A stretch of DNA of 64,000 nt from NCBI GenBank assembly GCA_003208875.1, contig QCUR01000001.1, positions 96,001-160,000 of the forward strand, given 5' to 3'. Positions 1 to 64,000 of this stretch are shown here, one piece after another; position 1 is the stretch's first letter, and each line of letters begins with the position of its first letter. A program made the position numbers and the translations under genes. Origin of the DNA: Prochlorococcus sp. AG-679-M23. Lineage in GTDB: Bacteria; Cyanobacteriota; Cyanobacteriia; PCC-6307; Cyanobiaceae. Under the pieces are notes generated by a model. It made no database searches, was not told the DNA's origin, and saw only the letters and a program-made list of their open reading frames with translations.

Positions 1-699
1 TCAAGACTAAAAAGTCCTTCTTTTAATTTTCCTGAGTGTCCGCGTTCTGGTAAATTAGTTCTTCAAATTAAGAATTTATCTCATAGTTTTGAAGAAAAAA
101 TACTATTATTTGATGTCAATTTAAAGGTTTCTGCAGGAGAAAAAATAGCAATTTTAGGTCCTAATGGATGTGGTAAATCTACTTTGTTTAAGTTGATTAT
201 GAAAAAAATAGAACCTGAAATAGGAGAAGTTAATTTAGGTAAACATAATATAATTACAAGTTATTATGAGCAAAATCAGGCTGCAGCACTTGCTGTTGAA
301 AAACAGGTTATTGATTTAATATATTCAAAAGCACCAGATTGGTCTCAACAAAAAGTAAGGACATTCTTAGGAAGTTTTGGCTTTCATAATGATGCTGTTT
401 TTAAACATGTTCAACAACTTAGTGGTGGCGAAAAAGCTAGATTAGCATTGGCTTTGATGATAATGAATCCAAGCAATTTTTTACTTCTTGATGAACCTAC
501 AAATCATTTAGATTTACAATCGAAAGAGAATTTGGAACTAGCAATAAATAATTATACTGGAACAGTATTTATTATTTCGCATGATAGATATTTTATTTCT
601 AAAGTTGCAAATAGAATTATTGAAATTAAAGACTCGAAATTATTATCTTTTAATGGTAATTATGAATATTTTTTAGAGAAGAAAAGAAGTACAAAATAA
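1..699 (+). CDS. ABC-F family ATP-binding protein, 3' part (5' end outside window)
   Basis: Frame 1 is open from base 1. Walker A GPNGCGKST lies just upstream of the track start at 184, followed by LSGGEK signature, LLLDEPTNHLD Walker B and ISHDRYF. Confidence 0.9.
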   Translation, partial: SRLKSPSFNFPECPRSGKLVLQIKNLSHSFEEKILLFDVNLKVSAGEKIAILGPNGCGKSTLFKLIMKKIEPEIGEVNLGKHNIITSYYEQNQAAALAVEKQVIDLIYSKAPDWSQQKVRTFLGSFGFHNDAVFKHVQQLSGGEKARLALALMIMNPSNFLLLDEPTNHLDLQSKENLELAINNYTGTVFIISHDRYFISKVANRIIEIKDSKLLSFNGNYEYFLEKKRSTK

Positions 700-762
700 C
701 TATTTATGTTTATCTTTTAAATATTTTATTCTTGTTTATTTTTTTAGTTTTGAAGAATAGCT

Positions 763-780
763 TTTAGAAAACTTTACAAT
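763..780 (+). promoter_or_regulatory. HLR1-like (RpaB-type) direct repeat
   Basis: TTTAGAAA-AC-TTTACAAT versus consensus (G/T)TTACA(T/A)(T/A)-N2-repeat; one mismatch; intergenic. Confidence 0.35.
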
Positions 781-868
781 CCTCTAGGCAAGATCACTTA
801 TTTATCTTTACAGACTTCATAACTTTGATTAATGTAAGAATTACGAATTTGTTTTATCGAGAATACTT

Positions 869-1012
869 ATGAAAAAGTATGATTTAAAAGAAAGTAAATA
901 TGTTACTTCTGATCCAGTAGAAAGTTATTTTGAGTGTATTTCTAGTTGTGATATTTCTGATGGTATTTGTATCTCTCAATGTGTAGAAATACTCAGAGAT
1001 GATGAAGGTTAA
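869..1012 (+). CDS. 47-aa Cys-rich small protein (twin Cx3C), not in ORF track
   Basis: ATG 869 to TAA 1010-1012: MKKYDLKESKYVTSDPVESYFECISSCDISDGICISQCVEILRDDEG. It fills an otherwise empty gap. Confidence 0.75.
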   Translation: MKKYDLKESKYVTSDPVESYFECISSCDISDGICISQCVEILRDDEG

Positions 1013-1020
1013 AAAATTTT

Positions 1021-2169
1021 TTATTTTGTTAAATTAGTAATATCTATAGGTTTAACTTTTAATTTAATAATTTTATTTTTTCTTTTTAAGGTTATATTTA
1101 TAAATTTATTAATTCCGTTGTTACTTATTTCATTGATAACATCTGAAGAATTATTAATATTTGTTTTCCCTACTTTTAGGATTATGTCATTAATAAAGAT
1201 TCCGCTCTTTGCAGCAGGGCTATTTGGGACAACGTATCCTACTTTTACAATACTTTCATTCGTCTCAAAATAATTTTCGTCTATTAAGTTGATTCCAATC
1301 ATGGGATGTATTACTTTTCCATTTTTTATTAGTTGTGAAGCGATATTTTTAGCTTTATTTATTGGGATTGCAAAACTTAAGCCTGCCCCAGGGCCTGATC
1401 TAATAAGAGTATTAATACCAATAACTTCTCCCTTACTATTTAATAATGGACCCCCAGAATTGCCAGGGTTTATTGCTGCATCTGTCTGAATTAATTCAAA
1501 CTTTTTATCATATATTCCTAATTGTGAGACATTTCTATTTAAGTTACTAATTATTCCTAGGGTTACTGTATTTTCTAGTCCAAATGGATTACCAACAGCT
1601 ATTGCCCAATCACCAACTTCAATTTTTGTTGAATCACCTAACTTTGCTTTTGGCCAAGGTCCTTTCCCTTCAAGCTTGATAATAGCTAAATCAGTAAGTA
1701 AATCTTGTCCTATTAACTTCCCTTTATATTTTTTTCCATTTGATAAACCAACTATCAACTTTTGTGATTTATTAACAACATGTGCATTAGTCATTACGAG
1801 ACCATCTCCGAATATAAAGCCGCTTCCTTGGCTCTGTTCTATCCGTGGTTGATTTTCAGGAGGTAATTGTAAGCCGAAGAATCTTTCAAAATACGGATCT
1901 AAGAATATTCTTGAATCTCTAGAAAATTGTCTATTTTCAACAAATCGTTGAGTGTCAATAGTTACTACTGAAGCCCCTGTTTTCTTTACTGCTTTTGTTA
2001 TGAAAGATATATTTGAAATTTTAGATTCTTCATTAAGATTTTGATTTACTATGGGCTGAGATATTACATTTGATTTATTAATTAGGCCAACTGTTAAAAA
2101 GGATAGGAAGAATAGTTTTTTAAAAGAGAATTTTATAAATTTTACTTTTGTGATTGTCTTTGAAAACAT
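1021..2169 (-). CDS. HtrA/DegP-family trypsin-like serine protease with PDZ domain
   Basis: GSGFI, TNAHVV, DLA and INPGNSGGPL catalytic motifs; C-terminal PDZ; N-terminal hydrophobic segment. Confidence 0.95.
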   Translation of the reverse strand: MFSKTITKVKFIKFSFKKLFFLSFLTVGLINKSNVISQPIVNQNLNEESKISNISFITKAVKKTGASVVTIDTQRFVENRQFSRDSRIFLDPYFERFFGLQLPPENQPRIEQSQGSGFIFGDGLVMTNAHVVNKSQKLIVGLSNGKKYKGKLIGQDLLTDLAIIKLEGKGPWPKAKLGDSTKIEVGDWAIAVGNPFGLENTVTLGIISNLNRNVSQLGIYDKKFELIQTDAAINPGNSGGPLLNSKGEVIGINTLIRSGPGAGLSFAIPINKAKNIASQLIKNGKVIHPMIGINLIDENYFETNESIVKVGYVVPNSPAAKSGIFINDIILKVGKTNINNSSDVINEISNNGINKFINITLKRKNKIIKLKVKPIDITNLTK

Positions 2170-2317
2170 TGGTTTATAATTTATTATTTATGTTAGTGAT
2201 AATTACACAAATCGCTAAAATTATTTGGTAAATAGAAGAATATCTTTCTTGAAATTAGCTAAATTTATTTTTTTCGAGCTATTATAGATTTTAAGTAATA
2301 ATGAATTAATAAACTTA

Positions 2318-2581
2318 ATGTCTTTCTTATTTCCAATAGTTTATTCAGCTGCTCTAACCTATTTAGTTTGGAAGGCTTTTAAAGTAATGTCAAACGGTTG
2401 GGGAGCACTTGATAAACAGCCAAATAGATCTTACAAAACAAATATCAAAGAAAAGAAATATACCATCCATCCTGAACTTCTTGATAAATCTGGAAATATA
2501 ACTCAAGAAGAATTACTTACAGTAAGGTTTTCTAATGATACAGATTCAACTCTGGAAGAAAAGGGAACTACAACTGATTAA
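2318..2581 (+). CDS. Small membrane-anchored cyanobacterial protein (DUF2973-like)
   Basis: N-terminal TM helix and TIHPELLD..G..T.EELL.VRF motif. Confidence 0.7.
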   Translation: MSFLFPIVYSAALTYLVWKAFKVMSNGWGALDKQPNRSYKTNIKEKKYTIHPELLDKSGNITQEELLTVRFSNDTDSTLEEKGTTTD

Positions 2582-2612
2582 ATTCATTAAGTAAATTTAT
2601 AAGGATAAAAAT

Positions 2613-2996
2613 TTGGAATTAAGAACAAAGATTGTCTCCGGAGTTATTAGATCACTCAAGTTACCGCCTAGGTTCCGTCTTAAAATGGTTAAAGAAGATC
2701 CTGTCAGACTAGAATTAAGTCTAACTCCTTCTTATGGAAAAAATCCAGTAATAGTTGGAATAGTTGAGTCTCTGGATTTAGTTGCTAGGAGAGATAGAGA
2801 GGGAAGAATGCCAAGAGATTTACAAGGAACTTGGGATTGGACTGTAAGACATGGGAAAGTAAGCACTGGTGGTTGGAACCCAATGCTTAAAGAAGCTCTC
2901 CAAACTATGTTTGAAACTGGCTTGCCTGCGATAATATATGAAGAATTAACTGGAGACGAGTACAAGCCAGTAGATGGAATAAGACATGTTAGATAA
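2613..2996 (+). CDS. Conserved cyanobacterial hypothetical protein
   Basis: 127-aa ORF (TTG start) co-oriented with neighbours, with normal protein-like composition. Confidence 0.75.
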   Translation: MELRTKIVSGVIRSLKLPPRFRLKMVKEDPVRLELSLTPSYGKNPVIVGIVESLDLVARRDREGRMPRDLQGTWDWTVRHGKVSTGGWNPMLKEALQTMFETGLPAIIYEELTGDEYKPVDGIRHVR

Positions 2997-3064
2997 ATCA
3001 TGAATTTTTTACATAAATTCAACCTTCAAACGCTAAAATATAATTACTTTTGGATTAAATTATT

Positions 3065-3211
3065 ATGAATGAGGATAATCAACCAAGATTTGGTTTTGTC
3101 AACTTTGCTGAAACTTGGAATGGCAGAATGGCCATGATGGGAATATTGATAGGTTTAGGTACAGAATTAATTACAGGACAAAGTATTCTAAGACAAATTG
3201 GGATTGGTTAA
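3065..3211 (+). CDS. hli: High-light-inducible protein (Hli/Scp), 48 aa, not in ORF track
   Basis: MNEDNQPRFGFVNFAETWNGRMAMMGILIGLGTELITGQSILRQIGIG contains the chlorophyll-binding AExxNGRxAMxG motif and TGQ. Confidence 0.95.
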   Translation: MNEDNQPRFGFVNFAETWNGRMAMMGILIGLGTELITGQSILRQIGIG

Positions 3212-3240
3212 TTTTTTCACAAGAAGTATTTTAAGAATCA

Positions 3241-3567
3241 TCATTTGATTTCTTCTGCTTTTACTTCAATTGTAGTTTCACTAGGGTTTTGCAAACTTTC
3301 AGAGGTTTTTAAATTTGTATCTTTTAAATCTGCACCACAATTCATGCAGGTATTGTTAATTCCTAAAGTTATAGTGCCACATTGATTACAAGTATTTACT
3401 TTTGACTTTAAGGAATTAAAACTTATCAATAAAACAAAAAGTATTAAAAGAGCAATTAAAAATAAAAGTAATAAAATATTTCCTACAAGACTTAAAAAAA
3501 AGTTAAATCCAAAAAGGGCAATGAATATAAATAAAATTAAAGTATAAGTAACTAAATTTTTGTTCAT
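3241..3567 (-). CDS. Small membrane protein with zinc-ribbon motif
   Basis: Hydrophobic N-terminal half followed by CNQCG...CMNCG. Confidence 0.75.
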   Translation of the reverse strand: MNKNLVTYTLILFIFIALFGFNFFLSLVGNILLLLFLIALLILFVLLISFNSLKSKVNTCNQCGTITLGINNTCMNCGADLKDTNLKTSESLQNPSETTIEVKAEEIK

Positions 3568-3600
3568 TTTAGAAAAAGATACATTTCATTTTTTTAGGAA

Positions 3601-4512
3601 TTAATTTTTTCTTTTCCTGCTTGTTAAAGACATACTAGCTATAACTACACTCCAACATTGTCCAAAATATAAAATAACTCCTAATAACCATACCCATAAA
3701 GTTAGTACTAAAAAACCTCCAATAAAACCATATGCTTGAAACCTTGCCCCAAGGGAAAGAATACTTTTACTAACTGCTAGATTAAGAGTAGTTAGTCCAA
3801 TTCCAATCAGAATTGAACCAGGTATTAGTGGTTTTAAAGGAACTTTTCTACTCGGCAATAGTGCTTGAAGTAATAAAGCCATTAATGAAAATCCCACAAG
3901 TGGTAAAGCAAATTGACCAACTTGTAAGAGTGGTAATTTCATAATGAATTCAGAAACAAAATTACTAGAATTTGATATTTTTTCTAAAACATTAGTTGGA
4001 ATCATTCTGAGATTTGCACTGATTTGATCTAATACCATTAAAAAACCTATAAAAAATACTATTAAGAAAGCTTCAATTCTGTTCCTAAGAAATCTTGATG
4101 CTTGCTCTTGCCAGGCAGAGTTTATTCTTCTTGAAGGTAGCTCGTCTTCCCAAAGCCTATCTGAACCTCTTTGAAGTGATAAGTAAGCGTTGCCAGCAGT
4201 AAATAGTAAAAACATAGCTCCTAAAATACCTGCTCCAAAGCCTTGGTCAATTAATTTAAATAATGTTGTTTCAACTAATTCAACAACCGATGGAGGTAAA
4301 ATTTGAGCGGCAACAGATATTATTTGTTGATCTAAACCATCTTGTTTACCTAGAAACCAGGAAGCTATTGAAAGAGAAATAAGGAGTATTGGAAAGAATG
4401 ACTGAAGTGTGTAATAAGCAAAAGCAGCGCTTAAATCAATACAATCTGATTTACTCCATCTTTCACAAGCTCCCCATAAACTTTTAATAATCCATGTTGT
4501 ACTGCGCTGCAT
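3601..4512 (-). CDS. YihY/virulence factor BrkB family membrane protein
   Basis: SAAFAYYTLQSFFP and YGFIGGFLVLTLWVW motifs, multiple TM helices; ATG at 4512 preferred over TTG at 4527. Confidence 0.88.
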   Translation of the reverse strand: MQRSTTWIIKSLWGACERWSKSDCIDLSAAFAYYTLQSFFPILLISLSIASWFLGKQDGLDQQIISVAAQILPPSVVELVETTLFKLIDQGFGAGILGAMFLLFTAGNAYLSLQRGSDRLWEDELPSRRINSAWQEQASRFLRNRIEAFLIVFFIGFLMVLDQISANLRMIPTNVLEKISNSSNFVSEFIMKLPLLQVGQFALPLVGFSLMALLLQALLPSRKVPLKPLIPGSILIGIGLTTLNLAVSKSILSLGARFQAYGFIGGFLVLTLWVWLLGVILYFGQCWSVVIASMSLTSRKRKN

Positions 4513-4601
4513 ATTAATTCTCTTCAAATACTTATCCCAAAATCTTTTTTATTGTATCCAATAGGGATATTTTTCAAGTCTTTTATATATTTATGATGCA
4601 A

Positions 4602-5399
4602 CTAATTATCCAATAATAAATTACCCCATGGTCTTAATACTTTCATTTTTTCTTTTGTTCTAGAGGCAATTAATGGGAAATTAGTATCTTGTAAATCTTG
4701 TTTTGCAGTTAAATGCATAGGGTTTATTTCTAACCATTCAATTGAACAATTTAGCTCCTCAAGTAATAGCCATGCTGCCGCAATGTCCCATATTTTAGGA
4801 GTCGATTCTATTGCTCCAAAAGTTTGTCCCATTGCAACGCTTGTTAAATTTAAACTGGATACACCAAGAAGTCTTATTTTCCCAGGAAATATAGAGCTAG
4901 GATTTTTTTGTAAAATTTTAATAGATCTACTGCATAAAGACACGCATTCACTTTTTTGATTATTATTAACCTCAATTTTCTTGTTGTTAAGCCAAACACC
5001 TTCTCCTTTGATGGCTACAAATTTTTTCTTTAATGTAGGAATGATTAAAAAAGAAGATTGAGGGGCTCCATCCACAAATCTTGCTACCGAAATAGACCAA
5101 TATGGAATTCCTGCAGCAAAATTTGTCGTCCCATCAAGAGGATCTACTATCCAATAAGCATTTGTATCAGGAACTAACTTTCCTCCCTCTTCACTAAGAA
5201 CCCCTTCATTCGGAGCAATTTTAGATAGAGCCTCTACTATAGTTTTATCGCTCCATAAATCACAACTTGTTATTAATGAACCATCTGACTTGTTGCTAGC
5301 ACTGATGTTTCCAAAATCTTTTAATTGGCGATCACTAACCAATTCAAACAAAGATTCTAAATCTTTTAACTGAAGACTGGTTAAATTATTTTGATTCAT
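4602..5399 (-). CDS. Inositol monophosphatase family protein
   Basis: SEE, WIVDPLDGTTNF and WDIAA motifs; ATG at 5399. Confidence 0.92.
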   Translation of the reverse strand: MNQNNLTSLQLKDLESLFELVSDRQLKDFGNISASNKSDGSLITSCDLWSDKTIVEALSKIAPNEGVLSEEGGKLVPDTNAYWIVDPLDGTTNFAAGIPYWSISVARFVDGAPQSSFLIIPTLKKKFVAIKGEGVWLNNKKIEVNNNQKSECVSLCSRSIKILQKNPSSIFPGKIRLLGVSSLNLTSVAMGQTFGAIESTPKIWDIAAAWLLLEELNCSIEWLEINPMHLTAKQDLQDTNFPLIASRTKEKMKVLRPWGNLLLDN

Positions 5400-5401
5400 A
5401 T

Positions 5402-6832
5402 TCAGATATTGCAAATAGATTGAATGTCATTTTTGATAAGATTATTTTTCTCGTTACAAATATTACTTATTTCAAGAAAAGTAAATCTTACTAATTCATC
5501 TAAATTTAAATTGTAATTATAAATTGAATCAATTTTTTTTGAATTAGCATTACTTAACTCTTTTTGTCTTATAAGAACATCTTTTAGTGTAGATATTCCT
5601 ACGTCATATCTTAATCTTGCTAATCTTAAGGATTCTTCTGTAGAAGAGATTTCTTTTAGAGATGAAAGAATTTTTTCTTCATTTAATTTTAAATTCAAAT
5701 AGGCTTTACTGATATTTGTCTTTAAAACATTTTCAAGATTTTTATAGGAGTAATCCTCCGATTTTGCATCAGCTTTGCTTGATTTATATAAATTTTTATT
5801 TTGACCGCCGTCAAAAATATTCCAACCAAAATTTAAGCTTACAGTATTTGTATATGAAGATCCAGATTTTTCAGGGTCTATTTTGACTGACAATGAATCA
5901 CCCTTAGAAAACGAACTAGTAAACGTATTACTTAGGTAAACATTTGGCTTGTAAACATTCAAATAATTCTTAGCTTGATTTTCTTTGATTGATTTTTTTA
6001 GATTAATATTTTTGAGGGAAAGGCTATTTACTAAACCCTCATTAATATTCTTGTTTAATTTATGGTTCCAGAAACCTATTAATTTTTGCTTTTGATTAAT
6101 CTCGAAGTCCCCATTTATATTTAAGATTTCTTTTAGTGCAATTTTATTAATCTGATTCTGAATTTTTTTCTCATTTAGTGATTGCTTATCTCTAGATAAT
6201 TGTGCTTCAGCTTCAAGAACCTCAAATTTTGTTCCTATCCCTGCATCAAATTTTGACTGAGCATCTTTCAAACTAGTAATTGATAAATCAAGAGATAATT
6301 TTTTGTTTTTAATATCCTGATAAGACTTTTGTAGTTTGTGATATCTAGATTTTGCCTCTTTTATTAGATCTTTCTTTTTAATCTCATAATTATTTTTAGC
6401 TATTTCGTAATTATTTCTAGCTATTTTAATTTCAGATCCCCTTAGAGGGTCTATTAAGTCTAACTTAATATTAAGGGATGGATTTGCTGAAAATTGCGAA
6501 GTTTTTGTAGTCGATGAACTACTGTTATAATTTTTGCCTGAAACATATTTAGGTAATCCACTGGCTTGCAAATCTAATGAGGGATATCTTTTAGCGATTT
6601 TGCTCGAAAGAGTAAACGTTGTTGAATTGACTAAACTTTCTAATGCTTTAAGTTCTTGATTATTCTTTAGAGTAATATTACCTATTTCTGAATAATTAAG
6701 GAATATTTGGTTTTCGTTTTCTTGAAGGATTTCTTCAATATTATTATTGACCTTGCTTAATAGTGCTTCTTGAGAATTAATATACAAACAAAAAGGCAAA
6801 ACTAAAATTGGATGTATAAGTTTTCTAAGCAT
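5402..6832 (-). CDS. tolC: TolC-family outer membrane efflux protein
   Basis: Signal-like N-terminus and two OEP repeats (RYPSLDL...GIGTKFEVLEAE; YKPNVYL...VGISTLKDVL). Confidence 0.88.
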   Translation of the reverse strand: MLRKLIHPILVLPFCLYINSQEALLSKVNNNIEEILQENENQIFLNYSEIGNITLKNNQELKALESLVNSTTFTLSSKIAKRYPSLDLQASGLPKYVSGKNYNSSSSTTKTSQFSANPSLNIKLDLIDPLRGSEIKIARNNYEIAKNNYEIKKKDLIKEAKSRYHKLQKSYQDIKNKKLSLDLSITSLKDAQSKFDAGIGTKFEVLEAEAQLSRDKQSLNEKKIQNQINKIALKEILNINGDFEINQKQKLIGFWNHKLNKNINEGLVNSLSLKNINLKKSIKENQAKNYLNVYKPNVYLSNTFTSSFSKGDSLSVKIDPEKSGSSYTNTVSLNFGWNIFDGGQNKNLYKSSKADAKSEDYSYKNLENVLKTNISKAYLNLKLNEEKILSSLKEISSTEESLRLARLRYDVGISTLKDVLIRQKELSNANSKKIDSIYNYNLNLDELVRFTFLEISNICNEKNNLIKNDIQSICNI

Positions 6833-8237
6833 AATTAAGTATTTCTTTTGTTTTAGATAAACCTATTAGATTACTAATAATATCATTTGTATCATCAAGA
6901 ACGTGAATATTAGTTTTCAGTTTATTTGAAACTTCAGTTATATTTTTGTCATCCAAAAACAAATCACTGTTAAGCTTTAACATTATTGATGGTATAAATA
7001 TACTTTCTCCTAGATCCTTATGTTGTAGTCCAGTAATTAGATCTTCACCAGTTAAAAGCCCTGTTACAACTTGATCTTGCCCCCAGTAAACACTTGGCAA
7101 GCCATATAGATTAATTTTGAGGCCATCAATTTTATTAAGTTTTTTCACTGTTGGAAGCAGTGCTTCGTAAACTAATTTCCCAACAATCCAACTGACTTTT
7201 CTTTGTTTATCAATTTTTTCAGGAAGAGATTTTGTTTTAGTTTCCAATGTTTTAAGAAAACTTCGTATTGAACCAACTCCATTAGATTCTTGGGGCATAT
7301 TTTCATATGTTTTATAGCTTGGTAATTTGAGACCAGCTATTAAGTACCATTCGTCGGCAAGCCAACAAAAGCGAGTTCCAATACTTTTTTGTAGAGAGGT
7401 TTGTATTTTTTCCACTTGTTGAATAATTTTTCTTGCATATTCTTTGCTTATCGCTATTAAGCCATCGTTTTCAGGCCTAAACTTTGTTAGACCTACTGGA
7501 ACTATGGCTGTTGATAGTACCGTTTTAAAACTTTTTTTATAAAATTTCGCAAGATCGTAAATAGATTTTTCTAAGATTTTACCATCATTAATTTCGGGAC
7601 ATACAACTATTTGCGCGTGTATCTGGATTGAATTTTGTTCTAACCATTCAATTTGATCAAGAATTTGACTTGCTTTTTTATTTTTTAATAATTGTTCTCG
7701 GGTCTTTGGGTCAGTGGCATGTATTGAAATAAAAAGCGGTGATAGTTTTTGAGTCGATATTCTATTCCAATCATCTTTATTTAAATTGGTTAGCGTTAGA
7801 TATGAACCATATAGAAAACTTAATCTATAGTCATCATCTTTTACGTAAAGACTTTTTCTTTTGCCATTTGGTTGTTGATCTATAAAGCAAAAAGGACACT
7901 TATTGTTACATTGTTTGATTGAGTCAAATAATGCATCTTTGAAATTAATTCCTAAATTTTCGTCTTGATCTTTTTCAATACTAATGTTGTGAATCTTCTT
8001 GTTTTTATCCAATACCGATATATCTAAAATTTCTTCACTAATTAGAATCTGATAATCAATTAAGTCTCTAGGTTTCTTACCATTAATACTAATAATTGAA
8101 TCACCTGATTCAAAGCCTATTTCTTCAGCAATAGAATTACTTTCGATACTTTCAATTTCTGCTGGATTAATTTGGTAGTTAATATTCGGAATCAAAAGAT
8201 CATTAGAATCCTCTTTATAATTAATTTCTTTCCACAC
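6825..8237 (-). CDS. PDZ-containing radical SAM protein (TIGR03279-like)
   Basis: N-terminal PDZ (SIAEEIGFESGD), CNNKCPFC cluster motif, KDDDYRLSFLYGSY. Confidence 0.9.
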   Translation of the reverse strand: MWKEINYKEDSNDLLIPNINYQINPAEIESIESNSIAEEIGFESGDSIISINGKKPRDLIDYQILISEEILDISVLDKNKKIHNISIEKDQDENLGINFKDALFDSIKQCNNKCPFCFIDQQPNGKRKSLYVKDDDYRLSFLYGSYLTLTNLNKDDWNRISTQKLSPLFISIHATDPKTREQLLKNKKASQILDQIEWLEQNSIQIHAQIVVCPEINDGKILEKSIYDLAKFYKKSFKTVLSTAIVPVGLTKFRPENDGLIAISKEYARKIIQQVEKIQTSLQKSIGTRFCWLADEWYLIAGLKLPSYKTYENMPQESNGVGSIRSFLKTLETKTKSLPEKIDKQRKVSWIVGKLVYEALLPTVKKLNKIDGLKINLYGLPSVYWGQDQVVTGLLTGEDLITGLQHKDLGESIFIPSIMLKLNSDLFLDDKNITEVSNKLKTNIHVLDDTNDIISNLIGLSKTKEILNYA

Positions 8238-8423
8238 AATTAAAGACCAATCTTTTATCTTTATATTTATTGTAAACTCATATAAGACTCGAAGTATATT
8301 AAATACTCTTAAAATATTAAATATGGTTAATTTATTTCAACTATTAAATTAATAAAATATGTCATCTGCATTTTTATTAAACTAGACCTAAATTAATTCA
8401 AAAATTTTAAAAGCCTTAATGCA

Positions 8424-9191
8424 TTGGAAGAATTAATTACTAAAAATTTAGAAGTGAATGATAATTTGAAACCTAGATTTCATAGTGGATTCGATATTGT
8501 TAAAAGTACTTTTTTATCTAGACCAATTGCTTTAAGACTATGGTCATCTTTTTTTGTAATTTTGCCAATTTTTGTACAGGCACCATGGGTTAGATTTGCT
8601 CCTATTAGTGCTCTTTGCGCTACTTTTTTTATACTTGCTGCGGCTTTTTTATTGTCTAGAAAGGAGGGAGATAAATGGTTTATTGTAGGATCGTTATTAT
8701 TAGGAGTCTCGGGAAGTTGGCTTGGAGGTTGTTTATTTTGGGGCTGGTTAAGTGCTTATCCTATTCTCCATATCCCAGTTGAAGCAGTGGCATTGCCTCT
8801 TGCAATTGTCGGATTGGGAACAAAATGGAAAATAGGTTCAAGTTTTTATATCTCGTCTTTATTTGGAACGGCTATTACAGATTTGACAATATTTTTGACA
8901 GGAATAATGGATCAATGGAAGGAGGTTATTATTGCGGATTCTGATAATGCTCCATTAATACTTCAGAAAACTTCCGAAAATCTTATTCAGTTTAAATCTT
9001 TGTCTATTATTATTGTGGCGGCATTAATACTCTGGTTAATATCAAAAGAAATTTTTAATTATGCTATATCTAATTCGATAAATGGGAAGGCTTTTTTAGT
9101 ATCAAGTTATGTAATTCAAACTACCTTAATTGTTGATGGTATTTTTGTTGTGTTAGCAATTATTCAGCCAAAACTAAGTGGTTTGGTTTAA
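8424..9191 (+). CDS. Cyanobacterial membrane protein (DUF3120-like)
   Basis: Multi-TM protein with PIFVQAPWVR and GCLFWGW motifs. Confidence 0.75.
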   Translation: MEELITKNLEVNDNLKPRFHSGFDIVKSTFLSRPIALRLWSSFFVILPIFVQAPWVRFAPISALCATFFILAAAFLLSRKEGDKWFIVGSLLLGVSGSWLGGCLFWGWLSAYPILHIPVEAVALPLAIVGLGTKWKIGSSFYISSLFGTAITDLTIFLTGIMDQWKEVIIADSDNAPLILQKTSENLIQFKSLSIIIVAALILWLISKEIFNYAISNSINGKAFLVSSYVIQTTLIVDGIFVVLAIIQPKLSGLV

Positions 9192-10858
9192 TGTTAAGAC
9201 CGCCATTTTCGCAAGAATCAATATCTATTGATAAGTGGGATGTGATTGTCATTGGTGCAGGAGCAGCTGGTTTAATGACTTGTTTGGAATTGCCAGAAAA
9301 TTTAAATGTCCTTCTTTTAAATAGGAATACAAGTAAAAGATCATCTAGCAGATGGGCCCAAGGAGGGATTGCATCAGTAGTTAGACCTGAAGATTCTTTT
9401 GCTCTTCATGTTGAAGATACCCTAAAAGCTGGAGATGACTTGTGTGACTTATCTGCTGTTGAAATGCTTGTGAAAGAGGCTCCTGGTTGCGTAAATAGGT
9501 TACAAAATTTAGGTATGATTTTTGATCAGAGCTCAGATCAATTATCAACAACTTTAGAAGCTGCTCATTCTTGTAGAAGAGTTTTGCATGTTAAAGATAG
9601 AACAGGTAGAGCACTTGTAGAAGTCTTAGAGGATCATATCGAAAACAAGGAGAATATTTTGCATTGTAGAGGTGTGAGAGTAACAGAATTGCTTATTGAA
9701 AATGAAGTATGTAGGGGAGTTCAGGTATTAGATGGATCTAATTTATATTGGATTACTTCTAAAGCTGTTGTTTTAGCCACCGGCGGAGGGGGACACTTAT
9801 TTACTAATACTACAAATCCTGCCCAATCTGCTGGGGAAGGAATTGCTCTTTCATGGAAAGCTGGAGCTGTAATAGAGGATTTAGAATTTATTCAATTTCA
9901 TCCTACAGCATTAAAGTTTTATGGTTCTCCCTGCTTTCTAATCTCTGAAGCCCTTCGAGGCGAGGGAGCAGTTCTCGTTGATAAGAATGGTGAGAGCCCA
10001 GTAATGCATTTGGAAAATGGCGATCTAGCTACAAGAGATCAAGTTAGTAGAGCAATTATGAATAATATGCAAGAAAACGATGTTGATCATGTTGGTCTGG
10101 ATTTAAGATTTATTGATCCAGAAAAAATTGTAGAAAGATTTCCTACGATTATAAGTAGATGTCAAGATTATGGAGTTAATCCTTTAAATGAGGTGATTCC
10201 TGTTGCGCCAGCAGCTCACTATTGGATGGGAGGTGTTCATACCGATTTAAATGCATCTTCTACAATGAAAGGATTATATGCCGTGGGAGAAGTAGCCTCT
10301 ACAGGAGTGCATGGTGCAAATAGACTAGCTAGTAATTCGCTTATGGAATGCCTTGTATTTGCAAGAAAAATGTCTTCTATCGAGTTGAATGCTCCTTATA
10401 ACTTAAGAGGATTAGATAGATATACTAAGGAAATTTTTATGGATAATCCAAAGGAAGATTTTATCTTAGGTGTTTCAGATAAAATTGATTGTTTGAGAAA
10501 ATTATGCTGGTCTAATTTAGGTGTCTCCCGTAATAAAAAAAATATGACTGAACTTTTAAAAACTCTTCAATATGAGATAGATCAACTACAAAAAAATCCC
10601 TTACTTGAATGTCTTAATAAAATAGAAATTGATCAAAAATTGAAACTAAGTGAGCCAAATAGGAGAGGACTTAATTTATTGCTTGATTTGCATAATAGAC
10701 AAATTACAACATTGCTATTGTTAAAAGCTTGTCTTTTTCGAGAGGAAAGTAGAGGAGGGCATTATAGGGATGATTTCCCAATTAAAGAAACATCTTGGAA
10801 ATGCCATACTAGGCAGCAACTAAATCACGAAATAATTAAAAGGTTTATTAAAAATTAG
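9191..10858 (+). CDS. nadB: L-aspartate oxidase
   Basis: GAGAAG FAD motif, WAQGGIA, QFHPT, AAHYWMGG, GVHGANRLASNSL, ESRGGH. Confidence 0.96.
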   Translation: MLRPPFSQESISIDKWDVIVIGAGAAGLMTCLELPENLNVLLLNRNTSKRSSSRWAQGGIASVVRPEDSFALHVEDTLKAGDDLCDLSAVEMLVKEAPGCVNRLQNLGMIFDQSSDQLSTTLEAAHSCRRVLHVKDRTGRALVEVLEDHIENKENILHCRGVRVTELLIENEVCRGVQVLDGSNLYWITSKAVVLATGGGGHLFTNTTNPAQSAGEGIALSWKAGAVIEDLEFIQFHPTALKFYGSPCFLISEALRGEGAVLVDKNGESPVMHLENGDLATRDQVSRAIMNNMQENDVDHVGLDLRFIDPEKIVERFPTIISRCQDYGVNPLNEVIPVAPAAHYWMGGVHTDLNASSTMKGLYAVGEVASTGVHGANRLASNSLMECLVFARKMSSIELNAPYNLRGLDRYTKEIFMDNPKEDFILGVSDKIDCLRKLCWSNLGVSRNKKNMTELLKTLQYEIDQLQKNPLLECLNKIEIDQKLKLSEPNRRGLNLLLDLHNRQITTLLLLKACLFREESRGGHYRDDFPIKETSWKCHTRQQLNHEIIKRFIKN

Positions 10859-11783
10859 AATCGCCCTCATATTCAGTCATTATTGCTAAATCATTTAAAT
10901 CTTTGACTCCACTATATATTTCACCATTAATCTCCCATGATGGAAAGCCTTCAATCTGTTTTTCTCTGCAAAGTTTATATTGATTATCTTTACCGTCTTG
11001 TGCGCATTCTATAATCGATAACTCTTTAACTGCTTTTTTGCCAAATAGTTGTTTTTGATCATGGCAATGTGGGCACCAGTATGCGCTAAACATTTTAATA
11101 TTATTATCACTTAAATATTTAGCAAACTTAATTTTCTGGGGTGAGCTAGTTGTAGTGATTGCAGGAGATACTTTTTCTATACTTTTAGAAATATCAATTG
11201 CATTAGAAGGGTCAACACTATTTGACCATATCAATCCCCCAATAAGAACTGTTAAAACAACAATAAATCCTCTGTAAAACATAGGCTCTCTACTTTCAAA
11301 CTTTGCACCAATCATAGAGATAATAAAGATCGAAATAGATAAAATTGCCGAAAGAATACAAAAAAAACAATAAGCCTTGATTTTAAAGAACATAATATTT
11401 AGCAAAAGGATGCTAAACACAGAAGAAGCACAAGAGATTAAAAATATTGCCCACCATATAATCTTATTTAATTTTTCTTTAGGAGAAACTAAATTCAGTG
11501 ATAAAAATATTGAAAATCCTAGTATTGAACCATAAGTAATAACTCCTGCTAATGAGAGAGGAATATTGTATTGACTATTCTCGAATAATGTACCCCAAGG
11601 GCTATTTAAAACTGTTTCGCAACCATTTTTGATTCCAGGACATGAAAGAGAGTTAAATAATCCCCAATTTTTCAAGGTAATAGAGCCTGTATCAACTAAG
11701 CCAATGGTGCTCAGAATAGCAATTATAATTTTTGGCCATTTCAGATCTTTTTTATTTTTACTTTTTAAAGTCTTAAGAACCAT
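10848..11783 (-). CDS. Vitamin K epoxide reductase-thioredoxin fusion (DsbB/DsbA-like)
   Basis: Loop cysteines, CFFC in the TM domain, WCPHC in the C-terminal Trx-like domain. Confidence 0.92.
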   Translation of the reverse strand: MVLKTLKSKNKKDLKWPKIIIAILSTIGLVDTGSITLKNWGLFNSLSCPGIKNGCETVLNSPWGTLFENSQYNIPLSLAGVITYGSILGFSIFLSLNLVSPKEKLNKIIWWAIFLISCASSVFSILLLNIMFFKIKAYCFFCILSAILSISIFIISMIGAKFESREPMFYRGFIVVLTVLIGGLIWSNSVDPSNAIDISKSIEKVSPAITTTSSPQKIKFAKYLSDNNIKMFSAYWCPHCHDQKQLFGKKAVKELSIIECAQDGKDNQYKLCREKQIEGFPSWEINGEIYSGVKDLNDLAIMTEYEGDSNF

Positions 11784-11888
11784 AAGTCTGTTATCTTTGT
11801 TATTTGCAGAATCTATCCTAATATTATCTTTGAACGAGACTTATAAACAGTTTCTTTGTTAATTATTTCTTATATTTATCTAAATTAC

Positions 11889-13253
11889 GTGAAGCAAAAT
11901 AATCAAAAGGTAAAGGATAAAAAAATTTCAAAGGTTGCTTTTAGTCACGTTGGCTGTGAGAAAAATCTTGTTGATACTGAACATATGCAAGGGTTATTAG
12001 ATAAGGAGGGATATGAAGTAGGAAATGATATAGGAGATGCGAATGTGGTTGTAGTCAATACTTGTAGTTTTATAGAAACAGCTAGAGAAGAATCTATCAG
12101 GAAAATAATTGAATTTACTGATCAAGGTAAAGATGTAATAGTTGCTGGTTGTATGGCCCAGCATTTCAAAGAAGAACTTTTAGATGAAATACCTGAAATA
12201 AAAGCTTTAGTAGGAACTGGTGATTATCAAAAAATAGCTAAGGTTATCAATCGAGTAGAGAAAGGGGAAATTGTTAATGAAGTTTCAAAAATACCTGAAT
12301 TTATTGCAGATGAAAAAATTCCACGCTTTGTAGATAAAAATAAATATGTTGCTTATCTTCGTATCGCTGAAGGGTGCGATTATAAGTGTGCATTTTGTAT
12401 TATTCCTAAGTTAAGAGGGCCTCAACGCAGTAGAGATATAGAATCTATAGTTTCAGAAGCAAAAAATCTCGCAGCTCAAGGGATTCAAGAAATAATACTA
12501 ATTAGTCAAATTACAACAAATTATGGTCAAGATATTTATGGTAAACCTTCTTTAGCAAGACTATTGAAAGAACTGTCTAAAGTTTCAGTTCCTTGGATAC
12601 GAATTCATTATGCATATCCAACTGGTTTAACTGATGAAGTTATTAAAGCTTTTAAAGATTCAAATAATATTGTTCCCTATTTTGATTTACCTTTGCAACA
12701 CAGTCATCCAGATGTTCTAAAGAGTATGAATAGACCTTGGCAGGCTTCTTTAAATGAATCAATATTGAGTCAAATAAGGGAGCAAATACCATCTGCTGTA
12801 TTAAGAACAAGCTTAATTGTTGGTTTTCCAGGAGAAAATCAAAAACATTTTCAACATCTTTTAGATTTTTTGCATAGGCATGAGTTTGATCATGTTGGCG
12901 TTTTTATTTTTTCTCCGGAGGAAGGAACAAGTGCTTTCGATTTGCCAAATAGGGTACCTTCAGAAGTAGCTGATGCGAGAAAAGATAATATAATATCCAT
13001 TCAACAAAATATTTCTAAGAAAAAAAATCAGTTATATGTGGGTACTACGCTTAAAGTATTAGTAGAAAATATAGCTGAAAATAAAAAATTGATAGGACGT
13101 TCCTTTAACTTCGCTCCTGAAATAGATGGCAATGTTATCTTATCTATTAAAAATAATGAAGATAAAAAAAATTATATCGGTAAATTTGTTGAAGCAAATA
13201 TTTGTTTTGCGGATGAATATGATTTATATGGAGAGGTTATAAAAACTTTATAA
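11889..13253 (+). CDS. rimO: Ribosomal protein S12 methylthiotransferase
   Basis: [30 protein letters not shown] and a TRAM tail; GTG at 11889 is the likely start. Confidence 0.94.
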
Positions 13254-13259
13254 ATTTTT

Positions 13260-13352
13260 TTAAATTAATTTAACTGCTCTTAAAAGTTTATCTAATAAGA
13301 AAGCGGCTCCAAAACCAAAACCTAGAAATGCAAAATAGAAAATGATGTTCAT
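13260..13352 (-). CDS. petL: Cytochrome b6f subunit 6 (PetL), 30 aa, not in ORF track
   Basis: MNIIFYFAFLGFGFGAAFLLDKLLRAVKLI: a single TM helix with the typical LRAVKLI C-terminus. Confidence 0.85.
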   Translation of the reverse strand: MNIIFYFAFLGFGFGAAFLLDKLLRAVKLI

Positions 13353-13417
13353 TTATCTTTTATATTTTTATTTAATTTAGCACCTCATTAAGAATTAGAA
13401 TTCTTTCGTTTAATTTC

Positions 13418-13804
13418 TTAATCTTGAATGTAGGGTAATTTTTTGTATAAGCATTCTTCTGCTTTTTGTAACTCTCGTCCTAAATATAAGGCATGATCAA
13501 ATCTAGATATTAGATCATTACGCTTTTCTGTTATTGCTATTCCAATCTCTTTAGCGCTAATTCCTGTGAAGGTCTCATTACAAGTTTTGATTTCTTTTGA
13601 GTCACATTTAATAGGCTCATTAGTTTTTGGATCTATTGCATATCCTTCTTTATTAATAGTATTTAAATAATGTTCTAAGATGATTTGTTTTGTCTCCAAA
13701 TCTATCTTTATAATAAAATATCCATTTGGGTCTAGCTCAATATATCTATTAGATAAATCATTATCTATATCTATTTTTTTTTCAAATATTTTAATAAAAT
13801 CCAT
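13418..13804 (-). CDS. DUF4346-domain protein
   Basis: LDPNGYFII...ISRFDHALYLGRELQKAE...YIQD motif. Confidence 0.85.
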   Translation of the reverse strand: MDFIKIFEKKIDIDNDLSNRYIELDPNGYFIIKIDLETKQIILEHYLNTINKEGYAIDPKTNEPIKCDSKEIKTCNETFTGISAKEIGIAITEKRNDLISRFDHALYLGRELQKAEECLYKKLPYIQD

Positions 13805-13868
13805 CTTCAAATTTTTAATAAAATTATATTATTAATATAAACAATTATCAGATCAAATAATTTCTATT

Positions 13869-15023
13869 TTATTTAAAAGGAATAGAATTATTTTCTAACT
13901 CAATTTCTTTCAAAGTTTGAAAATTAACTTCATTTAACCAAGGGGTAATTATATTTTTCATATTTTTGTTAAACCATTTGTGAAAACTTTTAGCACCTTT
14001 TGCATAAAACCCTCTTCTTCTTTTATGTTTACCTCCTGCTCCAGGATCAAAACTTTCAATGTTATTTTTTATTGCCCACTCAATAGGCTGGTAATAGCAT
14101 AATTCAAAATGTAAGTTAAGTACTTCTTCTTGACTACCCCAATATCTACCCCATATATATTTTTCATTTTTTATACACATTGACATTGCAATCGTACTTT
14201 CAGGATCATTTCTTGATGCACTAAAAAACAATAGATTTCTTTTATTTTCAAGAATGTTTTCAAAAAATTCAGAGGTAAGATATTTGCTACCCCATACTCC
14301 CCATCTCAAACAATGCTGCTCGTAGAAATTATGCATTTTTTGAAGCATTTCTAGATTTATATTCTCCTCTGTATGAATTTTGATCTCGAGGTTTTGTTTT
14401 GTAATTGATTTTCTTTCTTTTTTAATGTTTTTTCTTTGATTAGAATTGAATCTGGATAAAAAATCATCAAATGTCTTTTCCCCATTATTCTTCCATTCAC
14501 TACTTGTATTTATCCATTCCTGATATCCTAAGGATTGGAGATGTTTTCCCCAATCTTCTTTTACATATAAGAAATTGCAACTCAAGATATTATTTTTCAA
14601 AGCAAAGTCATCAATATGTTTTATTAATGAATTTGTAATCTCAATTTTATTTCTATTTTCTTTATATAAAAATTCATATCCATTAATAGGGCTGTAAGGG
14701 CTCATCCCAATGAGCTTAGGATAATAATTTAAATTTAAATCTTGAGCTAATTTTGCAAAGGATTGATCAAAAATAAATTCTCCATAACTATGATTTTTAA
14801 GAAAAAGTGGAGCTATTCCGCATATTTCTTCATTTTCATAAGCAACAAAATATAAAGGTTGCCATCCAGTTTGTCTTGAGACACTTTTCGATAATTCAAG
14901 GTTATAGAGCCAGTCCCATTCGTAAAATGGATTGTTGATTTCTTTTCTTAATTCATTCCATGTTTCTTTATTTATTTCTTGAATTGATAGTTTAATTTCA
15001 ATTTTGTGCTTAATATGATTCAT
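13869..15023 (-). CDS. FemAB-like / GNAT-fold transferase (DUF482-like)
   Basis: HSYGEFIFD, YYPKL, WGRYWG, LHFELCYYQPIEWAI, GAGGKHK. Confidence 0.88.
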   Translation of the reverse strand: MNHIKHKIEIKLSIQEINKETWNELRKEINNPFYEWDWLYNLELSKSVSRQTGWQPLYFVAYENEEICGIAPLFLKNHSYGEFIFDQSFAKLAQDLNLNYYPKLIGMSPYSPINGYEFLYKENRNKIEITNSLIKHIDDFALKNNILSCNFLYVKEDWGKHLQSLGYQEWINTSSEWKNNGEKTFDDFLSRFNSNQRKNIKKERKSITKQNLEIKIHTEENINLEMLQKMHNFYEQHCLRWGVWGSKYLTSEFFENILENKRNLLFFSASRNDPESTIAMSMCIKNEKYIWGRYWGSQEEVLNLHFELCYYQPIEWAIKNNIESFDPGAGGKHKRRRGFYAKGAKSFHKWFNKNMKNIITPWLNEVNFQTLKEIELENNSIPFK

Positions 15024-15035
15024 ATTTTTTTTACT

Positions 15036-15698
15036 TTAATCATCTTTAGTTTTTCTTGTGTAATGAATATATATTTCATTTCTCTCTAATTCTTGAATCG
15101 ATTTTATATTCCAAAATTGCTTTAAATTAAAAATTTTATTTGTTTGTTCAGCAGGTATCCATGTAAATTTCCCTCCAATAATTCTTGGGGCTATTGTAAT
15201 TTTGATTTCATCAATCAAATCTTCTTTTATAAAAGAATTTATAAGATTTGCCCCACCAAGAAGTGCTAGACGATTGATTCCAGCTTTTTTAATACTTAAC
15301 AAGGTTTTACTCCAGGAATTTTTGTAGAAAATTTCTTTATCAAAATCTTTAGTCTCTATTGCATCTTTTTTATTAGAGCTGATTAACCATCTTTTAATTG
15401 GTTGATTGAAATAATTCCAATCTTTTTTAAATTTTTTGCTGTTGGAGGCCACTATAGAAATAGGCTGATTTTTTGAAATTTTTATTTCGCCATTTTTACA
15501 ATGATTTTTTACTAAATATGTACTTTGATGAGCTTTTAGAGTTCCCAATCCAAAAATGGTAGCGTCAACTATTGATAAGTTTTCATCTAACATTCTCCTA
15601 TCTTCCTTACTTCCAAGATGAGATTCACCTCCACTTGGGAAGGCAATCCTTCCATCTAAACTAGAAGCGATAATCATCGCTATGCTTGGAGTATTCAA
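15036..15698 (-). CDS. RibD C-terminal (DHFR-fold) reductase family protein
   Basis: ASSLDGRIA, LLGGANL, LIDEIKITIAPRIIGG; no deaminase domain. Confidence 0.88.
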   Translation of the reverse strand: MNTPSIAMIIASSLDGRIAFPSGGESHLGSKEDRRMLDENLSIVDATIFGLGTLKAHQSTYLVKNHCKNGEIKISKNQPISIVASNSKKFKKDWNYFNQPIKRWLISSNKKDAIETKDFDKEIFYKNSWSKTLLSIKKAGINRLALLGGANLINSFIKEDLIDEIKITIAPRIIGGKFTWIPAEQTNKIFNLKQFWNIKSIQELERNEIYIHYTRKTKDD

Positions 15699-16621
15699 GC
15701 TTGAGCAACTAAAGAGTTAGTAAGATTTCTTTGCAAAGAATTTGGTACACTTTGTTCAACATAAATTTCTGCAGCATTATTTGGGCTCTCTTGAAGTTTT
15801 ATCTTGTGCAGATTTGCTCCAATTTTTTTAATCGGAGATGAGAGAATATCAGCAATGTGTAGTGCAATATTTTCACATGTTGGGACGCAAGTTTTAAAAT
15901 ATTCGATATCTTTGTTTAAGAAAGTATGATCAAAAGGTTCAACTATAAGATCATCAATAATTGCTTGTAATGAAGGTAAATCACATATCATCCCAGTTCT
16001 TGGATCAATTTTTCCTCGGACAGTTACATCGAGAAAATAATTATGTCCATGTCCATTTATTCTGGCACATTTCCCATAAATCTTCTTGTTTTCATCAAGA
16101 GAAATCTCATCTTTTGCTAATCGGTGAGCAGCATTAAAATGACTTTGAATTGTTAATAAAGCTTCCATGTTTTTTCCGTAGTAATCTGCCCATAAAGTTG
16201 GGCTTTCATAAAGTCTTAAACTTGTAAGAGGTAGTTCATCTTTTAAACGATTCCAGATAACTTTAACTAAAGCCTCAGTCGTTGGAAGAATGCCTTCTTG
16301 ACTATGAATATTAAATTCAGGCCATACGTCATTTAAAAAACGAAAATCTAATTGTCCAGTGACCTTATTCTTAATAGAATGTTTTACATCAGAAAGATTA
16401 AGGACCATTCCATCCGAGTCAAGTTTGCCCCCCATTGATACGATAAGTTCGTAATTATGGCCATGTCCTGGAGCTATACTACATTTCCCAAAAAGTGAGA
16501 AATTATCTTCTGAGCTTTTTTCAGGAAGCCAATAACGATGACTCGAACTAAAACAGGCACGTCGAGTTATGACGCATTCACGTCCCTGGCCATGTAATGG
16601 TTTGGTATGTGTAAAAGTCAT
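15695..16621 (-). CDS. Dual-domain 6-pyruvoyl-tetrahydropterin synthase family (PTPS/QueD fold)
   Basis: Two T-fold repeats, each with SxHR/AAHR, Cx5HGHNY, PTxE and ESP motifs. Confidence 0.92.
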   Translation of the reverse strand: MTFTHTKPLHGQGRECVITRRACFSSSHRYWLPEKSSEDNFSLFGKCSIAPGHGHNYELIVSMGGKLDSDGMVLNLSDVKHSIKNKVTGQLDFRFLNDVWPEFNIHSQEGILPTTEALVKVIWNRLKDELPLTSLRLYESPTLWADYYGKNMEALLTIQSHFNAAHRLAKDEISLDENKKIYGKCARINGHGHNYFLDVTVRGKIDPRTGMICDLPSLQAIIDDLIVEPFDHTFLNKDIEYFKTCVPTCENIALHIADILSSPIKKIGANLHKIKLQESPNNAAEIYVEQSVPNSLQRNLTNSLVAQA

Positions 16622-16671
16622 AAATGTCTGTAATAATACTATCTTAAGGTTTTATATACTCTTTTGTCTGT

Positions 16672-17229
16672 ATGGAAAAATCTATTATTGAGAAAACAAA
16701 CAAAATAATTAAAGGAAGAAGTATATATTTGATAGGTATGATGGCTAGTGGTAAATCTAAAACTGGTCCAGTATTAGCCGAGTTATTGAGGTATAAGTAT
16801 ATTGACCTGGATAAATTAATAGAGAATATAGCAAAAAAAACAATTAATGAAATGTTCCAGGAAGATGGAGAAAAAGCATTCCGAGAACTAGAAACAAATT
16901 GCTTAAAAGAAACAATTAAAATCCCTTCTTTAATCGTTTCTACTGGTGGAGGAATTATTTCTAAACCAGAAAACTGGGGTGTTTTAAGGCAAGGAATTAT
17001 TATTTGGATTGATACAAAGCAAGAGATTGCTCTTGAGAGGTTGAAAAAAGATATTGACAATAGACCTCTTTTACAGGGAAAAGATTTAAGTGATTTATAT
17101 AACCAAATTTTTCAATCTAGAAAAAAATTATATTCTCAGGCTGACTTAAGAGTTGAGGTTAATAAAGAAGATGTTGATGAAGTTGCAAAACAAATAGTTT
17201 ATGGAATTTACAAAAAAATTATAAATTAA
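16672..17229 (+). CDS. aroK: Shikimate kinase
   Basis: GMMASGKS, DLD, GEKAFRELE, STGGG, RPLL. Confidence 0.95.
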   Translation: MEKSIIEKTNKIIKGRSIYLIGMMASGKSKTGPVLAELLRYKYIDLDKLIENIAKKTINEMFQEDGEKAFRELETNCLKETIKIPSLIVSTGGGIISKPENWGVLRQGIIIWIDTKQEIALERLKKDIDNRPLLQGKDLSDLYNQIFQSRKKLYSQADLRVEVNKEDVDEVAKQIVYGIYKKIIN

Positions 17230-17483
17230 TCAGGTTCTACTCTCACAGCAAACCATTTAATAACGAATCCAAATTTTATTTCTAATTCATAAGTACTTTC
17301 TAACAATTCTTCGAGAAATTCCTCATTGGAATAATCTTTTTTTTGATATATAGTTGATGAATCAACCTTATGAAGCCAATTTTTTAACCATAATATTGCT
17401 TCTTTTTTAGTTACTATTTTTTCTTTTGAATCTGGCTCTAACAATACAAAATGGTCTTCAGATCTTATTAATGGATTAGACAT
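17226..17483 (-). CDS. crr7: Chlororespiratory reduction protein 7 (NDH-1 assembly factor)
   Basis: DHFVLLEP...ELEI...WFAVR motif. Confidence 0.8.
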   Translation of the reverse strand: MSNPLIRSEDHFVLLEPDSKEKIVTKKEAILWLKNWLHKVDSSTIYQKKDYSNEEFLEELLESTYELEIKFGFVIKWFAVRVEPD

Positions 17484-18192
17484 GATTAAAAATTTTTTAG
17501 GATTAATTATTTTTCTAATTATTCAAGTAATTTCTTTAGATAATGCATTTGCTTTCAATGATCATAATGTAAAAGAATTTTTAGATGAAAGAGAAAATTT
17601 ATGGCCAGAACTATACTTACCAAATTTTAAATTTTCAAATACTTCGAGAGATTTAATTTATCCTAATTGGTTTGAGGGTAATTGGCTTGTTACTTCTCAA
17701 GATTTAGAAGATGAGTCTCAAGCACCAGTGATTTACAAAGTAAATTTTTTCAAAAATAATTTAAATGAAGTTATTGGTAATCGATCAAAAAATTCTGAGT
17801 CAATTGGTAAAGCGATATTTGGTGATACTTTGATTAAAGTTGTTAATGATCCTAAATCAATTAATAAACAAATTACTTATTTAAAAGATGATTTATATAT
17901 TGATTCAAGGATCACAGGAAGAAATCAAATTCAAGATGATGATATGTTTTTTGCTGACGAATTAGTTATTCAAACTCTTCATAAACCAGGAGCATCTAGG
18001 GTTAATCAGGTCGAGACAATTAGTAAATTTCAAAAATGTAATCGTCATAATTCCAATGCAGAGAATACTTTAAAACCTAATATCTGCGGTTTTCAATATA
18101 TTGCTACATACGGTTCAAAAGTTGGAGATCCCTCAGTGCATGCAATTAAAACTAGTAAATTTAAATTATCGTTTGAATTTATTGAGAATTAG
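17482..18192 (+). CDS. Conserved exported hypothetical protein
   Basis: Signal peptide ending in AFA; DLIYPNWFEGNW motif. Confidence 0.75.
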   Translation: MIKNFLGLIIFLIIQVISLDNAFAFNDHNVKEFLDERENLWPELYLPNFKFSNTSRDLIYPNWFEGNWLVTSQDLEDESQAPVIYKVNFFKNNLNEVIGNRSKNSESIGKAIFGDTLIKVVNDPKSINKQITYLKDDLYIDSRITGRNQIQDDDMFFADELVIQTLHKPGASRVNQVETISKFQKCNRHNSNAENTLKPNICGFQYIATYGSKVGDPSVHAIKTSKFKLSFEFIEN

Positions 18193-18904
18193 CACTAAAA
18201 AGATATTCTTCTATGTTGTTTCTCCAAATAAATATATTTTCTAAATAAGGATTATTTATGTATTCTTGACAACCTTCCCCTGAAAGAATTGGTCCCGATG
18301 ATTTTGGAAATTTAAGAAGAGATAATTGTGCAGCAATTGCAATATCAGCTATTGATAAATTATCGCCTATTAAATATTTTTTATTAATTAGGGCTTTAGA
18401 TAAAGCCTCTAATATTTTTTGCAGTTCTAAATTGTCTTTGGTAGAAAAAACTACATTAGAAATTTTACTAAGATTTTTAAACGGTAATTTATCAACTAAA
18501 CCTTTTACTGAAGATGGTATTTCGTCTGGAAGTAAAGCAGTGCGTAGTTGTGGATTCTCTATTGCTGATTTAATCAGAGCTTTTCTACAAGTTGAAGCCA
18601 TAGTAGTATCAGCCCAATCTTCTATTAATTTGCATTGTGCAAACAATAAAGGATCTTCTGGAAAAAGTGGATTATTATCATTTTTTTTATTTATATATTC
18701 GCAAATAATTGTAGAGTCACTAATAATTTGATCATTATCATCAACAATTATTGGGACTTGTTTTTGACCTGATATCTTAAAGATTTCAAATTGACCTAAG
18801 CCTGGTGTAACTTCTTCAACTCTATATTGCAATTTCTTAGCGTGAAGAGCCATTCTTGTCTTTAAGCAAAAAGCGCTATGTCTAAATTGATATAATGTAA
18901 TCAT
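18179..18904 (-). CDS. Glutathione S-transferase family protein
   Basis: SAFCLK, QVP, DSTII, LSIADIA. Confidence 0.9.
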   Translation of the reverse strand: MITLYQFRHSAFCLKTRMALHAKKLQYRVEEVTPGLGQFEIFKISGQKQVPIIVDDNDQIISDSTIICEYINKKNDNNPLFPEDPLLFAQCKLIEDWADTTMASTCRKALIKSAIENPQLRTALLPDEIPSSVKGLVDKLPFKNLSKISNVVFSTKDNLELQKILEALSKALINKKYLIGDNLSIADIAIAAQLSLLKFPKSSGPILSGEGCQEYINNPYLENIFIWRNNIEEYLFSANSQ

Positions 18905-18958
18905 GCTGTTTAATGTTTGTTAAAACTTAGCTAAAAAAGTAATCAAATTGTGGAGCTA

Positions 18959-19162
18959 ATGGGCCAATTTTTCTCTAATGTTGCAAGATATCCTAAGTAT
19001 TTAATTTCTATTATTGCTGGAGGATTAGTTGCATTACTAGAACCTTTATTTAAAAACAGATCAAATCCATTAACATTGGTCGGTTTAATTTCTTCAGTAA
19101 TAAGTGCCTTCATAACATTTTATTTCGTACTAAAAGCAATGACTAATCCAATCAACTTATAA
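18959..19162 (+). CDS. DUF751-family small membrane protein
   Basis: FFSNVARYPKYLIS motif and two TM segments. Confidence 0.8.
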   Translation: MGQFFSNVARYPKYLISIIAGGLVALLEPLFKNRSNPLTLVGLISSVISAFITFYFVLKAMTNPINL

Positions 19163-19167
19163 CAATA

Positions 19168-19557
19168 ATGCCTAATAATTATCGGATTGCAAAAGTTTCT
19201 TCTTTGTTGAAAAAAGAGATAACTCTTATTTTGCAGAATGATTTGGAAAATGATCTATTAAGGAGTAATTTCATTAATATTTCAAAAATAGATTTATCAG
19301 GAGATTTGCAATTTTGCAAGATTTACATAACTTCAACTGCTGAAGAAGCAATAAGAAAAGAAATTGTTGAAGAATTAAATCTTGCTAAGAGCTATATCAG
19401 GCATACTTTAGGTCAAAGAATAGAGATGAGACGAGTGCCAGAAATGACTTTTAAAGACGATACAGTATTAGAGAAAGGATTGTCAGTACTCAAGCTCCTT
19501 GCGGAATTAAAAAATAAAAAACATAATCAAGATTCAAAAGTTGAGGGAAATAATTAA
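19168..19557 (+). CDS. rbfA: Ribosome-binding factor A
   Basis: DLSGDLQFCKIY and MRRVPEMTFKDD. Confidence 0.92.
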   Translation: MPNNYRIAKVSSLLKKEITLILQNDLENDLLRSNFINISKIDLSGDLQFCKIYITSTAEEAIRKEIVEELNLAKSYIRHTLGQRIEMRRVPEMTFKDDTVLEKGLSVLKLLAELKNKKHNQDSKVEGNN

Positions 19558-19558
19558 A

Positions 19559-20350
19559 ATGTCTGAGCTCTCTTTGAATCAAAAAAATATAATTATTACT
19601 CGATCAAAAGATAAGATATCTGATATAAAAAAGTTATTCACTGATAAAGGAGCTCAAATATTTGATTTTCCAGCAATTGATGTTGGATATCCCGATGATT
19701 TAAATCCTCTTGATGATGCCTTAAGCGAAATTAAAGATTTTCACTGGATTATTTTTACCAGTAGTAATGGAATACAATTTGTTGATGAGAGATTAAGAAA
19801 TTTAAATACTTCATTAAAAGAATGTTCGAAGAAAATAAAAATTGCTGTAGTAGGGGAGAAAACTTCCTTAACTCTAAGCGATTTAGGTATTGAGGCTGAT
19901 TTCGTCCCCCCAGAATTTGTAGCCGAAAGTTTAATTGAAAATTTTCCTGTATCAGGATATGGACTCAGAGTTTTTTTGCCAAGAGTTCAATCAGGAGGAA
20001 GGAATTTCATAGCTGATGAATTCAGGAATTCTGGTTCGCGTGTTGTAGAGGTTCCAGCCTATGAAACAAGATGTCCGGATTCAATTCCTATAGAAACAAT
20101 AAATGCTATCTCTAACAGAAAAATTGATGCAATGGTTTTTTCAAGTGGTAAAACAGTATTAAATTCTTCTTTCTTGCTTGAAAAAGAATTTGGGGAAAAG
20201 TGGTTAACCTATCTAGAAAATGCAAAATTATTAACTATTGGACCTCAAACTTCAAAAATGTGTGGAAAAACTTTTGGCAGAGTTGATAGAGAGGCGGTTA
20301 AGTACACTTTTGAAGGATTATTAGATGCTGCAATTGATATTTTTAATTAG
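19559..20350 (+). CDS. hemD: Uroporphyrinogen-III synthase
   Basis: IIITR, WIIFTSSNG, AVVGEKT, AYET, IGPQT. Confidence 0.92.
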   Translation: MSELSLNQKNIIITRSKDKISDIKKLFTDKGAQIFDFPAIDVGYPDDLNPLDDALSEIKDFHWIIFTSSNGIQFVDERLRNLNTSLKECSKKIKIAVVGEKTSLTLSDLGIEADFVPPEFVAESLIENFPVSGYGLRVFLPRVQSGGRNFIADEFRNSGSRVVEVPAYETRCPDSIPIETINAISNRKIDAMVFSSGKTVLNSSFLLEKEFGEKWLTYLENAKLLTIGPQTSKMCGKTFGRVDREAVKYTFEGLLDAAIDIFN

Positions 20351-20813
20351 TTAATTCATTGTTATAATTTTTTTCTACTAAATCTCGAAATCTATCAATA
20401 TTTGCTTGTAATTCATTAGTTACCATTTTACCCAAAATTTTTTCTTCCATAAATCGAGCAATCATTCTAGGTAATTCGTAGGTAACAGCTAAGTTTACTG
20501 ATGTTAATTGGTCTCCTTTTGATTCAAAAATAACAGAACCCTGAGTTGGTAATCCTCCAATAGATTTCCATTTTAATTTATTTTTCTCAATCCTTTCTGT
20601 TATTTGTGCCTTCCATTTAAATTTGAATCCATTAGCAGCTAAAGTCCATTCAGTCAGATCAGGTAAAGTTGATGTCTCTTGATCAATTGTTTTTACCGAT
20701 TCAATCCAGCTCATCCACAGAGACATGGAATCCAAATCACTCCAGGTGTTCCAAACGTTATCTAATGGCGCATTAACAATTGTAATTACGTCATGTTTAA
20801 GCCAAGTACCCAT
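20343..20813 (-). CDS. SRPBCC (START/Coq10-like) ligand-binding protein
   Basis: VNAPLDNVWNTW...WM...LKWKS fold pattern. Confidence 0.85.
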   Translation of the reverse strand: MGTWLKHDVITIVNAPLDNVWNTWSDLDSMSLWMSWIESVKTIDQETSTLPDLTEWTLAANGFKFKWKAQITERIEKNKLKWKSIGGLPTQGSVIFESKGDQLTSVNLAVTYELPRMIARFMEEKILGKMVTNELQANIDRFRDLVEKNYNNELTN

Positions 20814-20815
20814 AG

Positions 20816-22270
20816 TTAGCTGACCGCAAGATTCTTTGCTAATTCAGCTTTCTTATCTAAAATTGCTGCTGCTGCTAGATGACCGCTCATAGTAGCCCCC
20901 TCCATTGAATCTATATAGTCTTGTTTTGTATAACTGCCTGCCATAAAGAAATTTGATATTGAAGTCTTTTGATCAGGTCTATATGGGTCCATACCTGGCG
21001 ATTCTCTATAAAGTGATTGTGGAACTTGTACGACATTACTCCAAAGCAATTTTAGATTTTTCGAAGAAGGAAATAGGCGACGCACTTCAGAATCAATTTC
21101 TTTAGTGATTCTCTCTGTTGATCTACCCATCCAACGATCTCCAGGAGTCAAAACACATTGAAGTAAAGATCCCATTCCTTCCTTTCTATAATCTACGGGA
21201 CTTGCTAAAGCTAAATCTGCGAAACAACTGAAAGATGCATCTGCTGAATATAAAAGATTATCTAAACCCGTAGGGTTTTTACTTTTGTTATCGTTTTTTA
21301 ATTCGGTAACCCATCCATCATATCTTAATTGAATTGTCGCTACTGCAACAGCTCTGAGTTTTTTTAAACCCTCAAACTCCTTAAATTGATACCATTCTTT
21401 AGGAACTATTTTTTTAATTCCAGGAACATCACAAGCAGCGAGAAATGTATCAGCAAATATAGCCTTTGGGCCCTCAGGAGTGGATATTTTAAGTTGCGTG
21501 ACCGAGTAGGAGGAAGATTCTTTTTCAAAAATAATTTCGTCCACCTTATGATTTAAGTGGATTTTGCATCCTTTTTTTGTTATGTAATCAACGATAGGTT
21601 TTGTAAGCCATTTATGAGGGGATCCTTTTAAAAGATTAAGTTTAGAGGCTTCAGTCTTAGATGCAAACATCATAAAAATAGTTAACATGCATCTTGCCGA
21701 AATATCTTGACAATTTATGAAACCTAATGCGTATGCAATTGGATCCCACATCCTTTCAAGACTTCTTAAGCTTCCGCCATGATTTAAAAACCATTCTTTA
21801 AAGCTAATTTTATCTAAGTCTCTTATTATCTTCATTGCACCCTCGTAATCTACTAATCCTCTAACTATCGGACTAGTTCCTAAAGCTAATGCATTTCTTA
21901 ACTTATCTACCCAAGTCAATTGTTCTGTAGTGAAAAAAGCCTTTAGACCGTTAAAAGGGGCTCCTAAGGCAAATCTAAAATCCAAAGATTTTAAATCACC
22001 ACCTTTATTTACAAATAAATGAGTATGTTCTTTCGGAAGCAAATTATCTAATGCTCCAACTTTTTTCATGAGTTTAAATAGATTTGCATAGTTATAAAAA
22101 AATACATGTAATCCCATCTCTATGTGGTTACCATCTTTATCTTCCCAACTTCCAACTTTTCCGCCCCAGAATGATCTGCTTTCGTAAATCTCTACTTCAT
22201 GTCCTTCATCAACTAGGTTAACTGCCGCTGTTAAACCTGCCAAGCCAGAACCTACTATTGCTATTTTCAC
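20816..22270 (-). CDS. zds: Zeta-carotene desaturase
   Basis: [25 protein letters not shown]. Confidence 0.95.
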
Positions 22271-22369
22271 TTTTTTTATAGATTATAACAAATCAACTTT
22301 GTATATTGCTTGAAATATGCATGATGTGTCTATATTTTTTATAGTGTAGTTATACGTTTATGTGTATTT

Positions 22370-22762
22370 ATGGAAAATGTAAAAATAGAAGAAAAAATAA
22401 AGACCTCAGATGACGGAAAGGGAATTTTAATAACCAATGATGCCATAGAGCAAATATCTTCTTTATTGAATAATCAGACTGATAAGAAAGCTCTCAGAGT
22501 TGGGGTAAGATCTGGAGGATGCAGTGGTATGAGTTATACGATGGATTTTATTGGTGGAGATGAAATAAATGCAGATGATAAAGTATATGATTATTCATTA
22601 AGTTCCGAACAAACCTTCAAAGTAATATGCGACCCAAAAAGTCTTCTATATATTTACGGCATGCAACTAGATTTCAGTAAAGATTTAATTGGTGGAGGTT
22701 TTAATTTCGTTAATCCTAATGCTTCACAAACTTGTGGCTGCGGAAGCTCTTTTGCAGTTTAG
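22370..22762 (+). CDS. A-type Fe-S cluster assembly protein (IscA/SufA/HesB)
   Basis: GGCSG and NPNASQTCGCGSSF. Confidence 0.93.
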   Translation: MENVKIEEKIKTSDDGKGILITNDAIEQISSLLNNQTDKKALRVGVRSGGCSGMSYTMDFIGGDEINADDKVYDYSLSSEQTFKVICDPKSLLYIYGMQLDFSKDLIGGGFNFVNPNASQTCGCGSSFAV

Positions 22763-22770
22763 AAAAAAAT

Positions 22771-23199
22771 ATGACAGATGACATTAATCCAATTGAATCC
22801 GATTTCAATGCTGCCTTATCTAGATATCAAGATGGCCAAGAGTTAATACCAATTGCACAAGATTTTCAAAAAATCATTCAACAAATACCCAACCACTTTG
22901 CTGCTTGGACTTGTTTATCTTGGTTGCAGCTTCTATTGAAGAATAATGAAGAAGCATTAGCAGCAGCTAGAGAAGCGGTTCGCTTAAATCAGCAAGACCC
23001 GCAAGCAAGAATGAATTTGTCGTTAGCTCTATTGGCTACAAATAATAAAGGTGTTAGAGAGCATGTTCAATTAATTAAAAAAATGGCAATGATGATGCCT
23101 GATGTAAGGACAGAGTTAAAAGAGTCAGTTGAAGATGGATTTAATAGATATCCAAACTGGCCAGAATTAACCAAAATTAATAAATGGTTAGAATTTTAA
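22771..23199 (+). CDS. TPR-like protein
   Basis: Helical repeat pattern (AWTCLSW...EALAAAREAVRLN.DPQARMNL); ATG at 22771. Confidence 0.8.
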   Translation: MTDDINPIESDFNAALSRYQDGQELIPIAQDFQKIIQQIPNHFAAWTCLSWLQLLLKNNEEALAAAREAVRLNQQDPQARMNLSLALLATNNKGVREHVQLIKKMAMMMPDVRTELKESVEDGFNRYPNWPELTKINKWLEF

Positions 23200-23200
23200 A

Positions 23201-24400
23201 TTGTCCAGAATTTTACTATTAAGTAATGGACATGGAGAAGATATATCTGGTAGTTTATTAGCCAAATATTTTGTAAAGAAAGGTGATCTTGTAGATGCAC
23301 TACCTATTGTGGGTGATGGTGAAAATTACAAAAAAGTAAATATAAGAATAATTGGTAAAACCAAAAAATTTAGAACTGGTGGTATTGGTTATAATTCTTT
23401 TAGAGGAAGAATATTCGAAATATTTGGAGGACAAATAATTTACTTTTTTAAAAAATTATATTTGTCTTATAAATTAAGAAATAAATATGATTTTTATTTA
23501 GTCATTGGAGATATAGTTCCTGTTTTTTTTGCATGGTTTGCTAAAAAAGATTTTTTTACATATTTAGTAGCATACTCTAGTCACTATGAGGGAAAATTGA
23601 AACTACCTTGGCCTTGTAAGTTTTTTTTAATTTCAAAATATGCAAAAAAAATATATGCCAGGGATTTTCTAACAGCAGATGATTTAACTCAACAATTAAG
23701 AAAAAAAGTATCTTTTTTAGGTAATCCATTTATGGATAAGTTTTCTTCTTTTGAAAATAAATCGAAAATCGTTCCTTTTAATATTGGGTTATTTCCTGGA
23801 AGTAGATTTCCTGAACTTTTAGATAATTTGAAATTAATTTTAGAAGTTTTAGAGACAATGTCTAAGTTACAATATTTTGAGAATATCGCATTCAAGTTTG
23901 CCATAGTAAAAGCTCTTTCTATGGAAGAAATTAGGCAGATACTAAATCAACGAAAATGGATTTATATAGAAAAAAAAGGAAAAAATGATGGTCTAGAATT
24001 TACATATGGATTCATTACGATTAATTTGAACTGGAATTTGTTTGAAGAAATATTATTTGAAAGTAATTTCGTAATAAGTATGGCTGGAACTGCATCAGAG
24101 CAGGCAGTCGGTTTAGCAAAGCCAGTTATTCAAATTGAAGGCAATGGTCCGCAATTTACAAAATCTTTTGCAGAAGCTCAAAGACGATTACTTGGTAGAT
24201 ATGTTTTTTGTTCTACCCATTATATAAATAAGAAAGATCAAATAAATCAGACAATAAATCTAATCCTTAAAGTTATTTATCTGATAAAGCTAGACAAAAA
24301 GTTTTTGGTTTCTTGTCATGATAATGCAAATCTAAGAATCGGAGAGAGTAATTCATGCCTTAAGATAATTAATGATATAAAAGGGTTTCATGAAAAATGA
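23201..24400 (+). CDS. Lipid-A-disaccharide-synthase-related glycosyltransferase (TIGR03492-like)
   Basis: LSNGHGED, GNPFMD, LFPGSR, MAGTASEQAVGL. Confidence 0.85.
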   Translation: MSRILLLSNGHGEDISGSLLAKYFVKKGDLVDALPIVGDGENYKKVNIRIIGKTKKFRTGGIGYNSFRGRIFEIFGGQIIYFFKKLYLSYKLRNKYDFYLVIGDIVPVFFAWFAKKDFFTYLVAYSSHYEGKLKLPWPCKFFLISKYAKKIYARDFLTADDLTQQLRKKVSFLGNPFMDKFSSFENKSKIVPFNIGLFPGSRFPELLDNLKLILEVLETMSKLQYFENIAFKFAIVKALSMEEIRQILNQRKWIYIEKKGKNDGLEFTYGFITINLNWNLFEEILFESNFVISMAGTASEQAVGLAKPVIQIEGNGPQFTKSFAEAQRRLLGRYVFCSTHYINKKDQINQTINLILKVIYLIKLDKKFLVSCHDNANLRIGESNSCLKIINDIKGFHEK

Positions 24401-24666
24401 CTAAACAGAAATCTGAATCAAAGTTGAAAGTGATTGTTGATAATTTGTTATTGATAAATTTATTCGTTGTTATTTTTTTTGCAATATTTTTTATTTTTGC
24501 AGTAATTATGCAAATTAATGGAGTATTTATTTTCCTTAATATTTTTCAGAATCTTTGGAATCCACTCATCACACCTTTAATCACTATTTTAATTGTAAGT
24601 GCAGTAGTTAATGGAATTAATTCTTGGTGGAGGCGTAAATGGCTTTCTCAAGAAGAGGATATTTAA
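24397..24666 (+). CDS. Small two-TM hypothetical protein
   Basis: ATGA overlap with upstream gene, two hydrophobic helices, LWNPLITP. Confidence 0.65.
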   Translation: MTKQKSESKLKVIVDNLLLINLFVVIFFAIFFIFAVIMQINGVFIFLNIFQNLWNPLITPLITILIVSAVVNGINSWWRRKWLSQEEDI

Positions 24667-25549
24667 ATTTATATATTTTTTCTTGTAATTTAATGCTGAT
24701 CACTTTTTGGCCCTCTAGTACTAATTTTGCCCCATCACCTAATAATAATTTCAGTATTGATCCTGGCACTGGGAGTAGATCTGGTCTTTTGAGGCATCTA
24801 CCTAAAGTTTTGGAGAAATACTTCATTAATACTGGCTCTGGTGCAACAGCGTTATATACCCCGGAAAATTGTTTATCTACTAATGCTTTAATTATTAATC
24901 CACATAAATCACTTCTATGAATCCAACTCATCCATTGATTCCCATCTCCGATTGGACCTCCCAGTCCAATTTTAAATACTGGAAGCATTTTTCCTAGTGC
25001 ACCTCCTTCTGCTTCTAAGACTATTCCGATTCTGAAAATTACTAATCTTGAGAAAAATGGTTTTCCGTTCGCAACTTCCTCCCATTTATTGCAAAGGTCA
25101 GCTAAAAAATCGTTACCACTCTGACTATTTTCATTGAACTCTTGAGTTAAGCTTGTCCCATAAAACCCTATTGCCGAACCATTTACTATGACTTTTGGAT
25201 TGATTCTGGATTTTTTCAGGGTTTCCATCAAAAACTTAGTTGTATTAATCCTGCTTTTTTTTATCTCTTCTTTTTGAACATCAGTCCATTTTTTATCTGC
25301 TATTGGTTCACCTATTAAATTAATTATTCCATCAGAATCTTTTAAATTGCTTAATAGATTTTCATTGCTCCAATTTTGTTTTTTTGAAAGATCTATTTTA
25401 AGAAATTTAAATTTATCTAGCGGAATATTTATCTTCAAATTATTAATATTTTTTCTACTGATAATGCAAAGTTCGTGGCCTTCTTTGAGTAAAGCTGGGA
25501 CTAACTCTTTTCCCACAAAACCCGTACATCCAAGGAGTAGCAGACGCAT
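24617..25549 (-). CDS. TIGR01777-family NAD-dependent epimerase/oxidoreductase
   Basis: GCTGFVG, NLIGEPI, SAIGFYG, GDGNQWMSWIH. Confidence 0.9.
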   Translation of the reverse strand: MRLLLLGCTGFVGKELVPALLKEGHELCIISRKNINNLKINIPLDKFKFLKIDLSKKQNWSNENLLSNLKDSDGIINLIGEPIADKKWTDVQKEEIKKSRINTTKFLMETLKKSRINPKVIVNGSAIGFYGTSLTQEFNENSQSGNDFLADLCNKWEEVANGKPFFSRLVIFRIGIVLEAEGGALGKMLPVFKIGLGGPIGDGNQWMSWIHRSDLCGLIIKALVDKQFSGVYNAVAPEPVLMKYFSKTLGRCLKRPDLLPVPGSILKLLLGDGAKLVLEGQKVISIKLQEKIYKFKYPLLEKAIYASTKN

Positions 25550-25690
25550 ATTTTTAATTATGTAATAAATCTAGACTATTTAAATTTTGTATCGATTGTA
25601 ATTATTATGGTGTAATCAATTTAAAAAAAATTAATGAAAAAAGTTTTTGTATAATATATTTAGAAATCTATTAAATTAATAAATCTCATC

Positions 25691-25933
25691 ATGACTGAGT
25701 CGATACCCAAGAAGCTCCTTAAGAAAGGAAGCTTAGTCTTTATAGATAAAAGTATTTATAATGAAAGTGTCGAAGCATTAGCTAGTGATCAAGATTTACC
25801 TAGTTATATATTTGAAGGTCCTGGGGAAATTCTAAGTATTAAAGAAGAATATGCTCAAGTAAGGTGGCGTCGTCCAGTACCAGATGTTTGGTTTAAATTA
25901 GACCAAATTAAAGAATATATAGTTTCAGAATAG
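25691..25933 (+). CDS. ndhO: NDH-1 subunit O
   Basis: KKGSLV...SVEALASD..PSYIFEGPGE...PVPDVW. Confidence 0.9.
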   Translation: MTESIPKKLLKKGSLVFIDKSIYNESVEALASDQDLPSYIFEGPGEILSIKEEYAQVRWRRPVPDVWFKLDQIKEYIVSE

Positions 25934-25937
25934 TTAT

Positions 25938-26615
25938 TCAAGAAATTATAGATTTTTTATCATAAGCCATTTTTGATTGTATTCTTTTTGCTTCTTTCAT
26001 CATTTCTTTTCCATCAAATAAATAATCATCTACATATCCTTGTGTGTACTTATCCAGTTCCGATAAAGCATCTTTAACTTGAGAAAAACAATGATAAAGA
26101 TCTAAACCTAAAGAGGATATTGAATTGGGCACAGATATTGACTTATAAAGCTTATCAACTTTTTCAATTTTTCTTTGGGAAACGGTAATGTAACTGCAAA
26201 AATTATCCATCAATTCTTCATCATATGGATCAGCAGATAGTTCTTTAATTTCTTGACTCAAAGGTTTGATTATTTGGGTAATAAATCTATTGGTAGGATT
26301 ATAAATATTTTTAATCCAATTTTTAACTTCATTATCTTTTATTGTAGAACTATATTTTGTTGTATTAACTTTCTCTTCCCAATTTTCATTCCTGAAATTA
26401 GATGATTGTTTTAGTGAAAATAGGGTTTTATCATATTGTTCTTTTTTAAAAGGATCATTAAGAGTCTCCCATGCATCTTGTATTGCAAGAAACCTATCTT
26501 TTTCACCTCCTGCATCGGGGTGATGTTGTTTAACTAAGCGACGATAAGAAGATTTTATTTCACCTTGAGTTGCATTTTCCTTTACCTCTAATTCTTTATA
26601 AAGATTTTTGATCAT
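25938..26615 (-). CDS. J-domain (DnaJ-type) co-chaperone
   Basis: N-terminal J domain with HHPD; cyanobacterial ADPYD C-terminal domain. Confidence 0.9.
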   Translation of the reverse strand: MIKNLYKELEVKENATQGEIKSSYRRLVKQHHPDAGGEKDRFLAIQDAWETLNDPFKKEQYDKTLFSLKQSSNFRNENWEEKVNTTKYSSTIKDNEVKNWIKNIYNPTNRFITQIIKPLSQEIKELSADPYDEELMDNFCSYITVSQRKIEKVDKLYKSISVPNSISSLGLDLYHCFSQVKDALSELDKYTQGYVDDYLFDGKEMMKEAKRIQSKMAYDKKSIIS

Positions 26616-26631
26616 ATCTAAATACCCTTGC

Positions 26632-27600
26632 CTATAGATAACCGTCTTTTCTAGCTTTAATTACAGTATTTGATTCAAACATTGCTGTAGATAAGTATCT
26701 TTCACCAAAACTCGGAAGAATCACTATTAATCTTTGATTAATAAGCTCTTCCCTTTGACCTATTTTGATTGTTGCTGCCAAAGCAGCTCCGCTGCTAATT
26801 CCTGATAAAAGCCCCTCTAATCGAGCTAATAACCTCCCATAATAAAATGCTTCGTCATCATCTATCTTGAAAATTTCATCTATTAATTGAGTATCAAGTA
26901 CCTTAGGAACGAAGCCTGCACCGATCCCCTGGATAGAATGAGAACCAGCTTTTTCTCCTGAAATTACAGCGCTTTTTGCGGGCTCTACTGCATATATTTT
27001 GCAATTTGGATTGACTTTTTTTAGAAATCGAGAACATCCAGTTATGGTTCCTCCAGTGCCAACTCCGGTAACTAATCCATCAATAGTTTGATTAGATTGG
27101 TCCCAAATTTCTTTAGCTGTGGTTCTTTCATGAATTTCTGGATTTGCAAGATTTTCAAACTGATTAAACTGAAAGCTATTTGGAATACTTGAAGATAATT
27201 CACTTGCTAAATCTAGAGCACCTTTCATTCCTTCTTTGCCTGGAGTGAGTTGTAATTCTGCCCCATATGCTCTTAGCATTGCCCTTCTCTCAATACTCAT
27301 AGTATCTGGCATAGTTAATATCAATCTATAACCTTTAGCTGCTGCAACCATTGCTAAAGCAATTCCAGTATTTCCACTTGTAGCCTCAATTAATGTTGTT
27401 TTCCCCGGTGAAATTAAACCATCTTTTTCAGCTGAATTTAACATCGAATAAGCAATACGATCTTTGACAGATGCTGATGGATTAAAACTTTCAAGTTTCG
27501 CTATTATTTCTGGATGACAATTACAGTATTTTTTTATGCGATCTAATTTTACTAATGGTGTGTTGCCAACTAAAGAAGTAATATCACCTGCTATTTCCAT
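26632..27600 (-). CDS. cysK: Cysteine synthase A
   Basis: SVKDRIA (PLP lysine), TSGNTG, GTGGT, ERYLST; ATG at 27600. Confidence 0.95.
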   Translation of the reverse strand: MEIAGDITSLVGNTPLVKLDRIKKYCNCHPEIIAKLESFNPSASVKDRIAYSMLNSAEKDGLISPGKTTLIEATSGNTGIALAMVAAAKGYRLILTMPDTMSIERRAMLRAYGAELQLTPGKEGMKGALDLASELSSSIPNSFQFNQFENLANPEIHERTTAKEIWDQSNQTIDGLVTGVGTGGTITGCSRFLKKVNPNCKIYAVEPAKSAVISGEKAGSHSIQGIGAGFVPKVLDTQLIDEIFKIDDDEAFYYGRLLARLEGLLSGISSGAALAATIKIGQREELINQRLIVILPSFGERYLSTAMFESNTVIKARKDGYL

Positions 27601-27757
27601 GGAGAAAATTTCTACAAAATTAAATTTGTTCAATATTAGTTTAAATGTATTTATATGTCTTTTATAAAAAAATTTTAAATTGAACTTAATTTCAAAACAA
27701 CTTCTTAGAAAAGATTGTTCTATAGTTTGTTTATAATATAAAATTTACAATTCTTTT

Positions 27758-28027
27758 ATGTATTCTCTTGAAATAAGTCTAAGATATTCCCCCTTTCCCC
27801 TTTCAATTCAGAAGAAAGAGTATGAGGATATTAAAAGAATCTATGATGAAATCAAAGATTCTATGAATAGTGATAACCAAAACTCTTCTTTAATCGAATT
27901 AAGTTGTGAAAAAGTTCAGGATAAATTGATAACTGTTCTTGCTAAAGAAGTTATTTCTGTTCAGATATATGAAAAGTCAGCAGTTGCTGGTGGATCAAAA
28001 AGACCTGGATTTTCCTTAGATATTTAA
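27758..28027 (+). CDS. Conserved cyanobacterial small protein (UPF0367-like)
   Basis: PLSIQKK...LSCEK...RPGF pattern. Confidence 0.7.
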   Translation: MYSLEISLRYSPFPLSIQKKEYEDIKRIYDEIKDSMNSDNQNSSLIELSCEKVQDKLITVLAKEVISVQIYEKSAVAGGSKRPGFSLDI

Positions 28028-28028
28028 A

Positions 28029-28712
28029 ATGATCGAGATCGAGGATACTTTGCAAAATGGAGTACCTAATGTAACTTTCAAAAATGTCAGTTTTTCATGG
28101 CCAGGAAAAAATGAGCATGTAATAAATAATTGTAATTTTTCTATTAATAAAACTGGGTTATGGATGATTGTTGGTAAAAATGGAAGCGGAAAGAGTACCT
28201 TGCTTAAGTTAATTAATGGACTTCTAAAACCAAGCAATGGAGTCATAAATAAATTAGCGAACATTGGGATGGTTTTTCAGAATCCTGATCATCAAATATT
28301 AATGCCAAACTGTAGGAGTGAACTTCTTCTGAATATTAATCAAAATTTAAGTAGAAAAGATATTTCTAATAAAATTGATATTGCTCTAAACAAGGTTGGA
28401 TTAGCTGGATTTGATAAAAGGTCGATTCATACATTAAGTGGCGGTCAAAAACAACGTTTAACTATTGCATCTTCATTGATAAGTGATAAGAATTTCATTC
28501 TTATGGATGAGCCCACAGCGCTATTAGATAGTTCTAGTCAATTAGCAGTTTTAAAAATAATTAAGGGCCTTACAAAGAATAAAAGAAACCCATTCACTGC
28601 TTTATGGATTACTCATCGTTTAGAGGAATTAAGTTATGCAGATGCAGTTGCAGAGATGAAGAATGGAAATTTATCAGATTGGCAGAAACCATTTAACTTT
28701 CAATATAATTAA
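28029..28712 (+). CDS. ECF-type (CbiO-like) ABC ATPase
   Basis: GKNGSGKST, VFQNPDHQ, LSGGQKQR, MDEPT, ITH. Confidence 0.9.
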   Translation: MIEIEDTLQNGVPNVTFKNVSFSWPGKNEHVINNCNFSINKTGLWMIVGKNGSGKSTLLKLINGLLKPSNGVINKLANIGMVFQNPDHQILMPNCRSELLLNINQNLSRKDISNKIDIALNKVGLAGFDKRSIHTLSGGQKQRLTIASSLISDKNFILMDEPTALLDSSSQLAVLKIIKGLTKNKRNPFTALWITHRLEELSYADAVAEMKNGNLSDWQKPFNFQYN

Positions 28713-28722
28713 GGTTTACCCC

Positions 28723-28752
28723 TTGTCATAAGGTACATGTAAGAGTTAAATT
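28723..28752 (+). promoter_or_regulatory. Putative sigma70 promoter of tRNA-Asn
   Basis: TTGTCA, 18-bp spacer, TAAATT, ending 9 bp before the tRNA. Confidence 0.45.
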
Positions 28753-28761
28753 TTTATATGT

Positions 28762-28833
<72 letters not shown>

Positions 28834-28859
28834 TTTATTTCTCCTTAATAAGAGGTATT

Positions 28860-28881
28860 GAGATCTTCGGGTCTCTTTTTT
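28860..28881 (+). terminator. Intrinsic terminator after tRNA-Asn
   Basis: GAGATC-TTCG-GGTCTC stem with a C(UUCG)G tetraloop followed by T6. Confidence 0.8.
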
Positions 28882-28945
28882 ATTTGAAATACAACTAACT
28901 AAAGAGGAAAACTTTAAAAGCGCCTCATAACCCACTTCTAAAGAA

Positions 28946-29305
28946 TTAATCATCCCACATGTCTTGTTTAATCTGTTCGATATTATTTTTTTCAAGCAAT
29001 TCTAATCTATGCTCTTTTGAATCTTCTTCAAAATTTTGTAAGTTTTCGTTGTTTGCAAATTTTTGTTGAATCTCCAAAATTATAATCTCAAATTGATCAC
29101 CATAAAATTTAGACATTTCCATCCATGCTTCCATTTCCTCCTCTTTTCCAATTGTGTCGTTTATCTGATGGCTAATTATTTCTAAAACAAATTCTTTTAA
29201 CTCTCTATGGCTCATGCATTCAACTTTTTTTTGAATATAAAGTTCTTTGAGATGTTGTAACTGCTTTTTAGATAAATCGGTGTAAGTAATAGATTTCTTT
29301 TTCAT
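28946..29305 (-). CDS. Hypothetical acidic helical protein
   Basis: 119-aa ATG ORF that fills the gap, with protein-like composition. Confidence 0.7.
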   Translation of the reverse strand: MKKKSITYTDLSKKQLQHLKELYIQKKVECMSHRELKEFVLEIISHQINDTIGKEEEMEAWMEMSKFYGDQFEIIILEIQQKFANNENLQNFEEDSKEHRLELLEKNNIEQIKQDMWDD

Positions 29306-29730
29306 TAATATTCAGTTTGTTTTTATAATTAAGTTAACAATTAGCATCTAAAAAAGATTTTCAGTCACAAATAATTTACATATTATTCTACGAAAAAAAT
29401 CTAGTTTAAAAACAAAAGATTTAAATTGGTATGATAACAATCACCTGAATTTATTACTTTCATATATTTTAATATCCATGTTTTGATTAGAATTTATCTA
29501 CCATTACTTGCCGATTTATATTGAATTATTAAGTAATTATTAAGCAAATCGAAAGAATTCATAAAATTTATATTTTCTTTTTAGTTGATATTTCCCTCTA
29601 ATCCCTTGAAGTAATTAGTTTTTTTATTGTAATAACTTATATAAGTCTTTAAATTAGGTCTGCAATAAATGCAAAATGTTGAGAGAATCGTTATACAAAA
29701 TCTTAATTTCAGTTTAATAATCGGTCAGAT

Positions 29731-30486
29731 ATGAAAATTTCAATCCTATTAATAGAAGATGATCGTGATATGCGTGAATTAGTATCTGGTCATCTTGAGC
29801 ATTCTGGTTTTGATGTTCAAAAAGCTGAAGATGGTATTAAAGGTCAAGCTTTAGCTCTTCAATATTCTCCTGACTTAATTCTTCTAGATTTAATGTTACC
29901 TAGCGTTGATGGTTTGACATTATGCCAAAGACTGCGGAGAGATGAAAGAACTTCAAATATTCCCATATTAATGATTACAGCTTTGGGTGGACTTAAAGAT
30001 AAAGTTACTGGATTTAATTCAGGTGCCGATGATTACATCACAAAACCATTTGATTTAGAGGAATTATACGTTCGTATTAAAGCTTTATTGAGAAGAACTA
30101 ATAGAGCACAATTGAATTCAACTAATCAACAAGAAATTTTAAATTATGGACCTCTTACTCTTGTTCCGGAAAGATTTGAAGCTATTTGGTTCGAATCTGC
30201 CGTAAGACTTACCCATTTAGAATTTGAGCTACTTCACTGTTTGCTGCAAAGACATGGTCAAACAGTCTCTCCAGCACTGATATTAAAGGAAGTATGGGGT
30301 TATGAACCTGACGATGATATAGAGACAATTAGAGTTCATGTAAGACATTTAAGAACGAAATTAGAACCTGACCCTCGCAAGCCAAAATATATAAAAACTG
30401 TTTATGGAGCGGGATATTGCCTTGAGCTACCTGCGGTAGCTCAGGTTGATAATGGTATGCAAGAGTTTGCTGAATCTACAAATTAA
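29731..30486 (+). CDS. rpaA: OmpR-family response regulator RpaA
   Basis: Receiver [38 protein letters not shown] are characteristic of RpaA. Confidence 0.93.
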
Positions 30487-30515
30487 AACTTAATCAAATG
30501 AGTAATTAAGTAAAT

Positions 30516-31475
30516 TTACAAATCTTCAATTGATATTTTTAATAAAGTTACTTCCCATGCTAGTCGTGGTTGTATAAAACCTTTAAGATGTACCTTCAAA
30601 TCTTCTAGTTTTTTGACTATGTTTTTGTTTCTAGTTTTTGCCCAACATTTTTGTTGTACAAAATTTATTAAAAACATTTGTTGATCAATATCTAGTTCTT
30701 CAGATATTAATTTTGTTATTTTTAGTATTTCTAAATTATCACTTAATGGAAAGTCCAGGTTTTCTTTAATTGCATTTGGTAATTGGTTCCAAATTTTTAT
30801 ATCTTTCAGTATTTTTCCTGGAGAGCCATTTGCTGAATTAATAAAATATTCTAAATCTATTTCTTTATAAATATCAAAAACTGTAGAATCTAAATTATTT
30901 CTTATGAAAATCTCAAGCTGTTTATATGAAAAAGATTTAAATCTTATAAGTTGACATCTTGAGATAATAGTATCCAAAAGTAAGTTTAACCTAGAAGTTA
31001 AAAGAATAAATATACCGTTAGAGGGCTCTTCTAGTGTTTTTAAAAGACAATTAGATGCTGCTTCATTCATAAGGTGAGCATCATCAATTAATACAATTTT
31101 TCCACCTGATTCAATGGATTTTTGACCTAAAAAAGTCTTTAAATTTCTAATTTGCTCTATCCTTATTGTTTCTTTATTATTTTTTGTAGGTTCAGCTTCT
31201 GAACGATTTATAAGATTACCTTTAAAAAAATAGGTAGGCTCAATTAATAAGAAATCAGGGTGGTTTTTATCTATGATTTTTTTTTCAATGTTTGAATTAG
31301 ATGAATATTTATTAAAAATTTCCATAATAAATTTCATAGCGGTTTGTTTTTTTCCTATACCTTCCGGACCATAAAATATATAACCGTTGGAAAATGCTTT
31401 TCTCTTAAGTATGCTTTCTAGATTTTCATTAACTTCCTTATTAATTAAAAAATTCTTAGCTTTAAGATCAATCAT
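30516..31475 (-). CDS. holB: DNA polymerase III delta' subunit
   Basis: [30 protein letters not shown]; follows tmk. Confidence 0.92.
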
Positions 31476-32112
31476 TGTTTACTCGAGAAAACTTGTTTAG
31501 TAAGGTTTCTTTTATTTCATTAGTGATAGTATTTATATCCTGTGCAGCAGATATTGTTGTCCAATTTTTTTCTTTTGCAATCAACTTAAAACCTTCATTA
31601 ACTTTTTCTAGGAATTTTATCCCTTCAGATTCCATCCTATCTGGAATAAACTTTTCCCTTCGTAATACACTTTCTTCTGCTGAAATTTCTAGAAAAATAG
31701 TCAGGTCTGGGTATTCTCCTCGACAAACAATAGATTCGATATTTTTGATAATCTCAAGATTTATATTTCTACCATAACCTTGATAAGCAAGTGTAGAGTC
31801 ACAAAATCTATCGCTAAGTACCCAGTCTTGATTTTCTAAAGCAGGTGATATGGTTTTGGAAATATGTTCTGCTCTATCAGCAGAATAAAGCAATAATTCA
31901 GCCAGAGAAGAAGGTTTATTATCTTCATTATTATCAAGTATTAAATTTCTAATTTTTTTTCCTAATGAGCTTCCTCCAGGTTCTCTAGTTTTTACTAATT
32001 TTTGCTTTCCTCTCAAAAGACCACTAGTTGGGATCCATCTAGAAATTTCATCAATTTGGGTTGTTTTACCGCAACCATCAATTCCTTCAATAACAATAAA
32101 TTTACCCCTCAT
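31468..32112 (-). CDS. tmk: Thymidylate kinase
   Basis: [26 protein letters not shown]. Confidence 0.96.
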
Positions 32113-34410
32113 TTATTCTAAAGATAAAGCATTTATTACAACGGTTATTGAACTAGTTGCCATCAATAATGCTGCGATTGATGGTGTAAGAAGAATGCCA
32201 TATTTTGGAAATAGAATACCTCCTGCTATGGGAATTGCAATCAAGTTGTATCCAAAAGCCCAGAATAGATTTTGTTTAATTTTTCCTATTGTTCTTTTTG
32301 AAAGACTAAGTGCATAAGGTAATCCAGATAACTGATCTCCCATTAAAACAACATCTGCATTCGCTTTCGCAATCTGGGTACCTGAACCAACTGCTATTCC
32401 TAAATTTGAAGCTGCCAAAGCAGGTGCATCATTTATTCCATCTCCAATCATTGCAACTTTATTCCTCTTCTTTAAATTTTCAATTATTTTTAATTTCATT
32501 TCTGGAAGAAGATCCCATTTTATTTCTGCTTCTGGACTATCTAATTTTTTTGCCAACTCCACTACAGTTTCTTTTCTGTCACCGCTTAAAATTTTTATAT
32601 TATAGTTGTCTTCTCTTAATTTTTGAACAGAACTAATAGAATCCTCTCTTAATAAATCACCTAATAAAATAAATCCGAGTAACTTCTTACTTATACATAC
32701 TCCAATGACAGAATGGGATTTGTTTTCTTCATTTTCTAATATTTCTTTTGATTTGCTATCAATTATTACTCCTTTACTATTTAACCATTCAACACTTCCA
32801 ATATTGATTTCCCCATCAATTGAATCAAGTTCTCCTGATATACCTCTACCAGATTCTGTATGGATGTTTTTAATTGTCAACAAGCTAAGGTTTTGTTTTT
32901 TGGCTTCATTAACTAATGCGCTAGCTATGGGATGTCGGCTTTGACTTTCTAAACTTGCAGATATTTTTAAAAGAAATAATTTATCAGCAGTATTTAAATA
33001 ATCGATTATGAAAGGTTTACCTTTGGTCAATGTCCCCGTTTTATCAAAAATAATATGATTAATTTTTGATGCCATTTCTATTTTATCTCCGCCTTTAAAT
33101 AAAACGCCTTTTTTTGCAGCTTTACCTGATGCAACAGTTATTACAGTGGGAGTAGCAAGACCTAAAGCGCAGGGGCAAGCTATTACTAAAACAGCAATTG
33201 AGAGTTGAATGGCTAAAGTTAAAAAATTTTCAGCATTACTACCTAATGAATTATGTAACGTATGGTTGGAGGTAGTTATCAAGTCATTATGATTATTTAT
33301 TAACAAATCGGGCCAAATTTGTTTTGCACCTTTCCACCAAAAAAAGAAGCTTGAAGTTGCAATAAAAAGTACAAAGTATGTGAATTTCCCTGCAATCTGA
33401 TCAGCGATTCTCTGAATTGGAGGCTTTTTAGATTGAACTGATTCAATAAGATTAACGAGTTTTGCTAGAGAAGTTTCCTCTCCCACTTTGATAACTTTTA
33501 GCCTTAAGGTGGAATTTAAATTTAATGAGCCATTAAGTAAATGTTCACCTGAGTTCACATCTATAGGTTTAGATTCCCCTGTAATATGAGAAACATCTAC
33601 AGATGAATTTCCATTGATAACAATACAATCAGCTGGTACACGATCTCCAGCTAATAATTGAATTTCATCTCCTATTTTTAAAGAATGTACTCTGACTGAT
33701 TTGACTTGATTTGCTTCTACATAAATATTTGCCATTTCTGGTTGGAGATCTAGTAATTCTCCAATTGAAGAACCCGTTTGATACTTTGCTCTTTCTTCTA
33801 AAAAACGTCCAATAAGAATAAACCCCAATAACATTACTGGTTCATTAAAAAAACAGGGAAAACCAGTCGAAGGAAATATTAATGATAATAGACTTGTTGT
33901 ATAAGCACTACTTACTCCCAGAGCTACTAAAGAATCCATATCTGGTCGATTTTTAATAAGTGATTTGAATCCTTTGATTACAATTTCTCTTCCAGGAAAG
34001 AATAAAGCTAATGTAGCCAGTGCAGCATGAAAGAATAAATTTCCTAATATTGGTAAATTTAAAAAACCTCCTTCTGCTAAATGCCCTAACCCTGAAAACA
34101 ATAAAAGTAAGAGTGAAAAATTAAGTTTTTTCCATTGATTAATCCATTTCTTTTTTTTTCCTAATTGAACTTTATTTACTTTTTTTGAAAAATCATTTAT
34201 GTAAATCTTTGCGGGAAAACCGCTTTGCTTGAGGTTTTCTAAAACCTGATCAATGTTTGGAACTGTTTTATTAATTTCAAAATATGCACTTTCAGTAAGT
34301 AAGTTAACAGAAACATTTTGAATACCATCCGAATTTTTTAATATATTTTCTACCGTGTTAACACAACCCCCACATTTCATACCGGTAATATTTAATTGAA
34401 TACTATTCAT
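32113..34410 (-). CDS. ctaA: P1B-1 copper-translocating P-type ATPase
   Basis: GMKCGGC, TGES, CPC, DKTGT, HP, GDGINDAP, YN and MxxSS motifs. Confidence 0.88.
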   Translation of the reverse strand: MNSIQLNITGMKCGGCVNTVENILKNSDGIQNVSVNLLTESAYFEINKTVPNIDQVLENLKQSGFPAKIYINDFSKKVNKVQLGKKKKWINQWKKLNFSLLLLLFSGLGHLAEGGFLNLPILGNLFFHAALATLALFFPGREIVIKGFKSLIKNRPDMDSLVALGVSSAYTTSLLSLIFPSTGFPCFFNEPVMLLGFILIGRFLEERAKYQTGSSIGELLDLQPEMANIYVEANQVKSVRVHSLKIGDEIQLLAGDRVPADCIVINGNSSVDVSHITGESKPIDVNSGEHLLNGSLNLNSTLRLKVIKVGEETSLAKLVNLIESVQSKKPPIQRIADQIAGKFTYFVLFIATSSFFFWWKGAKQIWPDLLINNHNDLITTSNHTLHNSLGSNAENFLTLAIQLSIAVLVIACPCALGLATPTVITVASGKAAKKGVLFKGGDKIEMASKINHIIFDKTGTLTKGKPFIIDYLNTADKLFLLKISASLESQSRHPIASALVNEAKKQNLSLLTIKNIHTESGRGISGELDSIDGEINIGSVEWLNSKGVIIDSKSKEILENEENKSHSVIGVCISKKLLGFILLGDLLREDSISSVQKLREDNYNIKILSGDRKETVVELAKKLDSPEAEIKWDLLPEMKLKIIENLKKRNKVAMIGDGINDAPALAASNLGIAVGSGTQIAKANADVVLMGDQLSGLPYALSLSKRTIGKIKQNLFWAFGYNLIAIPIAGGILFPKYGILLTPSIAALLMATSSITVVINALSLE

Positions 34411-34445
34411 ATTTTTGCGATGAAAGCATAGTAATACTCGTTTGT

Positions 34446-34467
34446 ATTAATTACTATAGTAATTAAT
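34446..34467. repeat. Perfect 22-bp palindrome
   Basis: ATTAATTACTATAGTAATTAAT equals its own reverse complement. Confidence 0.9.
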
Positions 34468-34528
34468 GTTATAGACTTTTTAAATAGTTGATACTTTATT
34501 GACTATTTTAACTTTATTTAAAAAAAAA

Positions 34529-35050
34529 GTGCCTAATAATCAAAACAGAGACAATTTTATAGATAAAGCTTTTACTGTAATTGCTGAATCTATTGTAAAA
34601 ATTATGCCTATTGCTGATAAAGAAAAAAAAGCTTACATATATTACAGAGATGGATTAGCTGCTCAAAATAATGGCGATTATTCAGAAGCTCTGGATTACT
34701 ATAATGAAAGTCTATTACTAGAAGAAAATAAAATTGATAGAGGAGAAACTTTAAAGAACATGGCAATAATTTATATGAGTAATGGTGAGGAAGATAGATC
34801 TATAGAAACTTATCAAAAGGCCTTAGAAGAAAATCCAAAACAGCCATCTTGTCTTAAGAATATAGGTCTAATTTATGAAAAAAGGGGAAGGTTTGCTGAA
34901 CAGAATGGTGATTTAGATCAAAGAGATATGTGGTTCGACAAGGCTGCCCAAGTTTGGTCTAAGGCTGTAAGACTTTATCCTGGTGGATACTTAGATATTG
35001 AAAATTGGTTGAAAAATTCTGGAAGGAGCTCGATTGATATTTATCTCTAG
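34529..35050 (+). CDS. ycf3: Photosystem I assembly protein Ycf3
   Basis: [16 protein letters not shown] repeats, NWLK.GR; GTG at 34529. Confidence 0.95.
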
Positions 35051-35062
35051 ATTTGTATAGAT

Positions 35063-36415
35063 TTACTCGTTCAATGCATAATTAATAGCTTCATTTATAT
35101 TTGAAATTTCTTTAATTTGTATGAATTTTTGAAAACTATCTTTAATTTCACTAGTAATTTTAGGTACTAAAATATTTTTAATACCAAGCCTAACAGCCTC
35201 ATCAATTTTGGCTCTAATATTACTTGCCTGCCTTACCTGACCACTTAAACCTAATTCGCCAATAAATGCACAATTTATCAATGGTGGGATATTTTTTAAG
35301 CTTGATAAGATTGATATGGCAACTCCTAAATCTGAAGATGGGTCATTTATTTCAAAACCACCTCCTGTCGCTATATAACAGTCATACTCTGATAATTTAA
35401 TCCCAACATGTTTTTCAATCACTGCTAATATTTGATGTAATCTGTTGATACTGATTCCAGTTGTTGTTCGTCTTGGGTTATTGTAGAAAGTCTTATTTAC
35501 TAAAGCTTGAATATCAACTGCAAATGGTCTCGATCCTTCATTAGTGATAGTGGTTGTGACACCGGATATATTTTCTTTATTTGTGAATATTGAACTAGGG
35601 TTAATAACTTCTCTTAAACCATTTTCTAACATTTCAAAAATTCCAATTTCAAAAGTTGATCCAAATCTATTTTTTACACTTCTTAGTAATCTATGGGAGG
35701 CAATATTATCCCCCTCAAAATTGAGTACCACATCTACTAAGTGTTCTAAAGTTTTTGGGCCGGCAAGAGCTCCATCTTTTGTAACGTGACCTATTATCAA
35801 GAGCGCTATATTATTTTCTTTTGCAAGATTCTGAAGTTCAGATGAACAAGTCCTTACTTGGGAAACAGATCCTGGGGAACTTTCCATCTCATCATTATTA
35901 ATAGCTTGGATACTATCAATAATCGCAAAACCAGGTTTTATTTTTTTAATCTCTTCGATAATTAAAGATAAATTAGTTTCTGCATAAATTTTCAAATCGA
36001 GGCTGCTTTGATTTAATCTTTCCCATCTTATTTTTACTTGTTCTAAAGATTCTTCTGCCGTGATGTATAAAACTTTATCATTAAGGGATATTTTACCAGC
36101 CGATTGAAGCACTATTGTACTTTTACCAATTCCTGGTTCTCCTCCAAGTAAAACTATAGATCCTGGAACTATTCCACCACCTAGCACTCTATCAAACTCT
36201 TTAAATCCACTCGTAAATCTTGATATGTTACCTATTTCTATCTCATTAAACAGCTTAGATTTTTTATTTTTATTAAAACTAGTTGTTTTAGATCTAGTGT
36301 TTTTTCTTTCTTCAACGATGGTATTCCATTCATTACAATTTACGCATCTGCCGAAGTATTGTGAAGTCTCAGATCCGCAATTTTGACAAATAAAAGTCGA
36401 AAATTTATTAGACAT
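35063..36415 (-). CDS. radA: DNA repair protein RadA/Sms
   Basis: N-terminal C4 zinc finger, GEPGIGKST, KNRFG. Confidence 0.96.
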   Translation of the reverse strand: MSNKFSTFICQNCGSETSQYFGRCVNCNEWNTIVEERKNTRSKTTSFNKNKKSKLFNEIEIGNISRFTSGFKEFDRVLGGGIVPGSIVLLGGEPGIGKSTIVLQSAGKISLNDKVLYITAEESLEQVKIRWERLNQSSLDLKIYAETNLSLIIEEIKKIKPGFAIIDSIQAINNDEMESSPGSVSQVRTCSSELQNLAKENNIALLIIGHVTKDGALAGPKTLEHLVDVVLNFEGDNIASHRLLRSVKNRFGSTFEIGIFEMLENGLREVINPSSIFTNKENISGVTTTITNEGSRPFAVDIQALVNKTFYNNPRRTTTGISINRLHQILAVIEKHVGIKLSEYDCYIATGGGFEINDPSSDLGVAISILSSLKNIPPLINCAFIGELGLSGQVRQASNIRAKIDEAVRLGIKNILVPKITSEIKDSFQKFIQIKEISNINEAINYALNE

Positions 36416-36521
36416 TTAATTTTTGATTAGATTGAGTAACTGAGATGTTTGGGATTTTGCCCCTCTACAAGTTAGATTGGGTAAAAGATAAATTCTCTTA
36501 CTGATTAGCTAATAGAAACAA

Positions 36522-37268
36522 ATGGCTGTATCTAGTCAAACAAAAGAAACAATACTTGTCGCAGATGACGAGGCAAGCATTAGAAGAATACTCGAGACTC
36601 GTCTCTCAATGATTGGTTACAAAGTTGTAACTGCTTGTGATGGTAAAGAAGCACTAAAATTGTTCAAAGATTACGATCCTGACTTGGTTGTACTTGATGT
36701 AATGATGCCAAAATTAGATGGATATGGAGTCTGTCAAGAATTAAGAAAAGACTCAGATGTACCTATCGTAATGCTTACCGCATTAGGTGATGTAGCAGAT
36801 AGAATTACAGGATTAGAATTAGGCGCTGATGATTATGTGGTTAAACCCTTTAGTCCAAAAGAATTAGAAGCTAGGATTAGGTGTGTATTAAGACGAATAG
36901 ATAAAGAGCAACTTCCTGGAATGCCAAATTCAGGTTTAATTTTGGTTACAGATATTAAAATTGATACAAATCGAAGACAAGTTTTTAAAAGTGATGAAAG
37001 AATCAGGTTAACAGGTATGGAATTTAGTCTTTTAGAACTTTTAGTCAGTCGATCAGGAGAACCATTTAGTCGAGGAGAGATTTTGAAAGAAGTTTGGGGC
37101 TACACACCTGAAAGACATGTAGATACGAGAGTAGTTGACGTTCATATATCTAGATTAAGATCGAAATTGGAAGCTGATCCTGCAAATCCTGAATTAATTC
37201 TTACAGCAAGGGGTACAGGATATCTGTTTCAGAGAATAGTTGATATATCTCCATTTGATGGTAAATAG
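36522..37268 (+). CDS. rpaB: OmpR-family response regulator RpaB (Ycf27)
   Basis: DDEASIRRILETRL, LTGMEFSLL, VDTRVVDVHISRLR. Confidence 0.95.
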   Translation: MAVSSQTKETILVADDEASIRRILETRLSMIGYKVVTACDGKEALKLFKDYDPDLVVLDVMMPKLDGYGVCQELRKDSDVPIVMLTALGDVADRITGLELGADDYVVKPFSPKELEARIRCVLRRIDKEQLPGMPNSGLILVTDIKIDTNRRQVFKSDERIRLTGMEFSLLELLVSRSGEPFSRGEILKEVWGYTPERHVDTRVVDVHISRLRSKLEADPANPELILTARGTGYLFQRIVDISPFDGK

Positions 37269-38681
37269 ATGGAAAAAGATTCCTCTATTAAAAAGTCTAG
37301 AGCTATAAGAAGATTAGTTATTTGGTATAAAAGAAATTCTGCTGTGACTTCAATAGTTGATACTGCTGCTAATTCTGCTGCAACTGCAAGTAATGTTGCG
37401 GGCAACGTGGTTTCTGGTGCTGGTTCTGTTGTAAGTACTGCAAGTAATGTTGCAAGTAATGTTGCGGGTAATGTAGCAGGCAATGTAGTTTCTAGTGCTG
37501 AGTCAGTTGTTAACACTGCTAGTAATGTAGTTTCAAGTGCTAGTTCAATTGCAAAAAATACATTGCAGCCATTAGTTTTTGACCCTTTAAAAAGGTTACA
37601 AAATAGTGATAATTTGATAAGTAAAGAAGAAGTACCAAATTCTGAGAGGATTTGGATCGCAGTTGATGGTATGGGGGGAGATTATGCACCTGTGCCCATT
37701 TTGGAAGGATGTCTCGATGCTATCAGTAGATTTCCTATAAATATAAAGTTTGTAGGCAAAATTGAAAAAGTTAGATATGAAGCAGAAAGAGTTGGTCTAA
37801 TAGATTTGTTAGATAAAGAAATTGATAATAAGCGTCTTGAATTAATAGATAGTGGAGATCCTATAGGGATGAATGAAGAGGCAACAGCAGTACGAAAAAG
37901 AAAAGATGCGAGTATAAATGTTGCTATGGAATTGGTTAAAACTAATAAGGCAAAAGCTGTTTATTCGGCAGGTAACTCAGGGGCTCTTATGGCCTCTGCA
38001 ATATTTAGGATAGGGAGATTAAAAGGAATCGAACGACCTGCAATAGGAGCGTTATTCCCAACTAGAGATCAAACTCGACCTGTATTAGTTCTTGATGTCG
38101 GAGCAAATACTGATTGTAAGCCCTCTTATCTTCATCAATTCGCACTCCTTGGTGATGTTTATGCTAAAGATGTTTTACAAATAGAAAAACCACGAATTGG
38201 ATTATTAAATATTGGCGAAGAAGAATGTAAAGGGAATGATTTATCTATAAAAACATTTGAATTACTATCCAATGAAAAAAGTTTTAATTTTGGGGGTAAT
38301 TGTGAAGGAAGAGATGTTTTATCTGGTGATTTTGATGTGGTTGTTTGCGATGGTTTTACAGGAAATATATTACTTAAATTTCTTGAGTCAGTTGGTGGGG
38401 TTCTATTAGATATTTTAAGATCCGAACTACCTAGAGGAAGAAGGGGAAAAGTTGGTTCAGCATTTTTAAAAAGTAATTTACTAAGAATTAAGAAAAGGTT
38501 AGATCATGCTGAACATGGAGGAGCATTATTGCTTGGGGTAAATGGGATTTGTGTAATTGGCCATGGTAGCAGTAAGTCTTTATCAGTAGTAAGTGCTCTG
38601 CGTTTGGCTCACTCTGCTGTAAATCATAATGTTATGGAAAATTTAAATCAACTTCAAAAGCTTCAAGTTTTAAAATCTTAA
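37269..38681 (+). CDS. plsX: Phosphate acyltransferase PlsX with long N-terminal extension
   Basis: AVDGMGGDYAP, SAGNSGA, LDVGAN, DGFTGN, GHGSS; precedes fabH and fabD. Confidence 0.93.
   Translation: MEKDSSIKKSRAIRRLVIWYKRNSAVTSIVDTAANSAATASNVAGNVVSGAGSVVSTASNVASNVAGNVAGNVVSSAESVVNTASNVVSSASSIAKNTLQPLVFDPLKRLQNSDNLISKEEVPNSERIWIAVDGMGGDYAPVPILEGCLDAISRFPINIKFVGKIEKVRYEAERVGLIDLLDKEIDNKRLELIDSGDPIGMNEEATAVRKRKDASINVAMELVKTNKAKAVYSAGNSGALMASAIFRIGRLKGIERPAIGALFPTRDQTRPVLVLDVGANTDCKPSYLHQFALLGDVYAKDVLQIEKPRIGLLNIGEEECKGNDLSIKTFELLSNEKSFNFGGNCEGRDVLSGDFDVVVCDGFTGNILLKFLESVGGVLLDILRSELPRGRRGKVGSAFLKSNLLRIKKRLDHAEHGGALLLGVNGICVIGHGSSKSLSVVSALRLAHSAVNHNVMENLNQLQKLQVLKS
37440..37487 (+). repeat. 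Four 12-bp in-frame tandem units in plsX
   Basis: GCAAGTAATGTT GCAAGTAATGTT GCGGGTAATGTA GCAGGCAATGTA, encoding ASNV/AGNV. Confidence 0.85.
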
Positions 38682-38734
38682 AACATATTTTGTCAGATTT
38701 ATGTTTGACTTATATAAGTAATTAGATAACTCTT

Positions 38735-39742
38735 TTGGAAGGAATAAATTTAAATCAAATTGGAGTCTCATTTAAAGGAAGTGGAAGTTACGTACCAAAT
38801 CAAATCCTGACGAATCAGGAAATTAGTAAGAAGGTAGAGACTAGTGATGAATGGATAAAATCTAGAACAGGTATTTCTCAGAGAAGAATTTCTGGATTAT
38901 CAGAAAATGTTAGCGAAATGGGTTACAAGGCAGCATTGGGAGCAATTGAGATGGCTAGATGGGATATTGAAACAATTGATCTAATAATATTAGCTACATC
39001 AACTCCAAATGATCTATTTGGTTCTGCTCCTGAAATTCAGTCAAAACTAGGCGCAATTAATGCTGTTGCATTTGATTTGACAGCTGCTTGTAGTGGTTTC
39101 TTATTTGCTACAATTACAGCTACTCAATTTTTAAAAGCAGGTAGTTATAAAAGAGCTGTAGTAATAGGCTCAGATCAACTTTCAAGTTATGTAGATTGGA
39201 ATGATAGAAGAAGTTGTATCTTATTCGGAGATGGAGCGGGTGCAATAGCAATCGAAGGAACAAATAAAATAGATAATTTAATTGGCTTTAGTATGAGGAC
39301 GGATGGTCAAAGAGGTTCTTTCTTAAATCTTCCATCTCAAAATAATCAAGATCTAATTATTGATGATATTAATTTTTCAAGTGGGGGGTTTACCTCAATT
39401 AAGATGAATGGACAAGAAGTATATAAATTTGCGGTTAGAGAGGTACCATTAATTATTGAAAATTTATTTAAAAAAACAAATTTCAATTCTGAGAAAATTA
39501 ATTGGCTTTTATTACATCAAGCAAATCAAAGAATATTAGATTCTGTTGGAGAAAGGCTAAATGTTTCATCAGAAAAGATTCTCAGTAATTTAAGTAACTA
39601 TGGAAACACTTCAGCGGCAACAATTCCTTTAATGCTAGATGAGGCTATAAGAAATAAGAAAATTAAAGAAAATGATATTATTGCCACAAGTGGTTTTGGT
39701 GCTGGGTTAAGTTGGGGTGCAGCCCTTATTAGATGGGGTTAA
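38735..39742 (+). CDS. fabH: 3-oxoacyl-ACP synthase III
   Basis: AACSGF, HQAN, GNTSAA. Confidence 0.96.
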   Translation: MEGINLNQIGVSFKGSGSYVPNQILTNQEISKKVETSDEWIKSRTGISQRRISGLSENVSEMGYKAALGAIEMARWDIETIDLIILATSTPNDLFGSAPEIQSKLGAINAVAFDLTAACSGFLFATITATQFLKAGSYKRAVVIGSDQLSSYVDWNDRRSCILFGDGAGAIAIEGTNKIDNLIGFSMRTDGQRGSFLNLPSQNNQDLIIDDINFSSGGFTSIKMNGQEVYKFAVREVPLIIENLFKKTNFNSEKINWLLLHQANQRILDSVGERLNVSSEKILSNLSNYGNTSAATIPLMLDEAIRNKKIKENDIIATSGFGAGLSWGAALIRWG

Positions 39743-39755
39743 AAAAAGTTTTATT

Positions 39756-40652
39756 ATGACAGTTGCATGGGTATTCCCTGGTCAGGGTTCACAAAAAATT
39801 GGTATGGCAAATAAAATTATAGATTTGCCAAATGCAAAATATAGGTTTAATTACGCCTCTGAAGTATTCGAAAGAAATTTATTTGAAATTTGTGAATCAA
39901 ATTCTGATAAGAAAAATCTTGCAGATGATTTAAATAATACAAAGAACACTCAAATTTGTCTTTTTCTGGTGGAATCAGTCTTATTAGACTCTTTAAAAGA
40001 AAATGGTTATAAACCAACATATATTGCTGGCCATAGTTTAGGTGAAATTACAGCTTTATACTGTGCTGATGTTTTATCTTTTGAAGATTGTGTAAAACTT
40101 ATAAAAGTTAGATCTGGTTTAATGGCAGATGCCGCAAAGGGATCTATGGCAGCATTAATAAGTTTTGATAGAGATCAATTAGATCTACTGGTTGAAGAGA
40201 TAGACGATCTTGTAATAGCGAACGACAATAGTTCTTCTCAAGTTGTTTTATCAGGAAGCGAAAAAGCTTTAGATAATATTTCAAAACGAATTACGGCAAA
40301 AAGATTCCTTAAATTAAATGTTTCGGGTGCTTTTCATTCACCATTTATGAAAGAATCATCATTTCAATTTTCAAAATATTTAGACACTCTAGAATTTAAT
40401 CAGCCTTCTATGCCCGTTATAAGTAATTCTCATCCATCCCTATGTAATGATCCAAATGAGCTTAAGTTTAGGTTTAAAAATCAAATGTGTAACGGTGTTA
40501 GATGGCGTCAAACTATGGATTTAATGAAAGAAAATAGTATTATTCAAATGGTGGAAATTGGCCCATCTAATGTTCTTGGTGGTCTAGCTAAAAGGCATTT
40601 AAAGGATGTAAAAATTTCTCAAGTATCTTCTGCAGATCAAATTAAATATTGA
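39756..40652 (+). CDS. fabD: Malonyl CoA-ACP transacylase
   Basis: FPGQGSQ, GHSLGE, AFHS; ATG at 39756. Confidence 0.96.
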   Translation: MTVAWVFPGQGSQKIGMANKIIDLPNAKYRFNYASEVFERNLFEICESNSDKKNLADDLNNTKNTQICLFLVESVLLDSLKENGYKPTYIAGHSLGEITALYCADVLSFEDCVKLIKVRSGLMADAAKGSMAALISFDRDQLDLLVEEIDDLVIANDNSSSQVVLSGSEKALDNISKRITAKRFLKLNVSGAFHSPFMKESSFQFSKYLDTLEFNQPSMPVISNSHPSLCNDPNELKFRFKNQMCNGVRWRQTMDLMKENSIIQMVEIGPSNVLGGLAKRHLKDVKISQVSSADQIKY

Positions 40653-40656
40653 TTTA

Positions 40657-41277
40657 ATGAAAAGTTATTTTTATCAAAAATTAATTTATAAATTGGTAAG
40701 TCAAATAATTATTTTACCGATTTATAAATTGATTTTTCGAGGCAAGTTAATTGGGAGAGAAAACATTCCTCCTAAAGGTGCTTTCATAATGGTATCTAAT
40801 CACGGCTCCCTACTTGATCCTCCTTTACTAGGTCATGCTATTGGTCGGAATATATCTTTTATGGCTAAGTCAGAACTTTTTAGAATCCCCTTACTTGGGT
40901 TTATAATAAAATCATGTGGAGCTTATCCTGTAAAGAGAGGCATAGTAGATAAAACGACTATTAAAACTGCATGTGAAAAATTATTAAATAATAATAGTAT
41001 TGGTATATTTATTGATGGTACTCGACAAAAAGATGGTCGTGTAAATAAGCCAAAACAAGGAGCAGCTCTTTTATCTTTTAAAAATCAAAAAATGTTATTA
41101 CCAGTTGCAATTATTAATTCAAATAGATTAGTTAGATTTAAGTTTTTTATTCCATTTTTCACAAAAATAGTTATTAAAGTTGGGAAACCGATTTATCCCC
41201 CTAAAGGCGCATCAAAAGATGATTTAGGTAAAGTAACATATTATTTGCAGGAGTCTATAAATAATATGCTTGAATGA
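40657..41277 (+). CDS. plsC: 1-acyl-sn-glycerol-3-phosphate acyltransferase
   Basis: NHGSLLDP, FMAKSELF, FIDGTR. Confidence 0.9.
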   Translation: MKSYFYQKLIYKLVSQIIILPIYKLIFRGKLIGRENIPPKGAFIMVSNHGSLLDPPLLGHAIGRNISFMAKSELFRIPLLGFIIKSCGAYPVKRGIVDKTTIKTACEKLLNNNSIGIFIDGTRQKDGRVNKPKQGAALLSFKNQKMLLPVAIINSNRLVRFKFFIPFFTKIVIKVGKPIYPPKGASKDDLGKVTYYLQESINNMLE

Positions 41278-41281
41278 ATGA

Positions 41282-41932
41282 TCAGTTAATTGGGGATATT
41301 GGATATAATGGCAAAACTTTTTCCCAAGTATTAGAACTTGAATGTTGTGAATTTTTATTAGACAAATTCAAAAGTTCTTTTAAATCTTCTATGTCAGAAT
41401 ATTCGGCTTGATAAGAAGACTCTTTATCTGTTAATTCTTCAAAAATTTTTGGAATAATTTTTTCGTTGATAGTGATTTTTTTGCTTGGTTTTTCAGCAAT
41501 GCATATTTCATATTTTCCTGCAATATATCCTCTTCTTTTTAATTTTTTGTAAATCCAAAATGAATTCTTATCGTAATAGATATTATTTTGCTTGGCAATT
41601 CTTTTTGCCATCAATTCAAAAGAACTAAAACTATCTAATGAGCAATTTATTTGCTGAGCGAGAGTTCTCGCTAATACTATTATTTGCCTAGATGCGTTAA
41701 AGTTTGATGGCCCAATACTGACAGATATTTTATTAATTCTTTTTAAATTTTCTTTGCTAATAAAATTTGAAAAATCAACTATTAAGTTGTTACATAAATC
41801 TTTCTCAAATTTTTTTGTAAAAAAGTTTTCAGATAAAGAGTTTTTATTTTCTCTGTAAGCGAAACCAAAAGAATCATCAGTACTATGAATTGCTAAGGTT
41901 AATTTATTATGGCTTGTTAATTCGTAAGGCAT
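41282..41932 (-). CDS. tsaB: TsaB/YeaZ-like t6A biosynthesis protein (divergent)
   Basis: LAIHST N-terminus, VSIGPSNFNASR, C-terminal PLYP. Confidence 0.7.
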   Translation of the reverse strand: MPYELTSHNKLTLAIHSTDDSFGFAYRENKNSLSENFFTKKFEKDLCNNLIVDFSNFISKENLKRINKISVSIGPSNFNASRQIIVLARTLAQQINCSLDSFSSFELMAKRIAKQNNIYYDKNSFWIYKKLKRRGYIAGKYEICIAEKPSKKITINEKIIPKIFEELTDKESSYQAEYSDIEDLKELLNLSNKNSQHSSSNTWEKVLPLYPISPIN

Positions 41933-41938
41933 TTACCT

Positions 41939-42190
41939 TTAGATAGGTAACTCTAAACCTGGCCTACATTTAGACCACTTACCATATTCTTCTGAAAAAC
42001 TTGAACAAGACTGAACATCCCAATCAGTTTTAAAATCGCCATTTAAATCTTTGATGATACTTACGTGAATGTAAGGTTTTTTTGGTTTAAAGTTAGGAAT
42101 ATCACAAATGTGCTCAACACCATGATTTTTTTCAACATCATGATATGTCATACATCTATCAACTAATTTACAGTTAATACAAATGCACAT
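41939..42190 (-). CDS. ycf34: Ycf34 Fe-S protein
   Basis: MCICINC..VDRC.TYH.VE..H...WDV..C.SF; ATG at 42190. Confidence 0.9.
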   Translation of the reverse strand: MCICINCKLVDRCMTYHDVEKNHGVEHICDIPNFKPKKPYIHVSIIKDLNGDFKTDWDVQSCSSFSEEYGKWSKCRPGLELPI

Positions 42191-43424
42191 AATCAAGAAA
42201 GAAGATCTTAAAAATCATATTCTCATTGATCATACACTAATAATTAATGAAATAGAAAGAAGTATAAAATTTTATAATTGGGATTTTGTTTTATCTTCTT
42301 TACCTTCTGGATCTTGTTTAGTAGGTGGATATATAAGAGATTTAATTTTAGGAAGATTAAATTCTGTAATTGATGTTGATATTGTAGTTCCACAAAATGC
42401 TATTAATGTTGGTAAAAAAATTGCAGATAAATTTGAAGGTAAATTGATTATTCTTGATGAGGCGAGAGATGTAGTAAGAATTATTTTTAAACATATCTCA
42501 ATTGATATCGCTTCTCAAATTTCTCCTTCAATTGATATCGATTTATTAAGTCGAGATTTTTCTATAAATGCCATTGCTTTTTCTTTTGAAGAAAAACTTC
42601 TCATTGATCCATCAAATGGAATTAAAGACCTAAAGCTTTCTTTTTTGAGAACTAATTCAAAGCAGAATATATTAGATGATCCTTTAAGAATTTTAAGGTG
42701 CTTTCGTTTTATTTCTGAATTGGATTTTAATGTTGATGTAGATTTAATAGATTTTATTAAAACTTACAAAAATCAATTAATACTTGTTGCTAATGAAAGA
42801 ATTAATTATGAAATACAGCGAATAATAAGGGGGGAGGAAGCATCGCAGGCGATAATTTTAATAAATAAATTTAAAATTTTTGATTATATACAGTCACAAA
42901 AAAATTTGATATTTCTTGATTTAGATAAAATTAATTTTGAAGAATTTAACAAATTTGAAAAGGAAAAATTTTTACCCTTATTTTATCTTGTTCAAATTTT
43001 AGACGAATTTTCTTTGAAAAATTTAAAATTTAGCAAATCTGAAATTTCAAAAATTCGGCTATTAAGAAAATGGAATCTTTTATTGAAGATGCAAACTATT
43101 TATGAATTTAATGAAAGGGAAAGATTTGATTTACATCAAGAATTAGAAACTATTCTTCCATCTTTTATTCTTTTTTTGCCAGAATCATTTCATATAAATT
43201 GGCTCGCTAGATGGCGAGATAAAGATGATAAATTATTTCACCCTTCAAATTTAATAAAAGGGGACGTTTTAAAAAAATATTTAGAAATTCAAGATGGACC
43301 TATTCTAGGGAAGGTCATTAATTATCTTTCTATGGAACTTGCATATAATAGATTGAATAATTTTGATGAAGCTATATATAAAGGAAAGCAATGGATTCAA
43401 CAAAATGCGCCAAAATGTGATTAA
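42183..43424 (+). CDS. Class II tRNA nucleotidyltransferase (probably CC-adding)
   Basis: VGGYIRD, DVD, RDFSINA, DDPLRILR, ERI. Confidence 0.88.
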   Translation: MHIIKKEDLKNHILIDHTLIINEIERSIKFYNWDFVLSSLPSGSCLVGGYIRDLILGRLNSVIDVDIVVPQNAINVGKKIADKFEGKLIILDEARDVVRIIFKHISIDIASQISPSIDIDLLSRDFSINAIAFSFEEKLLIDPSNGIKDLKLSFLRTNSKQNILDDPLRILRCFRFISELDFNVDVDLIDFIKTYKNQLILVANERINYEIQRIIRGEEASQAIILINKFKIFDYIQSQKNLIFLDLDKINFEEFNKFEKEKFLPLFYLVQILDEFSLKNLKFSKSEISKIRLLRKWNLLLKMQTIYEFNERERFDLHQELETILPSFILFLPESFHINWLARWRDKDDKLFHPSNLIKGDVLKKYLEIQDGPILGKVINYLSMELAYNRLNNFDEAIYKGKQWIQQNAPKCD

Positions 43425-43482
43425 ATACACATAGCTTAGTTTTTGTTTAAAGTTCAGACTTAAAATTATTTTTTAAAAATTT

Positions 43483-43902
43483 ATGAGCATTCGTATTTAC
43501 ATTGGAAATTTACCACAAGTATTTAATCCAAAAGAATTTGATAGTTTTTTAAAAACAGTATCGGATTCTATTAGATTTAAAGCTGTTTTAGATAAAGAAA
43601 CAAAAGAGTGTAGAGGATTTGGTTTTGCTACAACAAATAATGAACAAAATGCAAATTTAATAATCGAAAAGCTTAATGGTTTTGAATTTAATGGCTCCAA
43701 ATTGAGAGTTGAACTTTCTGAAAAGAAAGATTCTTCCTCACATAAGAGAAATAATTTAGGCTCTAATAAAAATAAAAAGAGGAAAGATTTTAAGAAGATT
43801 GTTCATAGCGATGCACCTAATCTTGAAGCCCCAGATCCCAGATGGGCCGGGGAACTTTCAAAATTAAAAGATTTGTTAGCTAATCAGAAAGCGCCTGCTT
43901 AG
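43483..43902 (+). CDS. RRM RNA-binding protein
   Basis: IYIGNL (RNP2) and RGFGF (RNP1); PDPRWA tail. Confidence 0.9.
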   Translation: MSIRIYIGNLPQVFNPKEFDSFLKTVSDSIRFKAVLDKETKECRGFGFATTNNEQNANLIIEKLNGFEFNGSKLRVELSEKKDSSSHKRNNLGSNKNKKRKDFKKIVHSDAPNLEAPDPRWAGELSKLKDLLANQKAPA

Positions 43903-44811
43903 CTATTTGATTCTTGAGATTAAATAAGATATTGGTATTTCAAACGCTTTTACTGAATTCTTTACAAAAGCTCTATTATTAAAGACATCATAATCTAATC
44001 TTTCAATAGAATCTAATATTCCTCTATAAAGGCGTAAAGATGTCCAGACAGGCCATCTTGCATCTGCAGATAACCACTTAATGCCATCTTCAGATTTTTT
44101 AAACCAATCCCTAGCTCTTATTAATTGAAAATTCATAAGCATCTTCCATTGATTATTTATTACTCCTTTTAATAACTCTTCTTCAGAATAATTAAATTTA
44201 TTCATATCATCCTGGGGTAAATATATCCTACCTCTTTGTCTGTCTTCTCCAACATCTCTTAAAATGTTAGTAAGTTGATTTGCTATTCCTAGAGCTATAG
44301 CTGCTTCTGAGGAGTCAGGCATATTGCTCCATGGCGCTGATGTATAGGCACTATCTATGCCCATTACATTCTGAGTCATTAATCCCACTGTCCCTGCTAC
44401 GCGATAACAGTAAAGCTGTAATTCAGAAAAACTTTTGTATCTAAATTTTTTAAGATCCATTCTCTGACCCTCAATCATATCTAAATATGGTTCTATTTTC
44501 TGTGGAAATTTTTCTATTGTATCGAAAAGAACAGCATCTAAGTCTGATTGTATTTTTCCTTTGAAAACATTTTTTGTGTTTTCTTCCCATTCATTTAAAT
44601 TATCTGAAAGTTCCTCAGTTGTCTTAGTTGAAGCTTCAATGCTATCCATTATTTCATCAGTTCTTCTGCACCAAACGTAAATAGCCCAAATAGCTTTTCT
44701 TTTTTCGTAAGGTAATAAAAGTGTCCCTAAATAAAAAGTTTTAGCCCATTTTTGAGTTTCTTTTTGGCATATTTCATATGCTTTATTAAGTTGGGATAAT
44801 GAATTTTTCAA
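43903..44811 (-). CDS. crtB: Phytoene synthase
   Basis: AKTFYLG, RRTDE, YCYRVAGTVG, NILRDVGED. Confidence 0.95.
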   Translation of the reverse strand: MKNSLSQLNKAYEICQKETQKWAKTFYLGTLLLPYEKRKAIWAIYVWCRRTDEIMDSIEASTKTTEELSDNLNEWEENTKNVFKGKIQSDLDAVLFDTIEKFPQKIEPYLDMIEGQRMDLKKFRYKSFSELQLYCYRVAGTVGLMTQNVMGIDSAYTSAPWSNMPDSSEAAIALGIANQLTNILRDVGEDRQRGRIYLPQDDMNKFNYSEEELLKGVINNQWKMLMNFQLIRARDWFKKSEDGIKWLSADARWPVWTSLRLYRGILDSIERLDYDVFNNRAFVKNSVKAFEIPISYLISRIK

Positions 44812-44832
44812 AAAAGGTTTTATTCTTGAGGT

Positions 44833-46296
<1,464 letters not shown>

Positions 46297-46343
46297 CTAA
46301 AGTTAAGACATAATTGTTTTTTTTGTTGATTATTTTTCAGATT

Positions 46344-46691
46344 ATGGAAAAAATGCTTTTAAAGTCAACCACTAGGCATGTAAGAATATTTACTGCTGAT
46401 GTGGTTAATAACGATTTAATATTTGATTCTAATAAATTAACTCTCGACTTAGATCCTGATAATGAATTTATTTGGAATGAAGACTCTTTAAATAAAGTAA
46501 ATCAAAAATTTACTGAACTTGTTCAAGAAAGAGCCGGAAAAAGTTTAGATGACTATGAACTTCGTAAAATAGGATCAGAAATTGAAGGTTTAATCAAATA
46601 TTTGCTTCAAAATGGATTATTAAGCTATAACCCAGAATGTAGAGTTATGAATTATTCAATGGGTTTACCTAAGACAAAAGAAGTACTGTGA
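46344..46691 (+). CDS. ndhM: NDH-1 subunit M
   Basis: [25 protein letters not shown]. Confidence 0.93.
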
Positions 46692-47305
46692 ATAAATATC
46701 CTAATAGGGGTACAAGAAGAGACCCTGGCAAAAATTCTTATTCCTCAAGGGATGGTGATAATTATATGCAGCGCGGTAGAAGAATACCTCCTTCTAACTC
46801 TGGACAAAAAAATAATTTCAGCACCGGAACAATTGCTGTACTTGCTGGCGTTTTGATACTAGGGGTAGGTATAGGTAGTGCTATTACTAGTACAACTGAT
46901 GGAGGGCAGGGTAATATAGCTAGTCAACAGCAATTAGACATGGCCGTTCCAGACCCTGAATTTTGTAGGCAATGGGGAGCAAGTGCTTTCGTGATTGATG
47001 TAGAAATGTATACAACACTTAATCCTTCAACTAGTTTTGTAACACAACCTGCACTGCAACCTGGTTGCGTTATTCGAAGGGAGAATTGGACAGTTTTACA
47101 AAAACAAGGAGCTATAAGTAATGAGGATGTTAGAGAATGTAAGCAAAGAATGAATACTTTTGCTTACATAGGGTCAATAAGAGATAAGCCTATTGTTAAG
47201 TGTGTTTATCAAACTGATGTAAATGAGAACAAATTCATTATCAAAGGTGACGGGCAAGCTGAAGATGGAGGGGTGGGAATCAATAAGGAAGCTATTCAAT
47301 TTTAG
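46688..47305 (+). CDS. DUF3172-like membrane-anchored protein
   Basis: One TM helix, then C.QWGASA and PGCVIR motifs. Confidence 0.8.
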
Positions 47306-47307
47306 AT

Positions 47308-48255
47308 TTAGTTAAGTTGTCTTAATGGGCTTTCAGAGCTTGCAAATTGAGGCAATATATATTTTTTAAAAACTTCTGATGCTCTTGATGTGTATCTTGA
47401 TGGATTTGTAATTAATTTTAACTCTCTTTTTACCTCTAAATCAGCTATTTGGGGCTTGTGAATTGACCCGCCTGCTAATTCTCTCTCAATTGAAACAACA
47501 GGTAAAAAAGAAACACCAAGACCAGATTGAACTGCATTTTTAATTGCTTCAAGAGAATTTAACTCCATTTCTATTTTTAATCTTTGAATATCAAGCCCAG
47601 AATCCTTTAAAAGTTTATCAACAACTTTTCTGGTTGTTGATTGAGAATCTAATGTGACGAAATTTAGTTTGTATAAATCTTCTTTCATCAGTTCTTTCTT
47701 GTTGGCAAGTGGGTGTTTTGGTGGCAATACAAGAGCTAATTCATCAGTTGCATATGGAATTACTTGTAACAAGTTTTCTAGATCTCCTGGTAATTGACCT
47801 CCAATTATTGCTAAATCAATTTGACCATTAGCAACGCTCCAACCTGTTCTTCTAGTGCTGTGAACCTGTAGTTGGACAGATACATCAGGATATTTTTGAC
47901 GAAAAAGCCCAATCATTCTTGGCATTAAGTAGGTACCGGTAGTTTGACTAGCTCCAATTATGAGTGTTCCACCTTTTAAACTATTTAAGTCTTCAATAGC
48001 TTTGCAAGCCTCATCACATTGATTCAGGATTCTTTCGCAATATTCAAGTAATAGCTTACCTCCTTCAGTTAAAAGTGCTTTTCTACCACCTCTATCAAAA
48101 ATTGTTATTTCAAGTTGTTTTTCTAAATTTTGAATTTGTAAACTGACAGCTGGTTGGGTCACATAAAGTAAATCAGCAGCCTTTTTAAAACTTCCTTGAG
48201 CTGCAATAGCTTTTAATATTCTTAATTGGTCAAGAGTAAAAGGTAATTCTGGCAT
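47308..48255 (-). CDS. rbcR: LysR-family regulator RbcR/Ycf30
   Basis: [32 protein letters not shown]. Confidence 0.88.
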
Positions 48256-48339
48256 TATTTTTATGCCTACAATTTCACTTCAATTCTAATACCTAAGGGT
48301 ATTATTGTTAATGATAAATAACTTGTATTTTGAAATTAT

Positions 48340-49068
48340 ATGGAGACTCACAAAACTTCTTTGTTGATTTTGGGATTAATATTAATTTTTGCTGTTATTC
48401 ATAGTGGAGGTGCTGCTTTAAGAAGTAGAGCAGAGGCTTTTATGGGAGCAAGATTATGGAGATTACTTTTTGTTTCTTTAAGTTTGCCATCTGCAGTTAT
48501 TTTAATTAGTTATTTTTTAGCTCATAGATACGATGGCATTAGATTATGGAATTTTCAGGGTAATCACTTTGTATTTTTGTTGGTTTGGATTTTAACTGCT
48601 ATCAGTTTCTTATTTCTATATCCTGCAACATATAATTTATTAGAAATTCCCTCAGTTTTAAAACCTCAAGTTAGGATATATGGAACTGGAATTATGCGAA
48701 TAACAAGACATCCGCAAGCATTTGGCCAAATTATTTGGTGTTTAGCTCATACATTATGGATTGGGACATCTTTTACATTCATAACTTCGTTAGGGCTAAT
48801 TTTGCATCATCTTTTTGCAATATGGCATGGTGATAAAAGATTAGAAATTAAATTTGGTGAAGAATTTTATAAGTATAAAGAAAGTACCTCAATAATCCCA
48901 TTTGTCGCAATATTTGATGGTAGACAGCAAATTAAAGTAAAAGAATTTTTTAAATTATCACAAATTGGGATATTAATAGCAATTGCAATACTCTGGTGGT
49001 CTCATAAATATATAAATATTGCTGTTACAACATTTAATTCATCTTTTATGTCTAAAATTTTCAATTAG
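48340..49068 (+). CDS. NnrU-family membrane protein, likely 15-cis-zeta-carotene isomerase (Z-ISO)
   Basis: HSGGA, RITRHPQ, WHGD.RL, TS..PF; carotenoid genes nearby. Confidence 0.8.
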   Translation: METHKTSLLILGLILIFAVIHSGGAALRSRAEAFMGARLWRLLFVSLSLPSAVILISYFLAHRYDGIRLWNFQGNHFVFLLVWILTAISFLFLYPATYNLLEIPSVLKPQVRIYGTGIMRITRHPQAFGQIIWCLAHTLWIGTSFTFITSLGLILHHLFAIWHGDKRLEIKFGEEFYKYKESTSIIPFVAIFDGRQQIKVKEFFKLSQIGILIAIAILWWSHKYINIAVTTFNSSFMSKIFN

Positions 49069-49101
49069 CAGTTTAGTATTAATGTATAAATATTATTAAA
49101 T

Positions 49102-51114
49102 ATGCCTCAAGCTTCAGAAATTGCCTGGTTGATTCCTGTCTTTCCACTTATTGGTGCAGTGTTTTCTGGTTTGGGTTTAATATGTGCGAATAAAAAAATC
49201 AATAATTCTAGAGAAATTGTTTCTATCAGTCTTTTGTCGTTCGTTGGAGTTTCTGCTGTAATTAGTTATAAAACATTAATTGAGCAAATCAATGGTTACC
49301 AATCAGTAGAAAAATTATTTGTTTGGGCAAGTGCTGGAGATTTTACAATCCCAATGGGATTCGTTCTCGACCCATTAGGCAGCGTAATGCTCACATTGGT
49401 AACCACTATTACTTTATTAGTCATGATTTATTCTCATGGTTATATGTCTCATGACAAAGGTTACGTAAGATTTTTTACATATCTAGCACTTTTCAGTAGT
49501 TCGATGATGGGATTAATTATTAGCCCGAACTTATTAGAAATATACGTTTTTTGGGAATTAGTAGGAATGTGTTCATACTTATTAGTTGGTTTCTGGTACG
49601 ACAGAGATGGTGCAGCAAATGCTGCTCAAAAAGCTTTTGTCGTAAATAGAGTTGGAGACTTTGGCTTATTACTCGGAATTTTGGGTTTATTTTGGGCTAC
49701 AAAAAGCTTTGACTTTAATGAAATTGCAATAGGAGTATCACAGTCAGTTTCAGAGAATTCATTGCCAGTCTGGGCTGCATTATTACTTTGTTTTTTAGTC
49801 TTCTTAGGACCTATGGCGAAATCTGCTCAATTTCCTCTTCATGTATGGTTACCAGACGCTATGGAAGGACCAACCCCTATCTCAGCGCTTATTCATGCAG
49901 CGACGATGGTTGCTGCTGGAATATTCTTAGTAGCAAGGCTCCAACCTCTATACTCTTTATTCCCTTCAATTCAATTTATTATTGCTTTGGTTGGCACTAT
50001 TACATGTTTCCTAGGAGCGTCTATAGCCTTAACCCAGATGGATCTCAAAAAAGGTTTGGCATATAGTACGGTTTCTCAGCTCGGTTATATGATGCTTGCG
50101 ATGGGTTGTGGTGCTCCCGTAGCAGGAATTTTTCACTTGATAACACATGCTTGTTTTAAAGCAATGTTGTTTTTAGGGTCTGGCTCAGTAATTCATGCTA
50201 TGGAAGAAGTTGTTGGTCATCAACCTGTACTTGCCCAAGATATGAGGTTGATGGGAGGTTTAAGAAAAAAAATGCCCTTTACTTCTACGACTTTCTTAAT
50301 AGGTTGCGTAGCAATAAGTGGTATTCCTCCATTAGCTGGATTTTGGAGTAAAGATGAAATATTGGGAAACGCCTTTATCTCATTTCCTGCTTTTTGGTTT
50401 GTGGGATTTTTAACAGCTGGAATGACCGCCTTTTATATGTTTAGACTTTATTTTTTAACTTTTGAAGGAGATTTTAGAGGTGAAGATAAGGATTTACAAA
50501 AAGAACTTTTATTAGCTTCTAAAATTAATATAGAAGAAGATCATCAAGAGGAAAATGGCTCACTACATGAGTCTCCTTGGTCTATGACATTCCCATTAGT
50601 TTTTCTAGCAGTACCTTCAGTAATAATTGGGTTTATGGGATTTCCTTGGGATAGTAAATTTGCAAATTTATTAGATCCCGAAGAAGCATTGATTGCTATA
50701 GAGTCCTTTGAATTAACAGAATTTTTGCCTCTAGCTATTGCATCTGTTTTCATTGCCTCAATTGGTATAACTATTGCTTATCAAGCTTATTTTGCTAAGA
50801 AAATAAACTTATCAATATTATTTGCACAAAGATTTCCATCTGTTAATAAGTTTTTATCAAATAAATGGTATTTGGACGATATTAATGAAAAACTTTTTGT
50901 GAAAGGTAGTAGAAAACTTGCAAAAGAAGTTTTAGAAGTTGATTCCAAAGTGGTAGATGGAGTGGTGAATCTTACTGGACTTGTAACATTGGGAAGTGGT
51001 GAGGGCTTAAAGTATTTTGAAACCGGTAGAGCTCAATTTTATGCTCTGATAGTTTTTGGAGGAGTGATTTTGTTGGTAGCAATATTTGGTTTCCAATCGC
51101 CCCAAGTAACTTAA
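49102..51114 (+). CDS. ndhF: NDH-1 subunit F (NdhF1 type)
   Basis: KSAQFPLHVWLPDAMEGPTP, FWSKDEIL. Confidence 0.95.
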   Translation: MPQASEIAWLIPVFPLIGAVFSGLGLICANKKINNSREIVSISLLSFVGVSAVISYKTLIEQINGYQSVEKLFVWASAGDFTIPMGFVLDPLGSVMLTLVTTITLLVMIYSHGYMSHDKGYVRFFTYLALFSSSMMGLIISPNLLEIYVFWELVGMCSYLLVGFWYDRDGAANAAQKAFVVNRVGDFGLLLGILGLFWATKSFDFNEIAIGVSQSVSENSLPVWAALLLCFLVFLGPMAKSAQFPLHVWLPDAMEGPTPISALIHAATMVAAGIFLVARLQPLYSLFPSIQFIIALVGTITCFLGASIALTQMDLKKGLAYSTVSQLGYMMLAMGCGAPVAGIFHLITHACFKAMLFLGSGSVIHAMEEVVGHQPVLAQDMRLMGGLRKKMPFTSTTFLIGCVAISGIPPLAGFWSKDEILGNAFISFPAFWFVGFLTAGMTAFYMFRLYFLTFEGDFRGEDKDLQKELLLASKINIEEDHQEENGSLHESPWSMTFPLVFLAVPSVIIGFMGFPWDSKFANLLDPEEALIAIESFELTEFLPLAIASVFIASIGITIAYQAYFAKKINLSILFAQRFPSVNKFLSNKWYLDDINEKLFVKGSRKLAKEVLEVDSKVVDGVVNLTGLVTLGSGEGLKYFETGRAQFYALIVFGGVILLVAIFGFQSPQVT

Positions 51115-51198
51115 TAACAAATGTGTGTCTTCACTGTTCATGGGATGAAAAAATCTAGATAATTTCTAGAATTTGTTTAAGATCATTCTCTTATTCAT

Positions 51199-52839
51199 TT
51201 GAGTAGCTATTTTTTTACGCATTTTGCACTACATACAATAGGAACATTGGGTGGAGGTATATCTAATTTCCCTTGGCTCTCAGTATCTATTCTTTTCCCT
51301 ATTGGATGCGCATTTTTGATACCTTTTTTCCCCGATAAAGGAGAGGGTAAAGAAGTAAGATGGTTTGCTTTAAGTGTTGCTTTAATTACTTTTCTAGTAA
51401 CAGTAGGATCTTACATAAACGGTTTTGATATAAATAATGAAGATGTTCAACTTAAAGAAAGTATAAATTGGCTTCCTAATCTAGGACTTACTTGGTCAGT
51501 CGGCGCTGATGGAATGTCAATGCCTCTTATATTATTAACTAGTTTTATAACGGCGCTAGCTGTCTTAGCTGCATGGCCTGTCAAGTTTAAGCCAAAATTA
51601 TTTTTCTTTTTAATACTTATCATGGATGGAGGACAAATAGCTGTTTTTGCTGTTCAAGATATGCTCCTATTCTTTTTAAGTTGGGAACTCGAACTTCTGC
51701 CGGTTTATTTACTTTTAGCTATCTGGGGAGGAAAAAATAGACAATATGCAGCTACAAAATTCATTATCTATACAGCCGGGAGTTCTATCTTTATTCTTTT
51801 AGCTGCGTTGGCAATGGGTTTTTATGGAACTGAAGTTCCAAATTTTGAGTTTTCTCATTTAGCTAATCAAGATTTTGGCCAAAACTTTCAAATCCTTTGT
51901 TACATCGGTTTATTAATTGCTTTTGGTGTGAAACTCCCTATTGTTCCTTTACATACATGGCTACCTGATGCTCATGGAGAGGCTACAGCACCAGTTCATA
52001 TGTTGTTGGCTGGAATTTTATTGAAGATGGGCGGATATGCACTTTTAAGATTTAATGCACAATTATTACCTATTGCACATGCTCAATTCGCTCCACTATT
52101 AATACTCCTTGGAGTAGTCAATATAATTTACGCTGCTTTAACATCATTTGCACAAAGAAATCTTAAAAGGAAAATTGCTTATAGTTCTATAAGTCATATG
52201 GGTTTTGTCTTAATTGGAATAGGAAGTTTTAGTAGTCTTGGGACAAGTGGAGCGATGTTGCAAATGGTTAGTCATGGACTAATTGGAGCAAGTTTATTTT
52301 TTCTTGTTGGAGCAACTTATGACAGAACAAAGACTCTAAAACTCGATGAAATGGGTGGAGTAGGCCAAAAAATGCGTATTATGTTTGCATTGTGGACTGC
52401 CTGCTCTCTTGCTTCTCTTGCCTTACCAGGTATGAGTGGATTTGTTTCTGAGTTAATGGTATTTACTGGATTTGTTACGGATGAAGTTTATACTTTGCCT
52501 TTTAGAGTAATAATGGCATCTTTAGCTGCAATAGGGGTGATACTTACTCCAATTTATTTACTGTCAATGTTACGTGAGATTTTCTTTGGTAAAGAAAATC
52601 CAAAGTTAACTGAAGATAAGAATTTAATTGATGCAGAGCCTAGAGAGATATATATTATAGCCTGTTTACTCTTACCAATAATAGGTATAGGTTTATATCC
52701 AAGATTAGTTACAGAAAGTTATTTGGCTACGATAAATAACTTGGTTGACAGAGATCTAAATGCTGTTAAAAGCACACCTAAGACAAATGTATTTGCGGGA
52801 AATAAATCAAATCAAATATTAAAAGCACCAACTATATAA
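51199..52839 (+). CDS. ndhD: NDH-1 subunit D (NdhD1 type)
   Basis: [30 protein letters not shown]. Confidence 0.95.
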
Positions 52840-52935
52840 TTTTCTTAATATGTTTATTATTTTTTTGGCATAACAATTGATATAAAGATATCTTGAAATA
52901 GATTATATATAATTAAAGTAACTAATTCTCAATCT

Positions 52936-53784
52936 ATTGATGGGTCACAGCTAGGGCCTAGATTACTCATAAAATTCCTTCAAGATGCAGCTGGAAGAGG
53001 TGATCTTGATCCATGGGATATTGATGTTATAAGTGTTATCGATAGTTTTTTAGAGCAGTTTAATCATAATTTGCAATATTCATCTAATAATCAAACTTCA
53101 TATCAAAAAGACTTATCTGAGACAAGTGAAGCATTTTTTGCCGCCTCTGTATTAGTTAATTTAAAAGCTCAAGTTTTAGAATCTGATGTATTTCAAGAAG
53201 AAACATTAGGTTATGAAGAGGAAATTGGGATGGATAATCAAGAATGGATCAATGAAGGATTTGACATGCCAAAATATCCTGAAAAATATCTTAGAAGAAG
53301 ATCTGTAGCTCAACCCGTTATTAAACGTACATCTACATTAGGAGAACTTGTTAGCCAATTGGAATCTATTGCAGAAATAATTGAAACGCAGGATCTTTTG
53401 CTTATGAAAAGGAAAAGAAATAAAAAATATTCTGATAAGGCTTTGATCTCTAAAGTTCAATCTTTAGCGCATCGTGAAAAGCTTCCTGAAACAACTAAAG
53501 CACTTGGCAAGTTTCTTGATGGATGGGAAAAGGCATTACAATGGACTGATTTTGAATATTTAGTTAATAAATGGCAGACAGTAGTCAAAAGTGATTTAGA
53601 TAAAGATAGGCTGGGTGTATTTTGGGCTTTGTTATTTTTATCATCAGAAAATAAAATTGAATTAAAACAACAATATTCTCTCTATGGCCCAATACAAATT
53701 AAAAGGATTATTCAAGATGGAGAATTAGCTCAATTACCTATTGAAAATCTTGAGGTTTCAGAAAATTCTTCGACTGCTGCTTAG
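52936..53784 (+). CDS. scpA: Segregation and condensation protein A (start uncertain, probably non-canonical)
   Basis: In-frame LQDAAGRGDLDPWDIDV lies upstream of the track start; AASVLVNLKA and FWALLFL motifs. Confidence 0.82.
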   Translation: MDGSQLGPRLLIKFLQDAAGRGDLDPWDIDVISVIDSFLEQFNHNLQYSSNNQTSYQKDLSETSEAFFAASVLVNLKAQVLESDVFQEETLGYEEEIGMDNQEWINEGFDMPKYPEKYLRRRSVAQPVIKRTSTLGELVSQLESIAEIIETQDLLLMKRKRNKKYSDKALISKVQSLAHREKLPETTKALGKFLDGWEKALQWTDFEYLVNKWQTVVKSDLDKDRLGVFWALLFLSSENKIELKQQYSLYGPIQIKRIIQDGELAQLPIENLEVSENSSTAA

Positions 53785-53835
53785 TAGTAAAAGAGTAATA
53801 AAGTATAATCTTTAGAAAAGAGGTATATAGAGCTG

Positions 53836-55014
53836 ATGAAGGCAATGATACTTGCAGCAGGCAAAGGAACTCGCATTCAACCAATAACGCATATTATTCC
53901 TAAACCAATGATTCCTATTTTGCAAAAACCCGTGATGGAATTCCTTTTGGAACTTTTAAAAGAACATGGTTTTAAAGAAATAATGGTAAATGTTTCTCAT
54001 CTTGCAGAGGAAATTGAAAACTATTTTAGGGACGGGCAAAGATTTGGTGTTGAGATAGCCTACAGCTTTGAAGGAAGAATTGAAGATGGAGAAATGATTG
54101 GTGATGCTTTAGGTTCGGCCGGAGGATTAAAAAAAATTCAAGATTTTCAAAACTTTTTTGATGAAACTTTTGTTGTATTGTGCGGGGACGCCTTAGTTGA
54201 TTTAGATTTGACTGAAGCCGTTAAAAATCATAAGAAAAAAGGGGCGATAGCAAGCCTAATAACAAAAAAGGTTACTAGAGACCAGGTATCTAGTTATGGA
54301 GTTGTAGTATCTGATGAAAATGGGCGAATTCAAGCTTTTCAAGAAAAACCTGATGTAGATGATGCTTTGAGTGATTCAATTAATACTGGTATTTATCTTT
54401 TTGAGCCTGAGATTTTTAACTATATTCCATCAGGAGATAAATTTGATATAGGAGCTGATCTATTTCCTAAACTTGTAGAAATGGATTTGCCATTTTTTGC
54501 TTTGCCGATGGATTTTGAGTGGGTAGATATTGGAAAAGTTCCTGATTACTGGAGTGCGATTAGGAATGTTTTATTAGGTAAAGTAAGGCAAGTGGAAATC
54601 CCTGGAAAAGAAATTAAGCCTGGAGTCTTTACGGGTCTTAATGTTGCTGCAAATTGGGATAAAGTTAATATAAAAGGACCCGTTTATATTGGAGGGATGA
54701 CAAGAATAGAAGATGGTGCAACTATTATTGGCCCCTCTATGATTGGACCAAGTTGTTGTATTTGTGAGGGTGCAACTATAGATAACTCTATAATCTTTGA
54801 TTATTCAAAAATTGGGAAAGGAGTACAACTTGTCGATAAATTAGTATTTGGTAGATATTGTGTTGGAAAAAATGGAGACCATTTTGATTTGAAAGATGCT
54901 TCTTTGGATTGGTTAATAACAGACTCAAGAAGATTAGATTTAACAGAACCATCTCCTCAACAAAAAGCTATGGCAGAATTACTAGGAACTGATTTAATTA
55001 ACATTCCAGATTGA
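53836..55014 (+). CDS. cugP: NDP-sugar pyrophosphorylase (cyanobacterial CugP-type UDP-glucose pyrophosphorylase)
   Basis: LAAGKGTR, PKPMIP, EKP, WVDIG and a beta-helix tail. Confidence 0.8.
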   Translation: MKAMILAAGKGTRIQPITHIIPKPMIPILQKPVMEFLLELLKEHGFKEIMVNVSHLAEEIENYFRDGQRFGVEIAYSFEGRIEDGEMIGDALGSAGGLKKIQDFQNFFDETFVVLCGDALVDLDLTEAVKNHKKKGAIASLITKKVTRDQVSSYGVVVSDENGRIQAFQEKPDVDDALSDSINTGIYLFEPEIFNYIPSGDKFDIGADLFPKLVEMDLPFFALPMDFEWVDIGKVPDYWSAIRNVLLGKVRQVEIPGKEIKPGVFTGLNVAANWDKVNIKGPVYIGGMTRIEDGATIIGPSMIGPSCCICEGATIDNSIIFDYSKIGKGVQLVDKLVFGRYCVGKNGDHFDLKDASLDWLITDSRRLDLTEPSPQQKAMAELLGTDLINIPD

Positions 55015-55888
55015 GTCCAGCTTTTTCAAGTATCTCTGGGATAAGATGCTCTGATTTGACTGCCATAAGATGAATTCCATCTGCAATATTAATAAAATCT
55101 TTAGCTTGCTCTGAAGCAATTAATATTCCTTCTTTAAGTGGATTTTTTGCATCTTTGAGACGATTTAAAACATTTTCAGGAATATTCGCTCCAGGTACAA
55201 ATTTATTTATGAAAAGAGCATTTTTATATGATTTTAAAAGAAATACACCTGCAATTACTGGTATCTCAAGTGGATTGCTGATTTCGTTACAAAAGTCTGC
55301 TAAACATTTTTTATCCATAACTATTTGAGTTTGTAAGAAATTTGCTCCTGCCTCCTTTTTTTTTATTGTTCTACTTTTTAAACTTCTTTTATTTCGACAA
55401 CTTGGATCTACTGCAGCACCTGAAAAGATCCTAGTGCTTTTGTCTGGAAGTTGATTAAAAGTAGGGTCAATTCCTTGATTGAATGATTGAATTTGTTTTA
55501 ATAATCGCACTGCCTCAAATTCATGAACTGCTTTTGTTTCTTGCTGATCACCAGCTTTGACAGAATCTCCTGTAATGCATAGGATATTTTTAATACCTAA
55601 GGCATTTGCTCCAAGAATATCTGATTGTAAAGCGATTTTATTACGATCTCTGCATGAGATTTGCATTATAGGTTCTATCCCATTTTCCAGTAGAAGTTTA
55701 GACATTGCTAAACTGCACATCCTCATTATTGCTCTACTTCCATCTGTAACATTAACCGCATGCACCTTATTTTTGAGAATTTGTGCTATTTTAAGAGATC
55801 TTATGGGGTCTCCTCCTCTTGGCGGCATTAATTCTGCTGTAATTACTTTTAGATTTTTTTCTAAAGTTTGCTGAAGTTTTGATTTCAA
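54998..55888 (-). CDS. metF: Methylenetetrahydrofolate reductase
   Basis: AELMPPRG, NVTD, CRDRN, TGD, QTQ. Confidence 0.92.
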   Translation of the reverse strand: MKSKLQQTLEKNLKVITAELMPPRGGDPIRSLKIAQILKNKVHAVNVTDGSRAIMRMCSLAMSKLLLENGIEPIMQISCRDRNKIALQSDILGANALGIKNILCITGDSVKAGDQQETKAVHEFEAVRLLKQIQSFNQGIDPTFNQLPDKSTRIFSGAAVDPSCRNKRSLKSRTIKKKEAGANFLQTQIVMDKKCLADFCNEISNPLEIPVIAGVFLLKSYKNALFINKFVPGANIPENVLNRLKDAKNPLKEGILIASEQAKDFINIADGIHLMAVKSEHLIPEILEKAGLNLEC

Positions 55889-55965
55889 TTGCTTTTTTTC
55901 CTTACTTGGTTAAGAAGTTTACTGTTACTGCTAAACTCAATTAATATATAAAAGGAACTGTTTAA

Positions 55966-56244
55966 ATGCAAATGGTTGAAGAAGGTGTTAACGACATTGA
56001 TATGATGGGTCTCTCATCTAGAGAGATGGAAATCATAGATTTAGTAGCTGATGGGCTTACAAATCAAGAAATTGCTGTAAAGCTTACTATTAGTAAAAGA
56101 ACTGTTGATAATCATGTAAGTAATATGTTCACTAAAACAGGATCCAAAAATAGAGTAGCTCTTTTAAATTGGGCAATGGATCACGGAAAAATCTGTAGAG
56201 ATGGGTTTAATTGTTGTTCTCTACCTGATTCAGATCAAGATTAA
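55966..56244 (+). CDS. pedR: Small LuxR-type redox-responsive regulator PedR
   Basis: Stand-alone LuxR HTH with C-terminal KICRDGFNCC cysteines. Confidence 0.8.
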   Translation: MQMVEEGVNDIDMMGLSSREMEIIDLVADGLTNQEIAVKLTISKRTVDNHVSNMFTKTGSKNRVALLNWAMDHGKICRDGFNCCSLPDSDQD

Positions 56245-56392
56245 TATTATTTTCTTTATAGACACTAGATATTGAATTCATTAAACAACAATGTGATGAA
56301 TTGAGTTCAAAAAGTTCTGCATAATCAAGACATGCTTCTCTATCAAAGTTGACGCATCTTAGTATCCCATCTTTGTCATACAGACCATACAT
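56207..56392 (-). CDS. 61-aa hypothetical protein
   Basis: ATG ORF MYGLYDKDGILR...ACLDYAELFEL that fills the gap. Confidence 0.6.
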   Translation of the reverse strand: MYGLYDKDGILRCVNFDREACLDYAELFELNSSHCCLMNSISSVYKENNINLDLNQVENNN

Positions 56393-56465
56393 ATCAAAAA
56401 AAAATACGCTGTATTACAAATATAAAGAAAATACAAAGGGAAAGAGAGTTTTTGGCTAATTTTTT

Positions 56466-56942
56466 TTAAATCTTTGTTTCCCATTTTGCAAAGGGATGTT
56501 TTGTCAGATTAAGATTGGTATATATTGTTAGGCCTGTAATTTCTTTTGCTAAAAAAGATGGAAGAATAACTTTCTCTTTTTCTTCAGTTAGCTCAATTTC
56601 GGCAATTTTTAAAGGAAAATTTTTTTCTTTAAAGCAATCTATAATCCAATCTTTTTGATTAACTTTTAAAAAAAATCTTTCTTTTTTAATTGTATTGGCA
56701 AGAGTTGCCATGATTTTTTCACCTTCACTATTTGGTATTGAGTATTCAAATTCGTAATTAGTAAAATTTTTAATATGTTTTTTAAGTGCAATTTTATATT
56801 TTTTGCCGTTAAATCTGATTCTTATTATCCAATCTTCTAAATCGTAGGAAAGATAGCCCTGCTCTATAAAAGTTTTATGAGTAATAAATTCCTTCCATTG
56901 ATCATTTTTGATTAGAAATCGCCTTTCAATTTCTAATGACAT
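56466..56942 (-). CDS. CYTH-domain (triphosphate tunnel) protein
   Basis: EIERRFL, QGYL, EFEY, AEIEL. Confidence 0.88.
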   Translation of the reverse strand: MSLEIERRFLIKNDQWKEFITHKTFIEQGYLSYDLEDWIIRIRFNGKKYKIALKKHIKNFTNYEFEYSIPNSEGEKIMATLANTIKKERFFLKVNQKDWIIDCFKEKNFPLKIAEIELTEEKEKVILPSFLAKEITGLTIYTNLNLTKHPFAKWETKI

Positions 56943-57857
56943 CTAATTATTTTGATTATTTTTTAATGATAAATCTCCTTTCCAATCAAGCTTTTTGATT
57001 AATGTATTGTAATAGGAAATGCTTTTATTAAATTTAATCATTCTACAGGGCTTTGTTACTTTATTTATTTCACAATAATCATTTTCTTTTATAGTCATGC
57101 ACTTTGATCCATCTTTCCATAGTTTTATTTCTCTTTTATTCTTTTGAACGGCTCTAATTATTACTTTACTTGTATCAGGAATAATAATTGGCCGGCTAGC
57201 TAAGCTCATAGGGCATATTGGATTTATTACGAAGGCATTTATTGAAGGGTGTACTATTGGACCTCCTGCTGCCATAGAGTATGCCGTAGAACCAGTTGAG
57301 GAAGAAATAATTAAACCATCACCTTTATATTCGTTTACTTTCTCACTATCTATTTCGATTTGAATTTGATTGGTTGGAGAAATATCTTCTTCAACAGATT
57401 TAAAATAAAAATCATTTAATGCATCATACCTTTTGAGTAATTTTCTTTCTCTGTGCTTTTCGTAACTATATACATCACAATGTAATCTGTTTCTGAAATC
57501 AGTTATGAATTCTTTTTTTTCTAAAATTTTGATAAATGATTTGTCAAACAAAAAATCCTTCTCTTGAGTCAAAAATCCTAAATTACCGCCAATATTAAAA
57601 CTAAGTATAGGAATATCATAGTTAACTAATGCATTTGCAGATTTAAGAACAGTGCCATCACCACCAAGAACAATGACTAGATCAGGTAATGCAGCAAGGT
57701 TGCAAAAGTAACTTTCTAATTGATTGTTATCAAAATCACTTTCTATCCTTTTTGATTTAATATTTTTATCTTTGAGAGCTTTGGTACAGAATATGGATGC
57801 CTGTTTAGCGCTTGGGCTATTAGAGCGAAATATAATAAGCACCAATGAGAGGTTCAC
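56943..57857 (-). CDS. nadK: NAD kinase
   Basis: GGDGT, GNLGFL, ND, GDG...[12 protein letters not shown]. Confidence 0.93.
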
Positions 57858-57867
57858 CTGATGCTTG

Positions 57868-58188
57868 TTACCACTTTAATAAATTAAAACTTTCCATATC
57901 CACAGTTACTCTATTTCTATAAAGAGATAACAATATAGCTAAACCTACAGCTGCTTCTGCTGCTGCAACTGTAATAACAAAAATTGTAAAAACCTGCCCT
58001 TGAATTAGATTATTGTCCACATAAGAAGAGAAGGCCATCAAATTTATATTAACGGCATTCAACATTAACTCTATACTCATAAGTACTCTAACTGCATTTC
58101 TACTATTTAATAATCCCCAAATACCAATACAAAATAACATTGAGGAAACTATTAAAAAAGCTTGAAGTGGGATGGATTCTAAATTCAT
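57868..58188 (-). CDS. ndhE: NDH-1 subunit E (4L)
   Basis: [12 protein letters not shown] and [10 protein letters not shown]. Confidence 0.96.
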
Positions 58189-58189
58189 A

Positions 58190-58789
58190 TTAATTTTTTT
58201 TTATTAATAAAGGTTCATTTGGCTTCTCTATTAGTTCTTGATCTACCGGTAATCCTGTTGAAACATCTTTATTCATAACATCTCTTCTAGCCAAAACAAT
58301 AGCTCCAATCATGGCCATTAAAAGTAATACAGATGCCACCTCAAAGGGGAGCAAATAATCACTAAATAAGTGTTCTCCAATTCTTATTGTAGATTCTTCG
58401 CCTATAGATGCACTAGGTTCTGCCAATCCCCAAGTATTGGATAAGTCAACTCTAATTAACAAACTTAGAAGAGTTAAGCAAATTGATGTTGAAATAATTT
58501 TTCTTGATTTAATATTTTCAATAGGCCTTAAATCTTCTTTTTTATTAACCAACATTATTGCAAAAATTATTAGTACATTAACTGCCCCTACATAAACTAA
58601 AACTTGAGCTGCAGCTACAAAACTCGCGTTTAATAGAAGATATAAGCCTGCAACACTCATGAAAACCCCACCGAGCAAAAATGCAGAGTAAACAATATTC
58701 TCAAGAAGGATTACTCCTAGTGCTCCAATTATTACAACTAAAGATAGTACTGAAAAACAAATTATTTGGGTTGTGAATGCTATAGACAT
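58190..58789 (-). CDS. ndhG: NDH-1 subunit G (6)
   Basis: [12 protein letters not shown] and YLLPFE. Confidence 0.95.
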
Positions 58790-58802
58790 TTATTATTTAC
58801 AG

Positions 58803-59429
58803 TTATTTATTTGGTTTGATAGTAGGGTTTTTAATATCATTCAATTCTGGTTTCATCCAATCATAAACTTCTTCTGGTAGTTTACCAACTCTTACATCTG
58901 CAGGAGGAACTTCATGAGGATCCATAACTCCTTTAGGCAAATATGCAAGTTCTCTAAGAGGTTTTACAGAAGGATCAGTAGTAACGTTTGTTGGAAGTCT
59001 ACCTAATGCTATATTGTCAAAATTTAAATTATGTCTATCGAATGTAGCTAATTCATATTCTTCAGTCATAGATAAGCAATTTGTAGGACAATATTCAACA
59101 CAATTACCGCAAAAAATACAAACTCCAAAGTCTATAGAGTAATTTCTAAGTTCCTTTTTCTTAGTTTCTTTATTCATAATCCAGTCCACGACTGGTAGAT
59201 TTATAGGACAAACGCGTACGCAAACCTCACAGGCTATACATTTGTCAAATTCATAATGGATTCTTCCTCTATATCTTTCAGAAGGAATTAACTTCTCATA
59301 AGGGTATTGAACAGTAACTGGTCTTCTACGAAGATGATCAAAAGTTACAGAAAATCCATCAAATAAATATTTACCAGCACTAAAGGCTTCTTTTATATAA
59401 CTATTTACTTTTTGAAGAAAATCTTTCAT
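58803..59429 (-). CDS. ndhI: NDH-1 subunit I
   Basis: Two CxxCxxCxxxCP ferredoxin motifs. Confidence 0.96.
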
Positions 59430-59470
59430 TTAAAGAATTTACTTGGTTATTTCATTCTAGTGGATTTATT

Positions 59471-59500
59471 TAATGTTTAAGTATATGTACTTAAACATTA
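59471..59500. repeat. 13-bp perfect inverted repeat (hairpin) at the ndhA stop
   Basis: TAATGTTTAAGTA-TATG-TACTTAAACATTA. Confidence 0.88.
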
Positions 59501-60616
59501 TCCACCAAAAAATTGAGGGAAAGCTAATTTTAGTCCTGCTGTCACAAGTAGATTAGCAAGAGATATGGGTAGAAGGAATTTCCATCCTAAATCTAGTAGT
59601 TGATCTATTCTCACCCTTGGTGTTGTCCAGCGCAATAATATAGCAACAAAAACCAATAGATATGCTTTGAGAACAGTCATTATGATTCCTATAGAAGCTG
59701 TGAAAACTTGAATCACAGGAGCATCAATTGGAAGATTTAGAACTTTAGCAATTATCTCAACAGGAATAGGAAATCCCCATCCACCTAGATAAAGTATGGA
59801 TACTAATAATGCAGATAGGATTAAATTTATATAACTGCCTAAATAGAATAAAGCAAATTTCATTCCAGCATATTCAGTTTGATAACCCGCTACTAATTCT
59901 TCCTCAGCTTCTGGTAAGTCGAATGGTAGCCTTTCGCATTCAGCAAGAGCACATATCCAGAAAATTATGAATCCAATAGGTTGCCTCCATATATTCCAAC
60001 TTAATATTCCAGCTCCGCTTTGTTGATTAACAATATCAACAGTACTAAGGGAATTTGTCATTAAAACGATAGCTAGTACAGATAAAGCCAGAGGTATTTC
60101 ATAGCTAATAGATTGGGCAGCTGCTCTTAATCCGCCTAATAATGAATATTTATTATTTGAGGCGTAGCCGCTCATAAGAAGTCCAATAGGTTGAATACTA
60201 CTTAGAGCTATCCAAAGAAAAATTCCAATACCAACATTACTAATAAGTAAGTTTTGGCCAAAGGGAACAATTAACCAGGAGAGAATAACTGGTACCAATA
60301 CCAATATTGGTCCAGCAGTGAATAGAATTGAATCTGCTTTTGCAGGAATAATATCTTCTTTTACAAGTAATTTCAGACCGTCTGCAATCGGTTGAAGTAC
60401 TCCTAAAGCTCCTGCATATTCTGGACCTATTCTTTGTTGGGCAGCAGCAGATATTTTTCTTTCTAACCAAACTGTGACTAATACACCAACTACTGCTGAT
60501 ACTAAAACTAATAACATTGGTAAAGGTAGCCAGATTATGTGAGCAAGTTCACTTGAGAGGCCGAAGCCTTTTAAAATTTCATTAAAACTATATTCGAGAT
60601 CTAATCCGGAGTTCAA
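59498..60616 (-). CDS. ndhA: NDH-1 subunit A (1)
   Basis: [28 protein letters not shown]. Confidence 0.96.
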
Positions 60617-60691
60617 AATTTTGTTGTTAGTTATTCTTTAGAGTAACTCTTCATAAACAATATGTGTGTTTTTTATGAAAAGCTGAAAATA

Positions 60692-61837
60692 TTATTTTCG
60701 ATTTTCTAAAGTAATCCAATCTCTTGGAGCCGAACCAGTATAAATTTGAGATGGTCTAAAAATTCTGTTTGCTCCTAATTGTTCTCTCCAATGAGCTAAC
60801 CAACCTGCGACTCTTGATATTGCAAAAATAGGAGTAAATAAGTCTCGGGGAATACCAAGTTTTCTGTAAACAAGGCCAGAATAGAAATCAACGTTTGGAA
60901 AAATGCCTTTTCCTCCTAGCCTTGGAATAGCCTCTAACTCTAATTTTTTAGCAACTTCATACATTTCATCTTTTCCAAACCTAACAAAAAGCTCCTCTGC
61001 TAATTTCTGAAGAATAATTGCTCGAGGATCTTTAACTTTATACTCTCGATGTCCGAAACCCATTATTTTACTTTTTTTTCGAATCGCATCTTCTAAAAAA
61101 GAAGCAGCTTTTTCAGGAGTTTTAATATCTTCTAACATGGCAATTACATCTTCATTTGCTCCTCCATGAAGAGGACCAGCTAATGTTCCTACTGCAGAAG
61201 CAATTACCGCGTATGGGTCTGTAAGCGTACTAGCCGTAACACGTGCGCTAAATGTACTAGCATTTAAACTATGTTCTGCATGAAGAATTAGGCATCTATC
61301 AAAAACTTTTGCAGCTATGGGATCTTGTTCTTTTTCAGTCAACATATAAAGAAAATTTGATGAGTAAGATAAATCATCTCTTGGTTGAATGGGATCTTGT
61401 CCTTTTCTTATAAGTTGAAATGCAGCAATCATTGTTGGAATTTTTGCAATTAGTCTTATCACTGCGTTGTAGATATATTTGGGATCATCTATCGCTCTTC
61501 TTGAGTAGAAAAGACCAAGAGAGGCGGCACTGGACTGCAGAGCATCCATGGGATGCCCTGTGGCAGGGAAGCATTTCATCATATCTCTTACTCTGAAGCT
61601 TAATCTCCTATGCATCTGTACTTCTTGTTCAAAATCCCTTAGTTCTGTAGCTGAAGGTAATTCTCCCCAAATTAATAAAAAAGCAGTTTCTAAGAAACTA
61701 CTTTTCTGCGCTAATTCTTCAATTGAATAGCCTCTATACAATAATTTTCCTTTTTGACCATCAATATCACATATTGATGAATTAGTTACTGGAACACCCT
61801 CTAATCCTGGTTTTAAAATTAGTTTATGAGTATCCAA
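60692..61837 (-). CDS. gltA: Citrate synthase
   Basis: PGLEGV, HAEH, GPLHGGAN, MGFGHR, PNVDFYSG. Confidence 0.96.
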   Translation of the reverse strand: MDTHKLILKPGLEGVPVTNSSICDIDGQKGKLLYRGYSIEELAQKSSFLETAFLLIWGELPSATELRDFEQEVQMHRRLSFRVRDMMKCFPATGHPMDALQSSAASLGLFYSRRAIDDPKYIYNAVIRLIAKIPTMIAAFQLIRKGQDPIQPRDDLSYSSNFLYMLTEKEQDPIAAKVFDRCLILHAEHSLNASTFSARVTASTLTDPYAVIASAVGTLAGPLHGGANEDVIAMLEDIKTPEKAASFLEDAIRKKSKIMGFGHREYKVKDPRAIILQKLAEELFVRFGKDEMYEVAKKLELEAIPRLGGKGIFPNVDFYSGLVYRKLGIPRDLFTPIFAISRVAGWLAHWREQLGANRIFRPSQIYTGSAPRDWITLENRK

Positions 61838-61915
61838 AATTTTATGGAATATAAATCGTTTATAGGTCTAAGATAGTCAAATAATTTTTAGTTAACCACA
61901 AGATATCAATCAAAT

Positions 61916-63400
61916 TTAATTATTAAATATTTTTAAATTAGATTCTGCATAATAAAAAGGAGCTTTTTCTGGAATAGATTGTTTGATTATTGCCTTAAAT
62001 TCTATAATTGATAAATTAATTATATTTTTAAAAAAGCAATTAATGTTTTCTAAATTAGTGAAATTTTTAGTTTGAAATGAGTAAGGATTTCTGAGATTTA
62101 ATTTTTTATTTAGAAAATATTTAGCATGACTATCACCTCTTAAACTAAAAAACTCATTTGAAATTAAATCTATATCTGCTTCATTTACCAAAGTATTACT
62201 AATAAAGTTTAGATTGTCAGTCTGAACTAAAAAAATCTTTTTATAATTAGACTGTTTTATGGTATTTTCTTCTTTTTTAAGTACATCTTTTGAGTATATT
62301 GTATAAATTTTATTGTTATTTTCTAAACTATTTTTATTAAAATCTTCTAATAATTTTATTCTTTCAATTGAAAAATTATTCTTATCGTAAATTAATAACC
62401 AATTATTATCAGAACTTAAGAATAGTATATTTTGTTTTAAATTATTATTTATTTCTTTAATAAAATCTTTTTCAAAACTATTTATTTCGATATTATCAAG
62501 ATATTTATTAGAATCTAATAAATTATTATAAATCGCTATCTGATAGTTTTTTTTATCTAAAATATTTACATTATCCATGTTTTTATAAGATATAATATCT
62601 AAACTCTTGTCATTATTAAACAAATAAGATTTTAATATAAGATCTTTATCTTTAAAACTAAATAAAGTTACTAAATAGTCCTCTTTACTTAGAGGATAAA
62701 TGTTGTTATTTAATAATTCATTTGTTTTAAAATTATTAGTGAAGAAGATATTATGTTCATTTTTAAAATTATTCAATAATCCTTTAAAAGATATATATTT
62801 TTCCTCGATATTTTTATCAATATTTATTGATTGTAATACATTCATTATTAGTTTTTTATTAGAAGAAGCAATAATATAATTATCATTAGTTCGATAAATA
62901 TATTTTAAATAATTTAATTTATTTTCTCTAAATATTTTAATTAATTTATTAGGCTCATCAATTTTATTGGTAAGATTTAAAACATCGTCTATATCTTTTT
63001 TTTCCTTAATTTTAAAAATTATTAAAGTATCATCTATATCTTTTTCTTTATTATCATAGGTAGTTATTGCAAGTTCATTATTATAAACTTCTTCTAATTT
63101 GTTAGTACCTAAATCTATACCTAAGTAAGCTAATATACTATTTTTTATCAAAGCAATCTCATCTTGGTTTTTCTTTTCAAAGTTTGTCTTTATGGCGTTA
63201 GTGATTTCTGAACTTTTAGTATTTGAAACGAAGAATGTTTTATGATCTTTCGGTAAGTACTTTAAGATTTTCAATTCTGAAATATCATCTAGGCTTTCTT
63301 TATTTAAACTATAAGAAATTTCTTCAAATCCAAAAATACAACATAAGAATATTATTGTTATTATAGTTAATTGTTTAATATTCATTTTTATTTTTAACAA
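61916..63400 (-). CDS. Large exported Asn/Lys/Ile-rich protein (possibly a divergent DUF3352-like protein)
   Basis: 494-aa uninterrupted ORF, N-terminal signal/TM segment, LKYLP motif; family call tentative. Confidence 0.6.
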   Translation of the reverse strand: MLKIKMNIKQLTIITIIFLCCIFGFEEISYSLNKESLDDISELKILKYLPKDHKTFFVSNTKSSEITNAIKTNFEKKNQDEIALIKNSILAYLGIDLGTNKLEEVYNNELAITTYDNKEKDIDDTLIIFKIKEKKDIDDVLNLTNKIDEPNKLIKIFRENKLNYLKYIYRTNDNYIIASSNKKLIMNVLQSINIDKNIEEKYISFKGLLNNFKNEHNIFFTNNFKTNELLNNNIYPLSKEDYLVTLFSFKDKDLILKSYLFNNDKSLDIISYKNMDNVNILDKKNYQIAIYNNLLDSNKYLDNIEINSFEKDFIKEINNNLKQNILFLSSDNNWLLIYDKNNFSIERIKLLEDFNKNSLENNNKIYTIYSKDVLKKEENTIKQSNYKKIFLVQTDNLNFISNTLVNEADIDLISNEFFSLRGDSHAKYFLNKKLNLRNPYSFQTKNFTNLENINCFFKNIINLSIIEFKAIIKQSIPEKAPFYYAESNLKIFNN

Positions 63401-63461
63401 TAAACATGTTCTTGCAACCTAACTTATAAAATTGTTAATAACAAATATTTAATTCTAACAA

Positions 63462-63812
63462 TTGGCAAAATATCCAAAAACTATAAATGCTTTTGATCTT
63501 AATGAATGGTTTAATTCTGAAGATGAAAATCCTATTATTATTGATGTTAGAGAGGATTCAGAACTCGAAATTGCATGTTTTCCTAGGGAATTTTTACATT
63601 TACCAATAAGTAAAGTTTCGGCTGAGTATGTAAAAACAAAAATAAGTGATATAAAAGATAAAAAGTTCGTTGTTCTTTGTCATGCCGGTATCAGAAGTTA
63701 TAATTTTGGACAATGGTCATTAGAAAATAACTTCGTAAACGAGATTTGGAATCTTGAAGAAGGTATAGATGGTTGGAGTAAGTATATTGATCAAACGATA
63801 CCTAGATATTAG
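63462..63812 (+). CDS. Rhodanese-domain protein
   Basis: IIDVRE, CHAGIRS, NLEEGIDGW. Confidence 0.9.
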   Translation: MAKYPKTINAFDLNEWFNSEDENPIIIDVREDSELEIACFPREFLHLPISKVSAEYVKTKISDIKDKKFVVLCHAGIRSYNFGQWSLENNFVNEIWNLEEGIDGWSKYIDQTIPRY

Positions 63813-63825
63813 TTACTCATAGTTA

Positions 63826-64000
63826 CTAAATATTCAAAGATGATGCGACAGTATTAACATCCTTATCTCCTCGACCAGAACAATTAATTACTATTTCAGT
63901 ATCTTTATCCAAGGTGGGACATAATTTTTCTAACCATGCAAAGGCATGAGCTGTTTCGAGTGCAGGGATAATTCCTTCTAATTCACTCACTAGTTTCAAA
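63826..64000 (-). CDS. trpB: Tryptophan synthase beta subunit, 3' end (partial)
   Basis: Reverse strand reads [13 protein letters not shown]...[20 protein letters not shown]. Confidence 0.93.

Follow-up and report, generated by a model that had tools for sequence, protein, structure and literature searches.

Gene content and arrangement of the locus

Within the window, by which the whole stretch of 64,000 nucleotides analysed here is meant, four adjacent genes encode a tandem PTPS, a RibD_C reductase, a FemAB_like protein and a DUF4346 protein (Table 1). The initial annotation had described four co-oriented genes at short distances, and the open reading frame list bears this out: all four lie on the minus strand, the PTPS and RibD_C reading frames overlap by 4 bp (TTGA, in which a TTG start codon overlaps a TGA stop codon), RibD_C and FemAB_like are separated by 12 bp, and FemAB_like and DUF4346 by 58 bp. 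Orthologue alignment and the sequence suggest that the DUF4346 gene probably starts at the ATG at 13804, in which case the last gap widens to 64 bp. For the TTG start at the overlap there is an alternative, an ATG 21 nt downstream. The four family assignments made earlier also hold; every Pfam match is above its cut-off.

Table 1. Genes of the cluster and the two genes that bound it
Feature	Position in window	Strand	Length	Pfam match
RimO gene	11856-13253	plus		
PterinBD-DUF4346 gene	13810..13418	minus	130 aa as listed	PF14251, E 4.4e-24
FemAB_like gene	15023..13869	minus	384 aa	PF04339, E 3.8e-124
RibD_C reductase gene	15698..15036	minus	220 aa	PF01872, E 5.7e-29
Tandem PTPS gene	16621..15695	minus	308 aa	PF01242 (two stretches), E 5.8e-61
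Shikimate kinase gene	16672-17229	plus		

The host genome is compact (1.65 Mb, 99.99% complete), and close packing by itself means little in such a genome. RNA-library contigs from three studies span the PTPS/RibD_C junction, and one such contig spans the FemAB_like/DUF4346 junction; these are weak evidence and no proof of a single transcript. The cluster stands above chance because its gene order is conserved in other families. At 40 loci chosen to span 20 families, RibD_C was found directly upstream of FemAB_like at 21 loci and DUF4346 directly downstream of it at 13, always in the same order and on the same strand when linked. The first arrangement recurs in at least 10 families and the second in at least five, and in nine family-f15 genomes without the RibD_C paralog FemAB_like and DUF4346 are still adjacent. 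All four genes stand together at 5 of the 40 loci and in the window, all of them in the picocyanobacteria (family f1), where the 4-bp PTPS/RibD_C overlap is present in four of the six genomes; at all 35 fetched loci outside this family, PTPS is elsewhere in the genome. The neighbourhood check proposed with the initial annotation thus found the genes co-conserved, with a conserved core of RibD_C, FemAB_like and DUF4346 that PTPS joins only in picocyanobacteria. At 15 of the 40 loci FemAB_like has neither partner beside it. Further conserved neighbours, which look like plain synteny, are a Cache/HAMP histidine kinase and a TPM-domain protein.

The first gene product matches PF01242 in two stretches (204.3 bits vs a cut-off of 22.4) and TIGR00039 at 143.2 bits (cut-off 125.5). 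Both of its domains carry the motif C-x5-HGH (CSIAPGHGH and CARINGHGH); CxxxxxHGH is the signature of PTPS-II, as against CxxxHGH in QueD and ExxHGH in PTPS-III (PMC5041015). The C-terminal domain is matched by the human (3i2b, E 8.7e-30) and rat (1b66, E 3.5e-29) enzymes far better than by QueD structures (about 1e-8; 4ntm, E 5e-8). Judged from its sequence, the protein is a two-domain, mammalian-type PTPS-II 6-pyruvoyl-tetrahydropterin synthase, predicted to make its product out of dihydroneopterin triphosphate. A second, single-domain PTPS and QueC are encoded elsewhere in the genome. Tandem PTPS is present in 73 of 80 Cyanobacteriia genomes (53-70% identical) and was not found in the other 7, all of which retain FemAB_like and DUF4346. 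The dual-domain PTPS-II of Synechococcus sp. PCC 7942 is the closest known counterpart considered here, and Kong et al. 2006 is said to be the primary paper on it. This protein (COG0720 subfamily; PMC5041015) likewise consists of two PTPS domains, carries the CxxxxxHGH signature and resembles mammalian PTPS more closely than QueD, and no feature was found that distinguishes the PTPS of the window from it. The protein therefore looks ordinary; what is peculiar to picocyanobacteria is the position of its gene, which forms an operon-like unit together with that of the RibD_C paralog.

The RibD_C paralog and the missing FolA

The second gene encodes a DHFR-fold RibD_C paralog that is separate from the true RibD, which is encoded in full length elsewhere in the genome (G000:C6). 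The paralog matches PF01872 at 101.8 bits (cut-off 24.1; profile positions 1-187 of 197), but it remains below the riboflavin-reductase equivalog cut-off of TIGR00227 (87.8 vs 150.15 bits) and below those of TIGR01508 (78.4 vs 186.45 bits) and TIGR00326 (63.4 vs 156.35 bits). The Pfam search gave it no match to PF00186 (DHFR_1). It belongs to an orthologous group specific to cyanobacteria, and orthologues are named 'RibD family protein' or '5-amino-6-(5-phosphoribosylamino)uracil reductase' in public records. Its nearest relatives by sequence in the PDB are archaeal and fungal pyrimidine reductases (E 3e-8 to 1e-6), ahead of Rv2671 (E 3e-5) and Thermotoga DHFR (E 8.5e-5), and this order counts against reading the paralog as a DHFR.

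Rv2671 is a RibD_C-only protein of M. tuberculosis that reportedly has DHFR activity and is a functional analogue of DHFR; its structures (PDB 4xrb and others) are among the PDB matches of the paralog. Both proteins are stand-alone PF01872 proteins with a DHFR fold alongside a separate true RibD, and dihydrofolate reduction is proposed for the paralog. On the other hand, their similarity is weak, the match extending over about 40 residues, and Rv2671 backs up a FolA that is already there; in FolA-less cells the paralog, by contrast, would itself carry the housekeeping function.

How tetrahydrofolate is synthesized without FolA in Prochlorococcus and most other cyanobacteria is a pathway hole that has stood open for about two decades. 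PF00186 is absent from the whole host genome, even at E<=1, and ThyA was not found there, while ThyX and FolB are present. In the part of PMC1971073 (2007) concerned with Prochlorococcus marinus, FolA, FolM and Dhfr2 are all entered as '?', the gene being yet unidentified; the SEED curators were aware of PF01872 look-alikes and still listed Prochlorococcus without DHFR, which counts against the DHFR reading. PMC4531292 reports non-susceptibility to trimethoprim, cites Nostoc and Synechocystis as lacking folA, and also cites Myllykallio et al. 2003 on the missing-FolA question. One candidate, COG4319, is recorded as having failed in 2011 (PMC3223725). The reaction predicted for the paralog is that of FolA (PF00186), of the FolM/PTR1-type SDR enzymes and of the flavin-dependent, FolP-fused Helicobacter reductase (PMC1971073). 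A role in ThyX organisms is a further feature that FolA and its substitutes would share with the paralog; however, the paralog lies outside both PF00186 and the SDR family and has the fold of FolA in common only at the superfamily level.

The distribution of the two reductases was compared in two samples. The first comprised 80 of 86 Cyanobacteriia genomes, six of one genus being left out. FolA is matched strongly in 10 of the 80; the paralog was not found in seven, and in an eighth it is reduced to a remnant of 105 aa. Five genomes have FolA and no paralog, five have both, three have neither, and 67 have the paralog and no FolA (Fisher p = 5e-4, an overstated significance, since relatives are not independent). 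In the second sample, of 401 genomes, FolA was found in 55, none of them among the 46 of family f1; 48 FolA-bearing genomes were new, 9 of which have the paralog and 39 only a true RibD match or nothing. The paralog is thus present in 67 of the 70 FolA-less genomes of the first sample and absent from 44 of the 58 FolA-bearing ones of both samples, and FolA without an intact paralog occurs in genomes of 12 families. The switch can be seen inside one genus, g33, where the paralog occurs without FolA in G101, and FolA without an intact paralog in G143. In addition, tblastn located degraded copies of the paralog immediately upstream of FemAB_like in three of the four family-f7 genomes that have FolA and lack an intact paralog: G143 carries a stop codon and a deletion, G041 a truncation and G020 four stops, and no remnant was detected in G071. 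FolA and the RibD_C paralog therefore replace each other across genomes. The complementarity is partly phylogenetic, because FolA-bearing genomes are clustered in certain families, and the retention of the paralog in 14 of the 58 FolA-bearing genomes rules out simple redundancy between the two. In genus g13, three genomes (G105, G129 and G167) keep FolP, and neither FolA, the paralog nor tandem PTPS was found in them, so at least one further reductase must exist. Their joint loss of PTPS and paralog also fits a pterin-only role.

The FemAB_like protein and the DUF4346 protein

FemAB_like (COG3146) matches PF04339 at 415 bits (cut-off 27) over profile positions 1-368 of 369. With its AF2 model (pLDDT 92.5), the best Foldseek matches are to Weissella FemX (E 1.5e-12; FemX structures 1xf8 and 7z6a rank first at E about 1.6e-12), followed by Sbb17/Sba18, FemA and aminoacyl-PG synthases (E to 1e-7, TM about 0.5). 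By its model, the protein has a FemX-like tandem-GNAT fold, which these proteins share with it at an identity of only 8-13%. Acetyl-CoA-dependent tandem GNATs (2wpw, VipF, Eis2) score almost as high, and the FemX equivalog NF047883 gives 20.8 bits vs a cut-off of 500; an acyl or aminoacyl transferase is predicted from the fold. The distribution of FemAB_like gives no hint of peptidoglycan bridges: it was found in all 134 Cyanobacteriia genomes searched, and also in some proteobacteria and in plants, there without DUF4346. No pterin genes were found near FemAB_like at six proteobacterial loci, which counts against a pterin or folate role for it.

The initial annotation regarded the pathway as undescribed, and this is not wholly so. 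The COG3146 family (At2g23390) was predicted to be a 'pterin-dependent enzyme' by Gerdes et al. 2011 (case 21; PMC3223725), where the supplement places it in the SEED subsystems 'Pterin metabolism' and 'Pterin metabolism 3'. The family and the suspected pterin link are the same as here. The sole test recorded in the part of that paper on this case, of a benzoate-hydroxylase idea in Xanthomonas, was negative and counts against a pterin role of FemAB_like; the same part names no link of COG3146 to a RibD_C paralog, FolA or DUF4346.

The DUF4346 protein matches all 86 profile positions of PF14251 (85.5 bits vs a cut-off of 29.6). The domain was found in 134 of 134 Cyanobacteriia genomes searched and in none of the 115 that represent other classes of the phylum. 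In other cyanobacteria it is fused C-terminally to a ThyA-like domain, and the gene for this fusion adjoins tmk, dCMP deaminase, dUTPase and dCTP deaminase-like genes. Partial NCBIfam matches to NF002128 and TIGR00284 (MtrA-like and DHPS-like models) agree with the statement of the initial annotation that DUF4346 also occurs fused to MtrA-like and dihydropteroate-synthase-like proteins. A tie of DUF4346 to pterin- or folate-using enzymes is thus supported, and the small protein is predicted to be a pterin/folate-binding partner. Its AF2 model has a pLDDT of 88.8, and sequence and structure searches found no clear solved structural relative.

A proposed reduced-pteridine gene group and its alternatives

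Based on the results presented above, the four genes may be a conserved cyanobacterial reduced-pteridine group in which the RibD_C paralog is a DHFR-type stand-in for the absent FolA; we give this reading a probability of about one half. The paralog is read as a dihydrofolate/dihydropterin reductase because of the FolA hole, the replacement of FolA and paralog by each other and the decayed remnants. We infer that it acts like FolA without PF00186 membership: with NADPH, it would convert 7,8-dihydrofolate, supplied by FolC, to tetrahydrofolate. It would probably also reduce 7,8-dihydropterins, so that biopterin-type pterins derived from PTPS stay in the tetrahydro state, and this would explain the translational coupling to PTPS in picocyanobacteria. 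More speculatively, FemAB_like would transfer an acyl or aminoacyl group and use a reduced pterin or folate as substrate or cofactor, and the DUF4346 protein would bind and present this compound.

The paralog is a concrete candidate for the FolA replacement, with strong comparative evidence and a predicted activity. If it does replace FolA, the 'riboflavin deaminase/reductase' annotations of its orthologues would be corrected, metabolic models of the principal primary producers in the ocean would have one gap fewer, and the natural trimethoprim insensitivity of cyanobacteria would be explained. COG3146 and DUF4346, present in every Cyanobacteriia genome searched, form a linked pair with a probable pterin/folate connection, and the pairing narrows the search for the function of both. 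A wider proposal, which we consider improbable, is that all oxygenic cyanobacteria share an unrecognised reduced-pteridine system consisting of the FemX-like tandem-GNAT protein, DUF4346 and a tetrahydropterin or tetrahydrofolate reduced by the RibD-derived DHFR analogue. In such a system the FemX-like enzyme, assisted by DUF4346 as its dedicated small pterin/folate binder and with aminoacyl-tRNA or acyl-CoA, would modify or depend on the tetrahydropterin or tetrahydrofolate. The most abundant phototrophs on Earth would then possess either a novel derivative of a cofactor or pterin-dependent transferases of a new class.

A dedicated, undescribed pterin-tailoring pathway is an unlikely alternative reading of the cluster. 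PTPS would make 6-pyruvoyl-tetrahydropterin, RibD_C would take the place of sepiapterin reductase in reducing it, and acylation or aminoacylation through FemAB_like would follow, with DUF4346 as carrier. The four contiguous, co-oriented genes in the window and in five of five other f1 genomes would suit such a pathway, as would the true PTPS-II type of the first enzyme, the joint loss of tandem PTPS and paralog in the three g13 genomes, and a FemAB_like fold that is also that of small-molecule aminoacylating transferases such as Sbb17/Sba18. However, PTPS lies elsewhere at 35 of 35 loci outside f1, in G044 and three genomes of family f19 the other three genes are present with no tandem PTPS, and, among the genomes searched, each one without PTPS or paralog keeps FemAB_like and DUF4346. 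The product of PTPS is already a tetrahydropterin, and carbonyl reduction is needed on its side chain; the FolA swap points instead to C=N (dihydropteridine) reduction. The known pterins of cyanobacteria are glycosides, and acylated or aminoacylated ones are not known from them, which also counts against this pathway. The single make-reduce-decorate pathway of the initial annotation is not supported: PTPS is clustered only in picocyanobacteria and FemAB_like and DUF4346 persist without it. Its suggestion that the RibD-like enzyme replaces another reductase survives in part: DHFR is a good candidate in view of the FolA complementarity and the remnants, while sepiapterin reductase replaced by a DHFR-fold enzyme would be chemically unusual.

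The best PDB and NCBIfam similarities of the paralog, to 2,5-diamino-6-ribosylamino-4(3H)-pyrimidinone 5'-phosphate reductases, and the RibD-type names of its orthologues would also agree with a pyrimidine-nucleotide reductase (riboflavin-type or for another ribosylaminopyrimidine) that has no folate role, the FolA complementarity then arising from phylogeny. The 14 FolA-bearing genomes that retain the paralog and the three that lack both reductases point the same way. We regard this as quite improbable, given the complete RibD elsewhere in the host genome and in its relatives, scores far under every riboflavin equivalog cut-off, the linkage to PTPS and DUF4346, and a decay of the paralog that is specific to FolA-bearing genomes, including the switch within one genus. 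That the four genes are functionally unrelated neighbours, held together by genome compaction and old synteny, is very unlikely. Such an explanation could draw on the very compact genome, on the partnerless FemAB_like loci, on the occurrence of FemAB_like without DUF4346 in proteobacteria and plants, and on the conserved histidine kinase and TPM-domain neighbours; against it stand the recurrence of order and strand across families, the overlapping or near-overlapping frames that recur in f1, and the independent relation of three of the four families to pteridines.

Organization and conservation of the four-gene cluster

The four genes of the cluster lie in a row on one strand, and all four Pfam assignments score far over their cut-offs. 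The ORF listing, the spacings and the Pfam matches agree in every detail with the cluster as described in the initial annotation. The PTPS and RibD_C genes overlap by 4 bp in the sequence TTGA, where a TTG start lies over a TGA stop, and an in-frame ATG 21 nt downstream of the TTG is an alternative start for RibD_C. The RibD_C and FemAB_like genes are 12 bp apart; the next gap, between FemAB_like and DUF4346, is 58 bp, or 64 bp with the ATG at 13804, which orthologue alignment suggests is the true start of DUF4346. Opposite-strand genes for RimO and shikimate kinase flank the cluster, and the host genome, of 1.65 Mb and about 30% G+C, is judged 99.99% complete; the window covers C1:96001-160000 of it. 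Just past shikimate kinase lie a DUF6816 protein and a CRR7-like gene, the latter named from the plant CHLORORESPIRATORY REDUCTION 7.

Locations of the cluster genes, of two genes nearby and of ThyA-like/DUF4346 fusions (window positions, except for the fetched loci L053 and L054)
Feature	Location	Strand	Length	Domain
Tandem PTPS	16621..15695	-	308 aa	PTPS, twice (Pfam)
RibD_C paralog	15698..15036	-	220 aa	RibD_C (Pfam)
FemAB_like	15023..13869	-	384 aa	FemAB_like (Pfam)
DUF4346	13810..13418	-	130 aa	PterinBD-DUF4346 (Pfam)
CRR7-like gene	17226-17483	-		PF12095
DUF6816 protein	17482-18192	+		DUF6816
ThyA-like/DUF4346 fusion	L053:7749-9242	+
ThyA-like/DUF4346 fusion	L054:6185-7708	-

RNA-library contigs from three studies (X1, X10 and X11) span the PTPS/RibD_C junction and one contig (X6) spans the FemAB_like/DUF4346 junction; such bridging contigs are no proof of a single transcript, and RNA libraries may hold DNA. 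Most of FemAB_like and RibD_C is left uncovered by these contigs, which is no sign of silence. Promoter scores across the cluster are at or near the level of shuffled sequence, and the terminator-like sites of the scan fall within genes. Over the PTPS gene (window 15700-16650), the summed contig depth in four RNA-library runs is in the thousands, compared to tens on the flanks, with a peak at 16342-16495. RNA contig depth is unfit for ranking genes, and this figure may be inflated by strong conservation among strains; it may also reflect high expression or a small RNA at the PTPS gene.

The cluster is real and conserved. In a sample of 201 genomes, DUF4346 (PF14251) was found in 86/86 Cyanobacteriia and in 0/115 genomes of the other classes of the phylum, and FemAB_like (PF04339) occurs in those 86/86 as well and, above cut-off, in only 2/115 of the others. 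Each was also present in 48/48 additional Cyanobacteriia, and the two form a linked pair, each member of which occurs in 134/134 Cyanobacteriia searched. The four proteins were then mapped on 40 FemAB_like loci, which were picked to span 20 families and are not a random set. The complete order PTPS>RibD_C>FemAB_like>DUF4346 is found in 5 of the 40 loci and in the window, all from picocyanobacteria (family f1). Four loci carry RibD_C>FemAB_like>DUF4346 (f2 and f7; RibD_C is truncated in one), 12 carry RibD_C>FemAB_like only (f2, f3, f5, f6, f7, f8, f9, f11 and f12), four carry FemAB_like>DUF4346 only (f7), and FemAB_like stands alone in 15. Gene order and strand are invariant across the mapped loci. 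In addition, FemAB_like>DUF4346 are adjacent by coordinates in nine f15 genomes and one f6 genome. These counts place FemAB_like at the centre of two recurrent links and mark PTPS as a picocyanobacterial addition.

Several neighbours recur. A divergent membrane histidine kinase of ~640-720 aa (Cache/HAMP/HisKA/HATPase_c) lies next to RibD_C>FemAB_like in many non-picocyanobacterial genomes, upstream of RibD_C or FemAB_like (loci L018, L019, L020, L026-L030, L032, L033, L035, L038 and L043); this arrangement may reflect mere synteny, or the kinase may be a regulator. In several families, the small DUF4346 gene faces a TPM-domain gene (PF04536, ~225-256 aa) in a convergent, tail-to-tail arrangement, with or without an adjacent FemAB_like (L026, L028-L032, L034, L061, L062, L068-L070, L072 and L075). 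At the 24 loci where DUF4346 lies away from FemAB_like, the TPM-domain gene is the sole recurrent neighbour, and the arrangement is read as synteny. The RibD_C>FemAB_like pair is also found in G053, a relative with a 2.8 Mb genome (L044).

The RibD_C paralog and the missing dihydrofolate reductase

The host genome gives no match to FolA, the usual dihydrofolate reductase (DHFR; PF00186), even at E<=1, and ThyA was not found in it, while ThyX is present. The entries for Prochlorococcus marinus in De Crécy-Lagard et al. 2007 (PMC1971073) are '?' for FolA, FolM and Dhfr2 alike, and a passage of that paper states that ThyX organisms still require some DHFR activity, the gene being unidentified. 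A Nostoc candidate, COG4319, is recorded in Gerdes et al. 2011 (PMC3223725) as tested and failed. The cyanobacteria tested in PMC4531292 are described there as not susceptible to trimethoprim, and Myllykallio 2003 is cited there for the absence of folA from Nostoc and Synechocystis. Synechococcus elongatus has a match to DHFR_1 at E<=0.001 and none at E<=1e-15; it thus seems, by sequence, to have a weak DHFR_1-like match only and no canonical FolA.

The stand-alone RibD_C paralog is a DHFR-fold protein. A role for it as the riboflavin reductase was rejected, since a full RibD is present elsewhere in the host genome (on contig C6); the paralog scores far under every riboflavin equivalog cut-off of NCBIfam. 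The named members of its orthologue group are all cyanobacterial, and their annotations go no further than 'RibD family protein', 'riboflavin deaminase' or 'uracil reductase'. In the full-text literature, with subscription journals outside its scope, no paper naming this paralog as the cyanobacterial DHFR was found.

The distributions of FolA and the paralog are largely complementary. In a first sample of 80 of the 86 Cyanobacteriia (six genomes of one genus were left out), a strong FolA match was present in 10/80; the paralog was not found in 7/80, and one further genome has a 105-aa remnant only. Five genomes keep the tandem PTPS and lack an intact paralog, and all five have FolA. Counting FolA with and without the paralog gives 5 genomes each, compared to 67 with the paralog only and 3 with neither (Fisher p = 5e-4, a value overstated by relatedness). 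In a second sample, FolA occurs in 55/401 Cyanobacteriia and in 0/46 of the picocyanobacteria. Only 9 of the 48 newly seen FolA-bearing genomes have the paralog (>180 bits, frames 227-340 aa); among the other 39, 34 match with their true RibD only (40-91 bits, frames 297-470 aa), and the remaining five give no match in the paralog search at E<=1e-8. In the union, the paralog is absent from 44/58 FolA-bearing genomes (12 families) and from 3/70 FolA-less genomes.

The two states alternate within genus g33, with the paralog in G101 and FolA in G143. Among f7 genomes with FolA and no intact paralog, tblastn with a neighbour's paralog as the query found broken remnants in three, each at the position exactly upstream of FemAB_like: G143 has a copy in three pieces, interrupted by a stop and a deletion, G041 has only residues 18-118, and G020 has a copy with four stops. 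A fourth genome, G071, gave no remnant by tblastn. Complementarity of this sort, together with decay, is what non-orthologous displacement usually leaves behind. The paralog would thus take FolA's job and reduce 7,8-dihydrofolate; it plausibly reduces dihydropterins too, an activity that would account for its coupling to PTPS in the picocyanobacteria. The earlier suggestion that the RibD-like enzyme possibly replaces DHFR gains backing from these genomic patterns, and the paralog is a well-supported candidate for the DHFR that Prochlorococcus and most cyanobacteria are missing.

Several observations speak against this assignment. Fourteen FolA-bearing genomes retain the paralog, and in sequence pyrimidine reductases are closer to it than Rv2671 or the Thermotoga DHFR are. 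Moreover, three genomes of genus g13 keep FolP although FolA, the paralog and the tandem PTPS are all missing from them, so a further reductase must exist; two of them have another RibD_C-type gene of 191-193 aa, and the third, G167, has none. The joint loss of the paralog and the tandem PTPS in g13 fits a pterin-only role of the paralog equally well. The broader proposal of the initial annotation, a pterin-tailoring pathway formed by all four genes, is possible but is the weaker reading, as PTPS joins the cluster in picocyanobacteria only.

The PTPS, FemAB_like and DUF4346 proteins

Both PTPS domains contain C-x5-HGH, which in the motif scheme of PMC5041015 is the PTPS-II signature (QueD has CxxxHGH and PTPS-III has ExxHGH). 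The C-terminal domain matches human and rat PTPS in the PDB at E about 1e-29, compared to only about 1e-8 for QueD structures, and the alignment takes in the Cys, the HGH and the Asp-His pair. Assignments as QueD or PTPS-III were rejected on the motif and the PDB ranking. A separate single-domain PTPS and QueC are encoded elsewhere in the host genome, so queuosine synthesis is served outside the cluster, and the presence of FolB removes the need for a PTPS-III role. On these sequence grounds, the cluster PTPS is an ordinary PTPS-II of a known kind. It shares this type with the PTPS-II paralog of Synechococcus sp. PCC 7942, for which PMC5041015 reports canonical PTPS activity. The PCC 7942 enzyme is of the dual-domain form. 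The tandem PTPS occurs in 73/80 Cyanobacteriia genomes with 53-70% identity. In ten f7 genomes (G020, G026, G041, G065, G071, G086, G107, G121, G147 and G151), the PTPS frames are 426-439 aa long and are matched twice by the second domain of the query; these proteins appear to be of a three-domain rather than two-domain form.

The AF2 model of FemAB_like (pLDDT 92.5) has its best structural match in Weissella FemX (E 1.5e-12, TM about 0.5). The next matches are the aminoacyl-tRNA-dependent peptide synthases Sbb17/Sba18, FemA and aminoacyl-phosphatidylglycerol synthases, and acetyl-CoA tandem GNATs also appear. A sequence search of the PDB returned only a chance antibody match and no sequence-level relative. 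In the Gerdes et al. 2011 (PMC3223725) entry for COG3146 / At2g23390, the working prediction 'pterin-dependent enzyme' is marked invalidated, the Xanthomonas protein being without benzoate hydroxylase activity, and a supplement row places COG3146 in the SEED subsystems 'Pterin metabolism' and 'Pterin metabolism 3'; the suspicion of a pterin role is therefore not new. No pterin or folate neighbours of FemAB_like were found in six proteobacterial loci from a plasmid collection or at the locus of one non-photosynthetic relative; FemAB_like adjoins RidA in Sphingomonas and NadE in Ralstonia. A connection of the FemAB_like/DUF4346 pair to reduced pteridines is probable.

For DUF4346, no sequence in the PDB matched below E 1, and its confident structure model (pLDDT 88.8) had no Foldseek match in the PDB at E<=0.001; the best hit of a wide VIA-align search (Z 6.0, ribosomal and PH-like small domains) is below the meaningful level. 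ESM Atlas matches are to DUF4346 clusters only, and no paper on DUF4346 was found in the full-text literature (subscription journals outside scope). The ties to MtrA-like and dihydropteroate-synthase-like proteins, noted for this family in the initial annotation, reappear as partial NCBIfam matches of the window protein to both models. A search for longer homologues gave 4 metagenomic proteins, which were set aside as probably merged gene calls, as their second domains are mutually unrelated (PF00905, PF01227, PF02463 and PF07298/PF07690). One of these proteins, P0002 (229 aa; 67% identity to the window DUF4346 over 62% of its length), is recorded with PF14251 and PF01227 (GTP cyclohydrolase I); its length cannot accommodate the two domains in full, and it may result from merged gene calls; a genuine protein of this kind would add another pterin link for DUF4346.

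Second PF14251 matches occur in about 37/86 genomes. In many cyanobacteria, a second DUF4346 copy forms the C-terminus of a ~500-aa protein with a partial thymidylate-synthase (PF00303) domain, whose N-terminal ~270 residues have no Pfam match. The fusion gene has thymidylate kinase and dCMP deaminase as neighbours in one genome; in another, the neighbours are dUTPase and a dCTP-deaminase-like gene. The ThyA-like partner handles one-carbon tetrahydropterins, which fits DUF4346 as a predicted folate/pterin-binding module. Genus g13 is split with regard to the fusion: the two members that retain both paralog and tandem PTPS have it, and the three without them do not.
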